Positions 1 to 64,000 of a stretch of 64,000 nucleotides of DNA are shown here, one piece after another. The stretch is taken from positions 992,001 to 1,056,000 of the forward strand of contig CAWFXA010000002.1 of the NCBI GenBank assembly GCA_963819655.1, in the 5' to 3' direction. How positions within the stretch are numbered: position 1 is the stretch's first letter; each line of letters opens with the position of its first letter. Below the pieces are notes generated by a model that saw only the letters and a list, made by a program, of their open reading frames with translations, had not been told where the DNA came from and searched no databases. Origin of the DNA: an uncultured Chloroflexia bacterium (GTDB lineage Bacteria > Chloroflexota > Limnocylindria > Limnocylindrales > CSP1-4). Both the position numbers and the translations under genes were made by a program.

Positions 1-1
1 G

Positions 2-682
2 TGGCTGTTCCTGCGCTCGGGACCCGGCGCCACCAACCACTTCGAAGGCGGCGGGTTCGTCCGCTCGAATGACGATGTCACCTACCCGAACCTGATGTTC
101 CACTTCCTGCCGCTCGCGATCCGCTACGACGGCTCGGCAGGGGCGACGGGACACGGCTATCAGGTCCACGTCGGGCCGATGTACTCGGATGCGCGCGGGA
201 CGCTGACCCTGAAGAGCACAGATCCGCGCGAGCATCCCGCCCTCCGGTTCAATTACCTGTCGACCGAGCAGGACCGGCGCGAATGGGTCGAGGCGATCCA
301 CGTCGCGCGCTCGATCCTGGGTCGATCGGCGATGGCCGAGTTCGACGGTGGCGAGACGTCACCCGGGCCGTCGGTCGAGACCGACGAGCAGATCCTCGAT
401 TGGGTGGGGCGCGACGCGGAGACCGCTCTGCACCCGTCGTGCACCGCACGGATGGGCGTGGACGATGCCTCTGTGGTCGATCCGCTCACGATGCGGGTCC
501 ACGGTGTCGAGGGGCTGCGACTGGTCGACGCGTCAGCGATGCCCTACGTCACCAACGCCAACATCTACGCGCCGGTGATGATGCTGGCCGAGAAGGCCGC
601 GGACCTGATCGCGGGGAACACGCCGCTGCCGCCGGAGCCGCTTCCGTACTACCGGCACGGGATATCACCACCGCCGGACTGA
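2..682 (+). CDS. betA: GMC oxidoreductase, choline dehydrogenase-like (5' partial)
   Basis: Frame is open from base 2. GMC C-terminal motifs [25 protein letters not shown] and [17 protein letters not shown] are present. Confidence 0.75.
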
Positions 683-729
683 GACGTCCTAGCCGCGGGC
701 CGGGCCTGCGCCGGCGCGGCACCGTTCGA

Positions 730-755
730 CGTCCGGGCGCCCGGGCGCCCGGACG
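730..755. terminator. Perfect 26-bp palindrome between convergent genes (possible bidirectional terminator or REP-like element)
   Basis: CGTCCGGGCGCCCGGGCGCCCGGACG is its own reverse complement. There is no U-tract. Confidence 0.45.
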
Positions 756-763
756 CGGCGTTC

Positions 764-1108
764 CTACTTGGCCGGCAGCGTCTTGCCGTGGTCGATGGCG
801 CGCCGGATCCAGGCGTCGAGCTGTCCGTCGTCGTCCACGACGTCGGTCGGCAGCGTGGCGTAGCCCTTCATCGGTTTGCCGGGCATGGGCTCGAACGGGC
901 CGGCACCGGGCAGCGCCAGGAGCGCCGTTCGGTCGTCGTCGGCGAGGCGGATCATCCACGACCGGGCGAACAGGCCGGTCACGAGATTGCCGCCCACGAA
1001 CAGGGCCGGATAGCCGAACATCTTGCGTCGGACAGCCTCGGGGAACCGCTCCGCGGTTGCGTCAAATCGCTCCACGAGCTCGGGTGGTGACTTCTCGAAC
1101 GTCGGCAT
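764..1108 (-). CDS. TfoX/Sxy N-terminal domain family protein
   Basis: RKMFGYPALFVGGNL...PFEPMPGKPMKGY pattern; GGAGG RBS upstream. Confidence 0.8.
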   Translation of the reverse strand: MPTFEKSPPELVERFDATAERFPEAVRRKMFGYPALFVGGNLVTGLFARSWMIRLADDDRTALLALPGAGPFEPMPGKPMKGYATLPTDVVDDDGQLDAWIRRAIDHGKTLPAK

Positions 1109-1141
1109 GCCGGCGACCTCCAGACGACGACCAGCGTAGCG

Positions 1142-2053
1142 TCAAATGGCCTCGATGCGCCGCGGCGCGAGGCGCGGACCGTAGCGCGGCGCGCGCACCC
1201 CGCTGAGCTCCAGCAGACGGACCACCAGCGCGCGCCGTCCCCGGTACGGCTCGAGGAGCTCGAGCATCCGCGTATCCGTCGCTCGCGGTTCGCCGGCCAG
1301 CGCGAACGCGACGAGATGTGGCAGATGGAAGTCGCCGACGCTCACCGCGTCCACGTCGCCGAGGGCTCGGACACCGACCTCCGCCGCGGTCCACGGCCCG
1401 ATGCCCGGCACCGCTTGGAGACGCCGATAGCCGTCGGCGAACGGCATGTCGACGATCGCTTCGAACGTCGACGCGCGCCGCGAGATCGCCCGGATGAGGT
1501 CGGCACGACGTCGCTCGACCCCGAGCGTGTGGTACGACCAGTAGGGCAGCGCCGCGAGCGTCGCCGGCGCGGGTAGCACCCGGAGGCCGAGCTCCGCTGG
1601 ACCCGGCGCCGGCTCGCCGTAGCGCCGGACGAGGCCGTGCCATGCGCGATGGGCCTCGGTGCCGGTCACCTTCTGCTCGAGGATCGCCGCGATCAGCGAC
1701 GGGAAGACCGCCCCCGTCCGCAGGATCCGGATGCCGGGCCGCCGACGGGACAGTCCGGCGATGACGGGGTCCGCCGTGTCTCCGAGGCTCTCTGTCCCGG
1801 TGCTGAAGAGCGCCGGGACCGCCTCGAGGGCGCGATCCGCGCCAGGGCCCCACCCGTCAGCCGTCAACCGACGGCCCGCGACGGTCAAGCCGAGCGTCGC
1901 GATGCCGTCCCGGGTCCTGGTCGCGATCCAGGCCCTCCCCGACGCGAGGCGGATCGTCCGGTCACCGTGTCCGCGCACGAGTGGGCCGAGCGACGCTGAC
2001 AAGTCGAGTGGGCCATCCAGGGCGAATTGAATGCGGGCATCCGGCAGCTGCAC
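1142..2053 (-). CDS. DNA-3-methyladenine glycosylase II (AlkA/HhH-GPD family)
   Basis: AILEQKV, HhH motif LQAVPGIGPWTA and DAVSVGD. Confidence 0.85.
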   Translation of the reverse strand: MQLPDARIQFALDGPLDLSASLGPLVRGHGDRTIRLASGRAWIATRTRDGIATLGLTVAGRRLTADGWGPGADRALEAVPALFSTGTESLGDTADPVIAGLSRRRPGIRILRTGAVFPSLIAAILEQKVTGTEAHRAWHGLVRRYGEPAPGPAELGLRVLPAPATLAALPYWSYHTLGVERRRADLIRAISRRASTFEAIVDMPFADGYRRLQAVPGIGPWTAAEVGVRALGDVDAVSVGDFHLPHLVAFALAGEPRATDTRMLELLEPYRGRRALVVRLLELSGVRAPRYGPRLAPRRIEAI

Positions 2054-2139
2054 ACGCCGAGTCTGTCATGGATCCGAGAGGGTCGCGGGGCGGTGCGCGC
2101 AAGCAACGAAATGCCATTCGATGGTACAGTCGGCTAGAC

Positions 2140-2745
2140 GTGCGACGCCCCAGGGTGGTCGCGAACATGGCGCTCATCGCCGTGGTCGCCACGGTCGCCG
2201 TCCCCGGATCGGTGGGTTCCTGGTTCCCAAGCCCGAATGGAACCCCCTCCGACGATCACTTCGCGGACGTGGAGATGGTCGCGGCTGTCCGTGGGCCGGT
2301 GTCGACCCCCTTGCCCCTCGATCCGGGGGCCCGATCAGACGGGAACCTGGATCAAGGCTCGAAGCTGTTCGAGCCGAACATCGCGAATGAGCCAACCCAG
2401 GCTCGGCCGGAGGCTGCCCAGCCCGAGGCCTCGCCCGTTGTCGTGGCCAAGCCAAGCTGGCGCCTCGACCGCAACGTGTCGTGGTACGGCCCTGGCTTCT
2501 ACGGCAAGCGGACGGCGTGTGGCCTCGCGATGACCAAGACGCTGGTCGGCGTCGCCCATCGGACATTGCCGTGCGGCACGAAGATCACCTTCAAGAACCC
2601 CGCCAATGGCCGGACCGTGACCGCTCCCGTTGTCGACCGCGGGCCGTACGTCAGCGGACGGCAATGGGACCTGACCGGCGGGTTGTGCCAGCGCCTCGAT
2701 CACTGCCAGACGGGTGCGCTGTACTGGCGGCCAACCAGCCGCTGA
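2140..2745 (+). CDS. RlpA-family (DPBB) septal lytic transglycosylase-like secreted protein
   Basis: SWYGPGFYGKRTACG, AHRTLPCGT and VVDRGPY...DLT. A GTG start at 2140 gives a signal-peptide-like N-terminus and follows TACAGT. Start is uncertain. Confidence 0.8.
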   Translation: MRRPRVVANMALIAVVATVAVPGSVGSWFPSPNGTPSDDHFADVEMVAAVRGPVSTPLPLDPGARSDGNLDQGSKLFEPNIANEPTQARPEAAQPEASPVVVAKPSWRLDRNVSWYGPGFYGKRTACGLAMTKTLVGVAHRTLPCGTKITFKNPANGRTVTAPVVDRGPYVSGRQWDLTGGLCQRLDHCQTGALYWRPTSR

Positions 2746-2829
2746 TCGAAGTCCTGCCCGGTCATTGTCCGCCACCGCCCGAGGATAGCCGCCGGAACGG
2801 CTACCCCCGGAGCAGGTGGCTGACGCTCG

Positions 2830-5191
2830 TCAGCGAAGGACGAAGATCTGGTCGAGCACGACGCCCGGGTGACCGGACGTCCCCACCACCACGATCCGGA
2901 TCGAGTGGTTCCCGACAGCCGCCCAGGACCGCACGAAGACCATCTTGCGATCGGTCACCGTGGCGGCGTTGAGGTTGACGGTCTTGATCAGCGAGCCGTC
3001 GATGTAGACGCGGGCCGACCCGTACGTCGGGCCGGTGCGGCTGAGCCAGGCGACACGGTTGCCGTTGAAGGCGAGGGTCGCCGATCGGCCGGCCACGGAG
3101 CCGACCCGAGCCTTGCCGCCGACATACACCGGTGACGTGGACAGACCCCACGTGCCGCTGTACTTCACCGCGGTGCTCGATTCGCTGTAGCTGATCGTCC
3201 TGAACGTCGGGCCTGTCCGGTAGGCGCTGTAGTTTGCGCCGTCGAAGGCGCGGACCCGGAACCGATAGTTGTGGGCCGAGTTGCTCAGGTCGATCGAGTA
3301 GCCGTTCGTCGGCGGATTGGCGACGGTGGCGAACGCGCCGCCATCGATCGAGCGCTGAAGCTCGTAGCTCTGGACGCCGATGTTGTCGGTACTGGCCGTC
3401 CAGGTGATGCGCACGGGGACCCCGTACCGGCCCGAACCGAAGAGCGTGTGGGCCGGCACGCCGGGCGTGCTCGGCGCGATGGGGTCGCTCGTGTCGACCG
3501 TGATCGTGTCGTTCGCGACGCTCGACCAGTTGCCGGCGGCATCGCGCCACTGGACGTAGACGGTCTTGACGCCGTCACCGGCAGTGAGCGTCCACGCGAC
3601 CGGCGTGCCGTACACGAAGGTCGAGCTGCTGCTCATGTCGGAGTTGTTCGACAGCTTCACGAGACTGAGGCCAGTCCCGGCGTCGGTCGCGGGGACCGCG
3701 ACCGCGGCAGCCTGGCTGCTCGTCGTGGCCGCGCCGCCGTTGATCGAGACCGTGCCGGTGGGCGCGGTGCTATCGCTGGCCGGGAGGTCCATGACGTTGT
3801 GGAGGTAGACCCTGGCATTGCCACCGGCCGACGACGTCAGATTGTTGGCGATCACGGCGATGCCGCTGGTGGACGTCACCGTCTGCTTCGTCGTGGACGG
3901 GTCGTCGATCAGCGTCTCGGTGGCGCTCTTGATGAACGGGGTACCGCGCTGGATGGTCTGGTCGGCAGCCCCGCGGAACTTGAAGGCCTCAGGGCCTGTG
4001 AGCGGGGCGGACTTCACGTAGACGGTCCCGCCGCCGTTCGGCGAGGTCAGGAACACGTACGCGACCTCGAGCTGCTCGCTGATCGCGATCTGGGGTCGGG
4101 TGTTGCAGTCGCCGACGGTGCCGGCGAGGTGGGTCGACCACGTCCCTCCAGCGGTTCGCTGGAAGAACTCGACCAGCGGGTGCTGCTTGCCGGTCGCGCA
4201 GTTCAGCGTATCGCGGCCGGTCTTCCCGACCATGAACACGCGGCCGTCGCTGGTCTTCTTGAGGTTGATGTGGTTGTCGGCGATCTGGGTGTTGCCCACC
4301 TGGTTCAGGGTCGGCAGCTTCTCGAGCGACCAGCTGCCCGCGAGCGTCGGGTCGGCCACACCGGCATCCGCCACGGCGAAGTAGTAGCCGTTGTCGGCGC
4401 CCACGGACGCGCCGGAATCGTCCTGGTCGCTCCAGGCGACGCCGATCTTGGTGCCGAACGAGATGACGCTCGCGATATCGCTATCGACGAGCCCGTTCGA
4501 GTTGATCGGGTTGCCGACTTGCGCGGGGAGTTGCGCAGGGAGGCTCCAGTTGACGCCGTCATCGTCGGAATAGCTGTACATGACGGTCGTGCCCTTCGCC
4601 CAGACGAGCCACAGGCGGTTGCTCGAGTCCTTCTCGATCGTCACGGAATACGCGCCGCCGCGGAAAGCCGGCGTAGGCTGTGCTCGCGGTTCCGGCGATC
4701 GACTTGATGCCCCCGACCTGCGTGTAGGCCCCAGCCGCATACGTGTACTTGAAGAAGCGGATGTCGTCCGGGGTGGCCGGCACCGCGAAGGGCGACGACG
4801 TGTTGACGGGCGGGACCGAGGCGACGTAGAGGGTGCTCGCGCCCTGGTCCCACAGGTAATCGGCGTGCGACGTATCTCGGCCATCGACGATGGTGGTCGT
4901 GGCCGTCCATCCGGTCTTGTCCGCCGTGAGCTTCCAGATGCGGTAGTCCGAGATCGACGGCGAGACGCTGTACCGGAACATGCCGGCCCACCAGCTGCCA
5001 TCCGCGAACCAGGTCTTGGACTGCGGCTTGTCACTGGACGGCCGGAAGGCGCCGCCGCCGTAGGCGTGGTCGCGGTAGCCCACCGTGACCGGCGTCCCCG
5101 CAAGGACGGAGCCGGATGCGAGGATGGCGGCCAGGCCGATGGACGTGAGGACCGTCGCGAGGCGACGACCAGAGCGCAACGCATGAGTCAT
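2830..5191 (-). CDS. Large secreted protein with Asp-box-like, Ig/FN3-like and C-terminal sugar-binding-like domains (frameshift near 4675)
   Basis: Signal peptide MTHALRSGRRLATVLTSIGLAAILAS in one frame joins the 2830..5184 frame. Contains YSDDDGVNW, WTASTDNIGVQSY and YRFRVRAFD. Confidence 0.7.
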
Positions 5192-5273
5192 GGATCGAGG
5201 AACCCCCACAGATGATGGCGTGCGTCCCACACCCGGTAGGACTTTCGTCGCCGTTCCGCAACGGGCGACAGGG

Positions 5274-6233
5274 CTAGTCAGGATACGCGACTCGTCCAGA
5301 ATGGGGGCCGGCCCCGACATCCTTTCCGGTGACCGACGGCAACGCGGACCCCGCCCGTCGTGCGGTCCGAACCAGCTCCACTGCGGCCGCGATCACCAGA
5401 TCGGGGCGGTCGGCCTGGATGATGTGACCGGCACCCCACGCGATCTCGTATCGCACGTGTCCGGGAGAGAGCGAACCGTATCCCTGTTCCCACGCGCTGG
5501 CGATCGCCTCGTTCGTCGGGCCGTCGAGACGCGGTTCCTCGCGCGCCGCCCGGAGCACGACGATCGGCAATCCGGACACGTCGGCGGCGCGAAGCTGGGC
5601 CTCGGATGTCGGCCAGTCGAGGTCCTCGACACCGGCCACGAGATCCCGCAGCTGCTGAGCGCGCTGTTCGTACTCGGGTCGAAGGTCGCCGAGGAGCGGA
5701 TGGATCCAATCGACCTCGAGATCGACGCTGAAGCCATCGACGAGGACGAGGCCGGCGACATCGGCCCGGTGGCGGTGCGCGAAGACGCGCGCGTAGACCT
5801 CACCGAGCGAATGCCCGATGGCGATGAATGGCGGCGACTCGCCGGCGACCTCCAGGAGGTCGTGCAGATCGTCGGTCGCGTTGGCGACGGTGTGGCGCCC
5901 GCGTCCGTCGCTCGACCCGCGACCCGCCCGGTCGTAGGCGCAGGTGCGCGTGGTGGCCGCCATCCCGTCGTGCACGGCCGTCCAGCCGGCGACGCCGTCA
6001 CCCATCCCGGCCTCGAGGACGATCGTCGGCGACCCCGTGCCCCGACAATCGAGGTACAGAGACCGCCCGCCGAGGTCGATGCGCTCACCCTGCCCGATGG
6101 CGACCGGTCCGAGCCGGTGGCGCGCAAGCCATGCCCCGGGACCGCCGACACGGGCGATATCGATGAGGAGTGCCAGGACCAGCCCGACCACGACCGCGAG
6201 CAGCAGACGCGACGGCTGGCGAAGGACGGCCAT
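5274..6233 (-). CDS. Alpha/beta hydrolase with N-terminal membrane anchor
   Basis: YDRAGRGSS, nucleophile elbow GHSLG, GAGHIIQADRPD. Confidence 0.85.
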   Translation of the reverse strand: MAVLRQPSRLLLAVVVGLVLALLIDIARVGGPGAWLARHRLGPVAIGQGERIDLGGRSLYLDCRGTGSPTIVLEAGMGDGVAGWTAVHDGMAATTRTCAYDRAGRGSSDGRGRHTVANATDDLHDLLEVAGESPPFIAIGHSLGEVYARVFAHRHRADVAGLVLVDGFSVDLEVDWIHPLLGDLRPEYEQRAQQLRDLVAGVEDLDWPTSEAQLRAADVSGLPIVVLRAAREEPRLDGPTNEAIASAWEQGYGSLSPGHVRYEIAWGAGHIIQADRPDLVIAAAVELVRTARRAGSALPSVTGKDVGAGPHSGRVAYPD

Positions 6234-6251
6234 GCGCCCTACCGTAGCGGC
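6234..6251. promoter_or_regulatory. Candidate bidirectional leaderless promoter
   Basis: Only 18 bp separate the divergent ATGs. TACCGT (+, 6240-45) and TACGGT (-, 6241-46) overlap and lie 6 and 7 nt before each ATG. Confidence 0.6.
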
Positions 6252-6521
6252 ATGTGCCGGAGCATCAAGACCCTCCGTCGTCCGGGTGAAGTGGCGACGA
6301 CCGGAGAGCTGGAGGCCGCCGCCCGCCAGTTCGTCCGCAAGCTGAGCGGCTACCGCGAGCCGAGCGCGCGCAACCAGGACGCGTTCGACGCAGCGATCCA
6401 GGAGGTCGCCGCCGCGAGCCGCCGGCTCGTCGAGGCGATCGGCGTCGATGTGGAGGTCGGGCCCGACCGCTGGAAGCCCGGAAGCGGCACCGCCCGGACG
6501 CGCCCCCGCGCCCTCGCATGA
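6252..6521 (+). CDS. DUF2277 family protein
   Basis: MCRSIKTLR...AARQFVRKLSGYREPSARNQDAF family signature. Confidence 0.8.
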   Translation: MCRSIKTLRRPGEVATTGELEAAARQFVRKLSGYREPSARNQDAFDAAIQEVAAASRRLVEAIGVDVEVGPDRWKPGSGTARTRPRALA

Positions 6522-7753
6522 CCACGGCCGCGGCCGTGCCCTGGTGGATCCGCCAGGGCCTGGACATCGCGGACGGACGACTGGCGATCGCGGGACGCGA
6601 CGCCGAGACGCTTGCGCGCCAGCACGGCACGCCACTGTTCGCCTACGACCTCGCCCGCTTCGGCGAGAACGCGCGATCGATCCAGGCCGCGTTCACACCG
6701 ACCGGCTTGGCGTTCCATCTCCGGTTCGCCCTGAAGGCGAATCCGTTCCCCGAGGTGCTCGGCGTGTTCCGTTCGCTCGGCGCGCCCGGCGAGCTCGGCT
6801 CGGTCGGTATCGACGCCTGCTCGCCCGGCGAGGTGCTGCGTGCGCTCGAGTGCGGCTGGCGGCCCGACGAGATCAGCTACACCGGCACGAACGTCTCCGA
6901 GCGCGATCTCGACGTGCTGCTGGCGCACGGCATCCACCTCAACCTCGACGCGATCAGCCAGATCGCCCGATATGGTCGCCGCGCCCCGGGCACGGCGATC
7001 GGGATCCGCATCGATCCGGGCACGGGCGCCGGCTACAACGTCCACCTGGAGTACGCGGGCGATCGGCCGACGAAATTCGGCATCGGTCTCGAGCGGTTCG
7101 ACGAGGCGCTCGCCGTGGCCGCCGAGCACGCGCTGGCGATCGACACGATCCACTTCCATGCCGGGTCCGGCTGGCTCGCCGACGGGCTCGATGCCTTCGA
7201 GCATGCGCTGCCGGTGGCGGTCGAGGCCGTCGGGCGGGCGCGCGCCGCCGGCCACGCGATCACCGAGGTCAACGTCGGCGGCGGGCTCGGTGTGCCGGCA
7301 CGGTCGGACGAGGCGGGGGTCGACTTGGCGACGTACGCGGCGGTCGTCGCGCGGCATCTCGGGCCGCTCGGCGTCACTGTGACGGCTGAGCCGGGCGACG
7401 CGCTGACGAAGGACGCCGGGATCCTCCTGGCCGAGGTCGTCACGGTCGAGACCCGGCGGGGCGTGACGTTCGTCGGCCTCGATATCGGCTGGAACGTGAA
7501 CTGCGCCTTCTTCATCTACGGGTTCGCACAGGAGATCGTCCCGTGTCGCGACCCGGCGGCCGAGCGGACCCAGCAGGTGACGATCGCGGGCCACATCAAC
7601 GAGGCAAGCGACGTGTTCGCCGAGGATTATCCGATGGCGCCCGTGGCGGAGGGGGAGGTGGTCGCCCTGCTCAACGCCGGTGGCTATCACCAGGCGATGA
7701 GCTCGACCCACTGCCTGCGGCCGACCGGGACCGCGCTGTTCCTCGAGCGGTAG
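6518..7753 (+). CDS. Fold-type III PLP decarboxylase, diaminopimelate decarboxylase-like
   Basis: FALKAN, KFG, HFHAGSG, NVGGG and EPG are present. The catalytic CESGD-type motif reads NEASD. Confidence 0.75.
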   Translation: MTTAAAVPWWIRQGLDIADGRLAIAGRDAETLARQHGTPLFAYDLARFGENARSIQAAFTPTGLAFHLRFALKANPFPEVLGVFRSLGAPGELGSVGIDACSPGEVLRALECGWRPDEISYTGTNVSERDLDVLLAHGIHLNLDAISQIARYGRRAPGTAIGIRIDPGTGAGYNVHLEYAGDRPTKFGIGLERFDEALAVAAEHALAIDTIHFHAGSGWLADGLDAFEHALPVAVEAVGRARAAGHAITEVNVGGGLGVPARSDEAGVDLATYAAVVARHLGPLGVTVTAEPGDALTKDAGILLAEVVTVETRRGVTFVGLDIGWNVNCAFFIYGFAQEIVPCRDPAAERTQQVTIAGHINEASDVFAEDYPMAPVAEGEVVALLNAGGYHQAMSSTHCLRPTGTALFLER

Positions 7754-7812
7754 GGAGGCGGGGCTGCGCGATCTGCGGGCCCGGGCCCCGGAGCTTCAGG
7801 CGGCGCTGCGCG

Positions 7813-8502
7813 TCAGGCGGCGCGGCGTCCCAACGACCGCGACGGGATCGCGAACGCCTGGAACAGCGCGATCGCCCAGAACGCCAGAGTGAGCGGGTCG
7901 GCCTGGACCGACTCCATGACCACGCTGATGACGAAGTCGGGCGGCTGGACGACCTCGAGGGTCAGGCCTTCGGCGGCCAGCTCCTGGCCAACGAAATGGG
8001 CGACGATCAGGTATTCGCTGATGACCAGCGCAAGGAGCGTGAGGACGACGGAGATCGCCACCAGGACGACGGATCCGCGGCGGTTCGCGCCGAGGACGAC
8101 TCCGTAGCCGACGACGAAGCCAACGGCGATCGCCACGAGTCCGACCTGATACTGGGTGACCGCGACGACGCCATACCAGATGCCCGTCGCAAGGACCGCG
8201 GCCACGAGACCGGCGAGCAGGCCTCCGATGATGTCGCTCGTCCTTGCGGGCTGGCGCGGGGCCGCGTCAATAGCGCTCGTCGCAGGACCGCTCGCGAGAG
8301 CGCCCGGGTCGAGCGGCGATCCGAGCGCGGCCACGCCGACTCCGCCATCGGCGGCGGCCAGCGTCGGGGACGGACTCGAGATCCCACCGATCGGGCGCAG
8401 CTCGGACGCGGCGACGATCTCGCGCGCGCCGCCACAGCTGTAGCACGAGTTCGCCGAGGCGCGATTGATCGACTTGCAGTTGCCGCAGACCCAGTCGTTC
8501 AC
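7813..8502 (-). CDS. Membrane protein with N-terminal RanBP2-type zinc finger
   Basis: DWVCGNCKSINRASANSCYSC fits W-x-C-x2-C-x3-N-x6-C-x2-C; about 4 hydrophobic segments follow. Confidence 0.7.
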   Translation of the reverse strand: MNDWVCGNCKSINRASANSCYSCGGAREIVAASELRPIGGISSPSPTLAAADGGVGVAALGSPLDPGALASGPATSAIDAAPRQPARTSDIIGGLLAGLVAAVLATGIWYGVVAVTQYQVGLVAIAVGFVVGYGVVLGANRRGSVVLVAISVVLTLLALVISEYLIVAHFVGQELAAEGLTLEVVQPPDFVISVVMESVQADPLTLAFWAIALFQAFAIPSRSLGRRAA

Positions 8503-8615
8503 GAACGGACCCCCATGCGATAGACCGGTCCTCGACCGGGCGGGCCGAAGTATGGCGACGGCCCTCCGCGCGGACGACCATCCGACGGTCCGGGGGTCGA
8601 CCAGTACACTCGCCG

Positions 8616-9491
8616 GTGATGACGCAGCACGCCGAACGAGATGCCCCGCCGACGCGGCACATCACGACGCGGTCGATCGTGGCCGTGCGGGGATCGACGC
8701 TCGAGATCCGCGGGGACAGGGTCGTCGGGGAGGCACCGCTCGAGATCCGCGCGGCAGGCCCCGACCAGGATCCGGTCGCCGTCGCCGTCACGATGCGGAC
8801 CCCCGGCCACGAGGCCGAATTGGCAGTCGGCTTCCTGCGCACCGAGGGGCTGATCGACGGTCCCGAGGTCGTCGGCACGGAAAGCGGCGATCCGGTCACG
8901 CTCAACCAGCCGGACGACACGATCGTCGTGCGCCTGTCGACCCCGTTCGACGACTCGGCCGTGGCGGAGCGGCATTTCGTCGCGACGGCCTCGTGCGGGA
9001 TCTGTGGCAAGGCCTCGATCGACGAGGTCGTGCTGCGCTGTGAGGTCCTGCCGGACGGTCCGGTCGTGCCACGGTCCGTGGTGGTCGCCCTCCCCGACCT
9101 GCTTCGCGCGGCCCAGAAGGCGTTCGATGAAACGGGCGGGCTCCACGCTGCGGCGTTGTTCTCGCCGCGCGGCGAGCTGATCGCGATCCGCGAGGACGTC
9201 GGTCGCCACAACGCCATCGACAAGCTCGTCGGGTCGCAGGTCCTCGCGGGTGCACTCCCGCTGCACGACCGGATCCTGATGGTCTCGGGTCGGGTCAGCT
9301 TCGAGATCGTCCAGAAGGCCGCGGTGGCGGGCGTGCCGATCGTCGCTGCGGTGTCGGCGCCATCGGATCTGGCGGTCGAGACCGCGGAGCGACTCGGTGT
9401 GACGCTCGTTGGGTTCCTGCGCGGCGACGGGTTCAACGTCTACAGCCACGACCGCCGGATCGACCTGCACGACCTGACAGGCTGGGGCTGA
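8616..9491 (+). CDS. fdhD: Formate dehydrogenase accessory sulfurtransferase FdhD
   Basis: TMRTPG, ASCGICGK, TGGLHAAA, REDVGRHNAIDK, SGRVSFE and SAPS. Confidence 0.95.
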   Translation: MMTQHAERDAPPTRHITTRSIVAVRGSTLEIRGDRVVGEAPLEIRAAGPDQDPVAVAVTMRTPGHEAELAVGFLRTEGLIDGPEVVGTESGDPVTLNQPDDTIVVRLSTPFDDSAVAERHFVATASCGICGKASIDEVVLRCEVLPDGPVVPRSVVVALPDLLRAAQKAFDETGGLHAAALFSPRGELIAIREDVGRHNAIDKLVGSQVLAGALPLHDRILMVSGRVSFEIVQKAAVAGVPIVAAVSAPSDLAVETAERLGVTLVGFLRGDGFNVYSHDRRIDLHDLTGWG

Positions 9492-9507
9492 CCGGCACGT
9501 CACTATT

Positions 9508-9663
9508 TGACCTACTGAGTCATATCGACCCGTCCGGTCACGAATCCTGATGAGCGTGCACGCTCGACCCTCAAATCTTGCATCGAAATGCGCGAAGTCG
9601 AGCCGGTCCGCGCTCGTTCATCGCGCGCCCTGACCTGACGGGTCGGTTTGACCTGTCAGGTCA
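9508..9663. repeat. 156-bp element bounded by two related 33-nt self-complementary units (MITE/REP-like)
   Basis: 9508-9540 and 9631-9663 match 25/33 as inverted repeats. Internal 14-bp palindrome GAGCGTGCACGCTC at 9552-9565. Confidence 0.5.
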
Positions 9664-10125
9664 CCGATCAGCGGCGAACCAACTCGTCGCGCGTTCGATC
9701 GTCACCATGATCAATGGCCGGGACTCCAGATCGTGCTCGGCATATTGGCTGTACTTGATACGGAGTGCCCGCGCGACCGCCCGCGCACCGACGTCGCGCG
9801 GGGTCGGCTCGACCACCTTCGCCCGACCGGTCACGCGCAGCCACGCGAGCTCGTCCCAGTTCTCGGACCAGCGTTGGACCAGCAGACTGACGACTGGCCG
9901 CTCGCGGATGTCTCGGACGCGAGCGAGCGCGTAGGGATCTGTCGTCGATTTGGGCTTCTCGTCGATCGGCGTGTGCAGGACGGGCCGACCACGATTCTCG
10001 AGGGGTGCCAGAACGAAGCAGACCGGCACAAGGCGTGGATGCCCGTCGGGATCGATCGTCGCTAGCGTCGCCGTGCGCGCGTCCGCGAGGAGCGCCCGCT
10101 CAGCCAGCGTCAGGACCGGTGGCAC
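9661..10125 (-). CDS. PPOX-class (probable F420-dependent) oxidoreductase, Rv0121-like
   Basis: ATLATIDPDGHPRLVPVCF, IDEKPK and WSENWDELAWLRV. Confidence 0.85.
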   Translation of the reverse strand: MPPVLTLAERALLADARTATLATIDPDGHPRLVPVCFVLAPLENRGRPVLHTPIDEKPKSTTDPYALARVRDIRERPVVSLLVQRWSENWDELAWLRVTGRAKVVEPTPRDVGARAVARALRIKYSQYAEHDLESRPLIMVTIERATSWFAADR

Positions 10126-11247
10126 GCTGGCTCGGCGATGACGCCTGGGATTTCGGGCGTTCGTTCACGAATTCGAAGCCGAACCGGCCCTTGATGCACA
10201 GGTGGCCGTCCGTGACGGACGAGTCGAGCGGCGATGTGACCTTCAGGATCCGGTCGTCCTGGACGTGCAGATCGACGGCACAGCCGACGCCGCAATACGG
10301 GCAGATCGTCGACGTGACCGTCTGGGCGGACTCGTCCCAGGTGCCGGCCTCGCGCATGTCGTATTCGGGCTTGGCCATCAACGCGCCGGTCGGGCACACG
10401 CCGATGCAATTGCCGCAGTACACGCAGGCCGATTCCGGGAGAGGGACGGCCTGCTCGGTCGAGATCCGGGCGTCGAACCCGCGACCCGCCACCGCGATCG
10501 CGAACGTGTTCTGGGCATCCTCGCCGCACGCCTCGACGCACTTGTAGCAGAGGATGCACTTCGCGTAGTCGCGCACGTAGAGGTCGTTGTCGATCTTCGT
10601 GGGCTGGGCGACGGTCGCGGCGAAGGCCGCCTCCTCGCCGGTCGGTGCGTGGTGGTGCCCGGCCTCGTGCATGTCGCGCTCGCCTGGTGCGGCGGGCGCC
10701 GCCGGCTCGCCGAACCGCCCCGGATCCGCTCCATAGCGGTTCATGTACGGCATGGATCGTGCCGTCGGGCGCGGCCGGGCCGGCGAGCGACACGTCGACC
10801 GACGAGCCGAGGAACTCCAGGACGACCTTGCGCGACGTGCCGGACGCGGTCCGAGTCGGTCTGGACCTCCATCCCCGGCTCGACCGGTCGCGAGCAGGCG
10901 GGCGCGAGGACGCGGGATCCCGTCACCTCGACGACGCACACCCGACAGACGTTGACCGGCGTGAGGTTGTCCGCGTAGCACAGCGTCGGCGTGTCGATCC
11001 CGAGGACGCGACACGCACCGAGGATCGTCGTCCCGGCGGGCACCGTCACCGGTCGTCCATCGATGGTCAGCTTGACGGCTGGTGGCGCCGCGACCGGTGG
11101 CGGCGCGGGCGGCTTGGACGGACGCGCCGGAGGGCTCAGGACGATGTCCGTGAGTGGCTGTGCCGCCGGCGCCTGGCCGGCATGCGGCGAGCTCGGGTCC
11201 GGCGCCGGGTCTCGTGACATCGACAGCCCGGTCGTGTCCTCGCTCAT
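10100..11247 (-). CDS. FDH iron-sulfur subunit: 2Fe-2S + Fer4 + Molybdop_Fe4S4 domains (frameshifts near 10835 and 10750)
   Basis: IDTPTLC...CRVCVVE...PAC, CILCYKCVEAC, CVYCGNCIGVCPTGAL and CPYCGVGC...LCIKGRFG, read across three consecutive frames. Confidence 0.85.
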
Positions 11248-13092
11248 AAGGCCACCAGATCCGGCTGTCGCAGCGCCAATTCGATGGCCGACGAGGCGGT
11301 CTGACCGAGCCCGCAGATCGACGCATCGCGCATGGCCTGCCCGACCTCACGCAACAGCGTCAGCTCCTCGTCGCGCGACCGGACGCGCGAGCCGGCGGCG
11401 AGGCGAGCCAGCAGCTCCTCCTGACGCACGCTGCCGACCCGGCACGGCACGCACTGGCCGCACGACTCGTCGCGGAAGAAACGGGCGATGCGCCGCAGCG
11501 TGTCGACGAGATCTACCGTTTCGTCGAAGACCATGATCACGCCGGAGCCGAGCGTGGCACCGGCCGCGCGCGTCGCCTCGAACGTCAGCGGCAGGTCGAG
11601 AGACGATGGCCCGACGAACACCCCGGCAGCACCGCCGAGCAGGATCGCGCGGATGCCGCGTCCGCCCGGTACGCCCCCCGCCATCGCGATCAAGTCACCC
11701 AGCGTAGCGCCGAACTCGACCTCATAGACCCCGGGGCGCGCGACATGCCCCGACAGGCAGAACAGCCGCGGGCCGCTCGAGCCATCCGTGCCGATCGCCG
11801 CGTACGCCTCACCGCCCATCCCGATGATCAGGGGGACGTTGACCAGGGTCTCGACGTTGTTCACCACGGTCGGCTTCCCGAACAGCCCGACCTCGACCGG
11901 GAACGGCGGCTTGTTGCGCGGCTCGCCGCGCTTGCCCTCGATCGATTCGAAGAGCGCCGTCTCCTCGCCGCAGATGTAGGCGCCGGCGCCGCGGCGCACC
12001 TCGATATCGAACGCGAAACCCGCGCCCAGGATGTCCGGCCCGAGCAGGCTCGCGGCCCGTGCCGCACCGATCGCGCCACGGATCGCGGCCTCGGCTTCCG
12101 GGTACTCGCCGCGGATGTACAGGTAGCCCTTGGTCGCACCTGTGGCGAGAGCGCCGATCGTCATCGCCTCGACCACGGCGAAGGGATCGCCTTCGAGCAG
12201 CACGCGGTCCTTGAACGTGCCTGGCTCCGACTCGTCGGCGTTGCACACGAAGTAATGGGGCTGCGCGGCCTGCGACGCGACGGCCGCCCACTTGCGACCC
12301 GTCGGGAACGCGGCACCACCGCGGCCCATCAGCTTCGACGCCGTGACCTCGGCGATGACCGCCTCGCCGCCCATCGCGATCGCCTTCGACAAAGCCTCGT
12401 AGCCGCCGTGCGCGCGGTAGTCGTCGAGTGACGCTGGGTCGACCAGGCCGACCCGCCGGAGCAGCCGCAGCGACGGATCGCCGGTCTGAGGGATGGGTGG
12501 TGCGCTTGCGAGTGGCCGCCGCACCGTCGAGACGCGCGACGATCCCCACCGCGTCGATCGGGGCAGCGCTCGTCACGGTCGGGCGCTCGCCTGCCGTCGT
12601 GATCATGGCCGCCGGCGCGAGGTCGCACAGCCCAAGACAGGGCGAACGGTGCCAGCCGACCCGACCGTCGCGCGCCGCCGCCCCCTCCGGACCGACCGAC
12701 CGGGCGAGGTCGTCACAGATCCCCTCCGCCCCGGCGAGCCGGCACGCGATGTCGTCGCAGACGTGGGCCACGATCGGCGGTCGCGGGGTTGTCGCATAGA
12801 GGGCGTAGAACGTGGCCACGCCGTACGCCTCCGCAGGCGCGACCGCCAGGCGCCGCGAGATGTAGTTGAGGGCGGGTTGGCTGATCCAGCCGATCCGGTC
12901 CTGGACCGCGTGGAGCGCCGGGAGCAGCTCAGATCGACGCGCCCGCGTCGCGTGGCCGCCCCGCGCGGAATGCCCCTCGACGCCCGGTCGCCGCTGACCT
13001 CCCGTCCAACCCGATTCGGGCGGACCCAGCACGCCATCCACGGCCGCACGCTCGGCCGGGGAAGCCAGCGGCCCGATGACGTGCAGATCCAT
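11244..13092 (-). CDS. NuoE-NuoF fusion (NAD(H)-binding diaphorase subunit of FDH; frameshift near 12500)
   Basis: NuoE part: GVATFY, CDDIAC, CLGLC. NuoF part: GRGGAAFPTG, CNADESEPGTFKDR, GAGAYICGEETAL, ESCGQCVPCRVG, SICGLG. Confidence 0.88.
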
Positions 13093-13142
13093 CGCATCCG
13101 AGTGTAGCCGCGGGGCGACGACGCGGGCGTACGATGCACGCC

Positions 13143-13719
13143 ATGCCGCAACGCCGCTGGGTCCAGTTCAGCCTCGACTGGCTGGAGTGGTCGCAGCGCA
13201 ATCTCCTCGCAGCCGTCCGAGCCACCGATCCGGCCAACCTCCACCGGCGGCCGGGGCCGCGGGCACCGTCGATCGCGTTCCACGCCTGGCACATGGCGCG
13301 CTGGGCCGATCGATACCAGGCCACGCTGCCGACCTCCCTCGCCGTCAACCGACATCGATGGAGCCCGCGAGATCTGGATCCGAGACGACGTCGTCGGGAC
13401 TTGGGGCCTCCGCGACATCAGCCTGGGTGACTTCGGCGGTACTGGTGCGGGCCTCGACGACGAAGCGTCGGCGGCGCTTCCGCTCCCAGACGCCCCGGCC
13501 TTGCTCGACTACATGACCGCAACGTTCGGTGCCTTTGAGGATCGCGTTCGAGCCATCGACGACGACGCCGTCCTCGACATCGTCTATGTCGACCTGTATG
13601 GCGACGAGACCACCATCGCCGATTCCATCGCGAATGCCACCTCGCATGCGGACCGCCACCTCGGCATGATCGAGGCGCTCCGTGGTGTGCTCGGCGACCG
13701 CGGGACGGTGACGGTCTAG
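13143..13719 (+). CDS. DinB-family protein (frameshift near 13350)
   Basis: SIAFHAWHMARWAD in one frame and HADRHLGMIEALRG in the next. TACGAT lies 7 nt before ATG 13143. Confidence 0.7.
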
Positions 13720-13843
13720 GCAGCCGGCGGCCGCCGTCCAAGAGCTGCTCGACCTGCTGTTGACGAACCCGGGCCCGCCGGAGCGCTACTCGAAGTCGCG
13801 ACGCGCGTACGCCGACGATCTCGTCCGTCCCGCCGACGGCGAC

Positions 13844-14680
13844 TCAGACGTGTAGGACGCGGACGTCCAGCGGCTCCACTCGACCGCGGAGGGTGAGCGT
13901 CCGGAGCTCGAGACTCTCATCCAATGCGGCCGCCGCCGCCGACGCGGAGCTCACGAGGATCTCGCCAGGGCCTGCCGCAGAGGCGAGCCGAGCGGTGACA
14001 TTGACGCTGTCCCCGAGGGCGGTGAAGTCGACGACCGTATCGCCGATCGTGCCCACGTAGGCGAGTCCCGTGTGGACCCCGGCTCCCACCGGGATCCACG
14101 GACCGCCATCGCTCCCGTGGCCGGTTGCCCGTAACAGATCCCGGGCAGCCTCGATCGCGTCGGCCGCGTGGTCGTGTCCGGCCAGGACGGGCAGGAACAG
14201 CCCGACCACCTCGTCGCCGACGAACTTGTCGATGATGCCGTCGCGCGCCACAAGGGTGCTCGTGGCCTCCTTGTAAAACCGGCCGAGGAGGCTCTGGAAG
14301 GCGCCCGGTCCCATCTTCTCCGCGAGGCCGGTCGACCCACGCACGTCGGCGAAGAGCATGCTCAGCTCGATCTCGGCGCCGCCGCGTGCCTTCTCCAGCT
14401 GCTTGAAGCAAAGGCCGCAGATCGAAGGATTCTTGTCCCACCGGCCGCGGTCGATCATCCGCATGAATGGTGCCGCGGGCCCGGCAAAGGGAGCCGCGCA
14501 CATCTTGCAGCGGGGTGAGCTCGGGAGCACCCGGAAGAAGCCACGCCCCGCGGCGAACCCCGAATCGGGGTCGTTCAGCATCCTCTCCCACATCGGGTCG
14601 GAGACGAAGGCAGCGGCCCCCCCGTCCGCAGTTTCTGTGGGCGCGTCGTCCACGACGTCCTGAGCGTGCGGATCAGTCAT
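13844..14680 (-). CDS. Class III adenylate/guanylate cyclase with N-terminal CxxC...CxxC domain
   Basis: LFADVRGST, DKFVGDEV and DFTALGDSVNVTARL; N-terminal CKMC...CGLC. Confidence 0.9.
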   Translation of the reverse strand: MTDPHAQDVVDDAPTETADGGAAAFVSDPMWERMLNDPDSGFAAGRGFFRVLPSSPRCKMCAAPFAGPAAPFMRMIDRGRWDKNPSICGLCFKQLEKARGGAEIELSMLFADVRGSTGLAEKMGPGAFQSLLGRFYKEATSTLVARDGIIDKFVGDEVVGLFLPVLAGHDHAADAIEAARDLLRATGHGSDGGPWIPVGAGVHTGLAYVGTIGDTVVDFTALGDSVNVTARLASAAGPGEILVSSASAAAAALDESLELRTLTLRGRVEPLDVRVLHV

Positions 14681-15039
14681 CGGGTCCCTCGACGTTCACG
14701 ACTGTCACGCCCGACCCGACACGGAAGCCGACGATGACCTGGTCCTCGTCCGACGGGTTGCTTTTCCTGTGCACGGTCTCGGGCGGGACGATGAAGAGTC
14801 ACGGGGCCGGCCTCGACGACCGTGGTGCCCTGCGGTCCGCTCTCGAGCCGGAGGCGACCTGCGATGACGTAGCCATATGTCGCGTGCCCGCCATGGTGGT
14901 GCCATCCCGATACGAGTCATGGTTGCGTCGTGACCGCGATGATACGTGCGTCGCCGATGACCGCCTCCCGTCGCTCCATCCCTGGCGTCGGCACGTTCTC
15001 GACGGGCGCATCCGCGGTCACGATCCGGATCTCGGGCAT
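14673..15039 (-). pseudogene. Cupin-domain gene with in-frame TGA (14917-19) and a frameshift near 14795
   Basis: Hand translation: MPEIRIVT...TTQP*LVSGWHHHGGHATYGYV...VEAGP, then in a shifted frame FIVPPETVHRKSNP...VNVEGPDD*. Not in the ORF track. Confidence 0.7.
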
Positions 15040-15040
15040 G

Positions 15041-16954
15041 TCAGGCGGGCACGGCCTCCCCGAGCTTCTCGATGCGGATCGCGGTGGCCTTGAACTCCGC
15101 GGTGCCCGACTTCGGGTCGGTCGCGTCGATGGTCAGCAGGTTCGTCGCGACGTCATCCTGGAAATGGAGCGTCATGAACGTGAGCCCCGGGCGCAGCGAC
15201 GGGTCGATCCGGACCGGGACATCGACCTGGCCGCGACGCGACACGGCACGCACGCGTTCGCCGTCGACCAGCCCGTACGTCTCGGCGTCTTCGGGTGAGA
15301 TGTCGAGCGATTCGCCGCGCCGAAGTGGGGACGTGTAGCCGGCGGTCTGCACCCCGGTGTTGTACGAGTCGAGCCGGCGCCCGGTCGTCAGGCGGATCGG
15401 GTATTCGTCGGTGAGCTTGTCGACCGGGGGGTCGTGATCGACCGGCACGAACGGGACCCGATTGCCCGGCACCGGGTCCTCCCACAGCCGGCTGTGGAGG
15501 AACAGCTCGCCCGGATGGGTCTCGTCGTAGCACGGCCACTGGAGGCCGCCCAGCTCCTCGAGCCGTCGGTAGGTCATGCCGGCGTGCACGGGCGACAACG
15601 CGCGGACCTCGTCCCAGACGCGCTCGGCGACGGCCTCGCCCCAGTCGGCACCCATCCGGTTCGCCAGCTCGAAGATGATGGCCAGGTCGTCGCGCGCTCC
15701 CTCGGGCGGTGCCACGGCCGCGCGCACGCGCTGGACGCGTCGCTCGGAGTTCGTGACGGTCCCCTCGGCCTCGGCCCAGGCCGCCGATGCCGGCAGCACC
15801 ACGTCGGCGATCTCGGCAGTCCGCGTCAGGAACAGGTCTTGCACGACGAGCATGTCGAGCCCTTCGAGGAGCCTGATCGCGCGATGCTGGTCGGCCTCGG
15901 ATTGCACCGGGTTCTCGCCGATGCAGTACACGGCGGTCAGGTCGCCCCGCTCCATCGCATCGAACATGCCCGACAGGTGCCAGCCGCGCTGCGGCGGGAT
16001 CGTCACGCCCCACGCGGCTTCGAACTTGGCGCGGAGCTCGTCGTTCTCGACGTGCTGGAAGCCCGGGAGTCGATCGGGCAGCGCGCCCATGTCGCCGCCG
16101 CCCTGGACGTTGTTCTGGCCACGAAGCGGGTTGACGCCGCTCCCGTATCTGCCGACGTGCCCCGTCAGCAGCACCAGCGAGATCAGTGCGAGCACGTTGT
16201 CGACCGCGTTGTGGTGTTCGGTGATCCCGAGCGTCCAGCAGATCATCGCCCGTGGCGCCGTCGCCAGCGCGTGGGCCAGCTCGCGGATCGCCTCGGCCGG
16301 GACGCCGGTCTCGCGCTCGGCGTATTCGAGCGTGTACGACTCGACCTTGGCCTTGTAGGCGTCGAAGTCGACGGTCGCCCGCTCGATGAACGCGCGGTTC
16401 TCGAGACCCGAGGCGATGATCTCGCGTGCGACGGCGTTTGCCAGTGCGATGTCGCTGCCGACGTCGAGGCCGAGCCACGAATCGGCCCACTCCGCGCTCG
16501 ACGTCCGGCGCGGGTCGACCGCGTATAGCCGAGCGCCTTTGTGCACGGCCTTGAGGACGTGATGGAAGAAGATCGGATGCGTCTCCCGGGCATTGCTGCC
16601 CCAGAGGACGATCAGATCGGTGTCCTCGGCCTCACGGTATGAACTCGTGCCGCCACCGGCACCGAACACGGTCGCCAGACCGGCGACGCTTGGGGCGTGT
16701 CAGGTGCGGTTGCAGCTATCGATGTTGTTGCTGCCCAGGACCACCCGGCTGAACTTCTGGGCCGCGAAGTTGACCTCGTTGGTCGCCTTGCTGCAGCTGA
16801 AGGTGCCGAACGTCGTCGGGCCGTGGGCCGCCTTCGCGGCCGTGAACCCGGCGACCACGCGGTCGAGCGCTTCGTCCCAGGTCGCTGGTCGAAGCTCGCC
16901 ACCCTTCGCGTCGCGGATGAGGGGCTGGGTCAGTCGGACATAGGGTCGCGCCAC
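15041..16954 (-). CDS. fdhF: Selenocysteine-containing formate dehydrogenase alpha subunit (Mo/W-bisPGD, FdhF-like)
   Basis: GTG start after GGAGG. NNIDSCNRT-TGA(16700-02)-HAPSVAGL parallels E. coli FdhF CARV-U-HGPSVAGL. LRGQNNVQG and EFKATAIRIEK follow in the same frame. Confidence 0.93.
16671..16702 (-). promoter_or_regulatory. UGA codon plus bacterial SECIS element
   Basis: UGA-CACGCCCCAAGC-GUCGCC-GGUCU-GGCGAC hairpin, with G23/U24 at the same offsets as in the E. coli fdhF SECIS. Confidence 0.88.
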
Positions 16955-17049
16955 TCGGGGCCCTCCTGCGGAAGACGACCGCCCGAGTGTACCCCTTGAC
17001 GACGGGCCCTTCGGACGGCACCCTCCGCATCGTTCATGCGAGGGGACAC

Positions 17050-17631
17050 ATGACGACCGACGCCGTAACAGCCGATCTGCACGAGCCGCCACCGCTCTTC
17101 TGCTACCGCCACCCGGACCGCGAGACGTGGGTCCGCTGCGGTCGCTGCGACCAGCCGATCTGCACGCGCTGTGCGATGCAGGGCCCCGTCGGTTTGCGCT
17201 GCAGGACGTGCGGGAAGCCCTCTCGGGATGCCCTCACGTCTCTCAAGCCCGATCAGATCGCCATCGCCCTCGCCGTCGCCACGGGACTCGGCGCCGCCGT
17301 CGGCTACTTCGGGGCACAGTTCGGGTTCTTGATGATCGTCATCGGCTTCTTCGCTGGGACCTTGATCGCGGAGGCGCTGGATCGGACGATCGGAATCAAG
17401 CGTGGGCCGCAGATCATCACGATCGCTGTTGCCGGGGTCGTGGTTGGTAGCCTTGTCGGCGCCGGGTTCTCGCTCATCGGCACGTGGCGTGAATTCCAGG
17501 CGTTCGCCTCGAGCGCCGAGGCCAGCGGCATGCCGGTCTACACGCTCGATGCCTTCCTGTTCGACAACGTCCCCGCAGTCCTGATCGCCCTCATCGCCAC
17601 GATCGCGGGGGTGTACGCCCGACTTCGGTAG
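17050..17631 (+). CDS. Membrane protein with N-terminal B-box-like zinc finger
   Basis: CYRHPDRETWVRCGRCDQPICTRC...CRTC followed by about 4 TM segments; GAGGGG RBS. Confidence 0.75.
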   Translation: MTTDAVTADLHEPPPLFCYRHPDRETWVRCGRCDQPICTRCAMQGPVGLRCRTCGKPSRDALTSLKPDQIAIALAVATGLGAAVGYFGAQFGFLMIVIGFFAGTLIAEALDRTIGIKRGPQIITIAVAGVVVGSLVGAGFSLIGTWREFQAFASSAEASGMPVYTLDAFLFDNVPAVLIALIATIAGVYARLR

Positions 17632-17666
17632 GTCGCACGGGCAGCGCGCCGCGCCGCGTACTTGAG

Positions 17667-17710
17667 AGCGACATTTGTCGCTGTGGGCGACATTGTCGCT
17701 GTGAGCGACA
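17667..17710. repeat. Tandem palindromic GCGACA/TGTCGC units
   Basis: AGCGACATTTGTCGCT-GTG-GGCGACATTGTCGCT-GTG-AGCGACA between convergent genes. Confidence 0.6.
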
Positions 17711-17719
17711 CGATCGCGA

Positions 17720-18770
17720 TCAGATGAGCGAGATCCCCGACCCAGCCTCCACGCGACCGATCAACCAGTGGTCGACCGCGGCCGCACGGAGCTGTTCCGA
17801 CACCCGCCCGACGTCCTCCTCGGGGACCGCCGCCAGCAACCCGCCGCTCGTCTGGGGGTCGTGGGCGAGGGTCACGAGCTCGGCGGACACCGCGCCGCCA
17901 ACCTCGAGATCGCCGGCGACGAAACGCCGGTTGTGCGCGGCACCGCCGGTCTCGACGCCGGCTCGCGCCAGGTCGAGGGCACCCGACAGCGCCGGCAGTC
18001 CGGCGGCATCGAAGACCAGCCGCACGCCCGAGGCGCGGGCCATCTCCAGGCCATGGCCGAGGAGGCCGAAACCGGTCACGTCGGTCGCGGCCATCACGCC
18101 GTTGGCCACGAGCACCTCGGACGGGGCTCGGTTGAGGGTGCGCATCCCCTCGATCGCTTCAGCCAGGTCGGCCGGAGTCGGTCCGCCCCTGGCGCGCGCC
18201 GCTGACCAACAGACCCGTCCCGAGTCGCTTGGTCAGGATCAGAGCGTCGCCGGGTCGTGCCCCGCCTTTGCGCAAGAGCCGGTCGGGTTGGGCCGCGCCG
18301 ATGACCGCGAGTCCGTACTTCGGCTCGGGGTCACGGATCGTGTGCCCGCCGGCGAGCGTGCCACCCGCCTCGCGGACCTTGTCGGACGCCCCGCCGAAGA
18401 CCTCCGCCATGATGTCGCGCGGCAGTTCGTCGGGGAATGCCGCGATCGACAGCGCGAAGAGGACGCGGCCACCCATCGCGAAGACGTCGCTCACGGCGTT
18501 CGCGGCCGCGATCTCGCCGAACGTCCGGGCGTCGTCGACCAGGGGCGGGAAGAAGTCGAGCGTGCCGATGATCGCGAGATCGTCGCTGATCCTGTACGCG
18601 GCGGCGTCGTCCGGCGGGTTGAGACCCGCGATCAGCTCGTCCGGCGCTGCCTCGGCGCCCAACCCGGCGAGCGCATCCGACAGCAGGTCGGCGCCGAGCT
18701 TCGCGGCGCAACCGCCACAATCGGTCAGCGTCGTGAGGCGCAGGGCCGGGATGTCGGACAGGGTCGTCAC
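17720..18770 (-). CDS. selD: Selenide, water dikinase (Cys form; frameshift near 18170)
   Basis: CGGCAAK, DDAAAY, LDFFPP, ANAVSDVFAMGG, GGHTI, ATDVTGFGLLGH and DPQTSGGLL. Confidence 0.93.
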
Positions 18771-18834
18771 CGGTCGATGATAGGTGTGCTCGGCTGTCGG
18801 GTCCCTGTTTCGCGGCCACGATTACCATCGTGTC

Positions 18835-18931
18835 GGGAGCGGTCGGGCCCCGGTGGGTCCCCCGGTCTTCAAAACCGGTGACGCCGCGCTCGGCGTGGCG
18901 TGGTGGGTTCGACTCCCACGCGTTCCCGCCA
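18835..18931 (+). tRNA. selC: tRNA-Sec (anticodon UCA)
   Basis: Acceptor GGGAGCG/CGTTCCC, 6-bp D stem with CGGT loop, CCGGT-CTTCAAA-ACCGG anticodon arm, 9-bp variable stem, GTGGG-TTCGACT-CCCAC T arm, G discriminator, encoded CCA. Confidence 0.96.
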
Positions 18932-18941
18932 TGGAGGATCG

Positions 18942-20311
18942 ATGTCGTCGAAGCCGGTCGTCCACCCGCGCCCGCCCAGCGTCGACCACCTTCTCAGCCT
19001 GCGGTCCGGCGTCCGTCGAGGGTTTCGAGCGCGAGCACGAGATCGTCGCGGGCGCCGCGCGAGCGTCATCGCGGACGAGCGTGCGCAATCGCGGATGGTC
19101 ACGACGCCAGGCTGGTTCGCGATGCTGCGTCGACGATGTCCTCACCATGCTGGACGCGCACATCCCACCCGAGGTCGCACGAGGTCATCAACGCGACCGG
19201 TGTGATCATCCACACGAATCTCGGCCGGGCGACCTGGCCCGAGATCGCCCGTGTGGTGGTCGGCGGCACGCAGGACTACCTCATGCTCGAGCTGGACCGT
19301 GAGACCGGCCGTCGGGGGCCTCGGGGCCGACGCGCCGAGGAGCACCTCGTCGCGCTGACCGGCGCGGAGGACGCGCTGGTCACCAACAACAACGCGGCTG
19401 CCCTGGCCCTGGCGGTCGGCCTCGTGGGGCGGGGCGGCGCGATCGCGGTCTCGCGCGGCGAGCTGGTCGAGATCGGGGGCGGAGTCAGGATCCCGGATGT
19501 CATCCGCCGCGCGGGCGCGAAGCTGGTCGAGGTGGGGACGACGAATCGCACGCGAGCCGCGGACTTCGAGGCACCGCTGGCGGAGGGCCGCGTCCGCGCG
19601 ATCCTGCGCGTCCATCCGTCGAACTTCACGATCGCCGGCTTCACCGAGGAGCCCGATGCTGGCGCGGTGGCCGACATGGCCCACCGACACGGGGCGATCG
19701 TCATCGATGACCTCGGATCGGGCGCCTTGTTGCCGACCGAGCAATTCGGTCTCCCCCACGAGCCGATGCCGAACGAGCGCCTCGCGGCGGGCTCCGATGT
19801 CGTCACGTTCAGCGGCGACAAGCTGGTCGGCGGACCGCAAGCGGGACTCATCGTTGGCCGAGCCGACCTGGTGGCGCGGATGCGGCGCGACCCACTCGCC
19901 CGGGCGATGCGGCCCGACAAGGCGACACTCCTCGGAGTGGCCGCCACCCTGGGCCTGTATCGCGCCGGCCTGGCCACGACCCACATCCCGGTCTGGCAGG
20001 GGATCGCGGTGTCGGTCGACGACCTTCGCGCACGGGCGGCTGAGATTGCGCTGCCTCTGGGCGAGTCGGTCCGAGTCGTCGAGCTCAGCTCGACGGTCGG
20101 CGGTGGGTCGCTGCCCGGCGAGACCCTGCCGTCGGCAGGGCTGGAGCTGACCGGCGGGTCGGCGAGCAAGCAACTCGCGGCGCTTCGCCACGGGACGCCG
20201 GCCGTCATCGGGCGGATCGAGAACGACCGTGTCGTGCTCGACTTGCGGACGGTGTCGCCGGCGACCGACGGCGAGCTCGCTCTCGCGCTCGACCGCGTGC
20301 TGGCCCGATGA
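18942..20311 (+). CDS. selA: L-seryl-tRNA(Sec) selenium transferase (several frameshifts in the first ~250 nt)
   Basis: RPPSVDHLL N-terminus after GGAGG; VINATGVIIHTNLGRA, SRGELVEIGG, EVGTTNRT and FSGDKLVGGPQAG. Confidence 0.92.
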
Positions 20312-22086
20312 CCGTCGTCGTCGGCACTGCCGGTCACATCGATCATGGCAAGACCACGCTGCTGCGCGCGCTGACCGGCATCGACGCCGACCGGCTGCCG
20401 GAGGAGCGGCGGCGCGGGATGACGATCGACGTCGGCTACGCCCACCTCGCCCTCGACGATGGTTCGACGATCGACTTCGTCGACGTGCCGGGACACGACA
20501 AGCTGGTCGGTAACATGCTGGTCGGTGCCGGCGAGATCGACGCTGCGATGCTCGTCGTCGCCGCGGACGACGGGCCGCGCGCCCAGAGCCTCGAGCACCT
20601 CGCGCTGCTCGACGCGCTGGCGATCGCTCCGGCGATCGCGGTCCTGACGAAGATGGACGCGGTCCCGACAGAGCGGGTCGAGGAGGTGCGGGCCCAGGTC
20701 GCCGCGCTCCTCGCCTCGACCTCGCTGGCCGGTTCGCCCGTGCTCGCCGCGTCCGGAGTGACCGGCGAGGGCGTGGACGCCGTGCGCGCCGCGCTCGAGT
20801 CGCTCGCGGAGCTTCGAGCTCGCGTTCGTCTCGCGGCGCGCCCACCGACCCTCGCGATCGATCGGGTCTTCACGGTCAAGGGTCGCGGCGTGGTCGTGAC
20901 CGGCACACTGCGTGGCGAGCCACTCACCCGCGGTGACGAACTCCGTCTCGTGCCGGGCGAACGCACCGCGCGGATCCGCGAGATCCAGGTCCATGGGGCC
21001 GCGGTCGAGCGGGTCGACGAGGGCGGTCGGACCGCGCTCAACCTGGCCGGTGTCGCAGAGGCCGACCTGCATCGCGGGATGGCGCTGACCGCCGACCCGA
21101 CCGTCGCGGCGACCGACCGCCTCCTCGCCGTGTTCCGGACGTCGGTCGGGGACCGGACCCGGGGGCGCATGCATGCCGGGACGGCAGCCGTCGATGCTAC
21201 GGTCGGGCGGAGCGGACGCGATGCCCTGACACTGCCCGATGGGCGTGCCGCCGGGATCGTGCGTCTCGCCGCGCCGATCGCGCTCCGACCGGGCGATCGA
21301 TTCGTCCTGCGGCGCGGCGGCCAGGCCGACCCCGTGGGTGGCGTGGTGCTCGACACGACGCCTCCGCGCGGGGTCTCGCGGCGACGCCAGACCGTCGAGC
21401 GGGTGGCGGCGCTCGCGGATCCATCTCGCGCCGCAGACGCACGCATCGACCTGCACGGGGCCGTCGACGGCCGGCTGGCTGCCGATGTGGCCACGCTCGC
21501 TGCGGAGGCGGCGATCGCGGCCGTCGATCGCGAGGCCCCGCTCTCCATGGTTCGCAACGCGGTGGCTCGAGCCTTGCGGGGGGCGGTGACGATCCGGCGC
21601 GATGAGGCGACCGCCGCCGCCTCCATCGTCATCGACCGGCTCGTCCGCGAGGAGCGGCTGGTTCGCGAGGGCGAGATCGTCCGCAAACGCGGTGTGCGTG
21701 CCGCCGCCCCCGACCCCGCGCTCTCGGCCGCGATGGACCGGCTGGAATCGGTGCTCGCCGTCGTCGCGCCGCCGGCCCTGGCCGACGCGGCGCGCGGCGC
21801 AAGCTGTCCGCCCGCTGGCATCCGGGAGCTGGATCGGGCCGGGCGGATCGTCATCCTCGACGCGGACCTGGCCTACGCCACGAGCATGTATCGCGACCTG
21901 ACTGCGCGCGCCGTGTCGATGGCCGCGGACGCCCCGCTGACCCCGGCTGCCTTCCGCGATGCGACCGGCACGAGCCGGAAGTACGTGATGGCGCTCCTCG
22001 AGGACCTCGACCGCCGGGCGATCCTGCGGCGGACGCCGGCCGGGCACGTGCCGGGGGCGAAGGCACCCGCCGCCGTCGGGCTATGA
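20308..22086 (+). CDS. selB: Selenocysteine-specific elongation factor
   Basis: GTAGHIDHGKT, RGMTIDVG, DVPGH and C-terminal winged-helix TSRKYVMALLEDLD. Confidence 0.95.
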   Translation: MTVVVGTAGHIDHGKTTLLRALTGIDADRLPEERRRGMTIDVGYAHLALDDGSTIDFVDVPGHDKLVGNMLVGAGEIDAAMLVVAADDGPRAQSLEHLALLDALAIAPAIAVLTKMDAVPTERVEEVRAQVAALLASTSLAGSPVLAASGVTGEGVDAVRAALESLAELRARVRLAARPPTLAIDRVFTVKGRGVVVTGTLRGEPLTRGDELRLVPGERTARIREIQVHGAAVERVDEGGRTALNLAGVAEADLHRGMALTADPTVAATDRLLAVFRTSVGDRTRGRMHAGTAAVDATVGRSGRDALTLPDGRAAGIVRLAAPIALRPGDRFVLRRGGQADPVGGVVLDTTPPRGVSRRRQTVERVAALADPSRAADARIDLHGAVDGRLAADVATLAAEAAIAAVDREAPLSMVRNAVARALRGAVTIRRDEATAAASIVIDRLVREERLVREGEIVRKRGVRAAAPDPALSAAMDRLESVLAVVAPPALADAARGASCPPAGIRELDRAGRIVILDADLAYATSMYRDLTARAVSMAADAPLTPAAFRDATGTSRKYVMALLEDLDRRAILRRTPAGHVPGAKAPAAVGL

Positions 22087-22667
22087 CCGAGCGGATCGTC
22101 GGGGTCGTCCTCGCCGGGGGTCGCTCCGCACGGTTCGGACGCAACAAGCTCGCGGAGCAGATCGACGGTCGGTCCATGCTCGATCATGCGATCGCGGCGG
22201 TCGAGCTGGTCGCCGGCACGGTCCTCGTCGTCGCGCCTCCCGATTCAGTGCCCGCGATGGCGTCGGACGCGCGCCTCGTCCATGACGCGAATGCCTTCGG
22301 CGGGCCGCTCGCGGGGCTGGCCACCGGGCTCACCGCGATGGATCCGACGCTCGATCACCTCATCGTGGTCGGTGGCGACATGCCGAGCCTCGTGCCCGCG
22401 GTCTTGCGCCGCCTCATCGACGCACTGGAGACGCACGAGGCGGCGGTGCTGGCCGACGAGGCCGGTCCGCGGCCCCTGCCGATCGCGCTTCGTCGGTCCG
22501 CCGCCGCCCCAGCCGTCGAGCGGCTCCTTGGCACGGGGGAGCGGCGGCTCCGCGCCCTGCTCGTCGTACTGGATGTCGTCGTTGTCCCGTCGGCCACCTG
22601 GCGCGTCGATGACCCCGATGGCCTGACCCTGCGCGACGTCGACGTCCCCGGCGACCTCGCGCTCTAA
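22083..22667 (+). CDS. mobA: Molybdenum cofactor guanylyltransferase
   Basis: VLAGGRSARFGRNK, GPLAGL, GDMP and DVDVPGDL. Confidence 0.88.
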   Translation: MTERIVGVVLAGGRSARFGRNKLAEQIDGRSMLDHAIAAVELVAGTVLVVAPPDSVPAMASDARLVHDANAFGGPLAGLATGLTAMDPTLDHLIVVGGDMPSLVPAVLRRLIDALETHEAAVLADEAGPRPLPIALRRSAAAPAVERLLGTGERRLRALLVVLDVVVVPSATWRVDDPDGLTLRDVDVPGDLAL

Positions 22668-22679
22668 ACGGCTACCCCT

Positions 22680-24335
22680 TCAGCCGTCGAGCTCGGGTGT
22701 CTCGTAGACGGACACGCCTTCGACGAACGTCCCGACCACGCTGGCAGCGAGGATCTCGCCCGCGCCACGGTCGAACAGGTCGCGATCGAGCACCGCCAGG
22801 TCGGCGAGCTTCCCGACCTCGAGCGTGCCCGTGTCGCGATCGAGATGGTTCACGTAGGCCGAACCTGACGTGAACGCCGCGAGGGCGTCGATCAGGTCCA
22901 GCCGCTCGTCCGGCAGAAAGACACCGCGGTCCCCGGCGTACCACGCGGGAGCCTGGCGCTCCACCGCGATATGCATCTCCCAGATCGGGTTCGCGCTCGA
23001 GACGCTCCAGTCGGAACCCATCGCGAGCACGGCTCCCGCGGCTCGCAGCGAGCGGAACGGGTATTGCCAGCGCCACCGCTCACCGAGGAACGGGATCGTC
23101 AGGACGTCCATCTGATCGTCGTGGGCCGCCCACAGCGGCTGGGCGTTGGCCGCGACGTCCAGCTGCCGGAAACGCGCGATGTCGTCCGGATGGATGACCT
23201 GGATGTGAGCGATGTGCGGGCGCGTATCGGACGGACCGTTGGCGCGTCGAGCGGCCTCCACGGCATCGAGGGACGCGCGCACGGCACGGTCGCCGATCGC
23301 ATGGAAATGGGGCTGGAAGCCGAGCGCGTCGAGCTTTGGTACCCAGGTCGCGAGCCCGTCGGGGTCGATCTGGAGCAGGCCGCGGTTGGCCGTCGTGCCG
23401 CCGTGGCCGTCGCCGTACGTTTCGAGCATCGCGCCGGTGAAGTTCTCGAGGACGCCGTCCATCATCAACTTGACGCTCGTCGGCGCGTACCGCCCGATGG
23501 CCGTCGCGCGCCGCCGTTCGATGAACTCCTCGATCTGCTCGGGGCCGCGGTTGCGATCCCACCACAGCGCGCCCACGACGCGACCGGTCAGCTCGCCGCG
23601 GGCGGCCAACGTCAAATACGCGCGCTCCTCCGTGTGCGGCTCGACGATCGCATCCTGCCAGGCAGTGATGCCGAACCCGTGCAGGTGCCGCTGGCCCAGG
23701 CGAAGAGCTTCCTCGAGCTCGGCGGGCGTGTTGTCTGGCAGCAGCCGGGCGACCAGGTCCATGGCGCCTTCGTGGAGCGTGCCGCTCGGGGTCCCGTCCG
23801 GGTCGCGCTCGATCCGCCCGTCAGACGGATCGAGGGTCGCTGCCGTCACGCCGGCGAGCTCCAGCGCCTTCGTGTTCACCCATGCGCCGTGGCCGTCCCG
23901 GTTCGTCAGGAACACCGGGCGATCCGGGAGGATCCGATCCAAAACCTCCCGACGCGGCGTGCCGCCATCGAATGCCGCCATGTACCAGCCGCCGCCGCGG
24001 ATCCATGCCTCGTCCGGGTGTGACCGTGCGTATGCCTCGATGACGTCGATGTCCTTTCCGGACTCCGCGTCCGCATGGAGATCGCACCGAAGCATCGCGA
24101 GACCGCCGTGGACCGGATGCACGTGGGCATCCTGGAACCCGGGCGTGACCGTTCGTCCGCGAAGGTCGATGACGCGCGATCGCGGCCCGATCAGGCCCTC
24201 GACCACTCGATCGGGCCCCACCGCCACGATCCGGCCATCACGAACAGCGAGGGCGGTCGCCCACGAGCGTGCCGTGTCCATCGTCGCGATGCGGCCGTCA
24301 CGGAGGATGAGGTCGGCGGGCTGTTCGGTCGTCAT
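22680..24335 (-). CDS. Amidohydrolase 3 family (YtcJ-like)
   Basis: PGFQDAHVH, KLMMDG, HAIGDRA, GSDWSV and GTLEVGKLADLAVLD. Confidence 0.9.
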   Translation of the reverse strand: MTTEQPADLILRDGRIATMDTARSWATALAVRDGRIVAVGPDRVVEGLIGPRSRVIDLRGRTVTPGFQDAHVHPVHGGLAMLRCDLHADAESGKDIDVIEAYARSHPDEAWIRGGGWYMAAFDGGTPRREVLDRILPDRPVFLTNRDGHGAWVNTKALELAGVTAATLDPSDGRIERDPDGTPSGTLHEGAMDLVARLLPDNTPAELEEALRLGQRHLHGFGITAWQDAIVEPHTEERAYLTLAARGELTGRVVGALWWDRNRGPEQIEEFIERRRATAIGRYAPTSVKLMMDGVLENFTGAMLETYGDGHGGTTANRGLLQIDPDGLATWVPKLDALGFQPHFHAIGDRAVRASLDAVEAARRANGPSDTRPHIAHIQVIHPDDIARFRQLDVAANAQPLWAAHDDQMDVLTIPFLGERWRWQYPFRSLRAAGAVLAMGSDWSVSSANPIWEMHIAVERQAPAWYAGDRGVFLPDERLDLIDALAAFTSGSAYVNHLDRDTGTLEVGKLADLAVLDRDLFDRGAGEILAASVVGTFVEGVSVYETPELDG

Positions 24336-24409
24336 CAGCGGAGTCTGGCGGGTCGCGCCGTGCGCCCCGACCGCATCCCACCCGGCGCGACGGCGTAGCA
24401 TCGCCGCCC

Positions 24410-24958
24410 ATGGCATCGGTCCACCTCCTCCACGCCGGCTACTCGGGCGAGCGGACGGCATCGTCGATCGTGCTGGTGCGCGACGGTGACGCACTCATCG
24501 TCAGCGATCCGGGGATGGTCGCGCGCCGCTCGCTGATCCTCGATCCCCTGGCGGAGCTCGGGATCGATCCGGCAGCGGTGACGCACGTCTTCCTCAGCCA
24601 TCACCACCCCGACCACACGATCAACGTGGCGCTCTTTCCGAACGCCGAGGTGGTCGATTTCTGGGCCCGCTACCGCGACGACCTGTGGCTCGACATGCCG
24701 GGTGACGGGTACCGCCTCTCCCCGAACGCCCAGTTGTGGCTGACCCCCGGCCACACGGCCGAGGACGCGTCGTTGATCGTCGAAGCGGACGACGGCGTCT
24801 ACGCGATGACCCATCTGTGGTGGCACGCGGACCGCACTCCCGAGTTCGATCCGGTCGCCGACGACCAGGGGGCGATCGCGGCCGGTCGCGAGCGCGTGCT
24901 GGCGGTCGCCGACGTGGTCATCCCTGGTCATGGCGGCGCTTTCCGGGTGGCCCGCTAG
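24410..24958 (+). CDS. MBL-fold metallo-hydrolase
   Basis: SHHHPDH, TPGHT and IPGHG. Confidence 0.88.
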   Translation: MASVHLLHAGYSGERTASSIVLVRDGDALIVSDPGMVARRSLILDPLAELGIDPAAVTHVFLSHHHPDHTINVALFPNAEVVDFWARYRDDLWLDMPGDGYRLSPNAQLWLTPGHTAEDASLIVEADDGVYAMTHLWWHADRTPEFDPVADDQGAIAAGRERVLAVADVVIPGHGGAFRVAR

Positions 24959-24983
24959 GAACCGGCGAATCGGCGAATCCAGA

Positions 24984-25733
24984 TCAGTGCGATCCGCGTC
25001 GACGGGCCGTGATGTTCAATCGGACGTAATCGATCACAGGCTCGCCGACCGCGTCGGCGACGGCGCGGACGAAGCCCTCGTGCTCGTCCGCCGGCAGTCG
25101 ATCGAGGTGTGGCCCCAGCACGACCGCCTTTAGGTAGGTCTCGAACGGCTCCCCGGGCTCGAGCCTCGTGGGCTCGTCGGTCAGCCAGCATTCGACGTCC
25201 ACGTAGCCGGCTGCCTCGAGCCGGCGTGCGGTCGCCAGCGGCGTCTCGTAGTGAGCCGGCCCGAGCCACCCGTCGCCGACCGTCGCCAGGGCCCGCTTGA
25301 TCCGGCCGATATTGCCGGCGCCGCCACACTGCGCGACCAGCCAGCCGGCGGGACGGGTGACGGCCGCGAGGTTGTGGAAGAGCGCATCGTGGTCGGGGAC
25401 CCAGTGGAAGGTCGCCGTCGAGAAGACGGCATCGAGCAGTCCATCGACCGGCAGCGGTCGACCGAGGTCGGCGACGATGTACTCGATCCGATCCCCGAAG
25501 CGGTCCAGCCGCGCGTGGGCGGCGTCGATCATGGCCGGCGATCCGTCGAGGGCGACGACCCTGCCTCGCGGGAGGCGTTCAGCGAGCTGCTCGGTCACGC
25601 GGCCGGTCCCGCAGCCGGCATCCATCACCCGCTCATCGCCCGCCAGCGGGAGGCGGTCGAGGGTCCCCATGCCCCAGCGCGTCATCGGATCGGCGACGCG
25701 GTCGTACGTGCGAGCGTCCCAGTCGCGCGCCAT
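24984..25733 (-). CDS. Class I SAM methyltransferase (Tam-like)
   Basis: WDARTY, MDAGCGTG and FSTATFHWV. Confidence 0.85.
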   Translation of the reverse strand: MARDWDARTYDRVADPMTRWGMGTLDRLPLAGDERVMDAGCGTGRVTEQLAERLPRGRVVALDGSPAMIDAAHARLDRFGDRIEYIVADLGRPLPVDGLLDAVFSTATFHWVPDHDALFHNLAAVTRPAGWLVAQCGGAGNIGRIKRALATVGDGWLGPAHYETPLATARRLEAAGYVDVECWLTDEPTRLEPGEPFETYLKAVVLGPHLDRLPADEHEGFVRAVADAVGEPVIDYVRLNITARRRGSH

Positions 25734-27280
25734 CAGTCGCTTAACCTCTCGGGTCGGAGGCCGACCCATGAGACCGTCCCACCGACGGCGACGAGCGCCG
25801 CGGCCACGCCCATCGCCAGGTGGAACGCCTCGATCGAGGCGCTGGCCGCGGCGGCGATCTGGTCCGGCGTCGCCCCCGGCCGTGGCGGGTTCAGCGGCGG
25901 GAATGCGGCCCTGACGGCCGCCGACGACGTGTCGAGTTCCGGCGCCGTCGCCGCCAGGTTCGCGTAAAAGGTGTTGCTCAACGCGAGGAAGATGACGGCG
26001 CCGAGGAGCGGCTGTCCGACCCGGGCGATGGCGTTGTTGATCGCCGAGCCGAGGCCCGAGAAGCGTGCCGGGATCGAGCCCATCAGGGTGTTCGTGAGCG
26101 GGGCGACGACGCAGGCGATGCCGACCCCGAACAGCACGACGGCCGGCAGGACGTCGGTGAGGACAGCCGCCGGCGGGATGAGGGAGGCCGGCTCATCCAC
26201 GCTCGCTTGCCAGGGGGTGGAGGTCACAGGGAGGCGCGTGAACCACAACAGGCCGAGCGCCATCAACGCGGGCCCGAGCGTGAGGAAACGCCGCGCACCG
26301 GTACGTCCCGCGAGCGCGCCGATGCGCGTCGACAACGTGATGAGGCAGATCCCCATCGGCAGGACCGCCGCGCCAGCAGCGATCGCCGTGTAGCCGAGCG
26401 CGCCCTGGAGGGTGATGCTCAGGTAGCTGAGCATCACGTACAGGCCGCCGTAGACGAAGAACGTCGCGATGTTGACCGTCGTGAACACCCGTGACCGGAA
26501 CAGCCCGAGTGGGACGAGCGGGTCGGGGCGCGTGGCCATCAGCACCGGGAAGGCGACGAGAGCGATGGCCCCGATCGCGATCGCGATCCACGCGGCGGCA
26601 TCCTGCCACTCGTTCGCGCCGCCACGGATCACGCCGAACGACAGGCCGCCCACGGCGAGAGCCGCGACGATGGAGCCCAGCCAATCGAACCGGCGCCGCG
26701 AATCGATGTCGCGTGACTCGGCGACGTGGCGCAACGTGATCACCAGCGCGATGGCGAGGATCGGGACGTTGACGAGGAAGGCGATCCGCCAGCCGATCGT
26801 GTCGACGAGCAGACCGCCGACGAGCGGTCCGACCAGGGCAAGAGCCGACGTCGCCGAGGTCCACAGGCCGAACGCGCGACCGCGCTCGGACTCCGAGAAC
26901 GTCTGCGTGATGATCGAGAGTGCGCCCGGCACCATGAGGGCGCCGGCCGCGCCCTGGAGGAGGCGCGCGACGATCAGGACCTCGAGCGTCGGGGCGAGAC
27001 CGCACAGGCCCGACGTGATCGCAAACCCGGCGAGACCGATGGCGTAGACCCGGCGCCGGCCGTACCGATCGGACAGTGCCCCGGCCAGGATCAGGAGCGC
27101 GGCAAGGACTGCCAGGTAGCCGCTGATGACGTAGGTCTGACCCTCGAGGACGCCGACCAGCGTGGCCGGCAACTCGCGCCCGATCCGGGGCAGCGCGGAG
27201 TTGACGATCGTCCCGTCGAGGAACACGGCGCCGGACCCGATGACCGTCGCGACGAGGGTCCATCGTTGGCGCGGCGTCAT
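25733..27280 (-). CDS. MFS transporter, DHA2 (14-TM) family
   Basis: LDGTIVNSALP, GALSDRYGRRR, ARLLQG and GPLVGG. Confidence 0.9.
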   Translation of the reverse strand: MTPRQRWTLVATVIGSGAVFLDGTIVNSALPRIGRELPATLVGVLEGQTYVISGYLAVLAALLILAGALSDRYGRRRVYAIGLAGFAITSGLCGLAPTLEVLIVARLLQGAAGALMVPGALSIITQTFSESERGRAFGLWTSATSALALVGPLVGGLLVDTIGWRIAFLVNVPILAIALVITLRHVAESRDIDSRRRFDWLGSIVAALAVGGLSFGVIRGGANEWQDAAAWIAIAIGAIALVAFPVLMATRPDPLVPLGLFRSRVFTTVNIATFFVYGGLYVMLSYLSITLQGALGYTAIAAGAAVLPMGICLITLSTRIGALAGRTGARRFLTLGPALMALGLLWFTRLPVTSTPWQASVDEPASLIPPAAVLTDVLPAVVLFGVGIACVVAPLTNTLMGSIPARFSGLGSAINNAIARVGQPLLGAVIFLALSNTFYANLAATAPELDTSSAAVRAAFPPLNPPRPGATPDQIAAAASASIEAFHLAMGVAAALVAVGGTVSWVGLRPERLSD

Positions 27281-27312
27281 CGCGGCAGTGTCGCAGATAG
27301 ACTCTCGGCGCT

Positions 27313-28020
27313 ATGCCCGGACCTGTGGCACTCGTCGGCGCCGGCGAGTTCCTCCCATCGATGTCGTCGTTCGACGCCAGCCTGCTCGCCGCGACCGGCG
27401 TGGCGCGCCCGCGTGTGGTAATCCTGCCGACCGCCTCATTCCCCGACGGCGAGGCCGTCTTCAAGCGCTGGGCGGAGATGGGTGTGGCGCATTTCGCGGG
27501 TCTCGGCGCGGAGGTCGAACCGGTCATGGTGCGCGATCGTGCCGATGCCGACGACCCGGCAGCGGTCCAGGCCGTCGGCGAGGCGGACGTCGTCTACCTG
27601 TCCGGCGGGAAACCGTCCTACCTCCTCAAGGCGCTGGCCGGGAGCGCGGTCGGTGAGGCGTTGGCCGGTGCCCACCAGCGCGGCGCGGCGTTGGCCGGCT
27701 GCTCGGCCGGGGCGATGGCGCTGGCCGGGCATTCGTTCGACTTCCGCGTCCGCCTCATGCCGTTCCCGCTGCGCTGGGGGAGTGGCCTGGGGTTCGCGCC
27801 GGACGTGTCGGTGGTGCCGCACTACGACGCCTGGCCGGAGCCGTTCTCGGCCCTGATCGCGTTCCAGGCACCGCGCGGCTCGACCGTGCTCGGGATCGAC
27901 GAGGACACGGCCGTCGTTGGTCACGAAGGCGGCTGGCAGGTGCACGGAGCGTCGCGGGTCACCGTCTGGCGTGGCCGTCGCAGGGAGCGCTTCCGCGCGG
28001 GCGAGGTGTTCCGGGTCTAG
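27313..28020 (+). CDS. Peptidase S51 / cyanophycinase-like (class I GATase fold)
   Basis: ILPTAS, YLSGG, GCSAGA, PHYD and GIDEDT. Confidence 0.82.
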   Translation: MPGPVALVGAGEFLPSMSSFDASLLAATGVARPRVVILPTASFPDGEAVFKRWAEMGVAHFAGLGAEVEPVMVRDRADADDPAAVQAVGEADVVYLSGGKPSYLLKALAGSAVGEALAGAHQRGAALAGCSAGAMALAGHSFDFRVRLMPFPLRWGSGLGFAPDVSVVPHYDAWPEPFSALIAFQAPRGSTVLGIDEDTAVVGHEGGWQVHGASRVTVWRGRRRERFRAGEVFRV

Positions 28021-28061
28021 GTCGTGGCCGGCGCGGGGCTCGCTCCCCTCCCGGGACCTGG

Positions 28062-28400
28062 TCAGTCGGGCCGCACCGTCCGGAAGCAGTCCGAGCAGTA
28101 CACGGGGCGGTCCATCCGGGGTCGGAACGGGACCTGCGCCTGGTTGCCGCACGACGAGCAGACCACCGCGAAGTACTCGCGATCGGGGCGCTCGACGCTC
28201 CGCTCGTAGCCGCGCGGGCCGCCGATCTCGCGGACGTCGTAGCCCCCATCGCGAGCCGCCCGACGGCTGGCGCGGCAGCTCGTGCATCGCTTCGGGTCGG
28301 AGGCGAAACCCTTCTGGACGTAATACTCCTGATCGGCCGCCGAATGGATGAATTCGACGCCGCAGTCGACACATGTGAGGGTCCGATCAGCGTAGGTCAC
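28062..28400 (-). CDS. Zinc-ribbon + CxxC-x17-CxxC domain protein
   Basis: GAGGAG RBS before a GTG start; DRTLTCVDCG...PKRCTSCR and CSSCG...VPFRP...RPVYCSDCF. Confidence 0.88.
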   Translation of the reverse strand: MTYADRTLTCVDCGVEFIHSAADQEYYVQKGFASDPKRCTSCRASRRAARDGGYDVREIGGPRGYERSVERPDREYFAVVCSSCGNQAQVPFRPRMDRPVYCSDCFRTVRPD

Positions 28401-28430
28401 GTTGCTCCTCCGGGACGCGATGGTCGGCTG

Positions 28431-28545
28431 GGTGCGCCTGCGGAGGGCGACCGCATCGGCAGTCGGGAAAGCGAGGTCTGGCGAGAGAAGCCGGGCCCCG
28501 GCGACCCAGGTGCCGATGTCGGAATCCCTGTCTGCGGGGCGCACC
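28431..28545. ncRNA. Candidate structured RNA (leader of the zinc-ribbon gene or antisense RNA)
   Basis: Nested inverted repeats GGTGCGCC/GGCGCACC and CCG-CATCGGCA/TGCCGATG-T-CGG, plus G-U-containing inner stems on the + strand. Confidence 0.45.
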
Positions 28546-28766
28546 GGTTCGTTCGTGCGGCGCAGGATACAACGGCTTCGAAAATCGGACATGCCAGCGG
28601 CGTAGGCTGGCTGGCGGCCGTGACAACGTACCTGTCACAATGGCGCGCGAGGATCCGGGGTGGCGAGCGGGGAGTCATGGGGGCGCCTCGCTCGCGCCAT
28701 ACCACCAGGGTAGCGCCGGATCGTGATCGCCCGAGCCGTCAGCAATGAGAGGGCAGACCCGAGCGG

Positions 28767-29957
28767 ATGCTACGGATCATCCACACCGCGGACGTCCACC
28801 TCGGCGCGCGCCACGACGACCTCGGTGAGCAGGCCAGCGCCCAACGCGAGCGCCAATTCGCCGCCTTCGCGGCCACCGTCGATCTGGCGCTGGCCGAGAA
28901 GGTCGACCTCGTCCTGATCGCCGGCGACCTGTTCGACAGCAACGTCCAGCCGCGGCGGTCGGTCGAACGCGTCGCTGCGGAGATCAAGCGGCTCGCGGGC
29001 GGCAAGATCCGGACCGTGATCGTGCCCGGGACCCACGACGCATACGACCGGTCGTCGATATACCGCGCGTACGACCTGAAGGCCATGTCCGGAAGCACGC
29101 CGGACGACGACTGGGTGACGGTCCTGACGCCCGAGCTGCCGCGGATCCACCTGTCCGCCTGCGACGTCGTCGTTCATGGCCCCGTCTTCGCGACGAAGCG
29201 TGCGCCGCACAGCCCTCTACGCGACCTCGATGTCGCGTCCCACAAGGGCACCGCGGCGTGGCAGGTCGGCGTGCTCCACGGCTCGGTCGCGATCCCCGGC
29301 AAGACGGACCGCGACGACGTCGTCATCACGACCGACGAGATCGGTGCGAGCGGTCTCGACTACCTCGCCCTCGGCCACTGGCATTCGGCGCGCCAAGGCA
29401 AGTCCGGCGGCGTGACCTTCGCCTATTCGGGCGCGCCAGAGCCTGTCGCGCTCAACCAGGATCGTGCCGGCAGGGTCCTGCACGTCCAGCTCGAACAGAC
29501 GGGTCCCGGGCGCAGCGTCGGCGTCACGGAGCGAGCGGTCGGCAAGACGCGTTTCGAGAAATTGGAGCTCGATGCCGCCGGGGTGACGACCCAGCCTGCG
29601 CTGATCGACAGCCTCAAGCGCAAGGGCGATCCCGACCTGGTCCTCGACGCCCGGATCGTCGGCGTGCGCCCGGACGAGCTCGACCTCCACCCCGAGGAGA
29701 TCGAGACTGCCCTCGCTCCATCGTTCCTGAAGGTGCGCGTGCGCGACCTGAGCTCGCCCGCATTGACCGAGGGAATCCTCCCGTCGCCCGACACCATCGC
29801 CGGCGCCTTCATCCGCGATCTCGAGGCGCGCATCGCCGAGCTCGAGGCGGCGCCCGCGTCCGGATCCGAGGTCGACACCGCGGTCGAGGCGGCCGAGTTG
29901 CGCGACTCGCTCCGGCTCGGCCGGCTCCTGTTGGACGGCCACGAGGTGTCCCTGTGA
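28767..29957 (+). CDS. SbcD/Mre11/YhaO-like metallophosphoesterase nuclease
   Basis: HTADVHLG, IAGDLFD, PGTHD, DYLALGHWH and YSGAPE. Confidence 0.9.
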   Translation: MLRIIHTADVHLGARHDDLGEQASAQRERQFAAFAATVDLALAEKVDLVLIAGDLFDSNVQPRRSVERVAAEIKRLAGGKIRTVIVPGTHDAYDRSSIYRAYDLKAMSGSTPDDDWVTVLTPELPRIHLSACDVVVHGPVFATKRAPHSPLRDLDVASHKGTAAWQVGVLHGSVAIPGKTDRDDVVITTDEIGASGLDYLALGHWHSARQGKSGGVTFAYSGAPEPVALNQDRAGRVLHVQLEQTGPGRSVGVTERAVGKTRFEKLELDAAGVTTQPALIDSLKRKGDPDLVLDARIVGVRPDELDLHPEEIETALAPSFLKVRVRDLSSPALTEGILPSPDTIAGAFIRDLEARIAELEAAPASGSEVDTAVEAAELRDSLRLGRLLLDGHEVSL

Positions 29958-32165
29958 GGATCCGCCGGCTGCAGGTGCGGGATATGCGCCGGTACCGCGA
30001 GCTCGATATCGACCTTGCCCCTGGCGTCACCGTCGTCCGCGGCCCGAACGAGGCCGGCAAGAGCACCATCCAGCGAGCCATCGAGCTCGCCCTCACCCGC
30101 CGGGTGACAAGCAACGCGGGCGACCTCGAGACCCTGCGACCGTGGGATGCCGCCGCCGACGCACGTCCGTGGGTCTCGATCGAATTCGAGCAGGACGAGG
30201 AGGACGGGCGCACCGCGACCGGAACGCTCGAGAAGTGGTTCGGGGGCCAGAAGGGCACCGTCGATCTCGTGTACGACGGTCAGCGCGTCACCGACCCGGC
30301 GCTCGCGGACCAGGTCCTTGCCGAGCTCTCCGGCATCCCGACCGAGGCATTCTTCCGGTCGACCGCGTCGGTCCGCCATCACGAGCTGAGCGATGTCGCC
30401 CGTGACGAGGCGGCGCTCCGGGACCGGCTCCAGGCGAGCATCAGCGGCGCCGATCGCGGCACCGGGCGCGCCAAGAAGAAGCTCGAGCGGGCGATCTTCG
30501 AGCTGACGACGAAGGGTGACAAGAACCCTGGCAGGCTCAAGGTCGCGGAGGCGACAGTCGCCCAGGCGGTGGTAGCGGTCGAGAAGGGCGAGCTCGACCT
30601 GGCCCAGCTCGAGCGCGACCGCGACACGCTGTCGGGCGCGCGCGAGCGCCGGACCGAAGCGGAGGGCGGCCTGGCGGAGCGCCGGGCCATGCTCGAGAAG
30701 GCCCGTCAGGCCGAGCGTCTCGAGGCGGAGCGAACGTCCGCTCGCGAACGGTATGAGCGCTTCCGCGAAGCGGTCGAGGTCTCGACCGAGCTCGACGAGC
30801 TCGCACAGACCCACCCCTCGCCGAACCCGTTGCCGGTGATCCGCCAGGCAGTCGAGCGTCTGCGCGTGCTCGACACCCGGATCGCGCGAGCTGCGGGCAG
30901 CGCTCGCAGGCGAGATCGACGTCAACTTCGACGTGGCCCCCGAGCCGACCTGGCGGCCGCTCTCGCGCTGGGGTCTGTTCGCCGTCCTGATCGGGGCGCT
31001 GGTGGCCGGCGGCAGCTTCGTCTTGCAGACGCTCGGGATCGTCAACCTTGGCATGGCGCCCTTGTACATCGGCGCGGCCGTGGCGCTGATCGGTGGGATC
31101 CTGAGCGCCGTCGCGCTGTGGCTGCGACGGGGCTCGTCGATGCAGGAGCAGCTCCGCGGCGACGAGATCGACCGTCGGCTGCGCGGCCGCTCGGAGATGG
31201 AGGCGGAGCTCCGCCAGGCGGAGCTCGATGCGGAGCAGCAGCTCGGGACGCTCGGCCTGGACGACCTCGCGGCTGCCGAGGACCTCCTCGCACGCGAGGA
31301 GGCGCACGTCGCGCGGATGGACCAGATGACCGCACAGCTCGATGGGCTTGTCGGCAAGGAGCCGCGCGAGACGTTGCCGAAGCTACGCGATGCGGCGGCC
31401 CTCGAGATCGAACAGAAGACCAGCGCGCTCGATGCGCTCGGGCCGATCGCCAAGGAATCCCGGGCGCGTGAGCGCCTCGAGGTCGAGGTCCGTGACGGCG
31501 AGGCCGCGCTCGACCGCGCGCGCGACGACGAGGCCAATGCCCGCGCGCGCGTCGAGAACAATCGCGTGGACGCGGAGGAGGTCGCGGCCGAGGCAGAGCG
31601 CCTGGCCGTCTGGCGTGAGCAGCTCGCGCTCCTGCAGCGCCGGCACCGTGTGCTCGAGACCACCTTGCGCGCGATCGAGCGCGCCGAGACCGCGACGATG
31701 AAGACCGCCACGCGCTATCTCGAGGGCCACATGGTCCGCGACGTCGCGACCGTCACGGGCGGCCGCTATCGACGTGTGCGGGTCGACGACAAGACGCTCG
31801 ACATCGACGTCCACGCCCCCGAGCGGGGCGACTGGGTGCCGGTCGGCACACTCAGCCAGGGCACGCTGGACCTCGTGTACCTGACGGCGCGCCTCGGACT
31901 GGTGCGCCTCGTGACCGGGGATCGGCGCCCGCCGCTCGTCCTCGATGACCCGTTCGTGACGCTCGATGACGAGCGCGCGACGCGCGCCCTGGCGCTCCTG
32001 AAGCGCGTCGCAGACGACTTCCAGATCATCTATCTGACGACATCGGACCGGTACGACGGCGCGGCGCATGCCGTCGTCGAGCTGCCCGGTCCGGCCACGA
32101 TCGACGACGGGGTCGCCGATCCGTCGCTCACACCGGTCGAGAGCGCGAGCGGGGCCAGAGCCTGA
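29954..32165 (+). CDS. SMC/Rad50/YhaN-like ABC ATPase with central TM hairpin (frameshift near 30888)
   Basis: Walker A GPNEAGKST, coiled coils, two hydrophobic helices, LSQGT signature and LVLDDPFVTLD. GTG start overlaps the upstream stop. Confidence 0.85.
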
Positions 32166-32179
32166 TCGACACCCTCCCG

Positions 32180-33028
32180 GTGGGGACCCTGACCGTGGTC
32201 TTCGGCCTGGCCGCGGCCGTGGCCTGGGGCGCGGGCGATTTCGGTGGCGGCCTGGCGAGCCGTCGGGTGCCCGTCTACGGCGTCGTCCTCGTCTCCCAGG
32301 CGACCGGCCTCGTCATGTGCGTCGCGGCAGCGACGATCCTCGGCGAAGCCTTTCCGACCGGGAACGACCTCATCGTCTGCGCGATCGGCGGGGTCCTGGG
32401 CGCGTTCGGGATCACGATGCTCTATCGCGGCCTCGCGATCGGTCGGATGGGGATCGTGGCCCCGGTCACGGGCGTCCTCGCCGCGGTGATCCCGGTCGTC
32501 GCCGGGTTCGTCATCGAGGGCGTGCCGCCGCCGCTGGTCATCGTGGGGATCGTCATCGCAGTCGTGGCGGTGATCCTGGTCTCACGGGTGGCCGACGAGA
32601 CCGGCAGTCGCGCCGGGCTCACGGAAGCGCTGACCGGGGGGACCGCGATCGGCCTGTTCGGCGTCGCCATCTCGCAGCTGAGCCCGGGCGACGTGTTCGG
32701 TGACCTGGCGGTCATCCGGCTGGTCCAGGGCGTCCTCGTGGCGGGGGCGGTCCTCGTGATGCGAGCGGCGTGGCGGCCGGGCCGATCGCTCCTGCTCCCG
32801 CTGATCCTCATCGGCGTCCTGGACACGGCAGGCAATGGGTTCTACCTGGCCGCCGTGCAGACCGGCCAGCTTGCGATCGCGTCTGTGCTCTCGGCGATGT
32901 ATCCGGTCGCCACGGTCGTCCTCGCCGCGGTCGTGCTGCGCGAACCGGTGACGCGCGATCATTCGATCGGGATCCTCCTGGCCGGTGTGGCGATCGCGCT
33001 GATCGGCGTCGGGGGCGCCCAGACCTAG
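32180..33028 (+). CDS. DMT/EamA family transporter
   Basis: AWGAGDFGG, about 10 TM segments, SAMYPVATVVLAAVVLRE. Confidence 0.88.
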   Translation: MGTLTVVFGLAAAVAWGAGDFGGGLASRRVPVYGVVLVSQATGLVMCVAAATILGEAFPTGNDLIVCAIGGVLGAFGITMLYRGLAIGRMGIVAPVTGVLAAVIPVVAGFVIEGVPPPLVIVGIVIAVVAVILVSRVADETGSRAGLTEALTGGTAIGLFGVAISQLSPGDVFGDLAVIRLVQGVLVAGAVLVMRAAWRPGRSLLLPLILIGVLDTAGNGFYLAAVQTGQLAIASVLSAMYPVATVVLAAVVLREPVTRDHSIGILLAGVAIALIGVGGAQT

Positions 33029-33032
33029 ACAC

Positions 33033-33566
33033 CTAGGCGCTGCCGCCCGGCCCTCCGCGCACGACGATCAGCGCTGCCGCCTCGAGCGGACTGCGCAGGA
33101 TGACCACCGGGTCGAAGCCCTCGAGCGTCAGCAGCCCGCCGTCGACCGTCGTGCGGATGGCCGCCAGGTGTCGGTCGACGACGTCGGGGTCGACGGTCCG
33201 CCGTCGCGCGGCGTTCTGGGCCAGGACCGTCTCGGCGTCGAGGTCGAGCACGATCGCTGCCGCCGGGAAGCCCAGGCCTTGCGCCCGTCGGATCAAGGGA
33301 CGGCGCGCGCTGGCCGCGAGGTTCGTCGCATCGACGACGGTCAGTCGGCCAGCCCCGAGCCGCCTATCCACGGTCCGATGAAGGATGCGGAACGCCAACT
33401 TCGACGCGGTCTGGTCGTCTTCGTCACCGGACACCACGGCGCGCAGCGCGTCGGACGAGACGATCTCGTCGGGCGCGAACAGTCGCGCCGCGAGAGTCGA
33501 TTTGCCCGCGCCGGCCGCCCCGACGAGCACGACGAGCGACGGATCCGGGATGACCAGGGTCGACAC
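33033..33566 (-). CDS. Stand-alone P-loop kinase (AAA_33, Pnkp kinase-domain-like)
   Basis: SLVVLVGAAGAGKST, VSSDALR and TVVDATN. Confidence 0.82.
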   Translation of the reverse strand: MSTLVIPDPSLVVLVGAAGAGKSTLAARLFAPDEIVSSDALRAVVSGDEDDQTASKLAFRILHRTVDRRLGAGRLTVVDATNLAASARRPLIRRAQGLGFPAAAIVLDLDAETVLAQNAARRRTVDPDVVDRHLAAIRTTVDGGLLTLEGFDPVVILRSPLEAAALIVVRGGPGGSA

Positions 33567-33625
33567 CCGTCGATGATGCCGCGCCGGGGCCGGTCGGGTG
33601 ATCGGCCGGCGCTATGACCTGGACG

Positions 33626-34498
33626 CTACGCCGTCGCCGCTCGGCGGACCTCGTAGCCGCCTCCCTCCGCGGGACGGATCTCATAGCTCGGCTGGTCGTA
33701 GACGGTCGGGCCTCGTCGAGCGAGGCCGTCGACCAGTCGGTATCGCGAGAAGTGCCAGGGGCACTCGATGCAGCCGTCGACCAGCCGGCCCTCGTTCAAG
33801 GGGCCCCCGGCATGAGCGCACACGTTGTGCATCGCGTGAAGGGTGCCCCCGATGCGCACCACCACGAGGTCGTTGATGCCGGCGCGCATCTTGGTCGGCG
33901 TCGCCTCGGGAAGGTGATCGAGATCGGTCACGGTGCCCGTATCGAGACGGACCCATCTGGTGCCCGCCCCGCGGAACGCATGGCGGCTGACCATGTTGCC
34001 GAGCAGGTACACGACGTCTCCGCCGACGAACGCCCCTGCGCTCACGATCAGGAACCCGATGATCGACAGCGCGATCGGCACGGTCCGGTCGACGGGCGCG
34101 CCGGCGCGCATCAGTGCTGACACGATCAGCACGAGCAGGGTCACGGTCATCAAGGACGCGTGCAGCGTCGCTCGGGTCAGTGGCGTGCCGGTCGTCTCGC
34201 TGTAGTCGGCCAGGCCCGACAGCGCCGCGAGGACCATGAACACGATCGTCCCGATCAGGACGATGTCAGCCGCGGTCGGCTGGCCGAGCACATCCAGGAT
34301 GACGACCCCGAGCAGCATGCCGATCGGGATGTCGGTCGACGCCGCATGGAGTGGGTGGCCGAGCCAGCGGCCGTTGAGCAGGTCCCGGATCGGCGGCATC
34401 GCGCGGAACAGCGCCGAGGTCCAGCGGTGGTTGAACTCCCCGAACGGCCGTGCCCAGCCGTCGTTCAGTGATACCAGTCGAGCCAGCAGTCGTGCCAT
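33626..34498 (-). CDS. DUF2231-type membrane domain + Rieske 2Fe-2S protein
   Basis: GRWLGHPLH membrane domain; Rieske motifs CAHAGGPL and CPWH; GGAGGT RBS. Confidence 0.88.
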   Translation of the reverse strand: MARLLARLVSLNDGWARPFGEFNHRWTSALFRAMPPIRDLLNGRWLGHPLHAASTDIPIGMLLGVVILDVLGQPTAADIVLIGTIVFMVLAALSGLADYSETTGTPLTRATLHASLMTVTLLVLIVSALMRAGAPVDRTVPIALSIIGFLIVSAGAFVGGDVVYLLGNMVSRHAFRGAGTRWVRLDTGTVTDLDHLPEATPTKMRAGINDLVVVRIGGTLHAMHNVCAHAGGPLNEGRLVDGCIECPWHFSRYRLVDGLARRGPTVYDQPSYEIRPAEGGGYEVRRAATA

Positions 34499-34561
34499 CG
34501 ACCCACCTCCCGTTGAAGGAATCTACGCCGCGCGGGTCGTGTATGGATGCTGCAAGCGTGG

Positions 34562-34671
34562 CCGTCCACATTCCGTCCACACTCGGGGGAATCTCGGGGA
34601 TAAGCCATCGACCATTCAGACGAAGTTCGTGGATAAGGCGGTTGTGGCCGTATCGACCCGGCGGGTACATT
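34562..34671 (+). promoter_or_regulatory. DnaA-box-like cluster with sigma70-type promoter
   Basis: CCGTCCACA at 34562 and 34573; reverse-strand TTATCCCCG (34595-603) and TTATCCACG (34628-36); TTGTGG-18bp-TACATT (34642-71). Confidence 0.5.
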
Positions 34672-34675
34672 TCGT

Positions 34676-34870
34676 CCTGCCCGAAGGGGCAGGTGCGAAC
34701 CGCCAGACCGCACCGAGGAGCGATCCTCGGGACGGTCCCGGAAGCCGGGTTCGATAGTCGCAAGGCCGTCGAGCGAGGATTTCGGGCGGAGCGTAATGAC
34801 TCCGGACTTGTTCGGAGCCGTTGCGAGACGACGGGCGGTCCTCCCACCAGTTCCTTCGGGCGCTTTCGTG
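34676..34870 (+). ncRNA. Candidate ~190-nt multi-branched non-coding RNA, family unassigned
   Basis: About 22-bp 5'/3' closing stem and arms capped by GCGA and GCAA tetraloops. G-U pairs work only on the + strand. It starts just after a -10 box and contains no credible ORF. Confidence 0.65.
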
Positions 34871-34960
34871 TGCGCGGGAGTCTCTTGTCGCGCTCCGATG
34901 CGCCGAAAACGTGGTTCCTGGACTGCACGACTGGGCCGAAGCGAGCGCGCCGCTGACGCT

Positions 34961-35078
34961 CCGCAGCGCCCGACCGTGTCTGTGAGCGCGGAATCACGCC
35001 GCAGCGCCCGATCGTCTTTGAAGCACGGATCTCGCCGCAGCGTCGGTCCGACCATGAACTACGCGGATGGCAGCGTCC
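34961..35078 (+). repeat. Degenerate 33-38-nt tandem repeat (3 units plus a partial)
   Basis: CCGCAGCG at 34961, 34999 and 35035, GCAGCG at 35070; each unit contains ...TGA...CGGA. Confidence 0.55.
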
Positions 35079-35244
35079 TTAGGTCCGGAAGAGGTCGGTT
35101 AGACCTCGCTCTGGCCCCTACCGACCAGCCATAACGCCGCTATGGATGCGCGATGTGCATGGTCGACGGCTGTGAAGGAGTCGATGGCGGCCCGGATCTC
35201 GACATTGCGTCGCTGGGATGCGCGTACTTCATGGTTGGGGAGGG

Positions 35245-35320
35245 GATTCGGGAGGCCGGGCGTGATTGGGAGTCCGGGCGGGTCGCGGGCGGCCGGGCGT
35301 GGATTCGGGCGCCCGGGCGG
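35245..35320 (+). repeat. G-rich 18-20-nt tandem repeat (4 units)
   Basis: GATTCGGGAGGCCGGGCGT / GATTGGGAGTCCGGGCGG / GTCGCGGGCGGCCGGGCGT / GATTCGGGCGCCCGGGCGG. Confidence 0.55.
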
Positions 35321-35431
35321 CCAAAAGCCGTGCTCGTATCTCGCCTCGAGCCTGATCTGCAGTCTGCCAGGCATACGTTCGACCGATCGCGCCGTGTGCG
35401 CCGACATGCTCGGCACGGTAGCCTCGCGCCG

Positions 35432-36691
35432 GTGACCCCGCCTCTTGACGTCCGCCCCGCCGAGGACTGGCGCCGCCTACTCGTGGTCTTCTGGCTCACG
35501 TCGATGGTCGAGGCCCTCGGCGTCAGCCAGATCTTCGCCCTGGTCCCCTCGTACCTGCGGGAGATGGGCGTTCCACAGGACGAGCGGCTGGCTTTCGTCG
35601 GCTTGTTCTCTTCACTGATCTTCGTCGTGGGCATGCCGCTCGTCCCGCTGTGGGGCGTGTGGGCCGATAAATACAGCCGCAAGGCCGTCATCGTGCGGAG
35701 CGCGCTCGTCGAGGCAGTCGTGTTCGCCGGCGTCGCTCTGTCGCGCGAACCCTGGCAGCTCGCACTGAGCATGCTGCTGATCGGCTTCCAGCTGGGCAAC
35801 ACCGGGGTGATGCTGGCCGGCATCCGGGACGTCACGCCACTCGCCCGACTCGGCACTGTCATGGGCATCTTCGGTGCCTCGACCGCTGTCGGTTTGGCGC
35901 TCGGCCCGACACTCGCCGGACTGCTCATCGACGGGTTCGGCTGGTCGCTGTCGGCAGTGTTCTGGTTGTCGGCCGGCCTCTCGATCGCGACGGCCTTGCT
36001 GGTCACGTTCGGCTCACGCGAGGTGCGCCCGTCCGTGATCCCGCAGGGGCGGATCGTCACCCTCGCGTTCGGGGCGATGCGGGCCGTTCTGACGGACGCG
36101 ACCGTCCGGCGGATCTTCCTGATCTTCGGTGTCTCGTTCCTGGCGACCCAGATGAGCCGGCCATACCTTCCGGTCGTCGTGGAAGGGCTCGCCGGGACCG
36201 GCGCCGGCCTCGCGTCGGCGATCGCGCTCGTCATGGGCACTGCGGCGCTGGTCGGCGGGCTCATCGCGCCGCTCGGTGGCTGGCTGGGCGACCGCGTCGG
36301 TTTTCGACCCGTCCTCGTGGCGGCCCTCGCGGGTGGTGGCGTGGTCCTGGCACTGATGCCGTTCGTGCCGTCGGTGGCCGCGCTGGCGGGCCTCGCCGTC
36401 ATCCTCGCGGCCGCGACGGCCACGGTCAGCGCGATGGTGTTCGGCATGCTTGCGACCGACGTGCCGGCCGACCGCCGCTCCGCCACGCTCAATCTCGTCT
36501 ACCTGCCGCTGTACACGGCTGGGATCATCGGGCCGGCGCTCGGCGCCGCGGTCGTCGGGCTCGGTGGATTACCCGCGCCATTCGTCCTCGGCGCGGCGGT
36601 GTTTATCGCGGGCGCGATCGTGATCGCCACGCGCCGGGCGTCGAGCACGGCGGTCGCCGCCGCTCCTGGTGCGGTCAGCCTCGATCCCTGA
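35432..36691 (+). CDS. MFS transporter (DHA1/MdtG-like)
   Basis: PLWGVWADKYSRK and GWLGDRVGFR. TAGCCT lies 7 nt before GTG 35432. Confidence 0.88.
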   Translation: MTPPLDVRPAEDWRRLLVVFWLTSMVEALGVSQIFALVPSYLREMGVPQDERLAFVGLFSSLIFVVGMPLVPLWGVWADKYSRKAVIVRSALVEAVVFAGVALSREPWQLALSMLLIGFQLGNTGVMLAGIRDVTPLARLGTVMGIFGASTAVGLALGPTLAGLLIDGFGWSLSAVFWLSAGLSIATALLVTFGSREVRPSVIPQGRIVTLAFGAMRAVLTDATVRRIFLIFGVSFLATQMSRPYLPVVVEGLAGTGAGLASAIALVMGTAALVGGLIAPLGGWLGDRVGFRPVLVAALAGGGVVLALMPFVPSVAALAGLAVILAAATATVSAMVFGMLATDVPADRRSATLNLVYLPLYTAGIIGPALGAAVVGLGGLPAPFVLGAAVFIAGAIVIATRRASSTAVAAAPGAVSLDP

Positions 36692-36959
36692 CAGCCGGCC
36701 GGAAACGGAGGCGCCGACGGACGTCCCCCAGACGAACCGTCGGCGCATGGATGGAGCAGCCCTCTCACGCATCCATACGACGCAGCGTCGCCATCGGATC
36801 ACCGGCGCGCAAGCCGTCTCATCCCGACCGACCGTTCGGGGGTTTCCCGGACGTCGCCGGGGGCAGGGCCTCTGCTAGTGTCGGGTTGAGCTCGCGGCTC
36901 GCGCGATCCGCGAGGGTTGGCTCGAGGTGCCGCCGGGTCGGGGCTAGGCCGGGTCGCGC

Positions 36960-37850
36960 CTAGATAGGCTCGACCGCAGCGTGGCTCGGCGCCCGGCCGG
37001 CCGGCCGCATTGGTGCCACAGGTTCGCGCAGCGCGATGACTGCGAGGAGCATCGACAGCCCGCCGTACCACAGGGCAGGCAGGGCCAGCATCCCGGAGAC
37101 CGGCACCGTCCAGCGGCGGCCCGTCCAGGCGCCCCACACGACCAGCGCGATCGCGAACGGCAGCCGCACGACGAACGGGATCGGGATGGCGGCCCAGGTC
37201 CCGTCCCGACCCGCGACTCGGCTCAGGACCTCGCCCCATGCGAGCCAGGCATCGGGCCACACGAGGAACGACACCGCCACGATGGCCGCCGTGGCTCCGA
37301 GGGCGATCGCCAAGTCCCGCCATTCGCGCCGGACGACGTACCACAGCAAGCCGATGCCGGGCGTGATCTTCGTCAGCAGCACGAGCGCCCACATCCATGG
37401 CCAGCGGAACGAGAGCACGATGGCGGCGGCCAGCAGAAGGTGGATGTTCCCGCCGGCAAGTTCCATCGCACCGAGCACGATGCCGACTGCCAGCCAGCGT
37501 CGACCGGTCAGCACGTACGTCGCCCCGAGGAGGATCGCCGTCCAGGCGGCCATGAACGCCTGCCACGGCAGCACCCGGATGGGCTGCAGCAACTGCAGGA
37601 ACGCCGGCGAGTAGACGTAGGCGATCGGATCGGTCCAGTCGGACCGGGCGTACGGGTCTGCGAGGGTCGGGAACCAGTAGCAGTAGGCGTCCTGGCCGGT
37701 CCCCCACAGGCGACCCCACGGGGACGAGAACGCGACGATCGCCGCCCACGCGACGACGGCCATGCCCGGGCCGACCCATGGATGCCGATCGAGCCAGTGC
37801 CCGAGGCCCCTGGTCCACCCCTGGAACCGGTCGGCGAGGGGTCCGGTCAT
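36960..37850 (-). CDS. Glycosyltransferase family 87 (DUF2029)-like membrane protein
   Basis: DAYCYW, YVYSPAF, GNIHLLL and LLTKITPG; polytopic. Confidence 0.78.
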   Translation of the reverse strand: MTGPLADRFQGWTRGLGHWLDRHPWVGPGMAVVAWAAIVAFSSPWGRLWGTGQDAYCYWFPTLADPYARSDWTDPIAYVYSPAFLQLLQPIRVLPWQAFMAAWTAILLGATYVLTGRRWLAVGIVLGAMELAGGNIHLLLAAAIVLSFRWPWMWALVLLTKITPGIGLLWYVVRREWRDLAIALGATAAIVAVSFLVWPDAWLAWGEVLSRVAGRDGTWAAIPIPFVVRLPFAIALVVWGAWTGRRWTVPVSGMLALPALWYGGLSMLLAVIALREPVAPMRPAGRAPSHAAVEPI

Positions 37851-37876
37851 CGCATCCCGTGCCGTACCATTCCGCC

Positions 37877-38872
37877 GTGCCCAACCTGCCTTTTCCGCGC
37901 GGCCCGCGCCGTCGTCGCCCCGGTGACGAGGCGGACGTCGTCATGCCCGAGATCGTGGCGGATCCGGACATCATCGAGGCTGCCGGCATCCGCTGGATCC
38001 ACATCGAGTCGCCGCGCACCGCCGACCGCGACTGGTTGGAAGAGCACTACGATTTCCACCCGCTCGACTATGAGGACGTCTTCTCGCGCAACCAGCGCCC
38101 GAAGCTCGACCAGTACGACGACTACGTCTTCATCGTGCTGCACTTCCCACTCTTCGACAAGGACAGCGGGCGCATCCTGACGGCCGAGCTCGACCTGTTC
38201 ATGGGGCCCGACTACGTCATCACACTGCCCAACATCCCGCTGCCGCCGCTGTCGGCCATGTTCGAGCGCTACCGGGAGAAGGACGACCTGCGCCAGGAGA
38301 TCTTTGCGCAGGGCCCTGGCTACCTCCTGTACAAGATCGTCGACACCGGGGTCGATGCGTCGTTCCCCATGCTGCGCAAGACGCTGCTCAAGCTGGAGCG
38401 GCTCGAGGACGACATCTTCGAGGGCCGCTCGTCGGAGATCGTGCGCGACCTGTCCGACACCAAGCAGGAGATCATCAACTTCCGCAAGATCGTCCGTCCG
38501 CAGCGCGCGGTGTTGCGCGATCTCGAGCGCACGAAGCAGCGCTACCTCCAGGAAGGGCTGGAGATCTATTTCGATGACATCTCGGACGCGGCCGAGCGGA
38601 TCTGGGAGCTGCTCGAGAATTACAAGGAGGTCATCGAGGGGCTCGAGTCGACGAACGAGTCGGTGCTGTCACATCAGCTGAACGAGTCGTTCCGGGTCCT
38701 CACCGCGGCGAGCGTCGTGCTGCTGCCGCTGACGCTCATCGCGAGCATCTTCGGGATGAACGTGCAGTTCCCCGGCGAGGGCCAGACCATCGCGTTCTAC
38801 CTGATCCTCGCGCTCATGGCGTCCGTGCTCGTCGGGCTCGTGATCCTGTTCCGCCGCCGCGGGTGGTTGTAG
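37877..38872 (+). CDS. corA: CorA family Mg2+/Co2+ transporter
   Basis: FHPLDYED, QRPKLDQY and PLTLIASIFGMN. TACCAT lies 6 nt before GTG 37877. Confidence 0.9.
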   Translation: MPNLPFPRGPRRRRPGDEADVVMPEIVADPDIIEAAGIRWIHIESPRTADRDWLEEHYDFHPLDYEDVFSRNQRPKLDQYDDYVFIVLHFPLFDKDSGRILTAELDLFMGPDYVITLPNIPLPPLSAMFERYREKDDLRQEIFAQGPGYLLYKIVDTGVDASFPMLRKTLLKLERLEDDIFEGRSSEIVRDLSDTKQEIINFRKIVRPQRAVLRDLERTKQRYLQEGLEIYFDDISDAAERIWELLENYKEVIEGLESTNESVLSHQLNESFRVLTAASVVLLPLTLIASIFGMNVQFPGEGQTIAFYLILALMASVLVGLVILFRRRGWL

Positions 38873-39043
38873 GCCCTGCGCCCTCCCGCATGGCCGGCGC
38901 CCTCCAGCCTGGCCTGGTGCAAATGTCAGATGCGATCCTCGAACAGATCCTTCATGACGGCTCGCCCAGACGTCATCGGTCTGCTGCCTGGGATTCGGCC
39001 ACGCTCATCCATCGTGAATGTGCATCCCAGGCTTGCGCGGCCG

Positions 39044-39101
39044 AGTCGGTGGCCGCGCCGGAGACGGCCGCGCGTCAGTCGGTGGCCGCGCCGGAGACGG
39101 C
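39044..39101 (+). repeat. Exact 25-bp direct repeat, period 33
   Basis: AGTCGGTGGCCGCGCCGGAGACGGC at 39044 and 39077. Confidence 0.8.
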
Positions 39102-39120
39102 GCCCCGCGTCTGACCGGCG

Positions 39121-40254
39121 TCAGGCCGGCAGGTCGCGCTCCGCGGCGCCGACATAATTCACGTCCGGGCGGATGAGGCGATTGTTGGCCGCCTGCTCCA
39201 GGATGTGGGCGGTCCAGCCCGCGTGGCGCGCCAGCGAGAACGTCGCCGGGAACAGGTCCGGGCTCAAGCCGACCCCCATGAGGACCGGCGCCGCATAGAA
39301 CTCCACGTTCGTCTTCAATGGGCGCTCGGGGTGCGTCTCGGCAAGGACCCGCAGGGCGACGTCCTCGACCTCGATGGCGAGCTGCAGCCAGTCGGGCTTG
39401 TGCTCCATGCCCTCGGCCACCTTCCGGAGGGCCGCGGCGCGCGGGTCGTAGGCCCGGTACACCCGGTGACCGAAACCCATCAACCGCTCCCCGCGCTCAA
39501 GGGCATCGCGGATCCATGCCTCGGCGTGATCTGCTGAACCGACCTGCGCCAGCTGGTCGACCACCTCCGACGGGGCCCCACCGTGGAGCGGCCCCTTCAT
39601 CGTGCCGATCGCGCCGACGACGGCAGACGCGATATCGGACCGGGTCGAGGTGATCACGCGCGCCGCGAACGTCGAGGCGTTGAAGCTGTGCTCCGCCCCG
39701 ACGATGAAGTACGCGTCGAGCGCCTTGGCGGTGCTCGCGTCGGGCCGCTGCCCGGTGAGCTGGTACAGGAACCCGGCGGTCAGATCGAGCTCCGGATCGG
39801 GATCGACCGGCTCCTTGCCGGCGCGCAGCCGGGCGAAGGCCGCCAGCGCCGACGGCGAGAAGGCGGTGAGGGCCCGTGCCTGCTCGACGGTCGGTGGCCA
39901 GGGCAGATCCTGCGTCGCCCCCCATGCCGACACCGCCGTCCGGAGCGCATCCATCGGCTTGGCATCCGAAGGCAGCGCACGCAAGACGTCCATGACGGCT
40001 TTCGGGACGGGCGTGGTCGGGAGCCGCTGGGACGGATCCCAGTCGCCGGTCCACAGGAGGTGCGCGACGGCCGCATACGTGCCGCGTTCGACGAGGTCGC
40101 CGATCCGATACCCGCGGTACAGCAGGCGGCCTGCGGCGCCATCGACGAACGACAGGCTGGTCTCGCCGGCGATCACGCCTTCCAGACCGGGGGAGAACGG
40201 CCGCGCGGCCTGGAGGTCCTCGGTCGAGGCGTCGGCAGGGGGAGAGTCGGTCAA
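39121..40254 (-). CDS. Citrate/2-methylcitrate synthase
   Basis: GLEGV, LLYRGY, EHSFNASTF, GPLHGGA, MGFGHRVY, DPRA and NVEFY. Confidence 0.93.
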   Translation of the reverse strand: MTDSPPADASTEDLQAARPFSPGLEGVIAGETSLSFVDGAAGRLLYRGYRIGDLVERGTYAAVAHLLWTGDWDPSQRLPTTPVPKAVMDVLRALPSDAKPMDALRTAVSAWGATQDLPWPPTVEQARALTAFSPSALAAFARLRAGKEPVDPDPELDLTAGFLYQLTGQRPDASTAKALDAYFIVGAEHSFNASTFAARVITSTRSDIASAVVGAIGTMKGPLHGGAPSEVVDQLAQVGSADHAEAWIRDALERGERLMGFGHRVYRAYDPRAAALRKVAEGMEHKPDWLQLAIEVEDVALRVLAETHPERPLKTNVEFYAAPVLMGVGLSPDLFPATFSLARHAGWTAHILEQAANNRLIRPDVNYVGAAERDLPA

Positions 40255-40511
40255 CGGTCCCTGTCCAGGGCGTTGAGGATGAGCCGGACGATGATCGATC
40301 CGAGCGTGGCCGCGACGACGGCGGCGATCAGCCCGTTGACCGGGCCGAAGCCCATCGACTGCGCGAGCCAGCCACCGACGATCCCTCCGACGATGCCGAC
40401 GACGACGTTCGGCAGGCAGCCGCGCGCCGTCCGACCGCCGACCAGCGCGCCCGAGATGGCGCCCGCGAGGAGGCCGACGAAGATCCAGCCGAAGATCCCC
40501 AGATCAAGCAC
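40251..40511 (-). CDS. GlsB/YeaQ/YmgE family membrane protein
   Basis: WIFVGLLAGAI...VVGIVGGIVGGWL...ATLGSII pattern. Confidence 0.85.
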   Translation of the reverse strand: MLDLGIFGWIFVGLLAGAISGALVGGRTARGCLPNVVVGIVGGIVGGWLAQSMGFGPVNGLIAAVVAATLGSIIVRLILNALDRDR

Positions 40512-40579
40512 GGTCGGAGTATCCCACGGCTATGCCGCGCTCGGCGGACGGTGCGACGACCGTCGCCGTCACGGTGGCT

Positions 40580-41398
40580 TCACGGCTCGGCGAGGAACGT
40601 GGCGATCACCTCGACCATCGCGTCGGGGTGGGTGTGATGGGCGGCGTGGCGCGCCCCGTCGATCACGACGACCCGCCCGTCCGCCAGTCGCTCGTCGAGC
40701 GCGACCGTGGCCTCATGGAAGGCTGGCACGCTGTCGCCGCCCAGGATCTGGAGCACCGGCTGGCGGACCCGACCGAGCGCGTCGAGCCCCGCTGCACCTG
40801 CCTTACCCTCGGCCGACAGCTCCCGTGGGATGGTGTGCGCGGCGGCGACCCGCAGCGGCCAGACGGGGTCTGCTCGGTAGGCCGCGAGAGCCGCGTCATC
40901 CATCCCGACCACGCGGCGCAGGAAGGCTTCGAGCACCGCCTCTGGGCGACCGGCGCGATCGAGATCCGCCAGCTCGCCCGCCAGGGCCGCGTCGCCATAG
41001 CGCACGTCCGGCGCCGACGGCGCCCCCTCGTAGGACACGACCCGACGGATGGACTCTGTCAGAAGCGCGGCCCCGAGGGCGCAACGACCGCCATAGGAAT
41101 GACCGATCACATCGACGCGCGCCCTTGTCTCGGTGGCCACGGTGTCGGCGACGGCCGCCACGTCCTCGAACTCCCGCTCGATGGCGTACGGCAGCGTGTC
41201 GCCCGAAGCGCCGCGACCGCGGCGGTCGATGGCCTGGACGGTGAACAGCTCGGCGAGCATCGGCCCGATCACCCGGAAGGTGGTGTGGTCGGCAGCGGCG
41301 CCATGGACCAGGACGACCGACGGCCCCGCACCGCTCGTGAAGACGGCGATCGGCGTGCGGTCGCGCGACTCGACCAGCCGCGAGGGTGCGGCCGTCAT
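40580..41398 (-). CDS. Alpha/beta hydrolase
   Basis: LVHG, DRRGRGASGD and GHSYGG. Confidence 0.88.
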   Translation of the reverse strand: MTAAPSRLVESRDRTPIAVFTSGAGPSVVLVHGAAADHTTFRVIGPMLAELFTVQAIDRRGRGASGDTLPYAIEREFEDVAAVADTVATETRARVDVIGHSYGGRCALGAALLTESIRRVVSYEGAPSAPDVRYGDAALAGELADLDRAGRPEAVLEAFLRRVVGMDDAALAAYRADPVWPLRVAAAHTIPRELSAEGKAGAAGLDALGRVRQPVLQILGGDSVPAFHEATVALDERLADGRVVVIDGARHAAHHTHPDAMVEVIATFLAEP

Positions 41399-41898
41399 GC
41401 AGGGGGCTCGGCCGCCACCACACCACCCTCCGGACGCCAGCGGTAGAGGACATCCGGCTGGCGCTCCTCATTGCCGGACCCGTCCCCGAACGCGATGGGC
41501 ACGAACCCATGGCTCTCGTAGAACCGACGGGCGTAGGCGTTGACCTGGAAGCAGTACAGGTCGAGTCCCTCCGGCCGGCGCGCCTTGGCGAGCGCGATGA
41601 AACGCCGGCCGAGACCGAGGCCGATCCACTCGGGGGCGACGTACAGCTGCTCCACCTTCGTGTCCGACAGCGCCATCACGGCGACGACCCGGCCGTCATC
41701 CCGCCGGTCTTCGGCGACCCATGTCTCGTGCTTCGGCACGAGCTCGGTCGCCAGCCAGCGGCGGACGTCGTCGTCGGGATGACTCGGCGGGAAGTCGAAC
41801 GTGGCCCGCCAGGACGCCAGCCACACCTCGCCGATGTCGGGCGCGTCATCGACCTCTGCCCTCCGGATGACCAGTCGATCGCTCTCGGACGACGTCAC
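41395..41898 (-). CDS. GNAT N-acetyltransferase
   Basis: LYVAPEWIGLGLG and NAYARRFYESHGF. GTG start overlaps the pgl stop. Confidence 0.85.
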   Translation of the reverse strand: MTSSESDRLVIRRAEVDDAPDIGEVWLASWRATFDFPPSHPDDDVRRWLATELVPKHETWVAEDRRDDGRVVAVMALSDTKVEQLYVAPEWIGLGLGRRFIALAKARRPEGLDLYCFQVNAYARRFYESHGFVPIAFGDGSGNEERQPDVLYRWRPEGGVVAAEPPA

Positions 41899-42698
41899 CG
41901 GGCAAGTCGCGCCGCGGCCGCCTCGTCGAGAAGCCAGGTCGCGCCGTCGCGCAGCGCCAGCTGCGCGGGGAGCGCGGCCGGATCGACATCCGGCGCGAAG
42001 ATGCGGCCGATGATGTCGGCCTTGCCGGCACCGGAGGCGACGACCAATACACGCTCGGCGACCGCGACAACGGCCGGGTTGAGCGTCACGCGCTCCACAT
42101 GCGGCTCGATGTGGGTCGGCGCCGGGATCGCCAGAGCCCACCGCTTCGATTCGAATGCCGCCGACCCGGGGAAGACCGACAGGATGTGCCCGTCACTGCC
42201 GACGCCGAGGAGGATGAGGTCGAAGACCGGCCAGCCATCGGTCTCCCGGAGGCCCGCCGCCCGAAGCTCCTCCACCAGCTCTGCCGCACAGGCCGCGGCG
42301 CTGCGGCCCTGGCCGATCGCCTCACCCGTCTGGAACGGGTGGACGTTGGCGACCGGGATCCGGACCCTGTCGCGATGGTCGTCCGAATGGACGCTCTCCC
42401 AACCGCCCGCCTCGAGGAGGATGTCGTCGAATGGCCGGACATTCGAGAGGGGGTGGTCCCCGGGCACGAACCGGTCGTCGCCCCACCAGGTGTGGACGTC
42501 ACGCCATGGCATCCGGGCCCGGAGATCCGGTGTGAGCATCGCCTTGTAGATCCCGATCGGGGCGGTACCGCCGGTCGTCGCCCAGTCGGCGCGACCGCGC
42601 CGTGCGACGGCGCCGCTCAGCGTGTCCGCGATGATCGACGCGGCGCGAGCCGCGCCGGTCGCCTGATCCGGGACGACGACGACCTCTCGTCCGGTCAC
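41895..42698 (-). CDS. pgl: 6-phosphogluconolactonase
   Basis: TGGTAP, GDDRFVP, LLGVGSDGHILSVFPG and RVTL; lies in the zwf-opcA operon. Confidence 0.9.
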   Translation of the reverse strand: MTGREVVVVPDQATGAARAASIIADTLSGAVARRGRADWATTGGTAPIGIYKAMLTPDLRARMPWRDVHTWWGDDRFVPGDHPLSNVRPFDDILLEAGGWESVHSDDHRDRVRIPVANVHPFQTGEAIGQGRSAAACAAELVEELRAAGLRETDGWPVFDLILLGVGSDGHILSVFPGSAAFESKRWALAIPAPTHIEPHVERVTLNPAVVAVAERVLVVASGAGKADIIGRIFAPDVDPAALPAQLALRDGATWLLDEAAAARLAR

Positions 42699-43935
42699 GA
42701 GCGGCCGCCTGCCGCCGGTGCCTCGCCGACCAGTCGCGCCGCCGTCCGTAACGTCCCGACCGAGACCGGATCGCGGCGACCCGCCTCGATCGCCTCCGCG
42801 AGGAGGTCGACGTCCCCGCGACGGGGGGCGAGGAAGTGCCGCTCCAGCGCCTCGACGCCGTCCTGCCAGACCCGGACGTGGACCGTCTCGGCTTCGGCGG
42901 TCACGTCGGCCCGGAGCTCCGAGCCGCGACGCTCGCACAGCAGCTCGACGCGCAGCGTCGTGCCGGAGGGCATCGACGAGACGACCGGCCTGATCACCAC
43001 GGACACCTCGGCTCGCCCATCGGACAGGGTGGCTGCCATCCCCCGACTCAGCGTCGGCCGGCTCGACGAGCCGGCCCGCGGCTTCGATGTGCCCTGGCCC
43101 GGTCCCGTCGCGACGGCCAGCGGCTTGACGACGTTCAGCCCGAGGCGCGACGCCAACCAGGCCACGTGGTAGACAGGTTTCACGAGGTTTGTCGTCCCGG
43201 GCGCGCCCGTCTCGTCGTGGGTCCCATACGTCACCGAGATCCGCCGAAGGGAGCGCAGGTACGGCAGGAAGTCCGGGTCGTCGAAGATCGATGCGATCGC
43301 CTCGCGCCAGCGCGATTGGCGCATCAGGGCGAAATCGCTCACGGCCAGGTTTGCCTTTTCTGCGACCGACGCCATCTCCGCGAGCCGTGCGAGTCCGTCA
43401 CCGTCCCACGTCGAGCCGTCCACGACGAGCCTGTCCGACGCCTCGAACAGGTCGATCGACGCTTGGGATGAGAACGGCGGCTCGCCCGGCCACCAGACCG
43501 TCGTCGGCAGGTCGTGGATTATCAGCGGCGTCACGATCGCCGAGAGGTGTCGCCCGGCTTCGCCGCCCGCGATCAGGTGGATGGTCTCGGCGCACGTCTC
43601 CGGGGCGTCCTCACGCGGCAGGATGCAATGCGCCTCCACGCGCGCGTCGATCCACGACGGGCCGTCGGGATCCGCTGATTGGACGACGATCGTCCGCGAC
43701 GGATGTTTGCCGGTCAGCGCCTGGATCGTGGCAGCTCCCCGTTCCGCGATCTCCGGCCGTCGCGCGATGACGACCAGGTTCATCACGCTCGATCTGGCCG
43801 CGACGTGACGGCCGGGCTTGCCCTCCATCCGGGTGGTCAGGTCCTGCCTGGCCCAGATCCTCGACAGCTCCTTCTCGATGTCGGGGATGCTCCGCGCCCG
43901 CGCCGACCAGCGCAGGACCGGCTCGTTGAGTGCGA

Positions 43936-43951
<16 letters not shown>
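42695..43951 (-). CDS. opcA: Glucose-6-phosphate dehydrogenase assembly protein OpcA
   Basis: HPSRTI, DLPTTVWWPG and DRLVVD; located between zwf and pgl. Confidence 0.88.
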
Positions 43952-45612
<1,661 letters not shown>

Positions 45613-45652
45613 GGCTACGAAACCTCGGGCCGATGGCGTCGCGGGGCTCCGC

Positions 45653-46567
45653 TCATTCCGTCCTGACCTCGTGGCCGCCGAACTCGTTTCGCAGGGCAGC
45701 CAGCACCTTGGCCCCATACGAGTCGTCCTGTCGGGAGCGGAACCTGGTCAGGAGCGACAGCGTTATCACCGGCGCCGGGACGTCCTTGTCGATGGCCTCC
45801 TGGACCGTCCAGCGGCCCTCCCCCAAATCGGCGACCCAGCCCTTCAGGTGCTCGAGGTCCTGGCCGTTCGTCTTGAAGGCGCGAGCCGCCAGCTCGAGCA
45901 GCCACGAGCGCACGACCGAGCCCTGCATCCAGAGGTCAGAGATGGCAGCGAGGTCGAGCGTGTAGTCGCTCGCGTGCATGATCTCGAAGCCCTCGGCGTA
46001 CGCCTGCATGAGGCCGTACTCGATGCCGTTGTGGACCATCTTCACGTAGTGCCCGGCGCCTGGTCCCCCGACATGGAGATAGCCGCCCGGCGGCGCCAGG
46101 GTCGTGAAGATCGGCTCGAGCGGTCGGACGGCCTCCTCGTCGCCGCCGACCATCAGGCAATAGCCGACCTGCAGGCCCCACACCCCGCCCGATGTCCCCG
46201 CATCGACGTAATGGACGCCGTGCTCCTTCAGGGCGTCGTGGCGGCGGACGTCGTCGTGGAAGTTGGTGTTGCCCCCGTCGATGATCGTGTCGCCCGGCTC
46301 GAGGTGCTCGAGCAGCTCGGTGATCTGGGCCTCCGTGGCATCGCCCGCCGGGACCATCACCCAGACGGCCCGCGGCTTCTCGAGCTTGGCCACCAGCTCC
46401 TCGATCGAGAAGGTCGCCTTCGCTCCGTCGCCCTCTCCCTCGATCTCCTTCGACTTCTCCGGTGTCCGGTTGTAGACCATGATCTCGTGGCCGTCGCGGA
46501 CCAGGCGGCGGACCATGTTCGCGCCCATCCGACCGAGACCGATGAAGCCGAGTCGCATGTGCGTCAC
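45653..46567 (-). CDS. gnd: 6-phosphogluconate dehydrogenase (short decarboxylating form)
   Basis: GLGRMG, IDGGN, GTSGG, KMVHNGIEYG and RNEFGGH. Confidence 0.95.
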   Translation of the reverse strand: MTHMRLGFIGLGRMGANMVRRLVRDGHEIMVYNRTPEKSKEIEGEGDGAKATFSIEELVAKLEKPRAVWVMVPAGDATEAQITELLEHLEPGDTIIDGGNTNFHDDVRRHDALKEHGVHYVDAGTSGGVWGLQVGYCLMVGGDEEAVRPLEPIFTTLAPPGGYLHVGGPGAGHYVKMVHNGIEYGLMQAYAEGFEIMHASDYTLDLAAISDLWMQGSVVRSWLLELAARAFKTNGQDLEHLKGWVADLGEGRWTVQEAIDKDVPAPVITLSLLTRFRSRQDDSYGAKVLAALRNEFGGHEVRTE

Positions 46568-48291
46568 ACCTCCGGCAGGTTGGCGAGCGCGCCGTCGAGT
46601 GCGCGCTCAAGGGCGGCGAGCCCGGCGTCCACGTCGGCGCCGAGATGGATCCGCAGGATCGGCAGGTCGTGCGCGGCGATCGCGGCGTGATCGCCGTCGG
46701 CCTGCGCGTGGATGAGCTGGCCGAAGGTATACGGCCAGCCCGGGATCGGCCGATCGTTCGTGTGATCCGCTGTGAGCTGGAGAAACCACCCGATCGGCGG
46801 GCCGCCCTTGTGGAGTTGGCCCGTCGAATGGAGGAAACGAGGCCCATAGCCGGCCGTCGTCGCGTTGCGGGTCGCGTCACGGAGGCGGGACCGGATCCGG
46901 GTCATCGCCGCGTCGCGGTCCGACGTCGGGGCGATGAACGCCTGGACGGCAAGGTAGGCGTGCGGTACCCGCCGGCCGAGGTGATCGCGCAGCCGGTCGG
47001 CGAGATTCGCATCGGCGGCGCTCACCTCGGCGTCGTGCGACACCATGCGCTCGCCGAGATCGGCCTTGGCGAACGCCTGGCGGGTCATCTCCTTGGACTC
47101 CTCGACATTGGGCTGGTCGAACGGGTCGATGCCGAGGACGATGCCGGCGATCGCCGTGGCCACCTCCCACCGAACGAACTCGGCGCCGAGATCGATCGGA
47201 TCGGGGACCGTGATTCGGATGACCGGGTGGCCGGCCTTCTCGAGCGCGTCGGCGAGGGCGTCGCGGCCCCCGTCGGTGCCTCCCTCGAGGGCCATACGAA
47301 CGATGACCCTGTCGTCACCGTAGGACTCCGGCCGGCCGAGCGGCTCGAGGTCCACAGGCACGATCCCAACACCATGCTTGCCTGTGCTCTCGGCGATGAG
47401 CTGTTCCGCCCAGGCCCCGAAGGACGCGATGTCGTCGTCGGGCAGGAACGTCAGCTTGTCGCGGCCGGCGCGAGCCAGCGTGCCGATCGCGATCCCGAGG
47501 GACACGCCGGGGTTGGCGTCCGGATCCGGTTCCCGGCACGCGCCGAGCATCGCGCCAGCGGACGCCAGCAGCGCGTCGAGGTCCAGCCCGATCAATGACG
47601 CCGGCACCAGCCCGACGTACGACAGCGCGCTGTAGCGACCGCCGATGTCGGGTGGGTTGAGGAACACTTCCCGGAAGGCGTCGTGGTGGGGGATCGCCTC
47701 GAGGCTTTTCCCGGGATCGGTGATCGCGACGATGAAGGCGCCGGGAGTCTCGTAGACGTGGTGCTTGACCTTGTCGAGCGCCTCGCTCCCGCGATGCCAG
47801 GCCTCCGCGAGGAACGCGTTCGGCTCGACGGTCGTGCCCGACTTGCTCGCCACGATCACGAGCGTGCGAAACGGATCGAGGTCATCGAAGACGGCCCCGA
47901 CGGCCTCCGGATCGGTCGAGTCGAGGATGCGCAGGGCGAGGTAGCCATCGGTCGAGCCGAATGTCCGATGGAGGACATCCGGTGCGAGGCTGCTGCCCCC
48001 CATCCCGGCCACGACGGCGGTCGTGAGGCCGGCGTCGACCACTGCATCGCCGAACCCCTCGAGAGCCGGGATGTTGTCGATGAAGTCGATCGGGGCGTCG
48101 AGCCAGCCCAGGCGATCCGCGATGGCCGCGGCGACCGTCGGGTCGTCCGTCCACAGCGACGTGTCGCGGTCGAACAGCCGGACGGCCCATTCGGCGTCGC
48201 GGGCGTCATCGACGACCGAGCGATACGCGGCAGCGCCGTCCCCGAGCGCGAATGTCGGGACCTGGACGGGGGACGAGACGGGCTCGGTCAT
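46564..48291 (-). CDS. pgi: Glucose-6-phosphate isomerase (PGI half of the Tal/Pgi type)
   Basis: RLGWL, GMGGSSL, SKSGTT, GGRYSALS, EQLIAESTGK and FDQPNVEESK; GGAGG RBS. Confidence 0.9.
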   Translation of the reverse strand: MTEPVSSPVQVPTFALGDGAAAYRSVVDDARDAEWAVRLFDRDTSLWTDDPTVAAAIADRLGWLDAPIDFIDNIPALEGFGDAVVDAGLTTAVVAGMGGSSLAPDVLHRTFGSTDGYLALRILDSTDPEAVGAVFDDLDPFRTLVIVASKSGTTVEPNAFLAEAWHRGSEALDKVKHHVYETPGAFIVAITDPGKSLEAIPHHDAFREVFLNPPDIGGRYSALSYVGLVPASLIGLDLDALLASAGAMLGACREPDPDANPGVSLGIAIGTLARAGRDKLTFLPDDDIASFGAWAEQLIAESTGKHGVGIVPVDLEPLGRPESYGDDRVIVRMALEGGTDGGRDALADALEKAGHPVIRITVPDPIDLGAEFVRWEVATAIAGIVLGIDPFDQPNVEESKEMTRQAFAKADLGERMVSHDAEVSAADANLADRLRDHLGRRVPHAYLAVQAFIAPTSDRDAAMTRIRSRLRDATRNATTAGYGPRFLHSTGQLHKGGPPIGWFLQLTADHTNDRPIPGWPYTFGQLIHAQADGDHAAIAAHDLPILRIHLGADVDAGLAALERALDGALANLPEV

Positions 48292-48370
48292 CGTGGCCTC
48301 CGAAGGATTTCCGGGGACCTGCATGGTACTTCCCTCACATCACCCCCGGCCGTGCGTCACACTGCGAGGG

Positions 48371-49525
48371 ATGCGGCGGCCTTGGCTTCGCTTGGGTTCC
48401 TTGGCGATCGCGTCGGCGGTGCTGGGCTGCACGCCGGCCCCGTCACCGACCCCACCGATGACCCCGCCACCCGTGCCGGCCGACGTCGTGCCGTGGCCGG
48501 ACGTCGTGTGGTCGACGGCAGAAGTGACCGGTGGCGGACCGGCCGACGACCCGGGCGGCGGCGAGATGGTCGCCGCAGTCACGGCGGGCCCGAACGGCTT
48601 CGTGGCGGTCGGCTACCGGGAGCACGACGCTGTCCGCGACGGCCTGATCTGGTTCTCCGAGGATGGCGTGTCGTGGACCTCCGTCGGGGCGCCCGGCGCG
48701 TTCGACGCCGTGGAGCTGGTCGACGTGGCGACGTCGCCGCGCGGCTTCGTGGCGCTCGGGGTCGGGCTGTTCGCACCGGCCGCCGACCGCCCGCATGCGG
48801 TGTTCCTGCATTCCCCCGACGGCCTCGCGTGGGAGCGCATCGGGGGGGTGCCCGGATCCGCCGACACGTACCCGGCCTGGGTGACAGGCGGTCTCGACGG
48901 TTTCGTGGCGGCCGGCAGCGATGAGAACGGCGCTCCGGCAGTCTGGAGATCCCCGGACGGAACGACGTTCGAGCGCATGACGATCGAGCTCGCGGCGGAC
49001 CTGTCGGTCACCGATCCGCATGCCGTCGACGGCGGCTACGTCGCGCTCGGCGGCAGCGGCAGCCCGCCCGTCCTGCTGCGATCGCCCGATGCGGTCCGCT
49101 GGACCGCCACGCCCATCGACATGGCCCCGGACGTCTCTGCGGCACGGCTGATCCCGGGTCGCTGGGGACTGGTCGTCCAGGGGGCCTGGGCACCGACATG
49201 CGCGGCGAACGCGTCCTGCCCGGCCAGCTCGATCGCCTGGTGGTCCGAGGACGGGTCCGCGTGGGGCCGGCTGCCGGGCGACGGATCGCCCATGTCGAAC
49301 GGTGGCAGCATCGTCGTCCCGGCCGGCACGCACGGCCTCCTGGCGATCGACGGCGCGAGCGCCTGGGCGAGCCCCGACGGCTGGGCGTGGCGTCCGTTGC
49401 CCGAGCCTGGGGATGGATCGATGCTGATCACCGACGCGGCCGTCGTCGGCGACGAGATCGTCGCGGTCGGAGCCGTGTATGGCGAGGACGGCATCAGCCG
49501 GGGGGCCATCGTCGTTGCGAAGTGA
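48371..49525 (+). CDS. Putative lipoprotein with Asp-box-like repeats
   Basis: Lipobox-like VLGC and a Pro-rich linker; repeated S-x-D-G-x-x-W (SEDGVSW, SPDGLAW, SEDGSAW, SPDGWAW). Confidence 0.72.
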   Translation: MRRPWLRLGSLAIASAVLGCTPAPSPTPPMTPPPVPADVVPWPDVVWSTAEVTGGGPADDPGGGEMVAAVTAGPNGFVAVGYREHDAVRDGLIWFSEDGVSWTSVGAPGAFDAVELVDVATSPRGFVALGVGLFAPAADRPHAVFLHSPDGLAWERIGGVPGSADTYPAWVTGGLDGFVAAGSDENGAPAVWRSPDGTTFERMTIELAADLSVTDPHAVDGGYVALGGSGSPPVLLRSPDAVRWTATPIDMAPDVSAARLIPGRWGLVVQGAWAPTCAANASCPASSIAWWSEDGSAWGRLPGDGSPMSNGGSIVVPAGTHGLLAIDGASAWASPDGWAWRPLPEPGDGSMLITDAAVVGDEIVAVGAVYGEDGISRGAIVVAK

Positions 49526-49984
49526 CTAGCGGCCGGCCGCCTCGATCGCCAGGACCTTGGCGAGTCGTCGCTTGTGCCGCGGCTCGCCGCTGAACGTCGC
49601 CGCGAGGAAGGCCAGCGAGCACTCGACGGCGGGCTCCGGTCCGATGACGCGGGCACCGAGCGTCAGGACGTTCATGTCGTCGTGCTCGACGCCCTGGTGG
49701 GCCGAATACGTGTCATGGCATACCGCCGACCTGATCCCGCGCATCTTGTTCGCCGCCACGCTGGCGCCGACACCCGACCCGCAGATGAGGATCCCGCGAT
49801 CGGCCTCCCCGGACAGGATCGACTCGCCCAGCCGCTGGGCGAAGTCCGGGTAGTCGTCGTTCGGGTCGGAGCCGTCGCCGCCCAGGTCGATCAGCTCGTG
49901 CCCGACGCCGGCCGCCGCGATCCGCGCGATCAGCTCGTCCTTGAGCCGGGCTCCGGCGTGATCCGCCGAGAACGCGACGCGCAT
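49526..49984 (-). CDS. rpiB: Ribose-5-phosphate isomerase B
   Basis: [26 protein letters not shown] and RHKRRL. Confidence 0.95.
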
Positions 49985-52124
49985 CAGCTGTGGCCCGGAT
50001 CGGAGTCGTCGGTGCGGTCCACGCCCGCCTCGCCGGAGCGCAGCGTCGGGTGGGCACCGCTGCCCATGTGGGCAAAGTGCCCGCCCTCGATGGTCCCGAT
50101 CCGCCCGCGCAGCCCGTCGCGCACGACCCGCCGGCCGACGTCCGCGACGCGGGCCACGGTGAAGCCGAAGTGCTCGAAGATCGTGCCTGCCGGGAGCCGA
50201 GGCGCCGAAGTGGTCGAGCCCGATGATCGCGCCCTCGTCGCCGACCCAGCGCTCCCACCCGAGCGACACGCCGACCTCGACGCTGACCCGCTTGCGAACG
50301 GACGGTGGCAGGACCTCGTCGCGATACGACGCGTCCTGCGCCTCGAAGCGCTCCCAGCAGGGGAGCGACACGACTCGGGTCGGGATCCCGTCGTCTTCGA
50401 GCGCCTCGGCCGCCCCGAAGCCGAGCTGGAGCTCGGAGCCTGTGGCGATGAGGATCAGCGTCGGCGCACCGCCCTCTGCGTCGACGGAGCACGTAGCCGC
50501 CGCGCGCGACGCCCTCGCGCGCCTTGTCGGCCGTGCCGGGGAGGACAGGCAGCTTCTGCCGGGTGAGGGCCAGTGCGACCGGTCCGTCACGCCGCTCGAT
50601 CGCAAGGGCCCACGCCGCCGACGTCTCGTTCGCGTCGCCGGGGCGCACGAACCACAGGTTGGGGATCGCCCGCAACGCCGCGTAATGCTCGACCGGCTGG
50701 TGGGTCGGCCCGTCCTCGCCGAGCCCGACCGAGTCGTGCGTCCAGACGTGGATCACGTGCAACCCGGCCAAGGCGGAAAGGCGGACCGCGCCCCGCATGT
50801 AATCGCTGAACGTCAGGAACGTCGCGTCGTACGGGATGAACCCGCCGTGGTAGGCGATGCCGTTCGCGATCCCGCCCATACCGTGCTCCCGAACCCCGAA
50901 GCGCAGGTTCCGACCCGGCTCTTCGGCGCTGAAGTTCGGCTCACCCTTGACGTCGGTCAGGTTGGACTCGGAGAGGTCCGCCGCACCGCCGAACAGCTCC
51001 GGCACCGGCCCGGCAAGTGCCAGGATCGCGTCCTGCGATGCGTTCCGGGTGGCCAGCTCGGTCCCCGCCTCGTACGTCTTAAGCCCGCCGTCCCACCCAG
51101 GCCGCAGCCGCCGGTCCACGCGCCGCAGGAATTCCTCCGCGCGCGCCACGTCGGTCGCCCCGTACCGGGCCAGCTTCTCGTTCCATTCGTCGACGAGCCG
51201 CTCCCCGGCCGGGACCGCCTCGCGGAACACGGCCAATGCGTCGGCCGGCACGTGGAACGTGGCATCCGGGTTCCAGCCGTAGGCCACCTTCGTCAGGCGC
51301 ACCTCGTCGGGACCCAGCGGCGCTCCGTGCGCCTTCTGCGAGTCCTGCTTGTTCGGGCTGCCGTAGCCGATGTGGGTCCGAACGGCGATGAGGCTCGGCC
51401 GGTCGTCGGCGTCGCGAGCCGTTTGGATCGCCGATTCGATGGCCGCGATGTCGTTGCCGTCGGCGACGCGCTGGGTGTGCCAGCCGTAGGCGTCGAAGCG
51501 CTTCGGCACGTCCTCCGAGAACGCCATCGCGGTCGGGCCGTCGAGCTGGATGTGGTTGTCGTCGTACAGGACGATCAACTTGCCGAGGCGCAAGTGGCCC
51601 GCGAGGCTCGCCGCCTCCGAGGCGATGCCCTCCTGGAGGTCGCCATCGCTGGCGATCACGTACGTCCGGTGATCGACGATCCTGCCGCCGTCGCCGTTGA
51701 ACTCCGCCCCGAGCCTCCGCTCGGCGATGGCCATGCCGACCGCGTTCGCGAAGCCCTGACCGAGCGGCCCGGTCGTGGCCTCGACCCCCGGCGTCAGCCC
51801 CGACTCCGGATGACCCGGCGTCCGCGAGCCCCACTGGCGGAACCTCGTCAACTCGTCGAGCGGGAGGTCGTAGCCGGTCAGGTGGAGGAGCGAGTAGAGC
51901 AGCATCGAGGCGTGCCCGGCCGACAGGACGAAGCGGTCGCGATCCGGCCAGTCGGGCTGCGTCGGGGCGTGTCGGAGGAAACGCGTCCAGAGCACGTACG
52001 CCATCGGGGCGGCGCCCATCGGGGCGCCCGGGTGTCCTGAGTTCGCCTGCTGGACCGCGTCGATCGAGAGGGTGCGGATCGTGTCGATCGCGAGGCGGTC
52101 GAGGTCGGTCGTCACGGCGGCCAT
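49984..52124 (-). CDS. tkt: Transketolase (frameshifts near 50487 and 50190)
   Basis: [43 protein letters not shown], then LIATGSE and FGASAP in shifted frames. Confidence 0.95.
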
Positions 52125-52218
52125 GGGCGGGACTCCGATCGTCGGTGGCGTGAGGGAACCGAAGGATCTGGAAGGTCCATTGTAGGTGTCACGGTCATCA
52201 CCGCCTCACGCTCGGACG

Positions 52219-53848
52219 TCACCCGTCGTCCCGCGCTCGATAGGCTGCGGCGATCCGTGCCGCTTCGTCGGCGGCCCCTTCCGATGCCGTGATCGCCCGC
52301 AGGAACGCATCGCGTTCGAGGGCCTGCAACGCGACGTCCGTGACCGCAACGACCGACGCGGTGCGTGGGATATCGCGGATCAGGGCGAGCTCACCGAACG
52401 ACGATCCGGGACCGAGCCGGCCGATCACTCTGGCGCCCTGCGAGACCTGGACCTCGCCCTCCTCGATCGCGTAGAAGTGGTCCCCGACCTCGCCCTCGGT
52501 GATCACGGCTGTCCCCGCGGGCAGCGCCTCGGCGGAGAGGGCGGCTGCGGCCGCCTCGAGCGCCGGCGGTGCCAGCGGTGCGAACAACGGAAGGCGCCGC
52601 AACAGCGCGATCTGGCGGAACGGGATCGGATGGGCCGCTTCATCGCGCCCGACGGTCCGGAAGATGGCCAGTGCGACGAGCGGCAGGGTCAAGGCCGCCG
52701 CGACGATGGCGCCACCGAGCCCGACCACGGCGACCAAGGCACCGGCGACCAGCGCCCCCGTCGCGGCTCCACCCATCGACGCGCCCTCCGCCAGGCCGAA
52801 GACGCGCGGAAGGTCCTCGACCGGGACCAGCCGCTGCAACACGGTCCGCACCGCGACGTCGACGACGGCGAGCCCGATCCCCGCCCCGACCAGCAGGACG
52901 AGCGCTGCGGTGCCCTCGCTCACGCGTGCGACCCCGACCACCGGGACGGCCCAGATGCATGCACCGATGAGAAGAAGAGGGGTCAGGTGCGGGCGCCCGA
53001 CGAGGCCAACGGTCAGGGCACCACCGACGACCCAGCCGACTCCGATGGCAGCGGACAGGAAGCCGGCACCGGCCTGCCCCATGCCGAGGACCTCGATCGA
53101 CGCAAAGACGAGCAGGACATCCATCGCTGCGGCCACGCCGAACCGCGCAGCGAGCAGCGCGACGGCCAGGGCCCGTCCCGGCTCCGCCGCACGACTGGAT
53201 CCGGCTCCGGCGCGCTTCGGTCTGTGCGGGCGGCACAACATCCGATGCCACGTGCACGACCGGTCGACTGGCAAGCGAGTGCAAGGGACCGACCAGCAGC
53301 GCGGCGATCAGGGTCGCGACGCCGGCGCCCGCGTAGACGGCGGCCGGCGATGCCACCGTCAGGACCAGGCCACACAGGAGCGGCCCGATCAGGACACCCG
53401 TTCCCTCGAGGAGCGTCGAAAGTGCGTTCGCCGCGGTCAGGTGTTCCGCCCGCCCGACGACTGCAGGGAGGATCGCGCTCTGGATGGGTCGGATGCTCGT
53501 ATAGGCCACGACCACGCTGGCGGCGAGGACGTACACGATGAGCGGCGGCAGGCCCACGAACATCGCCAACCCGGTGGCGAGCATCGCGGCCCCGGTCGTC
53601 GCATATGCCAGCGTCAGCGCGCGGCCGCGCGGCATCCGATCGCCGATCTTCGCCGTCAACGGCGCAGCGATGGCGGCAGGCAGCAATTGGGCCACTGCGA
53701 CGATGCCGACGGACGCCGGGCCGCTCGCCGTGTACGCGTAGACCAGGATGGCGACCCAGATCGCCCACTCGCCCGCATTGAAAGCGAGCCATGCGGCTTC
53801 GACTCGCCGAACGTCCGCGATCCTCAGCACATCGCGGAACACGGTCAA
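52219..53848 (-). CDS. MFS transporter fused to a C-terminal cyclic-nucleotide-binding domain (frameshift near 53200)
   Basis: MFS helices span two frames; EGEVGDHFYAIEEGEV and FGELAL...PRTASV form the cNMP pocket. Start is uncertain. Confidence 0.8.
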
Positions 53849-53966
53849 GGAGCCGGGGATTCGGCTGGTCGCGGTCAGTGGGCCATCCTTGCTCGATCGA
53901 TGACGGAGTGGTCGCGGTCAGGTTAGCCGGATACCCAGAGCGCATTCCGGCACTACCATCAGGCGG

Positions 53967-54927
53967 ATGCCACGACTGCGGCCAGCCATGTCCCGCCGAC
54001 CGTCAGCGAGGCCGCGGATCGTGGTCCTCGGCGATCTCGTCGTCGACGTCGTGCTCAAGCCGGAACGGTCTCTCGAGCATGGGACCGACGTCCCCGGCCG
54101 GGTCTTCTTCGTCCAGGGTGGGTCGGCCGCGACTGCGGCTCGCTGGCTCGGGCGGCTCGGGGCGCGTTCGTCGCTCATCGCGGCGATCGGGCGGGACGCA
54201 GCGGGCAGGGCGCTCGTCGAGGCGATCCGCAGCGACGGCGTGACCCCGCGAGTCGTCCGGGTCGCGGGCGCTCGCACGGGGAGGATCGGCGTCCTCGTCA
54301 CGCCCGACAGCGAGCGGTCCTTCGTCACCGACCGCGGGGCGGCGCTCGAGCTCCAGCCAGGCGATCTCAAGCCTGCCTGGTTCGCGCGGTGCAGACGCGC
54401 TCCACCTGCCGCTGTACTCGCTCATCGACGAGCCCTTGAGCCTGGCGGGGCGTCGGGCGATCGAGCTCGCCCGTGGCTCGAACGCCGCGGTGAGCGTCGA
54501 TCTCGCGTCGATCGGTCCGTTGCTCTCGCGCGGGCGACGGGCGGCGCGGACCCTCATCGAGGAGATCGCGCCCGACTTCCTGTTCGCGACCGCCTCGGAG
54601 GCGGAGGGTCTCCTCGGCCGGTACGCCGTCGAAGGCCTGCTGGACCTCGCCGGGATCGCCGTCGTGAAGCGCGGCTCCAAGGGCGCGACGGTCCTGGCGC
54701 GCGAGGGCGATGCGCGGCTGCGTTTCGAGGTCGCCACGGAGCCGATCGCGGCGACCGACACGACCGGCGCCGGCGACGCGTTCGACGCGGGGTTCCTGGT
54801 CGGGTGGTTCACCGCCCGCGCAAGCGGACGGTCGCTGCCGGCGGCGCTCCAGCGAGCTGCACTCGCCGGCCACCGCGCGGCGGCGAAGCAGCTCACGTCA
54901 CCGCGACAGGAGCTTGTCCTCGGCTAG
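53967..54927 (+). CDS. PfkB-family carbohydrate/nucleoside kinase (frameshift near 54386)
   Basis: GGSAA, IGRDAAG, VKRGSKG and DTTGAGDAFDAG. Confidence 0.88.
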
Positions 54928-54937
54928 ATCGAGGTCG

Positions 54938-56548
54938 CTAGGTGCCTCGCGTGATGCGCACGTCCTCGAGCTGGACCTCGAGGAGGCTGTTCGACGCACC
55001 GTCGACAGCCTCGAACACGATGCGGATCGTCTGGCCCTTCCAGGTATCGACCGGGATGTAGGTGCTCCGCCAGACGCCGTCGACGTCAGTGGCGGCCCCG
55101 GCCTTCGTGAAGACAGGCGTCCGTGCCCCACCCGAGGTTTCGATGCTCGCGACCAGCCGGTCGGCCGAGGACGAATTCGAGCCGTGCGCAAAGACATAAC
55201 GGAAGTACAGCTGCTGCCCAGTCGTGTTGAACAACTTGATCGGCGCCGATCGCACGCTCGTCGACCCGTCGAGGTCGTTGGCGTTGGCCGACGAACCGGC
55301 GAGCAGGCCCGTCACCATGGCGCGCGAACCGGACGGCACCGTCCCGAGCTGCTTTGGGCCGCTCGCCGACGTGGACTCCGGGTTGCCGCGAGCGAAGGCA
55401 CCGCTGGTCGCGGTGTCGGTCCCGTCGGGGTTCGTCGTCCAGCCCCGGGCCGCCTCGAAGTCGTCGTCGAACGAGCCGCACCGCCAATGGACATACGACG
55501 TCCCGAGGACCGCATACGGGCACCACGCGCGCTCTGCCAGGTACAGGACGGCGGCCTTGTTCCGGCCGGTCTCCGACGCGATCAGGCTGTCGTCCATGTA
55601 GTCGCGGTTCGACAGCTCGAACGTGTAGCTGAAGATCCGGTACACGCCGTACGCGTAGTCGCGCGTCGTGCCCGACGTGATGTACAGGTCGCTCGCCTGC
55701 TGGGGTCTGTAGCCGTTGGTCCTGGCCATCTGGCGGCCCATGTGGACCAACGCGAGGCGATCGGCGCTGGTCATGTCGGCCGGCTGGTCCGCGTACGTGT
55801 AGCCGTACGGCCACATCACGAGCCGGCCGGCCTCGTGGAACGTGATGTGCATGCGGATCTGCTGCTTGCTGTCGACGACCCGGCTCGCCAGGAAGTCGCG
55901 CACCGCGCGCACCTCCGGGGCCGACCACGCCCTGGGGCCGCGGTAGGTGATCGCCGCCGGGTTCGGGCTCGTCCGGCCCCCACCGCCCCAGCGATAGCCG
56001 TAGTTCCGGTTGAGGTCGGTGCCGATGTAGCTGGTTCCGGGCGTCGGCTGGCGGTTCTTGCGCCAATAGTGGAATCGACCGTTCGCGATGTCGTACTCGG
56101 CGCCATCCGGGTTGACGAGGAAGATGATCCAGATCTCGCGGCCGTTGACGATGTTGGTGATGCGCGTGTCGCTGCCGTAGCCATCGACGAGCCAGCGCAT
56201 GATGCGCAGCGCCATCTCGACACCCATGTGCTCGTCAGCGTGGTGGCCGCCGTCGTAGAGGACCTCGGGCTCGTTCTCGTCGGTCCCGACGTTGTCCGAG
56301 ATCTTCATCGCCCACAGCTCGCGGCCCTGGTAGCTCTTGCCGATGCTGAAGCGCGACGCGATCGCCGGGTGAGCAGCAGCGACCGCCTGGGTCGCGGCGC
56401 CGATTTCGGCGTACGTGTGGTAGCCGGTGTAGCCCCTCGGGAAGTCGGCCGCTGCGACGGCTGTGGTCGAGGCGACGAGGAGGACGACCAGCGTCGCGGC
56501 GATCGCCGCTGGGACGGAGCGTCGGAAGCGGCGATCGGGAAGGGTCAT
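54938..56548 (-). CDS. Secreted M14 zinc carboxypeptidase (carboxypeptidase T-like)
   Basis: Signal peptide; HADEH, NPDG, WRKNR, DLNRN and TFEL. Confidence 0.9.
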   Translation of the reverse strand: MTLPDRRFRRSVPAAIAATLVVLLVASTTAVAAADFPRGYTGYHTYAEIGAATQAVAAAHPAIASRFSIGKSYQGRELWAMKISDNVGTDENEPEVLYDGGHHADEHMGVEMALRIMRWLVDGYGSDTRITNIVNGREIWIIFLVNPDGAEYDIANGRFHYWRKNRQPTPGTSYIGTDLNRNYGYRWGGGGRTSPNPAAITYRGPRAWSAPEVRAVRDFLASRVVDSKQQIRMHITFHEAGRLVMWPYGYTYADQPADMTSADRLALVHMGRQMARTNGYRPQQASDLYITSGTTRDYAYGVYRIFSYTFELSNRDYMDDSLIASETGRNKAAVLYLAERAWCPYAVLGTSYVHWRCGSFDDDFEAARGWTTNPDGTDTATSGAFARGNPESTSASGPKQLGTVPSGSRAMVTGLLAGSSANANDLDGSTSVRSAPIKLFNTTGQQLYFRYVFAHGSNSSSADRLVASIETSGGARTPVFTKAGAATDVDGVWRSTYIPVDTWKGQTIRIVFEAVDGASNSLLEVQLEDVRITRGT

Positions 56549-56627
56549 CGGTCGATGATGACCCCCATGTCCAGCCGGCGCGATGCCGGGATGGGGCCAG
56601 TCGACCGTGGCCGAAACGTCCCGGCGG

Positions 56628-58697
56628 TCAGCGGAGGTACCGGTCGAACCAGTCGAGCACCCGCTTGTTGCGGTCGATGCGGCGGTCGGGCCGGCCTGCG
56701 TTTGCGTAGACGTGGAACTCGTCCGGGTACAGCACGTACTCGACCGTCCGGCCGAGGTGACGCAGCGCGATGAAGAACTGCTCGTTGTCCGCGGCGGGGC
56801 AGCGGTGATCGGCCTCCCCTTGGAGCATCAGGAGCGGGGTCCGGACGTTCGCAACGTGACGCAGCGGTGATTGCCGCCAGAGCTTGTCGACCCCTTCGGG
56901 TGAGAGCGTGTCGCCCAGCAGGGCGGCCCGGCTGTACTCGGGGCCGCCGTCGGAGTTCGCCCAGTCCGCCACCTGGTTCGTGACGCCGTTCTCCGAGACC
57001 GCCGCCTTGAAGCGATCGCTCGTGCCGACCAGCCAGTTCGTCATGTACCCGCCGTAGCTCAGGCCCATCACGCCGAGCCGCTCTGGGTCCGCCAGACCGA
57101 TCGCGACGACGTGATCGACAGCTGCATGGACGTCGGCGGCATCGACTCCACCCCAGTCGCCGAGCTGCGGGCGGATCCAGTCGGCGCCGTACGTGGCCGA
57201 ACCCCGGATGTTCGGCAGGATGACGCGGTACCCGTGCGCGACGAGAAGGATGACCTCGATGTGCGGCGCCGGCGCCCACGCACCCATCGGGCCGCCGTGG
57301 ACGTTGACGATCGCCGGGAGCGGCGTGAGGCGTGCGCCGGCCGGCGACGCGATCCAGACATCGATCGGCCCGCCGGCCCCGGGCGCCCGGACGAGGCGCA
57401 TCTCCGGCATCTCGAAGGCGTCCTGCCAACGCGAGCCCAGCCGCGAGCGGGTATGGAGGGTCGCCTCGCCGGCGCTGTCGTCGTTGCCGAAATCGAGAGT
57501 CTGCAGCTCCATCGCGCGCGTGCCGTCGGTCCCGAGCGTCGCGATCCGACCGCCTCCCGCCACAGCGACGGTGTGCGTCGTGATGTCCCCACCGGCAAGG
57601 CGCCGAGAGCTGCGTTCCTCACCGGTCTTCGGATCGATAGTGAAGACGTATGGATGCGACCGTCCCTGGTCCGAGATCGTCGCGGCGATCCGCTCGTCGT
57701 CGAGCCAGAACGGCCCGTGGCGGCCATCGACGAACCAGCCGTTGAGATCGGTATCGACCCAGTTGCCGATCGGCCGGTCGAGGTCAGGCGCGAGCAGCCA
57801 CGGCTGTCCGGAGCCGTCGGCCGGCCCGACGACCACGCCCGGGATCACGTCGTCGAGCGGCTCTGGCTCGAGCAGGCCGCGGGCCGCGATCCAGCGTCCG
57901 TCGGGCGACCAGGCGGGGTGGCTCGCCCAGCCCGGTCGGAGCACCTCGGTCGGCTCCGCGTCGCGCTCATCGACATCGACCGCCCAGATCGTCGTCCGCC
58001 AATGGAGGTCGGGCTCCGGCCCGCGGTCAGTGGTGAAGGCGATCGTGCGGTTGTCGGGATGCCACGCGATGTCGGAAACGCCCCAGTCGCCGCTCGTGAT
58101 CTGGCGCGGCTTGCCCGAAGGCAGGTCGGTCACGAAGAGGTGCGACCACCGGTCTCGATGGCCCTCCTCGTCCCATCGCCAGTCTGTCCGGGTGATGTGG
58201 CGGGCGACGGGGGTCTCATCCGAGCCCGCCTTCCCGCGCCGCCAGATCGGCCTGGCCTTGCCGGCGATGAAGCGGGGCGGGTCGACCTCGGCGGTGAACG
58301 CGAGGCGGCGGCCGTCGGGCGACCAGGCGATCTCGCCGACCGCGCCATGGCGGCCGATCTTCGCGGGCCACGGGCTGGCGGTGCGCAGCAGATCGAGCAG
58401 CATGATCGCCGCCACCGAGTCGTCGTCGGTCGGGTCGGTCCGGACGAAGGCGAGCGTGTGGCCGTCCGGGCAGAGCCGCGGCCGCGTGTCGCGGATCTTC
58501 CCCCGGGTCAGCTGGCGCGGTGTCGGGATGGCGCGCCCGGCCCCCACGTCGATGGCGAACAGGTGGCTGACGTAGCGGTTCCCCCGGATCGATCGCCGCA
58601 CGACGACGGCAGTCCGCCCGTCGACGGACAGGTCGAGCTCTTCGACGACGACGATGCGGCGGATGTCCTCAGGGGTCATGGTCCGGCGTGCAGCCAT
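56628..58697 (-). CDS. S9 family serine peptidase
   Basis: WSPDG propeller repeats, HGGP, GLSYGG, D in GEADHRC and H in DEFH. Confidence 0.92.
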   Translation of the reverse strand: MAARRTMTPEDIRRIVVVEELDLSVDGRTAVVVRRSIRGNRYVSHLFAIDVGAGRAIPTPRQLTRGKIRDTRPRLCPDGHTLAFVRTDPTDDDSVAAIMLLDLLRTASPWPAKIGRHGAVGEIAWSPDGRRLAFTAEVDPPRFIAGKARPIWRRGKAGSDETPVARHITRTDWRWDEEGHRDRWSHLFVTDLPSGKPRQITSGDWGVSDIAWHPDNRTIAFTTDRGPEPDLHWRTTIWAVDVDERDAEPTEVLRPGWASHPAWSPDGRWIAARGLLEPEPLDDVIPGVVVGPADGSGQPWLLAPDLDRPIGNWVDTDLNGWFVDGRHGPFWLDDERIAATISDQGRSHPYVFTIDPKTGEERSSRRLAGGDITTHTVAVAGGGRIATLGTDGTRAMELQTLDFGNDDSAGEATLHTRSRLGSRWQDAFEMPEMRLVRAPGAGGPIDVWIASPAGARLTPLPAIVNVHGGPMGAWAPAPHIEVILLVAHGYRVILPNIRGSATYGADWIRPQLGDWGGVDAADVHAAVDHVVAIGLADPERLGVMGLSYGGYMTNWLVGTSDRFKAAVSENGVTNQVADWANSDGGPEYSRAALLGDTLSPEGVDKLWRQSPLRHVANVRTPLLMLQGEADHRCPAADNEQFFIALRHLGRTVEYVLYPDEFHVYANAGRPDRRIDRNKRVLDWFDRYLR

Positions 58698-58732
58698 GCG
58701 CGACAGACTAGCCGCGCCGCTACCCTTCCGGT

Positions 58733-59689
58733 ATGCCCGTCCCGCCCTCGGTCGCCGACCGATTGATCATCGCGCCGGAGGTGGCCGGGGCTCTCGCCGA
58801 GGGCCGGCCCGTCGTCGCGCTCGAGTCAACATTGATCAGTCACGGATTGCCCTATCCGCAGAACCTCGACGTGGCCTCGGCCTCCGAGACCGCCGTCCGT
58901 GAGACGCCAGGCGCCGTGCCGGCCACGGTCGCGATCCGCGATGGGCGGCTGCTGGTCGGGCTCGACGCCGGGGCGCTGGAGGCGCTGGCCACGGCCCCGG
59001 CCGGCTCTGTCCGGAAGGCAGCGCGCCCAAGCCTGGCCGTCGCCCTCGCCGAGGGCGGGTGGGCGGCCACGACTGTGTCGGCCACCATGATCGCCGCCTT
59101 CGCTGCCGGGATCCGCGTCTTCGCGACCGGCGGCATCGGCGGGGTGCATCGCGGGGCCCTCGACGCGTCGGGTGCGGGCGTGCCCGCGTCGTTCGACATC
59201 TCGTCGGATCTCGAGGAACTCGGCCGGACCGCGATGGCCGTGGTCTGCGCTGGCCCAAAGGCCATCCTCGACGTGCCGGCTACGATCGAGTACCTCGAGA
59301 CACGGGGCGTGCCGGTCATCGTGGTCGGTCAAACGGACGTGCCCGGGTTCTTCGCCCGGTCATCGGGGGTCCCGGCGCCGGCCGTCGCCGCTGACGCGGC
59401 CGAGGCAGCCCGGATCGTTGCGGCGCATCTCGGCCTGGGCTTGGGGAGCGGCGCTCTGGTCTGCGTGCCAGTGCCCGCCGACGAGGCACTCCCCGATGAC
59501 GTCGCACGGGACGCCGTGACTCGCGCGGTCGAAGACGCCGAGGTCGCCGGCATCCATGGACCGGCCCTCACGCCGTGGCTTCTCGCGCGGATCGCCGAAC
59601 TGACCGACGGTCGGTCGGTGCCCGCGAACACCGCGTTGATCGTGAACAATGCGCGCGTTGCCGCGTCGCTGGCGGCCCACCTGCGCTAA
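58733..59689 (+). CDS. psuG: Pseudouridine-5'-phosphate glycosidase
   Basis: PVVALESTLISHGLPYP, ATTVSATM, FATGGIGGVHR, DISSDL and TPWLL. Confidence 0.93.
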   Translation: MPVPPSVADRLIIAPEVAGALAEGRPVVALESTLISHGLPYPQNLDVASASETAVRETPGAVPATVAIRDGRLLVGLDAGALEALATAPAGSVRKAARPSLAVALAEGGWAATTVSATMIAAFAAGIRVFATGGIGGVHRGALDASGAGVPASFDISSDLEELGRTAMAVVCAGPKAILDVPATIEYLETRGVPVIVVGQTDVPGFFARSSGVPAPAVAADAAEAARIVAAHLGLGLGSGALVCVPVPADEALPDDVARDAVTRAVEDAEVAGIHGPALTPWLLARIAELTDGRSVPANTALIVNNARVAASLAAHLR

Positions 59690-59726
59690 CGCACGGTTCC
59701 AAGCCGCATTCGACCCCTTCCTGATA

Positions 59727-59755
59727 TTGCCGCGCGCCCGGCCGGTCGGTACACT
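59727..59755 (+). promoter_or_regulatory. Sigma70-type promoter
   Basis: TTGCCG-17bp-TACACT, about 95 nt upstream of ATG 59850. Confidence 0.6.
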
Positions 59756-59849
59756 CGCCGGACTCGCGAGGCATCCGGGGTGGGCGGTGCTGCGCCATGG
59801 TGGTGTGGGCCGCGCGACCGAGCCACCGGGTCGTGGAGGATGGCGCGCC

Positions 59850-60386
59850 ATGCGCATCTACGAGGGCAGCCCGCGCCAGGACTTCGAGGAAGTCTTCAGG
59901 TCCATCGGCGCGTTCCTCGACCAGCGCGGCATGAAGGACGTCCTTCTCGTGGAGGCCCCCGACGGTTTCATCGTCCAGGGCCTCGTCGTGTCCGGCTCGT
60001 CGGTCGGTGCCTGGTCCGAGTCGATCGGGACGCAGGCCAAGGAGACGTTGACCTTCCTCGACGATGACATCGCCCGCTTCATGGAGGAAGCCGCCGCGCG
60101 TCGCGGTCGGTCGGCCCCGGTGCCGACGCACGACGCCGGCTATTACGAGACGGCCTTCCGCGTCCTCGGTCGTTACATGGACGACCAGAAACCGAAGGAC
60201 GTGTTCTTCTTCGAGCAGGACGGCGCGTTCGTCGTCAGGCTCCTGCTGTCCGGCCAGGCCGGCAGCCAGCACCAGCTCTCGGAGTTCACGCGCGAGGACA
60301 TCGCCCAGATGGTGGCCAAGGGGCCAGCGCTCCGGAGCCCGGTCTCGATCCCCGGCGCGAGTAGCAGCACGACTACCAGCGCCTGA
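59850..60386 (+). CDS. Hypothetical protein with tandem duplicated domain
   Basis: GGAGG upstream and strongly GC3-biased codons. FEEVFRSIGAFLD...DVLLVE is repeated as YETAFRVLGRYMD...DVFFFE. Confidence 0.8.
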   Translation: MRIYEGSPRQDFEEVFRSIGAFLDQRGMKDVLLVEAPDGFIVQGLVVSGSSVGAWSESIGTQAKETLTFLDDDIARFMEEAAARRGRSAPVPTHDAGYYETAFRVLGRYMDDQKPKDVFFFEQDGAFVVRLLLSGQAGSQHQLSEFTREDIAQMVAKGPALRSPVSIPGASSSTTTSA

Positions 60387-60403
60387 CCTCGGAGGTATCG
60401 CCC

Positions 60404-60559
60404 ATGAAAGCCCTCAAGACCGTCGCCGTCGCTCTCGGCATCACGCTCGCGGCGCTCATCGTCATCCCGCTGGCCGTGCTGGCCGGCCTGTTCGTCTGGT
60501 TGAAGCTCACCGAAGAGGACGACGAGGAGCTCCTCGAGCTCGACCGCGACACCGTCTGA
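60404..60559 (+). CDS. 51-aa single-pass membrane protein with acidic tail
   Basis: GGAGGT RBS; MKALKTVAVALGITLAALIVIPLAVLAGLFVWLKLTEEDDEELLELDRDTV. Shorter than any ORF in the track. Confidence 0.75.
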   Translation: MKALKTVAVALGITLAALIVIPLAVLAGLFVWLKLTEEDDEELLELDRDTV

Positions 60560-60686
60560 TCGATCGCGACGGCGACTGATCGACCCCGACATCCCCGCCG
60601 CACCACCGACGCCCGCCGATCGACCGGCGGGCGTTGCGCTTCTGTCCGTCGACCGCCGTCTCGCCGAGGCGGCGGTCATCGGCGTC

Positions 60687-61556
60687 ATGGTCATCTGGGC
60701 CGCGAACTTCATCGTCGTGAAGGGCGCCATCGCGGTCCTCCCGCCTGTCGGCTTCACGATGCTGCGCTACGGCCTGGCGTCGATCGCGCTGCTCGCGATC
60801 CTGCGCTGGTCCGAAGGGACCATCCGGTTGCCCCGACCCGACGTGGTCCGGATCCTCGTCCTCGGCGGGCTGGGTTTCGGGCTGTACCAGATCCTGTGGA
60901 CGACCGGCCTCACGTCGATCCCGGCCGGCGACAGCGCACTGATCATCGCCTCGACCCCGGTCCTCGTCGCCGTCCTCGCTGGGATCATCGGCGTCGACAC
61001 GCTGACGCCGCAGAAGTTCGCCGGCGCCGCGCTGTCGTTCCTGGGTGTCGTCGTGGTCATCGCGGCGGGCGTCGGCATCTCGATGAGCGGCTCTGCCGTG
61101 GGAAGCCTCCTGACGCTGGCTGCCGCAGCATGCTGGGCGTCGTACACGGCCTTCGCGGCGCCCGTCCTCCGCCGCCACTCCCCGCTCGTGCTGACGACGT
61201 GGGCGACGATCGGCGGGACGCTGGTGCTGATCCTGCCCGGCGTTGCGCAGCTCACGGCGCCGGGGGCGCTCGGCCCGGAGCAGTCCGCGCAGCTCGTGCC
61301 GATCGTCCTGGCGATCGCGTATTCCGGGATCCTCGCGGCCGCGGTCGCGAACGTCGTGGTCTTCAACGGCGTTCGATTGCTCGGCCCGACCCGGGTCATC
61401 ACGCTCCAGTCATTCGTGCCGCCCATGGCTGTGGTCCTTGCGTTCATCTTCCTGCATGAGCCGATCCGTCCGGCGCAGGTCGTCGGCGGGCTGATCATCG
61501 TGTTGGGCGTGGCGTTGACACGTCGCGCTTCGGTTCGCCCGGCCGCGCGCTCATGA
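60687..61556 (+). CDS. DMT/EamA family transporter (true start probably further upstream)
   Basis: IWAANFIVVK, IIASTP and FLHEP; about 10 TM segments. Confidence 0.88.
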   Translation: MVIWAANFIVVKGAIAVLPPVGFTMLRYGLASIALLAILRWSEGTIRLPRPDVVRILVLGGLGFGLYQILWTTGLTSIPAGDSALIIASTPVLVAVLAGIIGVDTLTPQKFAGAALSFLGVVVVIAAGVGISMSGSAVGSLLTLAAAACWASYTAFAAPVLRRHSPLVLTTWATIGGTLVLILPGVAQLTAPGALGPEQSAQLVPIVLAIAYSGILAAAVANVVVFNGVRLLGPTRVITLQSFVPPMAVVLAFIFLHEPIRPAQVVGGLIIVLGVALTRRASVRPAARS

Positions 61557-62425
61557 CGGACGAGGCGCCGCCTCTCCCACCACTCGTCGAGGGGACGCCG
61601 CCGCTCGCGATTCTCGTCGACTACGACGGGACGATCTCGCTGACCGACGTCACCGACCAGGTCATGGCCACGCATGCGCCTGCCATCTGGGAGGAGGCCG
61701 AGCGGCTCTACGCGGCGGGCGCGATGGGATCACGCCGGCTCATGGCCTGGGAGATGTCGATGGTCGACGCGGATCCCGATGCGCTCCGGGCGACCGCCGC
61801 GGCCCAGCCGCACGATCCCGGGTTCGTCCCCTTCGTCCGCCGCGCTCAGGCGGCCGGCATCCCGGTCGAGGTCGTGTCCGACGGATTCGGATTCTTCATC
61901 CGCCCGGCCCTGGAGCGACTCGGGGTGGGGGAGCTCCCGGTGGTGACCGCGCGGACAGATTTCGATGACCGACGACCCTCGCTGCATTTCCCCAACGGCC
62001 ACCCGACCTGCCTCGTCTGCGGGACGTGCAAGCGACAGCGAGTCCTGGCCCATCGGGCCGCGGGTCGACTCGTCGTGTTCATCGGCGACGGCGACAGCGA
62101 TCGGTATGCCGCCGGTTACAGCGACATCGTGTTCGCGAAGCGAGCACTGGAACGGATCTGCCTCGAGGCGGGCTGGGCGTACCGCCGCTGGACCGCGTTC
62201 AGCGAGCTGGAAGGGTGGCTGGCGGAGACGCTCGTGGGATGGGCGCGCGATCCCTCCAGCCTGACGCCGCCGGAGCCGGGTCCCCCGCGTGGCTATTTCT
62301 GCGGCCCCGAGGTGTGGGGCGACGGCCTGGAGGATCCGCCCCCAGGTTCGTGGCCGCCGCCGGAACCAACAGGCGTTACGTCAAAGGTGACAAGCGACGA
62401 GAGACCCGGCGGCGTTGAGCCCTAG
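61553..62425 (+). CDS. HAD-IB phosphatase, MtnX-like
   Basis: DYDGT, VSDG, CGTCK and IGDGDSD...FAK. Confidence 0.82.
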   Translation: MTDEAPPLPPLVEGTPPLAILVDYDGTISLTDVTDQVMATHAPAIWEEAERLYAAGAMGSRRLMAWEMSMVDADPDALRATAAAQPHDPGFVPFVRRAQAAGIPVEVVSDGFGFFIRPALERLGVGELPVVTARTDFDDRRPSLHFPNGHPTCLVCGTCKRQRVLAHRAAGRLVVFIGDGDSDRYAAGYSDIVFAKRALERICLEAGWAYRRWTAFSELEGWLAETLVGWARDPSSLTPPEPGPPRGYFCGPEVWGDGLEDPPPGSWPPPEPTGVTSKVTSDERPGGVEP

Positions 62426-62576
62426 AAGCTGAGTGTCACGCGTGCCGTGACATCCGAGGGGGGAAGGTCGACCTGCTCGGCTGCGTTCGTCCGTTGTGAC
62501 ACCAATGGCCAACACCGCGGATTCGCGTCCGGGGCCTCTTTCCGATAGCATCAGAAAAACCCCGGAGGAACCCTGA

Positions 62577-64000
<1,424 letters not shown>

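Follow-up and report, generated by a model that had tools for sequence, protein, structure and literature searches.

Abundant bacterial RNAs whose two ends pair in a long closing helix include 6S RNA (Rfam RF00013), which is encoded by a stand-alone gene, is about 185 nt long, mimics an open promoter through a large central bubble between a closing stem and a terminal stem, binds the sigma-70 holoenzyme and templates product RNAs. Ms1 RNA of Actinobacteria is likewise an abundant multi-hairpin RNA with paired ends, of about 300 nt, which binds the RNA polymerase core. It is hard to find by sequence, being detected by Infernal only in close relatives of mycobacteria, and its loci are defined by synteny with a HAD-IB hydrolase gene (PMC9130861). 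In Y RNAs and bacterial YrlA, a conserved stem made of the two ends surrounds a variable inner module and is read by one protein, Ro (Rsr). Other structured RNAs, for example the Chloroflexi-1 and raiA motifs in Rfam, were found by conservation and covariation and are restricted to one lineage and highly expressed, with no assigned function. Clusters of DnaA boxes, in which several consensus-like 9-mers lie close together and in helical phase, are found in Bacillus subtilis, in Escherichia coli (datA/DARS) and at DnaA-regulated promoters such as that reported for gidAB-parAB of Pseudomonas aeruginosa (PMC13438810).

The locus described here shares some features with each of these. It lies in the window, a 64,000-nt stretch (positions 992,001 to 1,056,000 of contig CAWFXA010000002.1, assembly GCA_963819655.1) from a Chloroflexota MAG lineage (Candidatus Limnocylindrales), within a gene-free gap running from 34498 to about 35430. 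An initial annotation, made from the sequence alone, had placed here an unassigned multi-way-junction RNA of ∼190 nt, and this observation is confirmed: window 34677–34863 (+) is a discrete, structured, non-coding RNA gene of about 185 nt. Its features, in window coordinates, are as follows.

34562–34581 (−), two leftward DnaA-box-like 9-mers, CCGTCCACA and TCCGTCCACA, at offsets −117 and −106 from the helix start
34595–34603 (+), second rightward box, CGGGGATAA, at offset −84
34628–34636 (+), proximal box, CGTGGATAA, at offset −51, abutting the −35
34642–34647 (+), −35-like hexamer TTGTGG, with an 18-nt spacer to the −10
34666–34671 (+), −10-like hexamer TACATT, 6 nt upstream of the 5′ end seen at 34677
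34677–34863 (+), the RNA gene, a four-way-junction structured RNA
34678–34690 (+), 5′ strand of terminal helix P1, TGCCCGAAGGGGC
34692–34704 (+), 5′ strands of the inner closing helices (GGTG, GA, ACCGCC)
34706–34737 (+), arm 1, a hairpin capped by a GNRA loop (GCGA)
34738–34785 (+), arm 2, a long hairpin capped by CGCAAGG (GCAA loop)
34787–34830 (+), arm 3, one long hairpin with apical loop CTTG
34834–34848 (+), 3′ strands of the inner closing helices (GGCGGT, TC, CACC)
34850–34862 (+), 3′ strand of P1, GTTCCTTCGGGCG
34864–34870 (+), conserved tail TTTCGTG, a terminator-like U-rich tract after P1

The helices proposed in the initial annotation are present where it placed them, with GCCCGAAGG (34679–87) pairing with CCTTCGGGC (34853–61) within a full helix of 13 bp (34678–90 with 34850–62), GGCAGGTG pairing with CACCAGTT, ACCGCC (34699–704) pairing with GGCGGT (34834–39), and arms 1 and 2 carrying GCGA and GCAA loops. 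However, its arms 3 (CGGAG/CTCCG) and 4 (CGTTG/CGACG) were mis-drawn, since in the minimum free energy fold these bases form one long arm in which CGTAATG pairs with CGTTGCG and CTCCGGA with TTCGGAG, both stems covarying; the RNA is therefore a tight four-way junction with three arms, not four. The fold is far more stable than expected by chance, with an MFE for the + strand of −110.2 kcal/mol against −84.1 ± 5.0 in 200 shuffles (z −5.18, no shuffle as good) and a z of −3.22 for the − strand, and our model R1 scores 191.4 bits on the + strand and 32.4 on the − strand. On 78 distinct copies, 96.4% of cells pair and 20 of 63 pairs change on both sides, against 5.9 ± 1.6 in shuffles (0 of 500) and 4–6 in slid controls; on 23 cross-genus sequences, in an alignment that was fitted to the model, 37 of 63 pairs do so, against 19.3 ± 2.6 in shuffles and 10–18 in slid controls. 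Related genomes are not independent, however, and shuffle controls overstate support for related sequences.

In arm 1, 4 of 12 pairs covary within the genus and 6 of 12 across genera, and the loop reads GCGA, GUGA, GCAA or GUAA in all the homologues inspected. In arm 2, 8 of 16 pairs covary, and G85–G90 of CGCAAGG are invariant, with C84 nearly so, in 23 cross-genus sequences. In arm 3, 4 of 8 apical pairs and 3 of 4 basal pairs covary, although the arm varies between genera and in some carries the loop GAGAUCACAUCAAGG, which also occurs in a short paralogue. Across genera, 5 inner pairs of helix 1 and 3 of 5 pairs of helix 2 of the closing region change on both sides. In contrast, 12 of the 18 pairs of the whole closing helix (P1 plus its inner extension) never vary in the 78 copies, and across genera the only changes in P1 are C–G to U–G and G–C to G–U. 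The outer 13 bp hardly vary, so that covariation neither supports nor refutes this pairing, and a local hairpin GCCC-GAAG-GGGC is an alternative. Six further exact copies of the 5′ helix motif in the genome lack the 3′ partner, and most appear to lie in coding sequence.

The transcript is discrete and very abundant. In total, 20 RNA runs of 14 studies hold 17–30% of the sampled words, and in the four metatranscriptomes of four studies whose contigs were aligned to the window, cover is confined to 34677/34687–34863 with depths up to 85,505, while depth is 0 across 34400–34663 and 34880–35047. Adapter-like sequence abuts at 34677 on the 5′ side and at 34860 on the 3′ side. These data are assembled contigs, many from relatives (under 95% alike), and give no strand and only single-contig hints of the ends; no end-to-end joint was reported, although contigs cannot exclude circularisation. 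The presence of a conserved −10-like hexamer (30 of 30 aligned copies, with at most two variant bases), a −35-like hexamer conserved as TTGTNN and a tail conserved in all 30 copies, with conservation stopping sharply outside the −10-like hexamer and the tail, supports a stand-alone bacterial sRNA gene having its own promoter-like sequence and a defined 3′ end, although a consensus scan calls no promoter or terminator here.

The RNA matches no catalogued family. Searches of Rfam 15 returned only tRNA-Sec for the whole window at gathering thresholds, only a P17 noise hit (E 1.6) for 34400–35500 at E ≤ 10, only a viral-element noise hit (E 1.3) for five paralogue or related loci at E ≤ 5, and only a tRNA for nine cross-genus homologue loci at gathering thresholds; the models of the orphan lineage-specific RNAs, including Chloroflexi-1 and raiA, gave no match. 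The initial annotation had found no tmRNA, RNase P or SRP signatures, and SRP RNA, tmRNA and RNase P RNA indeed lie elsewhere in the genome, while ARAGORN finds nothing in 34500–35000. Its interpretation is only partly supported. A stand-alone stable RNA is supported, and a new class is supported so far, but a divergent 6S/Ms1-like RNA, the reading it put first, is not supported. The region gives no RF00013 match at E ≤ 10 (gathering threshold 46.4 bits), and neither does the whole genome nor any of 151 genomes of the class, although this model also misses in 7 of 14 control genomes. The structure supported by covariation has joining strands of 0–3 nt and no central bubble, and unlike 6S RNA it has short hairpin paralogues with the same helix. 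For Ms1, the host is likewise a high-G+C organism but is Chloroflexota rather than an actinobacterium, and Pfam searches of the five neighbouring genes find Rieske/DUF2231, AAA_33, EamA and MFS domains, with no match for one gene and no HAD-IB hydrolase. The Y-RNA reading also fails, in that a search with PF05731 (TROVE) gives 0 matches at E ≤ 0.001 in a genome that is 91% complete, there is no tRNA-like module, and the terminal helix is perfect, without the bulge typical of Ro sites.

The RNA is found in one family of uncultured Chloroflexota and in no other sampled family, one marginal hit aside. A full-length copy is present in 32 of 36 same-genus genomes, and model R2 finds it in 68 of 151 genomes and 26 of 49 sampled genera of the family; the 23 genera missed may reflect true absence, or loss to the stricter filters and incomplete MAGs. 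In the class sample, whose families are denoted f1 to f5, the hits were f1 28/44, f2 0/6, f3 0/49, f4 1/50 (marginal) and f5 0/1. It is also the largest member of a family-restricted group of small RNAs, the short members of which (73–85 nt) keep the same terminal helix around a single hairpin. The host genome holds five genes with the same helix and promoter layout. Relative to orphan RNAs such as Chloroflexi-1 and raiA, this RNA adds a shared terminal-helix module and a shared, putatively regulated promoter across paralogues. The exact helix pattern occurs in 72 of 151 family genomes, against 0 for the reversed control pattern, and in the phylum sample it occurs in 9 of 16 family genomes and in 0 of 284 genomes outside the family. 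The genomic neighbourhood provides no functional clue: in the host genus the Rieske/DUF2231 gene lies divergently upstream in 95 of 110 loci, which overlap in origin (only 79 of 107 RNA copies are distinct), but it appeared in only 2 of the loci of other genera, and no gene neighbour is conserved across genera. No protein partner was found.

Upstream of the RNA, the DnaA-like boxes noted in the initial annotation are real, as are the repeat arrays downstream. The four 9-mers, at −117, −106, −84 and −51, are close to TTATCCACA/TTGTCCACA, the DnaA-box consensus, and are identified only by this likeness. The core TTCGTGGA of the proximal box is invariant in 30 copies, and this box sits at −50/−51 in 36 of 36 cross-genus loci and at −50 to −52 in 14 of 16 short paralogues. 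The second rightward box is invariant in 30 copies and reads CGTGGACAA at the same offset in other genera, while the TCCACA cores of the leftward boxes are conserved in the upstream alignment and recur at −117/−116 and −106/−105 in most of the 36 cross-genus loci. In these loci there are 130 boxes in 6,300 nt upstream (20.6 per kb), against 42 in 105,349 nt elsewhere (0.4 per kb), and in loci without the Rieske gene the boxes stay with the RNA. The layout of box, 3–5 nt and TTG occurs five times in the genome, in four of these RNA genes plus rsmG. Similar boxes precede a ParA gene and lie in the dnaA–dnaN gap, although the latter carries weaker forms (GTGGAC/GTGGAG) than the RNA promoters do. 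The boxes before rsmG and parA echo the P. aeruginosa case. The genome has a single DnaA with a single Bac_DnaA_C domain, and no second DnaA-type binder was found. In contrast to the described clusters, those here sit at fixed offsets in front of a family of small RNA genes. Literature searches on DnaA boxes and small RNAs, on non-coding RNA in Limnocylindria (which returned no paper), on 6S or structured RNA in Chloroflexi, and on sRNA in Ellin6529, CSP1-4 or Limnocylindrales (where the results were uninformative) revealed neither this RNA nor a DnaA-controlled sRNA family.

Our results thus establish a stand-alone gene for a very abundant structured RNA, with two arms capped by GNRA loops and a variable third, closed by a nearly invariant 13-bp helix, found in one family and accompanied there by short RNAs sharing that helix. 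What follows rests on inference. From sequence, all these genes are inferred to be read from a sigma-70-type promoter whose −35 element abuts a DnaA-box-like 9-mer, and in the long RNA the spacings of the four boxes are multiples of 11 bp, so that all four lie on one face of the helix; DnaA, the only protein in the genome with a DnaA DNA-binding domain, therefore most likely controls their transcription, which would tie RNA output to replication status. More speculatively, the terminal helix may be a common handle that seals both ends against exonucleases, ends transcription at the TTTCGTG tail and is probably read sequence-specifically by a shared protein partner, while the inner domain of the long RNA would fold compactly through its GNRA loops and carry the specific function as a stable, protein-bound regulatory RNA. 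Binding of DnaA or of a partner protein is in each case inferential, and we assign this overall reading a probability of about 0.5. In a bolder and doubtful form, which the data do not rule out, DnaA would drive a dedicated, modular family of RNAs, four phased boxes switching on RNAs whose invariant helix is the docking site of a single protein, and the four-way-junction RNA would report or feed back on replication status, in parallel to the link between Y RNAs and replication in animals; this would be a new RNA class and the first sRNA regulon under DnaA.

Alternatively, the RNA may be a trans-acting base-pairing sRNA in which the apical loop of arm 3, and the equivalent loops of the short paralogues, act as seeds and the terminal helix serves only as a stabilising clamp and terminator, the paralogues forming a multi-copy set under one regulator in the manner of OmrA/B or Qrr. 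This is consistent with the paralogues being multi-copy and often in tandem, with shared ends and promoter layout, and with apical loop motifs such as GAUCRCAUCAA and GUGCUUGCAUC that recur in short RNAs across genera and in arm 3 of the long RNA of some genera. However, the arm 3 loop of the long RNA is not conserved between genera, arms 1 and 2, with invariant GNRA-loop contexts, are unexplained by a pure seed model, and a duplex test of six loops against the dnaA, rsmG and parA 5′ regions gave nothing beyond background (best result 3.2% of 600 random segments, uncorrected), so that we consider this unlikely. Less likely still is a functional analogue of 6S or Ms1 RNA that would bind RNA polymerase (holoenzyme or core) and sequester it. 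Its size, abundance and paired ends would fit, and the absence of detectable 6S RNA from the host genome and the class leaves the role unfilled, but in addition to the structural and syntenic differences above, 6S is equally undetectable in the sister families that lack this RNA, so that the two distributions are not complementary and the comparison is uninformative, and short hairpin paralogues sharing the helix do not fit a polymerase mimic.

It is very unlikely that the functional unit is instead the DNA, with the box clusters acting as DnaA-titrating or DnaA-modulating loci like datA/DARS or the B. subtilis clusters and transcription being incidental or only tuning DnaA occupancy. At least five clusters of phased boxes are dispersed in the genome, and their offsets are conserved across genera, yet compensatory changes, invariant loops and very high RNA levels are not expected of a by-product, and the boxes lie upstream of the promoter and are not transcribed. 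Least likely is a cis-acting leader or riboswitch, a piece of a mobile repeat or a coding region. Although the RNA lies in a 930-bp gap upstream of an MFS gene on the same strand and long ORFs overlap it, the MFS gene follows in only 19 of 110 loci, at distances of 160–667 nt, and transcript cover stops at 34863; the RNA is single-copy per genome with conserved upstream synteny in the genus, the overlapping ORFs have no Pfam match, and indels of 1–2 nt and paired substitutions fit RNA rather than coding constraints.

Limnocylindria (Ellin6529) are among the commonest soil and freshwater Chloroflexota and have no cultured model. In metatranscriptomes labelled as rhizosphere, sediment and mine drainage, this RNA reaches depths typical of housekeeping RNAs, yet it belongs to no known family. 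Its terminal helix, kept nearly base-for-base across genera among the 49 sampled and shared by several paralogues, points to a specific partner, and if DnaA really controls the promoter array that looks like four phased DnaA boxes, this would tie replication initiation to a small-RNA output. Even if the mechanism proves ordinary, the family is a clean new entry for RNA databases and would improve the annotation of thousands of MAGs and the handling of abundant non-rRNA reads in metatranscriptomes.

Bases 34677-34865 of the + strand fold into one closed structure, with a predicted energy of -110.2 kcal/mol against -84.1 +/- 5.0 for 200 dinucleotide shuffles (z -5.18, none as good), while the opposite strand gives z -3.22. 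The structure and its surroundings in the window are as follows.

34678-34690 with 34850-34862 (+), 13-bp terminal helix
34692-34704 with 34834-34848 (+), inner closing helices
34706-34737 (+), arm 1, with a GCGA loop
34738-34785 (+), arm 2, with a GCAA loop
34787-34830 (+), arm 3
33626-34498 (-), Rieske [2Fe-2S] plus DUF2231 membrane-protein gene, starting at 34498
35153-36691 (+), ORF of an MFS transporter gene, with a likely start near 35430
34961-35042 and 35245-35319, two tandem repeat arrays downstream of the RNA, a 38-nt unit x2.2 and a 19-nt unit x3.9
18835-18927 (+), selenocysteine tRNA gene (Rfam tRNA-Sec, 71.7 bits)

The observation of a structured RNA made in the initial annotation holds, and its closing helices and first two arms are correct to the base. 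The bases that it drew as a third and a fourth arm, however, make one long hairpin, in which CGTAATG pairs with CGTTGCG and CTCCGGA with TTCGGAG. ORFs that overlap the RNA have no Pfam match. The Rieske/DUF2231 gene is transcribed divergently from the RNA, an arrangement kept in 95 of 110 loci (largely of the host genus) and in two loci of one other genus, whereas the distance to the next gene downstream varies widely between genomes.

The region is conserved as an RNA. BLAST finds a single full-length copy, 75-93% identical, in 32 of 36 genomes of the same genus, the four without one being 59-89% complete, and the host genome has one copy. In a 30-copy alignment, conservation begins abruptly at a TACATT hexamer and ends just after GCTTTCGTG. 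When pairs were counted on 78 distinct copies, using the structure that RNAalifold predicted from the same alignment, 96.4% of cells pair and 20 of 63 pairs change on both sides, against 5.9 +/- 1.6 in shuffles (0 of 500 reach 20) and 4-6 in controls with the 3' partner slid by 1-3 columns. Related sequences inflate shuffle statistics and the slid controls are the fairer comparison, although the structure came from the same alignment. The covarying pairs lie in the three arms and the inner closing helix; of the 18 pairs of the whole closing helix, 12 never vary, so covariation says nothing about its outer part.

The RNA is transcribed as a discrete and very abundant species. Twenty metatranscriptome runs from 14 studies hold 17-30% of the sampled words of a 401-bp stretch centred on the RNA. 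In four runs from four studies (rhizosphere, rhizosphere, sediment, mine drainage) compared with 34400-35100, contigs cover only 34677/34687 to 34863, with summed word depths peaking at 547, 85,505, 8,075 and 63,196, while depth is zero from 34400 to 34663 and from 34880 to 35047 in all four runs, these flanks serving as a silent control. Single contigs carry Illumina adapter-like sequence that abuts directly at 34677 on the 5' side and after 34860 on the 3' side, which fits a start 6 nt after TACATT and an end at the foot of the terminal helix. As these are assembled contigs, many from relatives less than 95% alike, they give no strand and no true quantification. The + strand is instead inferred from the orientation of the promoter and tail, from G-U pairs in the terminal helix that would be C-A mismatches on the other strand, and from a covariance model of the full RNA (R1), which scores 191 bits on the + strand and 32 on the - strand. 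In one run (X12), a contig leaves the long RNA at arm 3, at window position 34807, and continues with sequence that resembles the 3' part of a 73-nt short paralogue; this hints that the short RNAs are also expressed, or that the assembler joined them through the shared helix.

No catalogued RNA family accounts for the locus. Rfam 15 at gathering thresholds finds only the tRNA-Sec in the window, and with permissive filters and E<=10 the 1.1-kb gap gives one noise hit at E 1.6. Nine homologue loci from other genera give only a nearby tRNA, and ARAGORN finds nothing. The SRP RNA, tmRNA and RNase P RNA of the genome lie elsewhere. No 6S RNA is detectable in this genome or in any of 151 genomes of the class, but this is weak evidence since the 6S model also misses in half of the control genomes.

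An exact search for the 5' motif in species-representative genomes returned 83 loci, nearly all in MAGs labelled Candidatus Limnocylindrales or Limnocylindria, Chloroflexota, or 'uncultured Chloroflexia', with a few carrying other depositor labels; the host is therefore a Chloroflexota lineage rather than the actinobacterium that the G+C content might suggest. Model R1 found full-length homologues in four further genera of the same family and in no other family, scoring 34-90 bits against about 190 within the genus. A model of the 5' half (R2) matches 68 of 151 genomes and 26 of 49 genera of the family. In a class-wide sample of five families (f1 to f5), R2 matches 28 of 44 genomes in f1, 0 of 6 in f2 (the 1.1-Mb genomes), 0 of 49 in f3, 1 of 50 in f4 (E 0.003, marginal) and 0 of 1 in f5. 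These searches use the stricter Infernal filters on MAGs, so misses do not show absence, and E-values from our models are rough. As all genomes are MAGs of related organisms, the counts are not independent.

The homologues printed from other genera are 175-205 nt long and keep the same termini. Their arm 1 ends in a GNRA loop in the context GAG-YR-AUC, arm 2 is capped mostly by CGCAAGG and arm 3 is variable. On 23 cross-genus sequences aligned to the model, 37 of 63 pairs change on both sides, against 19.3 +/- 2.6 in shuffles and 10-18 in slid controls, although this alignment is fitted to the structure and leans towards it. The outer terminal helix changes only to wobble pairs (C-G to U-G, G-C to G-U).

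The long RNA belongs to a wider group that shares one terminal helix. The host genome (G000; contigs C2 and C3) has four further genes with the same 5' GCCCGRAGGGGC and 3' CTTCGGGCG halves and a similar tail, each 74-85 nt long and enclosing one hairpin. The exact GGTTCCTTCGGGC form is present in three of them, while the fourth, at C2:1280719, reads GGTCGCTTCGGGCG. These short RNA-like genes, which also share the box-plus-promoter layout of the long RNA, and other loci of the host genome considered below are:

G000:C2:63800-63873, short RNA-like gene
G000:C2:1280719-about 1280795, short RNA-like gene
G000:C3:551128-551210 and G000:C3:551360-551444, two short RNA-like genes in tandem
G000:C2:398389-398430 and G000:C3:935527-935570, pairs of consensus DnaA-like boxes directly upstream of rsmG (GidB) and of a ParA-type ATPase gene
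G000:C3:98629-98820, four DnaA-like boxes within 45 nt followed by an unassigned stretch of about 130 nt
G000:C2:468485-468760, the dnaA-dnaN gap, about 560 kb from the window on the same contig

The exact two-part pattern with a 45-75 nt interior occurs in 72 of 151 family genomes and 32 of 49 genera, and the reversed control pattern in none; this tally and the family tally of R2 include one unpublished genome (G257), on which no claim depends. In a phylum-wide sample the pattern occurs in 9 of 16 family genomes and in 0 of 284 genomes of 71 other families. Across the family the short RNAs fall into at least three recognisable subtypes that are conserved across genera. One apical-loop motif, GAGAUCACAUCAAGG, also forms the tip of arm 3 of the long RNA in two genera. 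In effect, the long RNA looks like a short one with arms 1 and 2 added.

These genes also share a promoter with DnaA-box look-alikes. Upstream of the long RNA, 30 copies share two leftward TCCACA cores, CGGGGATAA, TTCGTGGAYAAG, and TTGTGG followed by an 18-nt spacer and TACATT. In 36 loci from many genera, 9-mers within one mismatch of TT[AG]TCCAC[AG] or its complement sit at -117/-116, -106/-105, -84/-83 and -51/-50 from the start of the helix, giving 130 boxes in 6,300 nt upstream (20.6 per kb) against 42 in the other 105,349 nt (0.4 per kb). The spacings are 11, 22 and 33 bp, so the boxes lie on one face of the DNA. Of 16 short paralogues examined, 14 have the proximal box at -50 to -52 and 10 have a second box at -92 to -94. 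Only 137-190 nt, holding the box array, lie between the long RNA and the divergent Rieske/DUF2231 gene, and the boxes could also act on this gene.

In the host genome the layout of box, 3-5 nt, TTGNNN, 16-20 nt and TANNNT occurs five times, of which four are these RNA genes and the fifth precedes rsmG (GidB, 5.8e-34). Paired consensus boxes also precede the ParA-type ATPase gene; in other bacteria rsmG and parA lie near the origin and are DnaA-regulated. The dnaA-dnaN gap, the likely replication origin, has an AT-rich stretch next to five GTGGA/TCCAC cores. The unassigned stretch at C3:98629-98820 ends in a hairpin plus TTTCGTGG, which resembles the tail of the RNA family, and may be a further small RNA without the shared helix; the ORFs downstream have no Pfam match. 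GTGGATAA occurs only 14 times in 3.49 Mb, and the genome has one DnaA and one DnaA-type DNA-binding domain. All of this makes DnaA the obvious candidate binder, although binding is inferred solely from likeness to a general DnaA-box consensus that was not computed here.

The interpretation proposed in the initial annotation, a stand-alone stable RNA that is either a divergent 6S/Ms1-like polymerase-binding RNA or a new class, is partly supported. The 6S reading fails on both of its testable criteria, the model score and the central bubble, and the Ms1 reading fails on synteny and taxon; a polymerase binder of this kind appears doubtful. A Y-RNA reading fails on the absence of Ro. A base-pairing sRNA with the arm 3 loop as seed is possible but unlikely, while a DNA-level DnaA-titration locus is very unlikely and a leader, repeat or coding region less likely still. 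No Rfam family matches and our literature searches did not list this RNA, although databases and open-access text are not the whole literature; we regard it as a new class, and it is very likely that this is a real new RNA family.

What the analysis establishes is a stand-alone, abundant RNA with a four-way junction and sealed ends, whereas its regulation, its partner and its mode of action are inferred. In the reading that we favour, to which we assign a probability of about 0.5 for the whole chain, DnaA controls the synthesis of this RNA and that of its paralogues, a step that we consider somewhat more likely than not. The invariant terminal helix would be a common module that protects the ends, terminates transcription and is read sequence-specifically by a shared partner, since a helix needed only for pairing would be free to covary over 49 genera. 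Protein binding as the mode of action remains tentative; the compact inner domain, with two invariant GNRA-loop contexts, points to a protein-bound regulatory or scaffold RNA rather than a simple antisense regulator.
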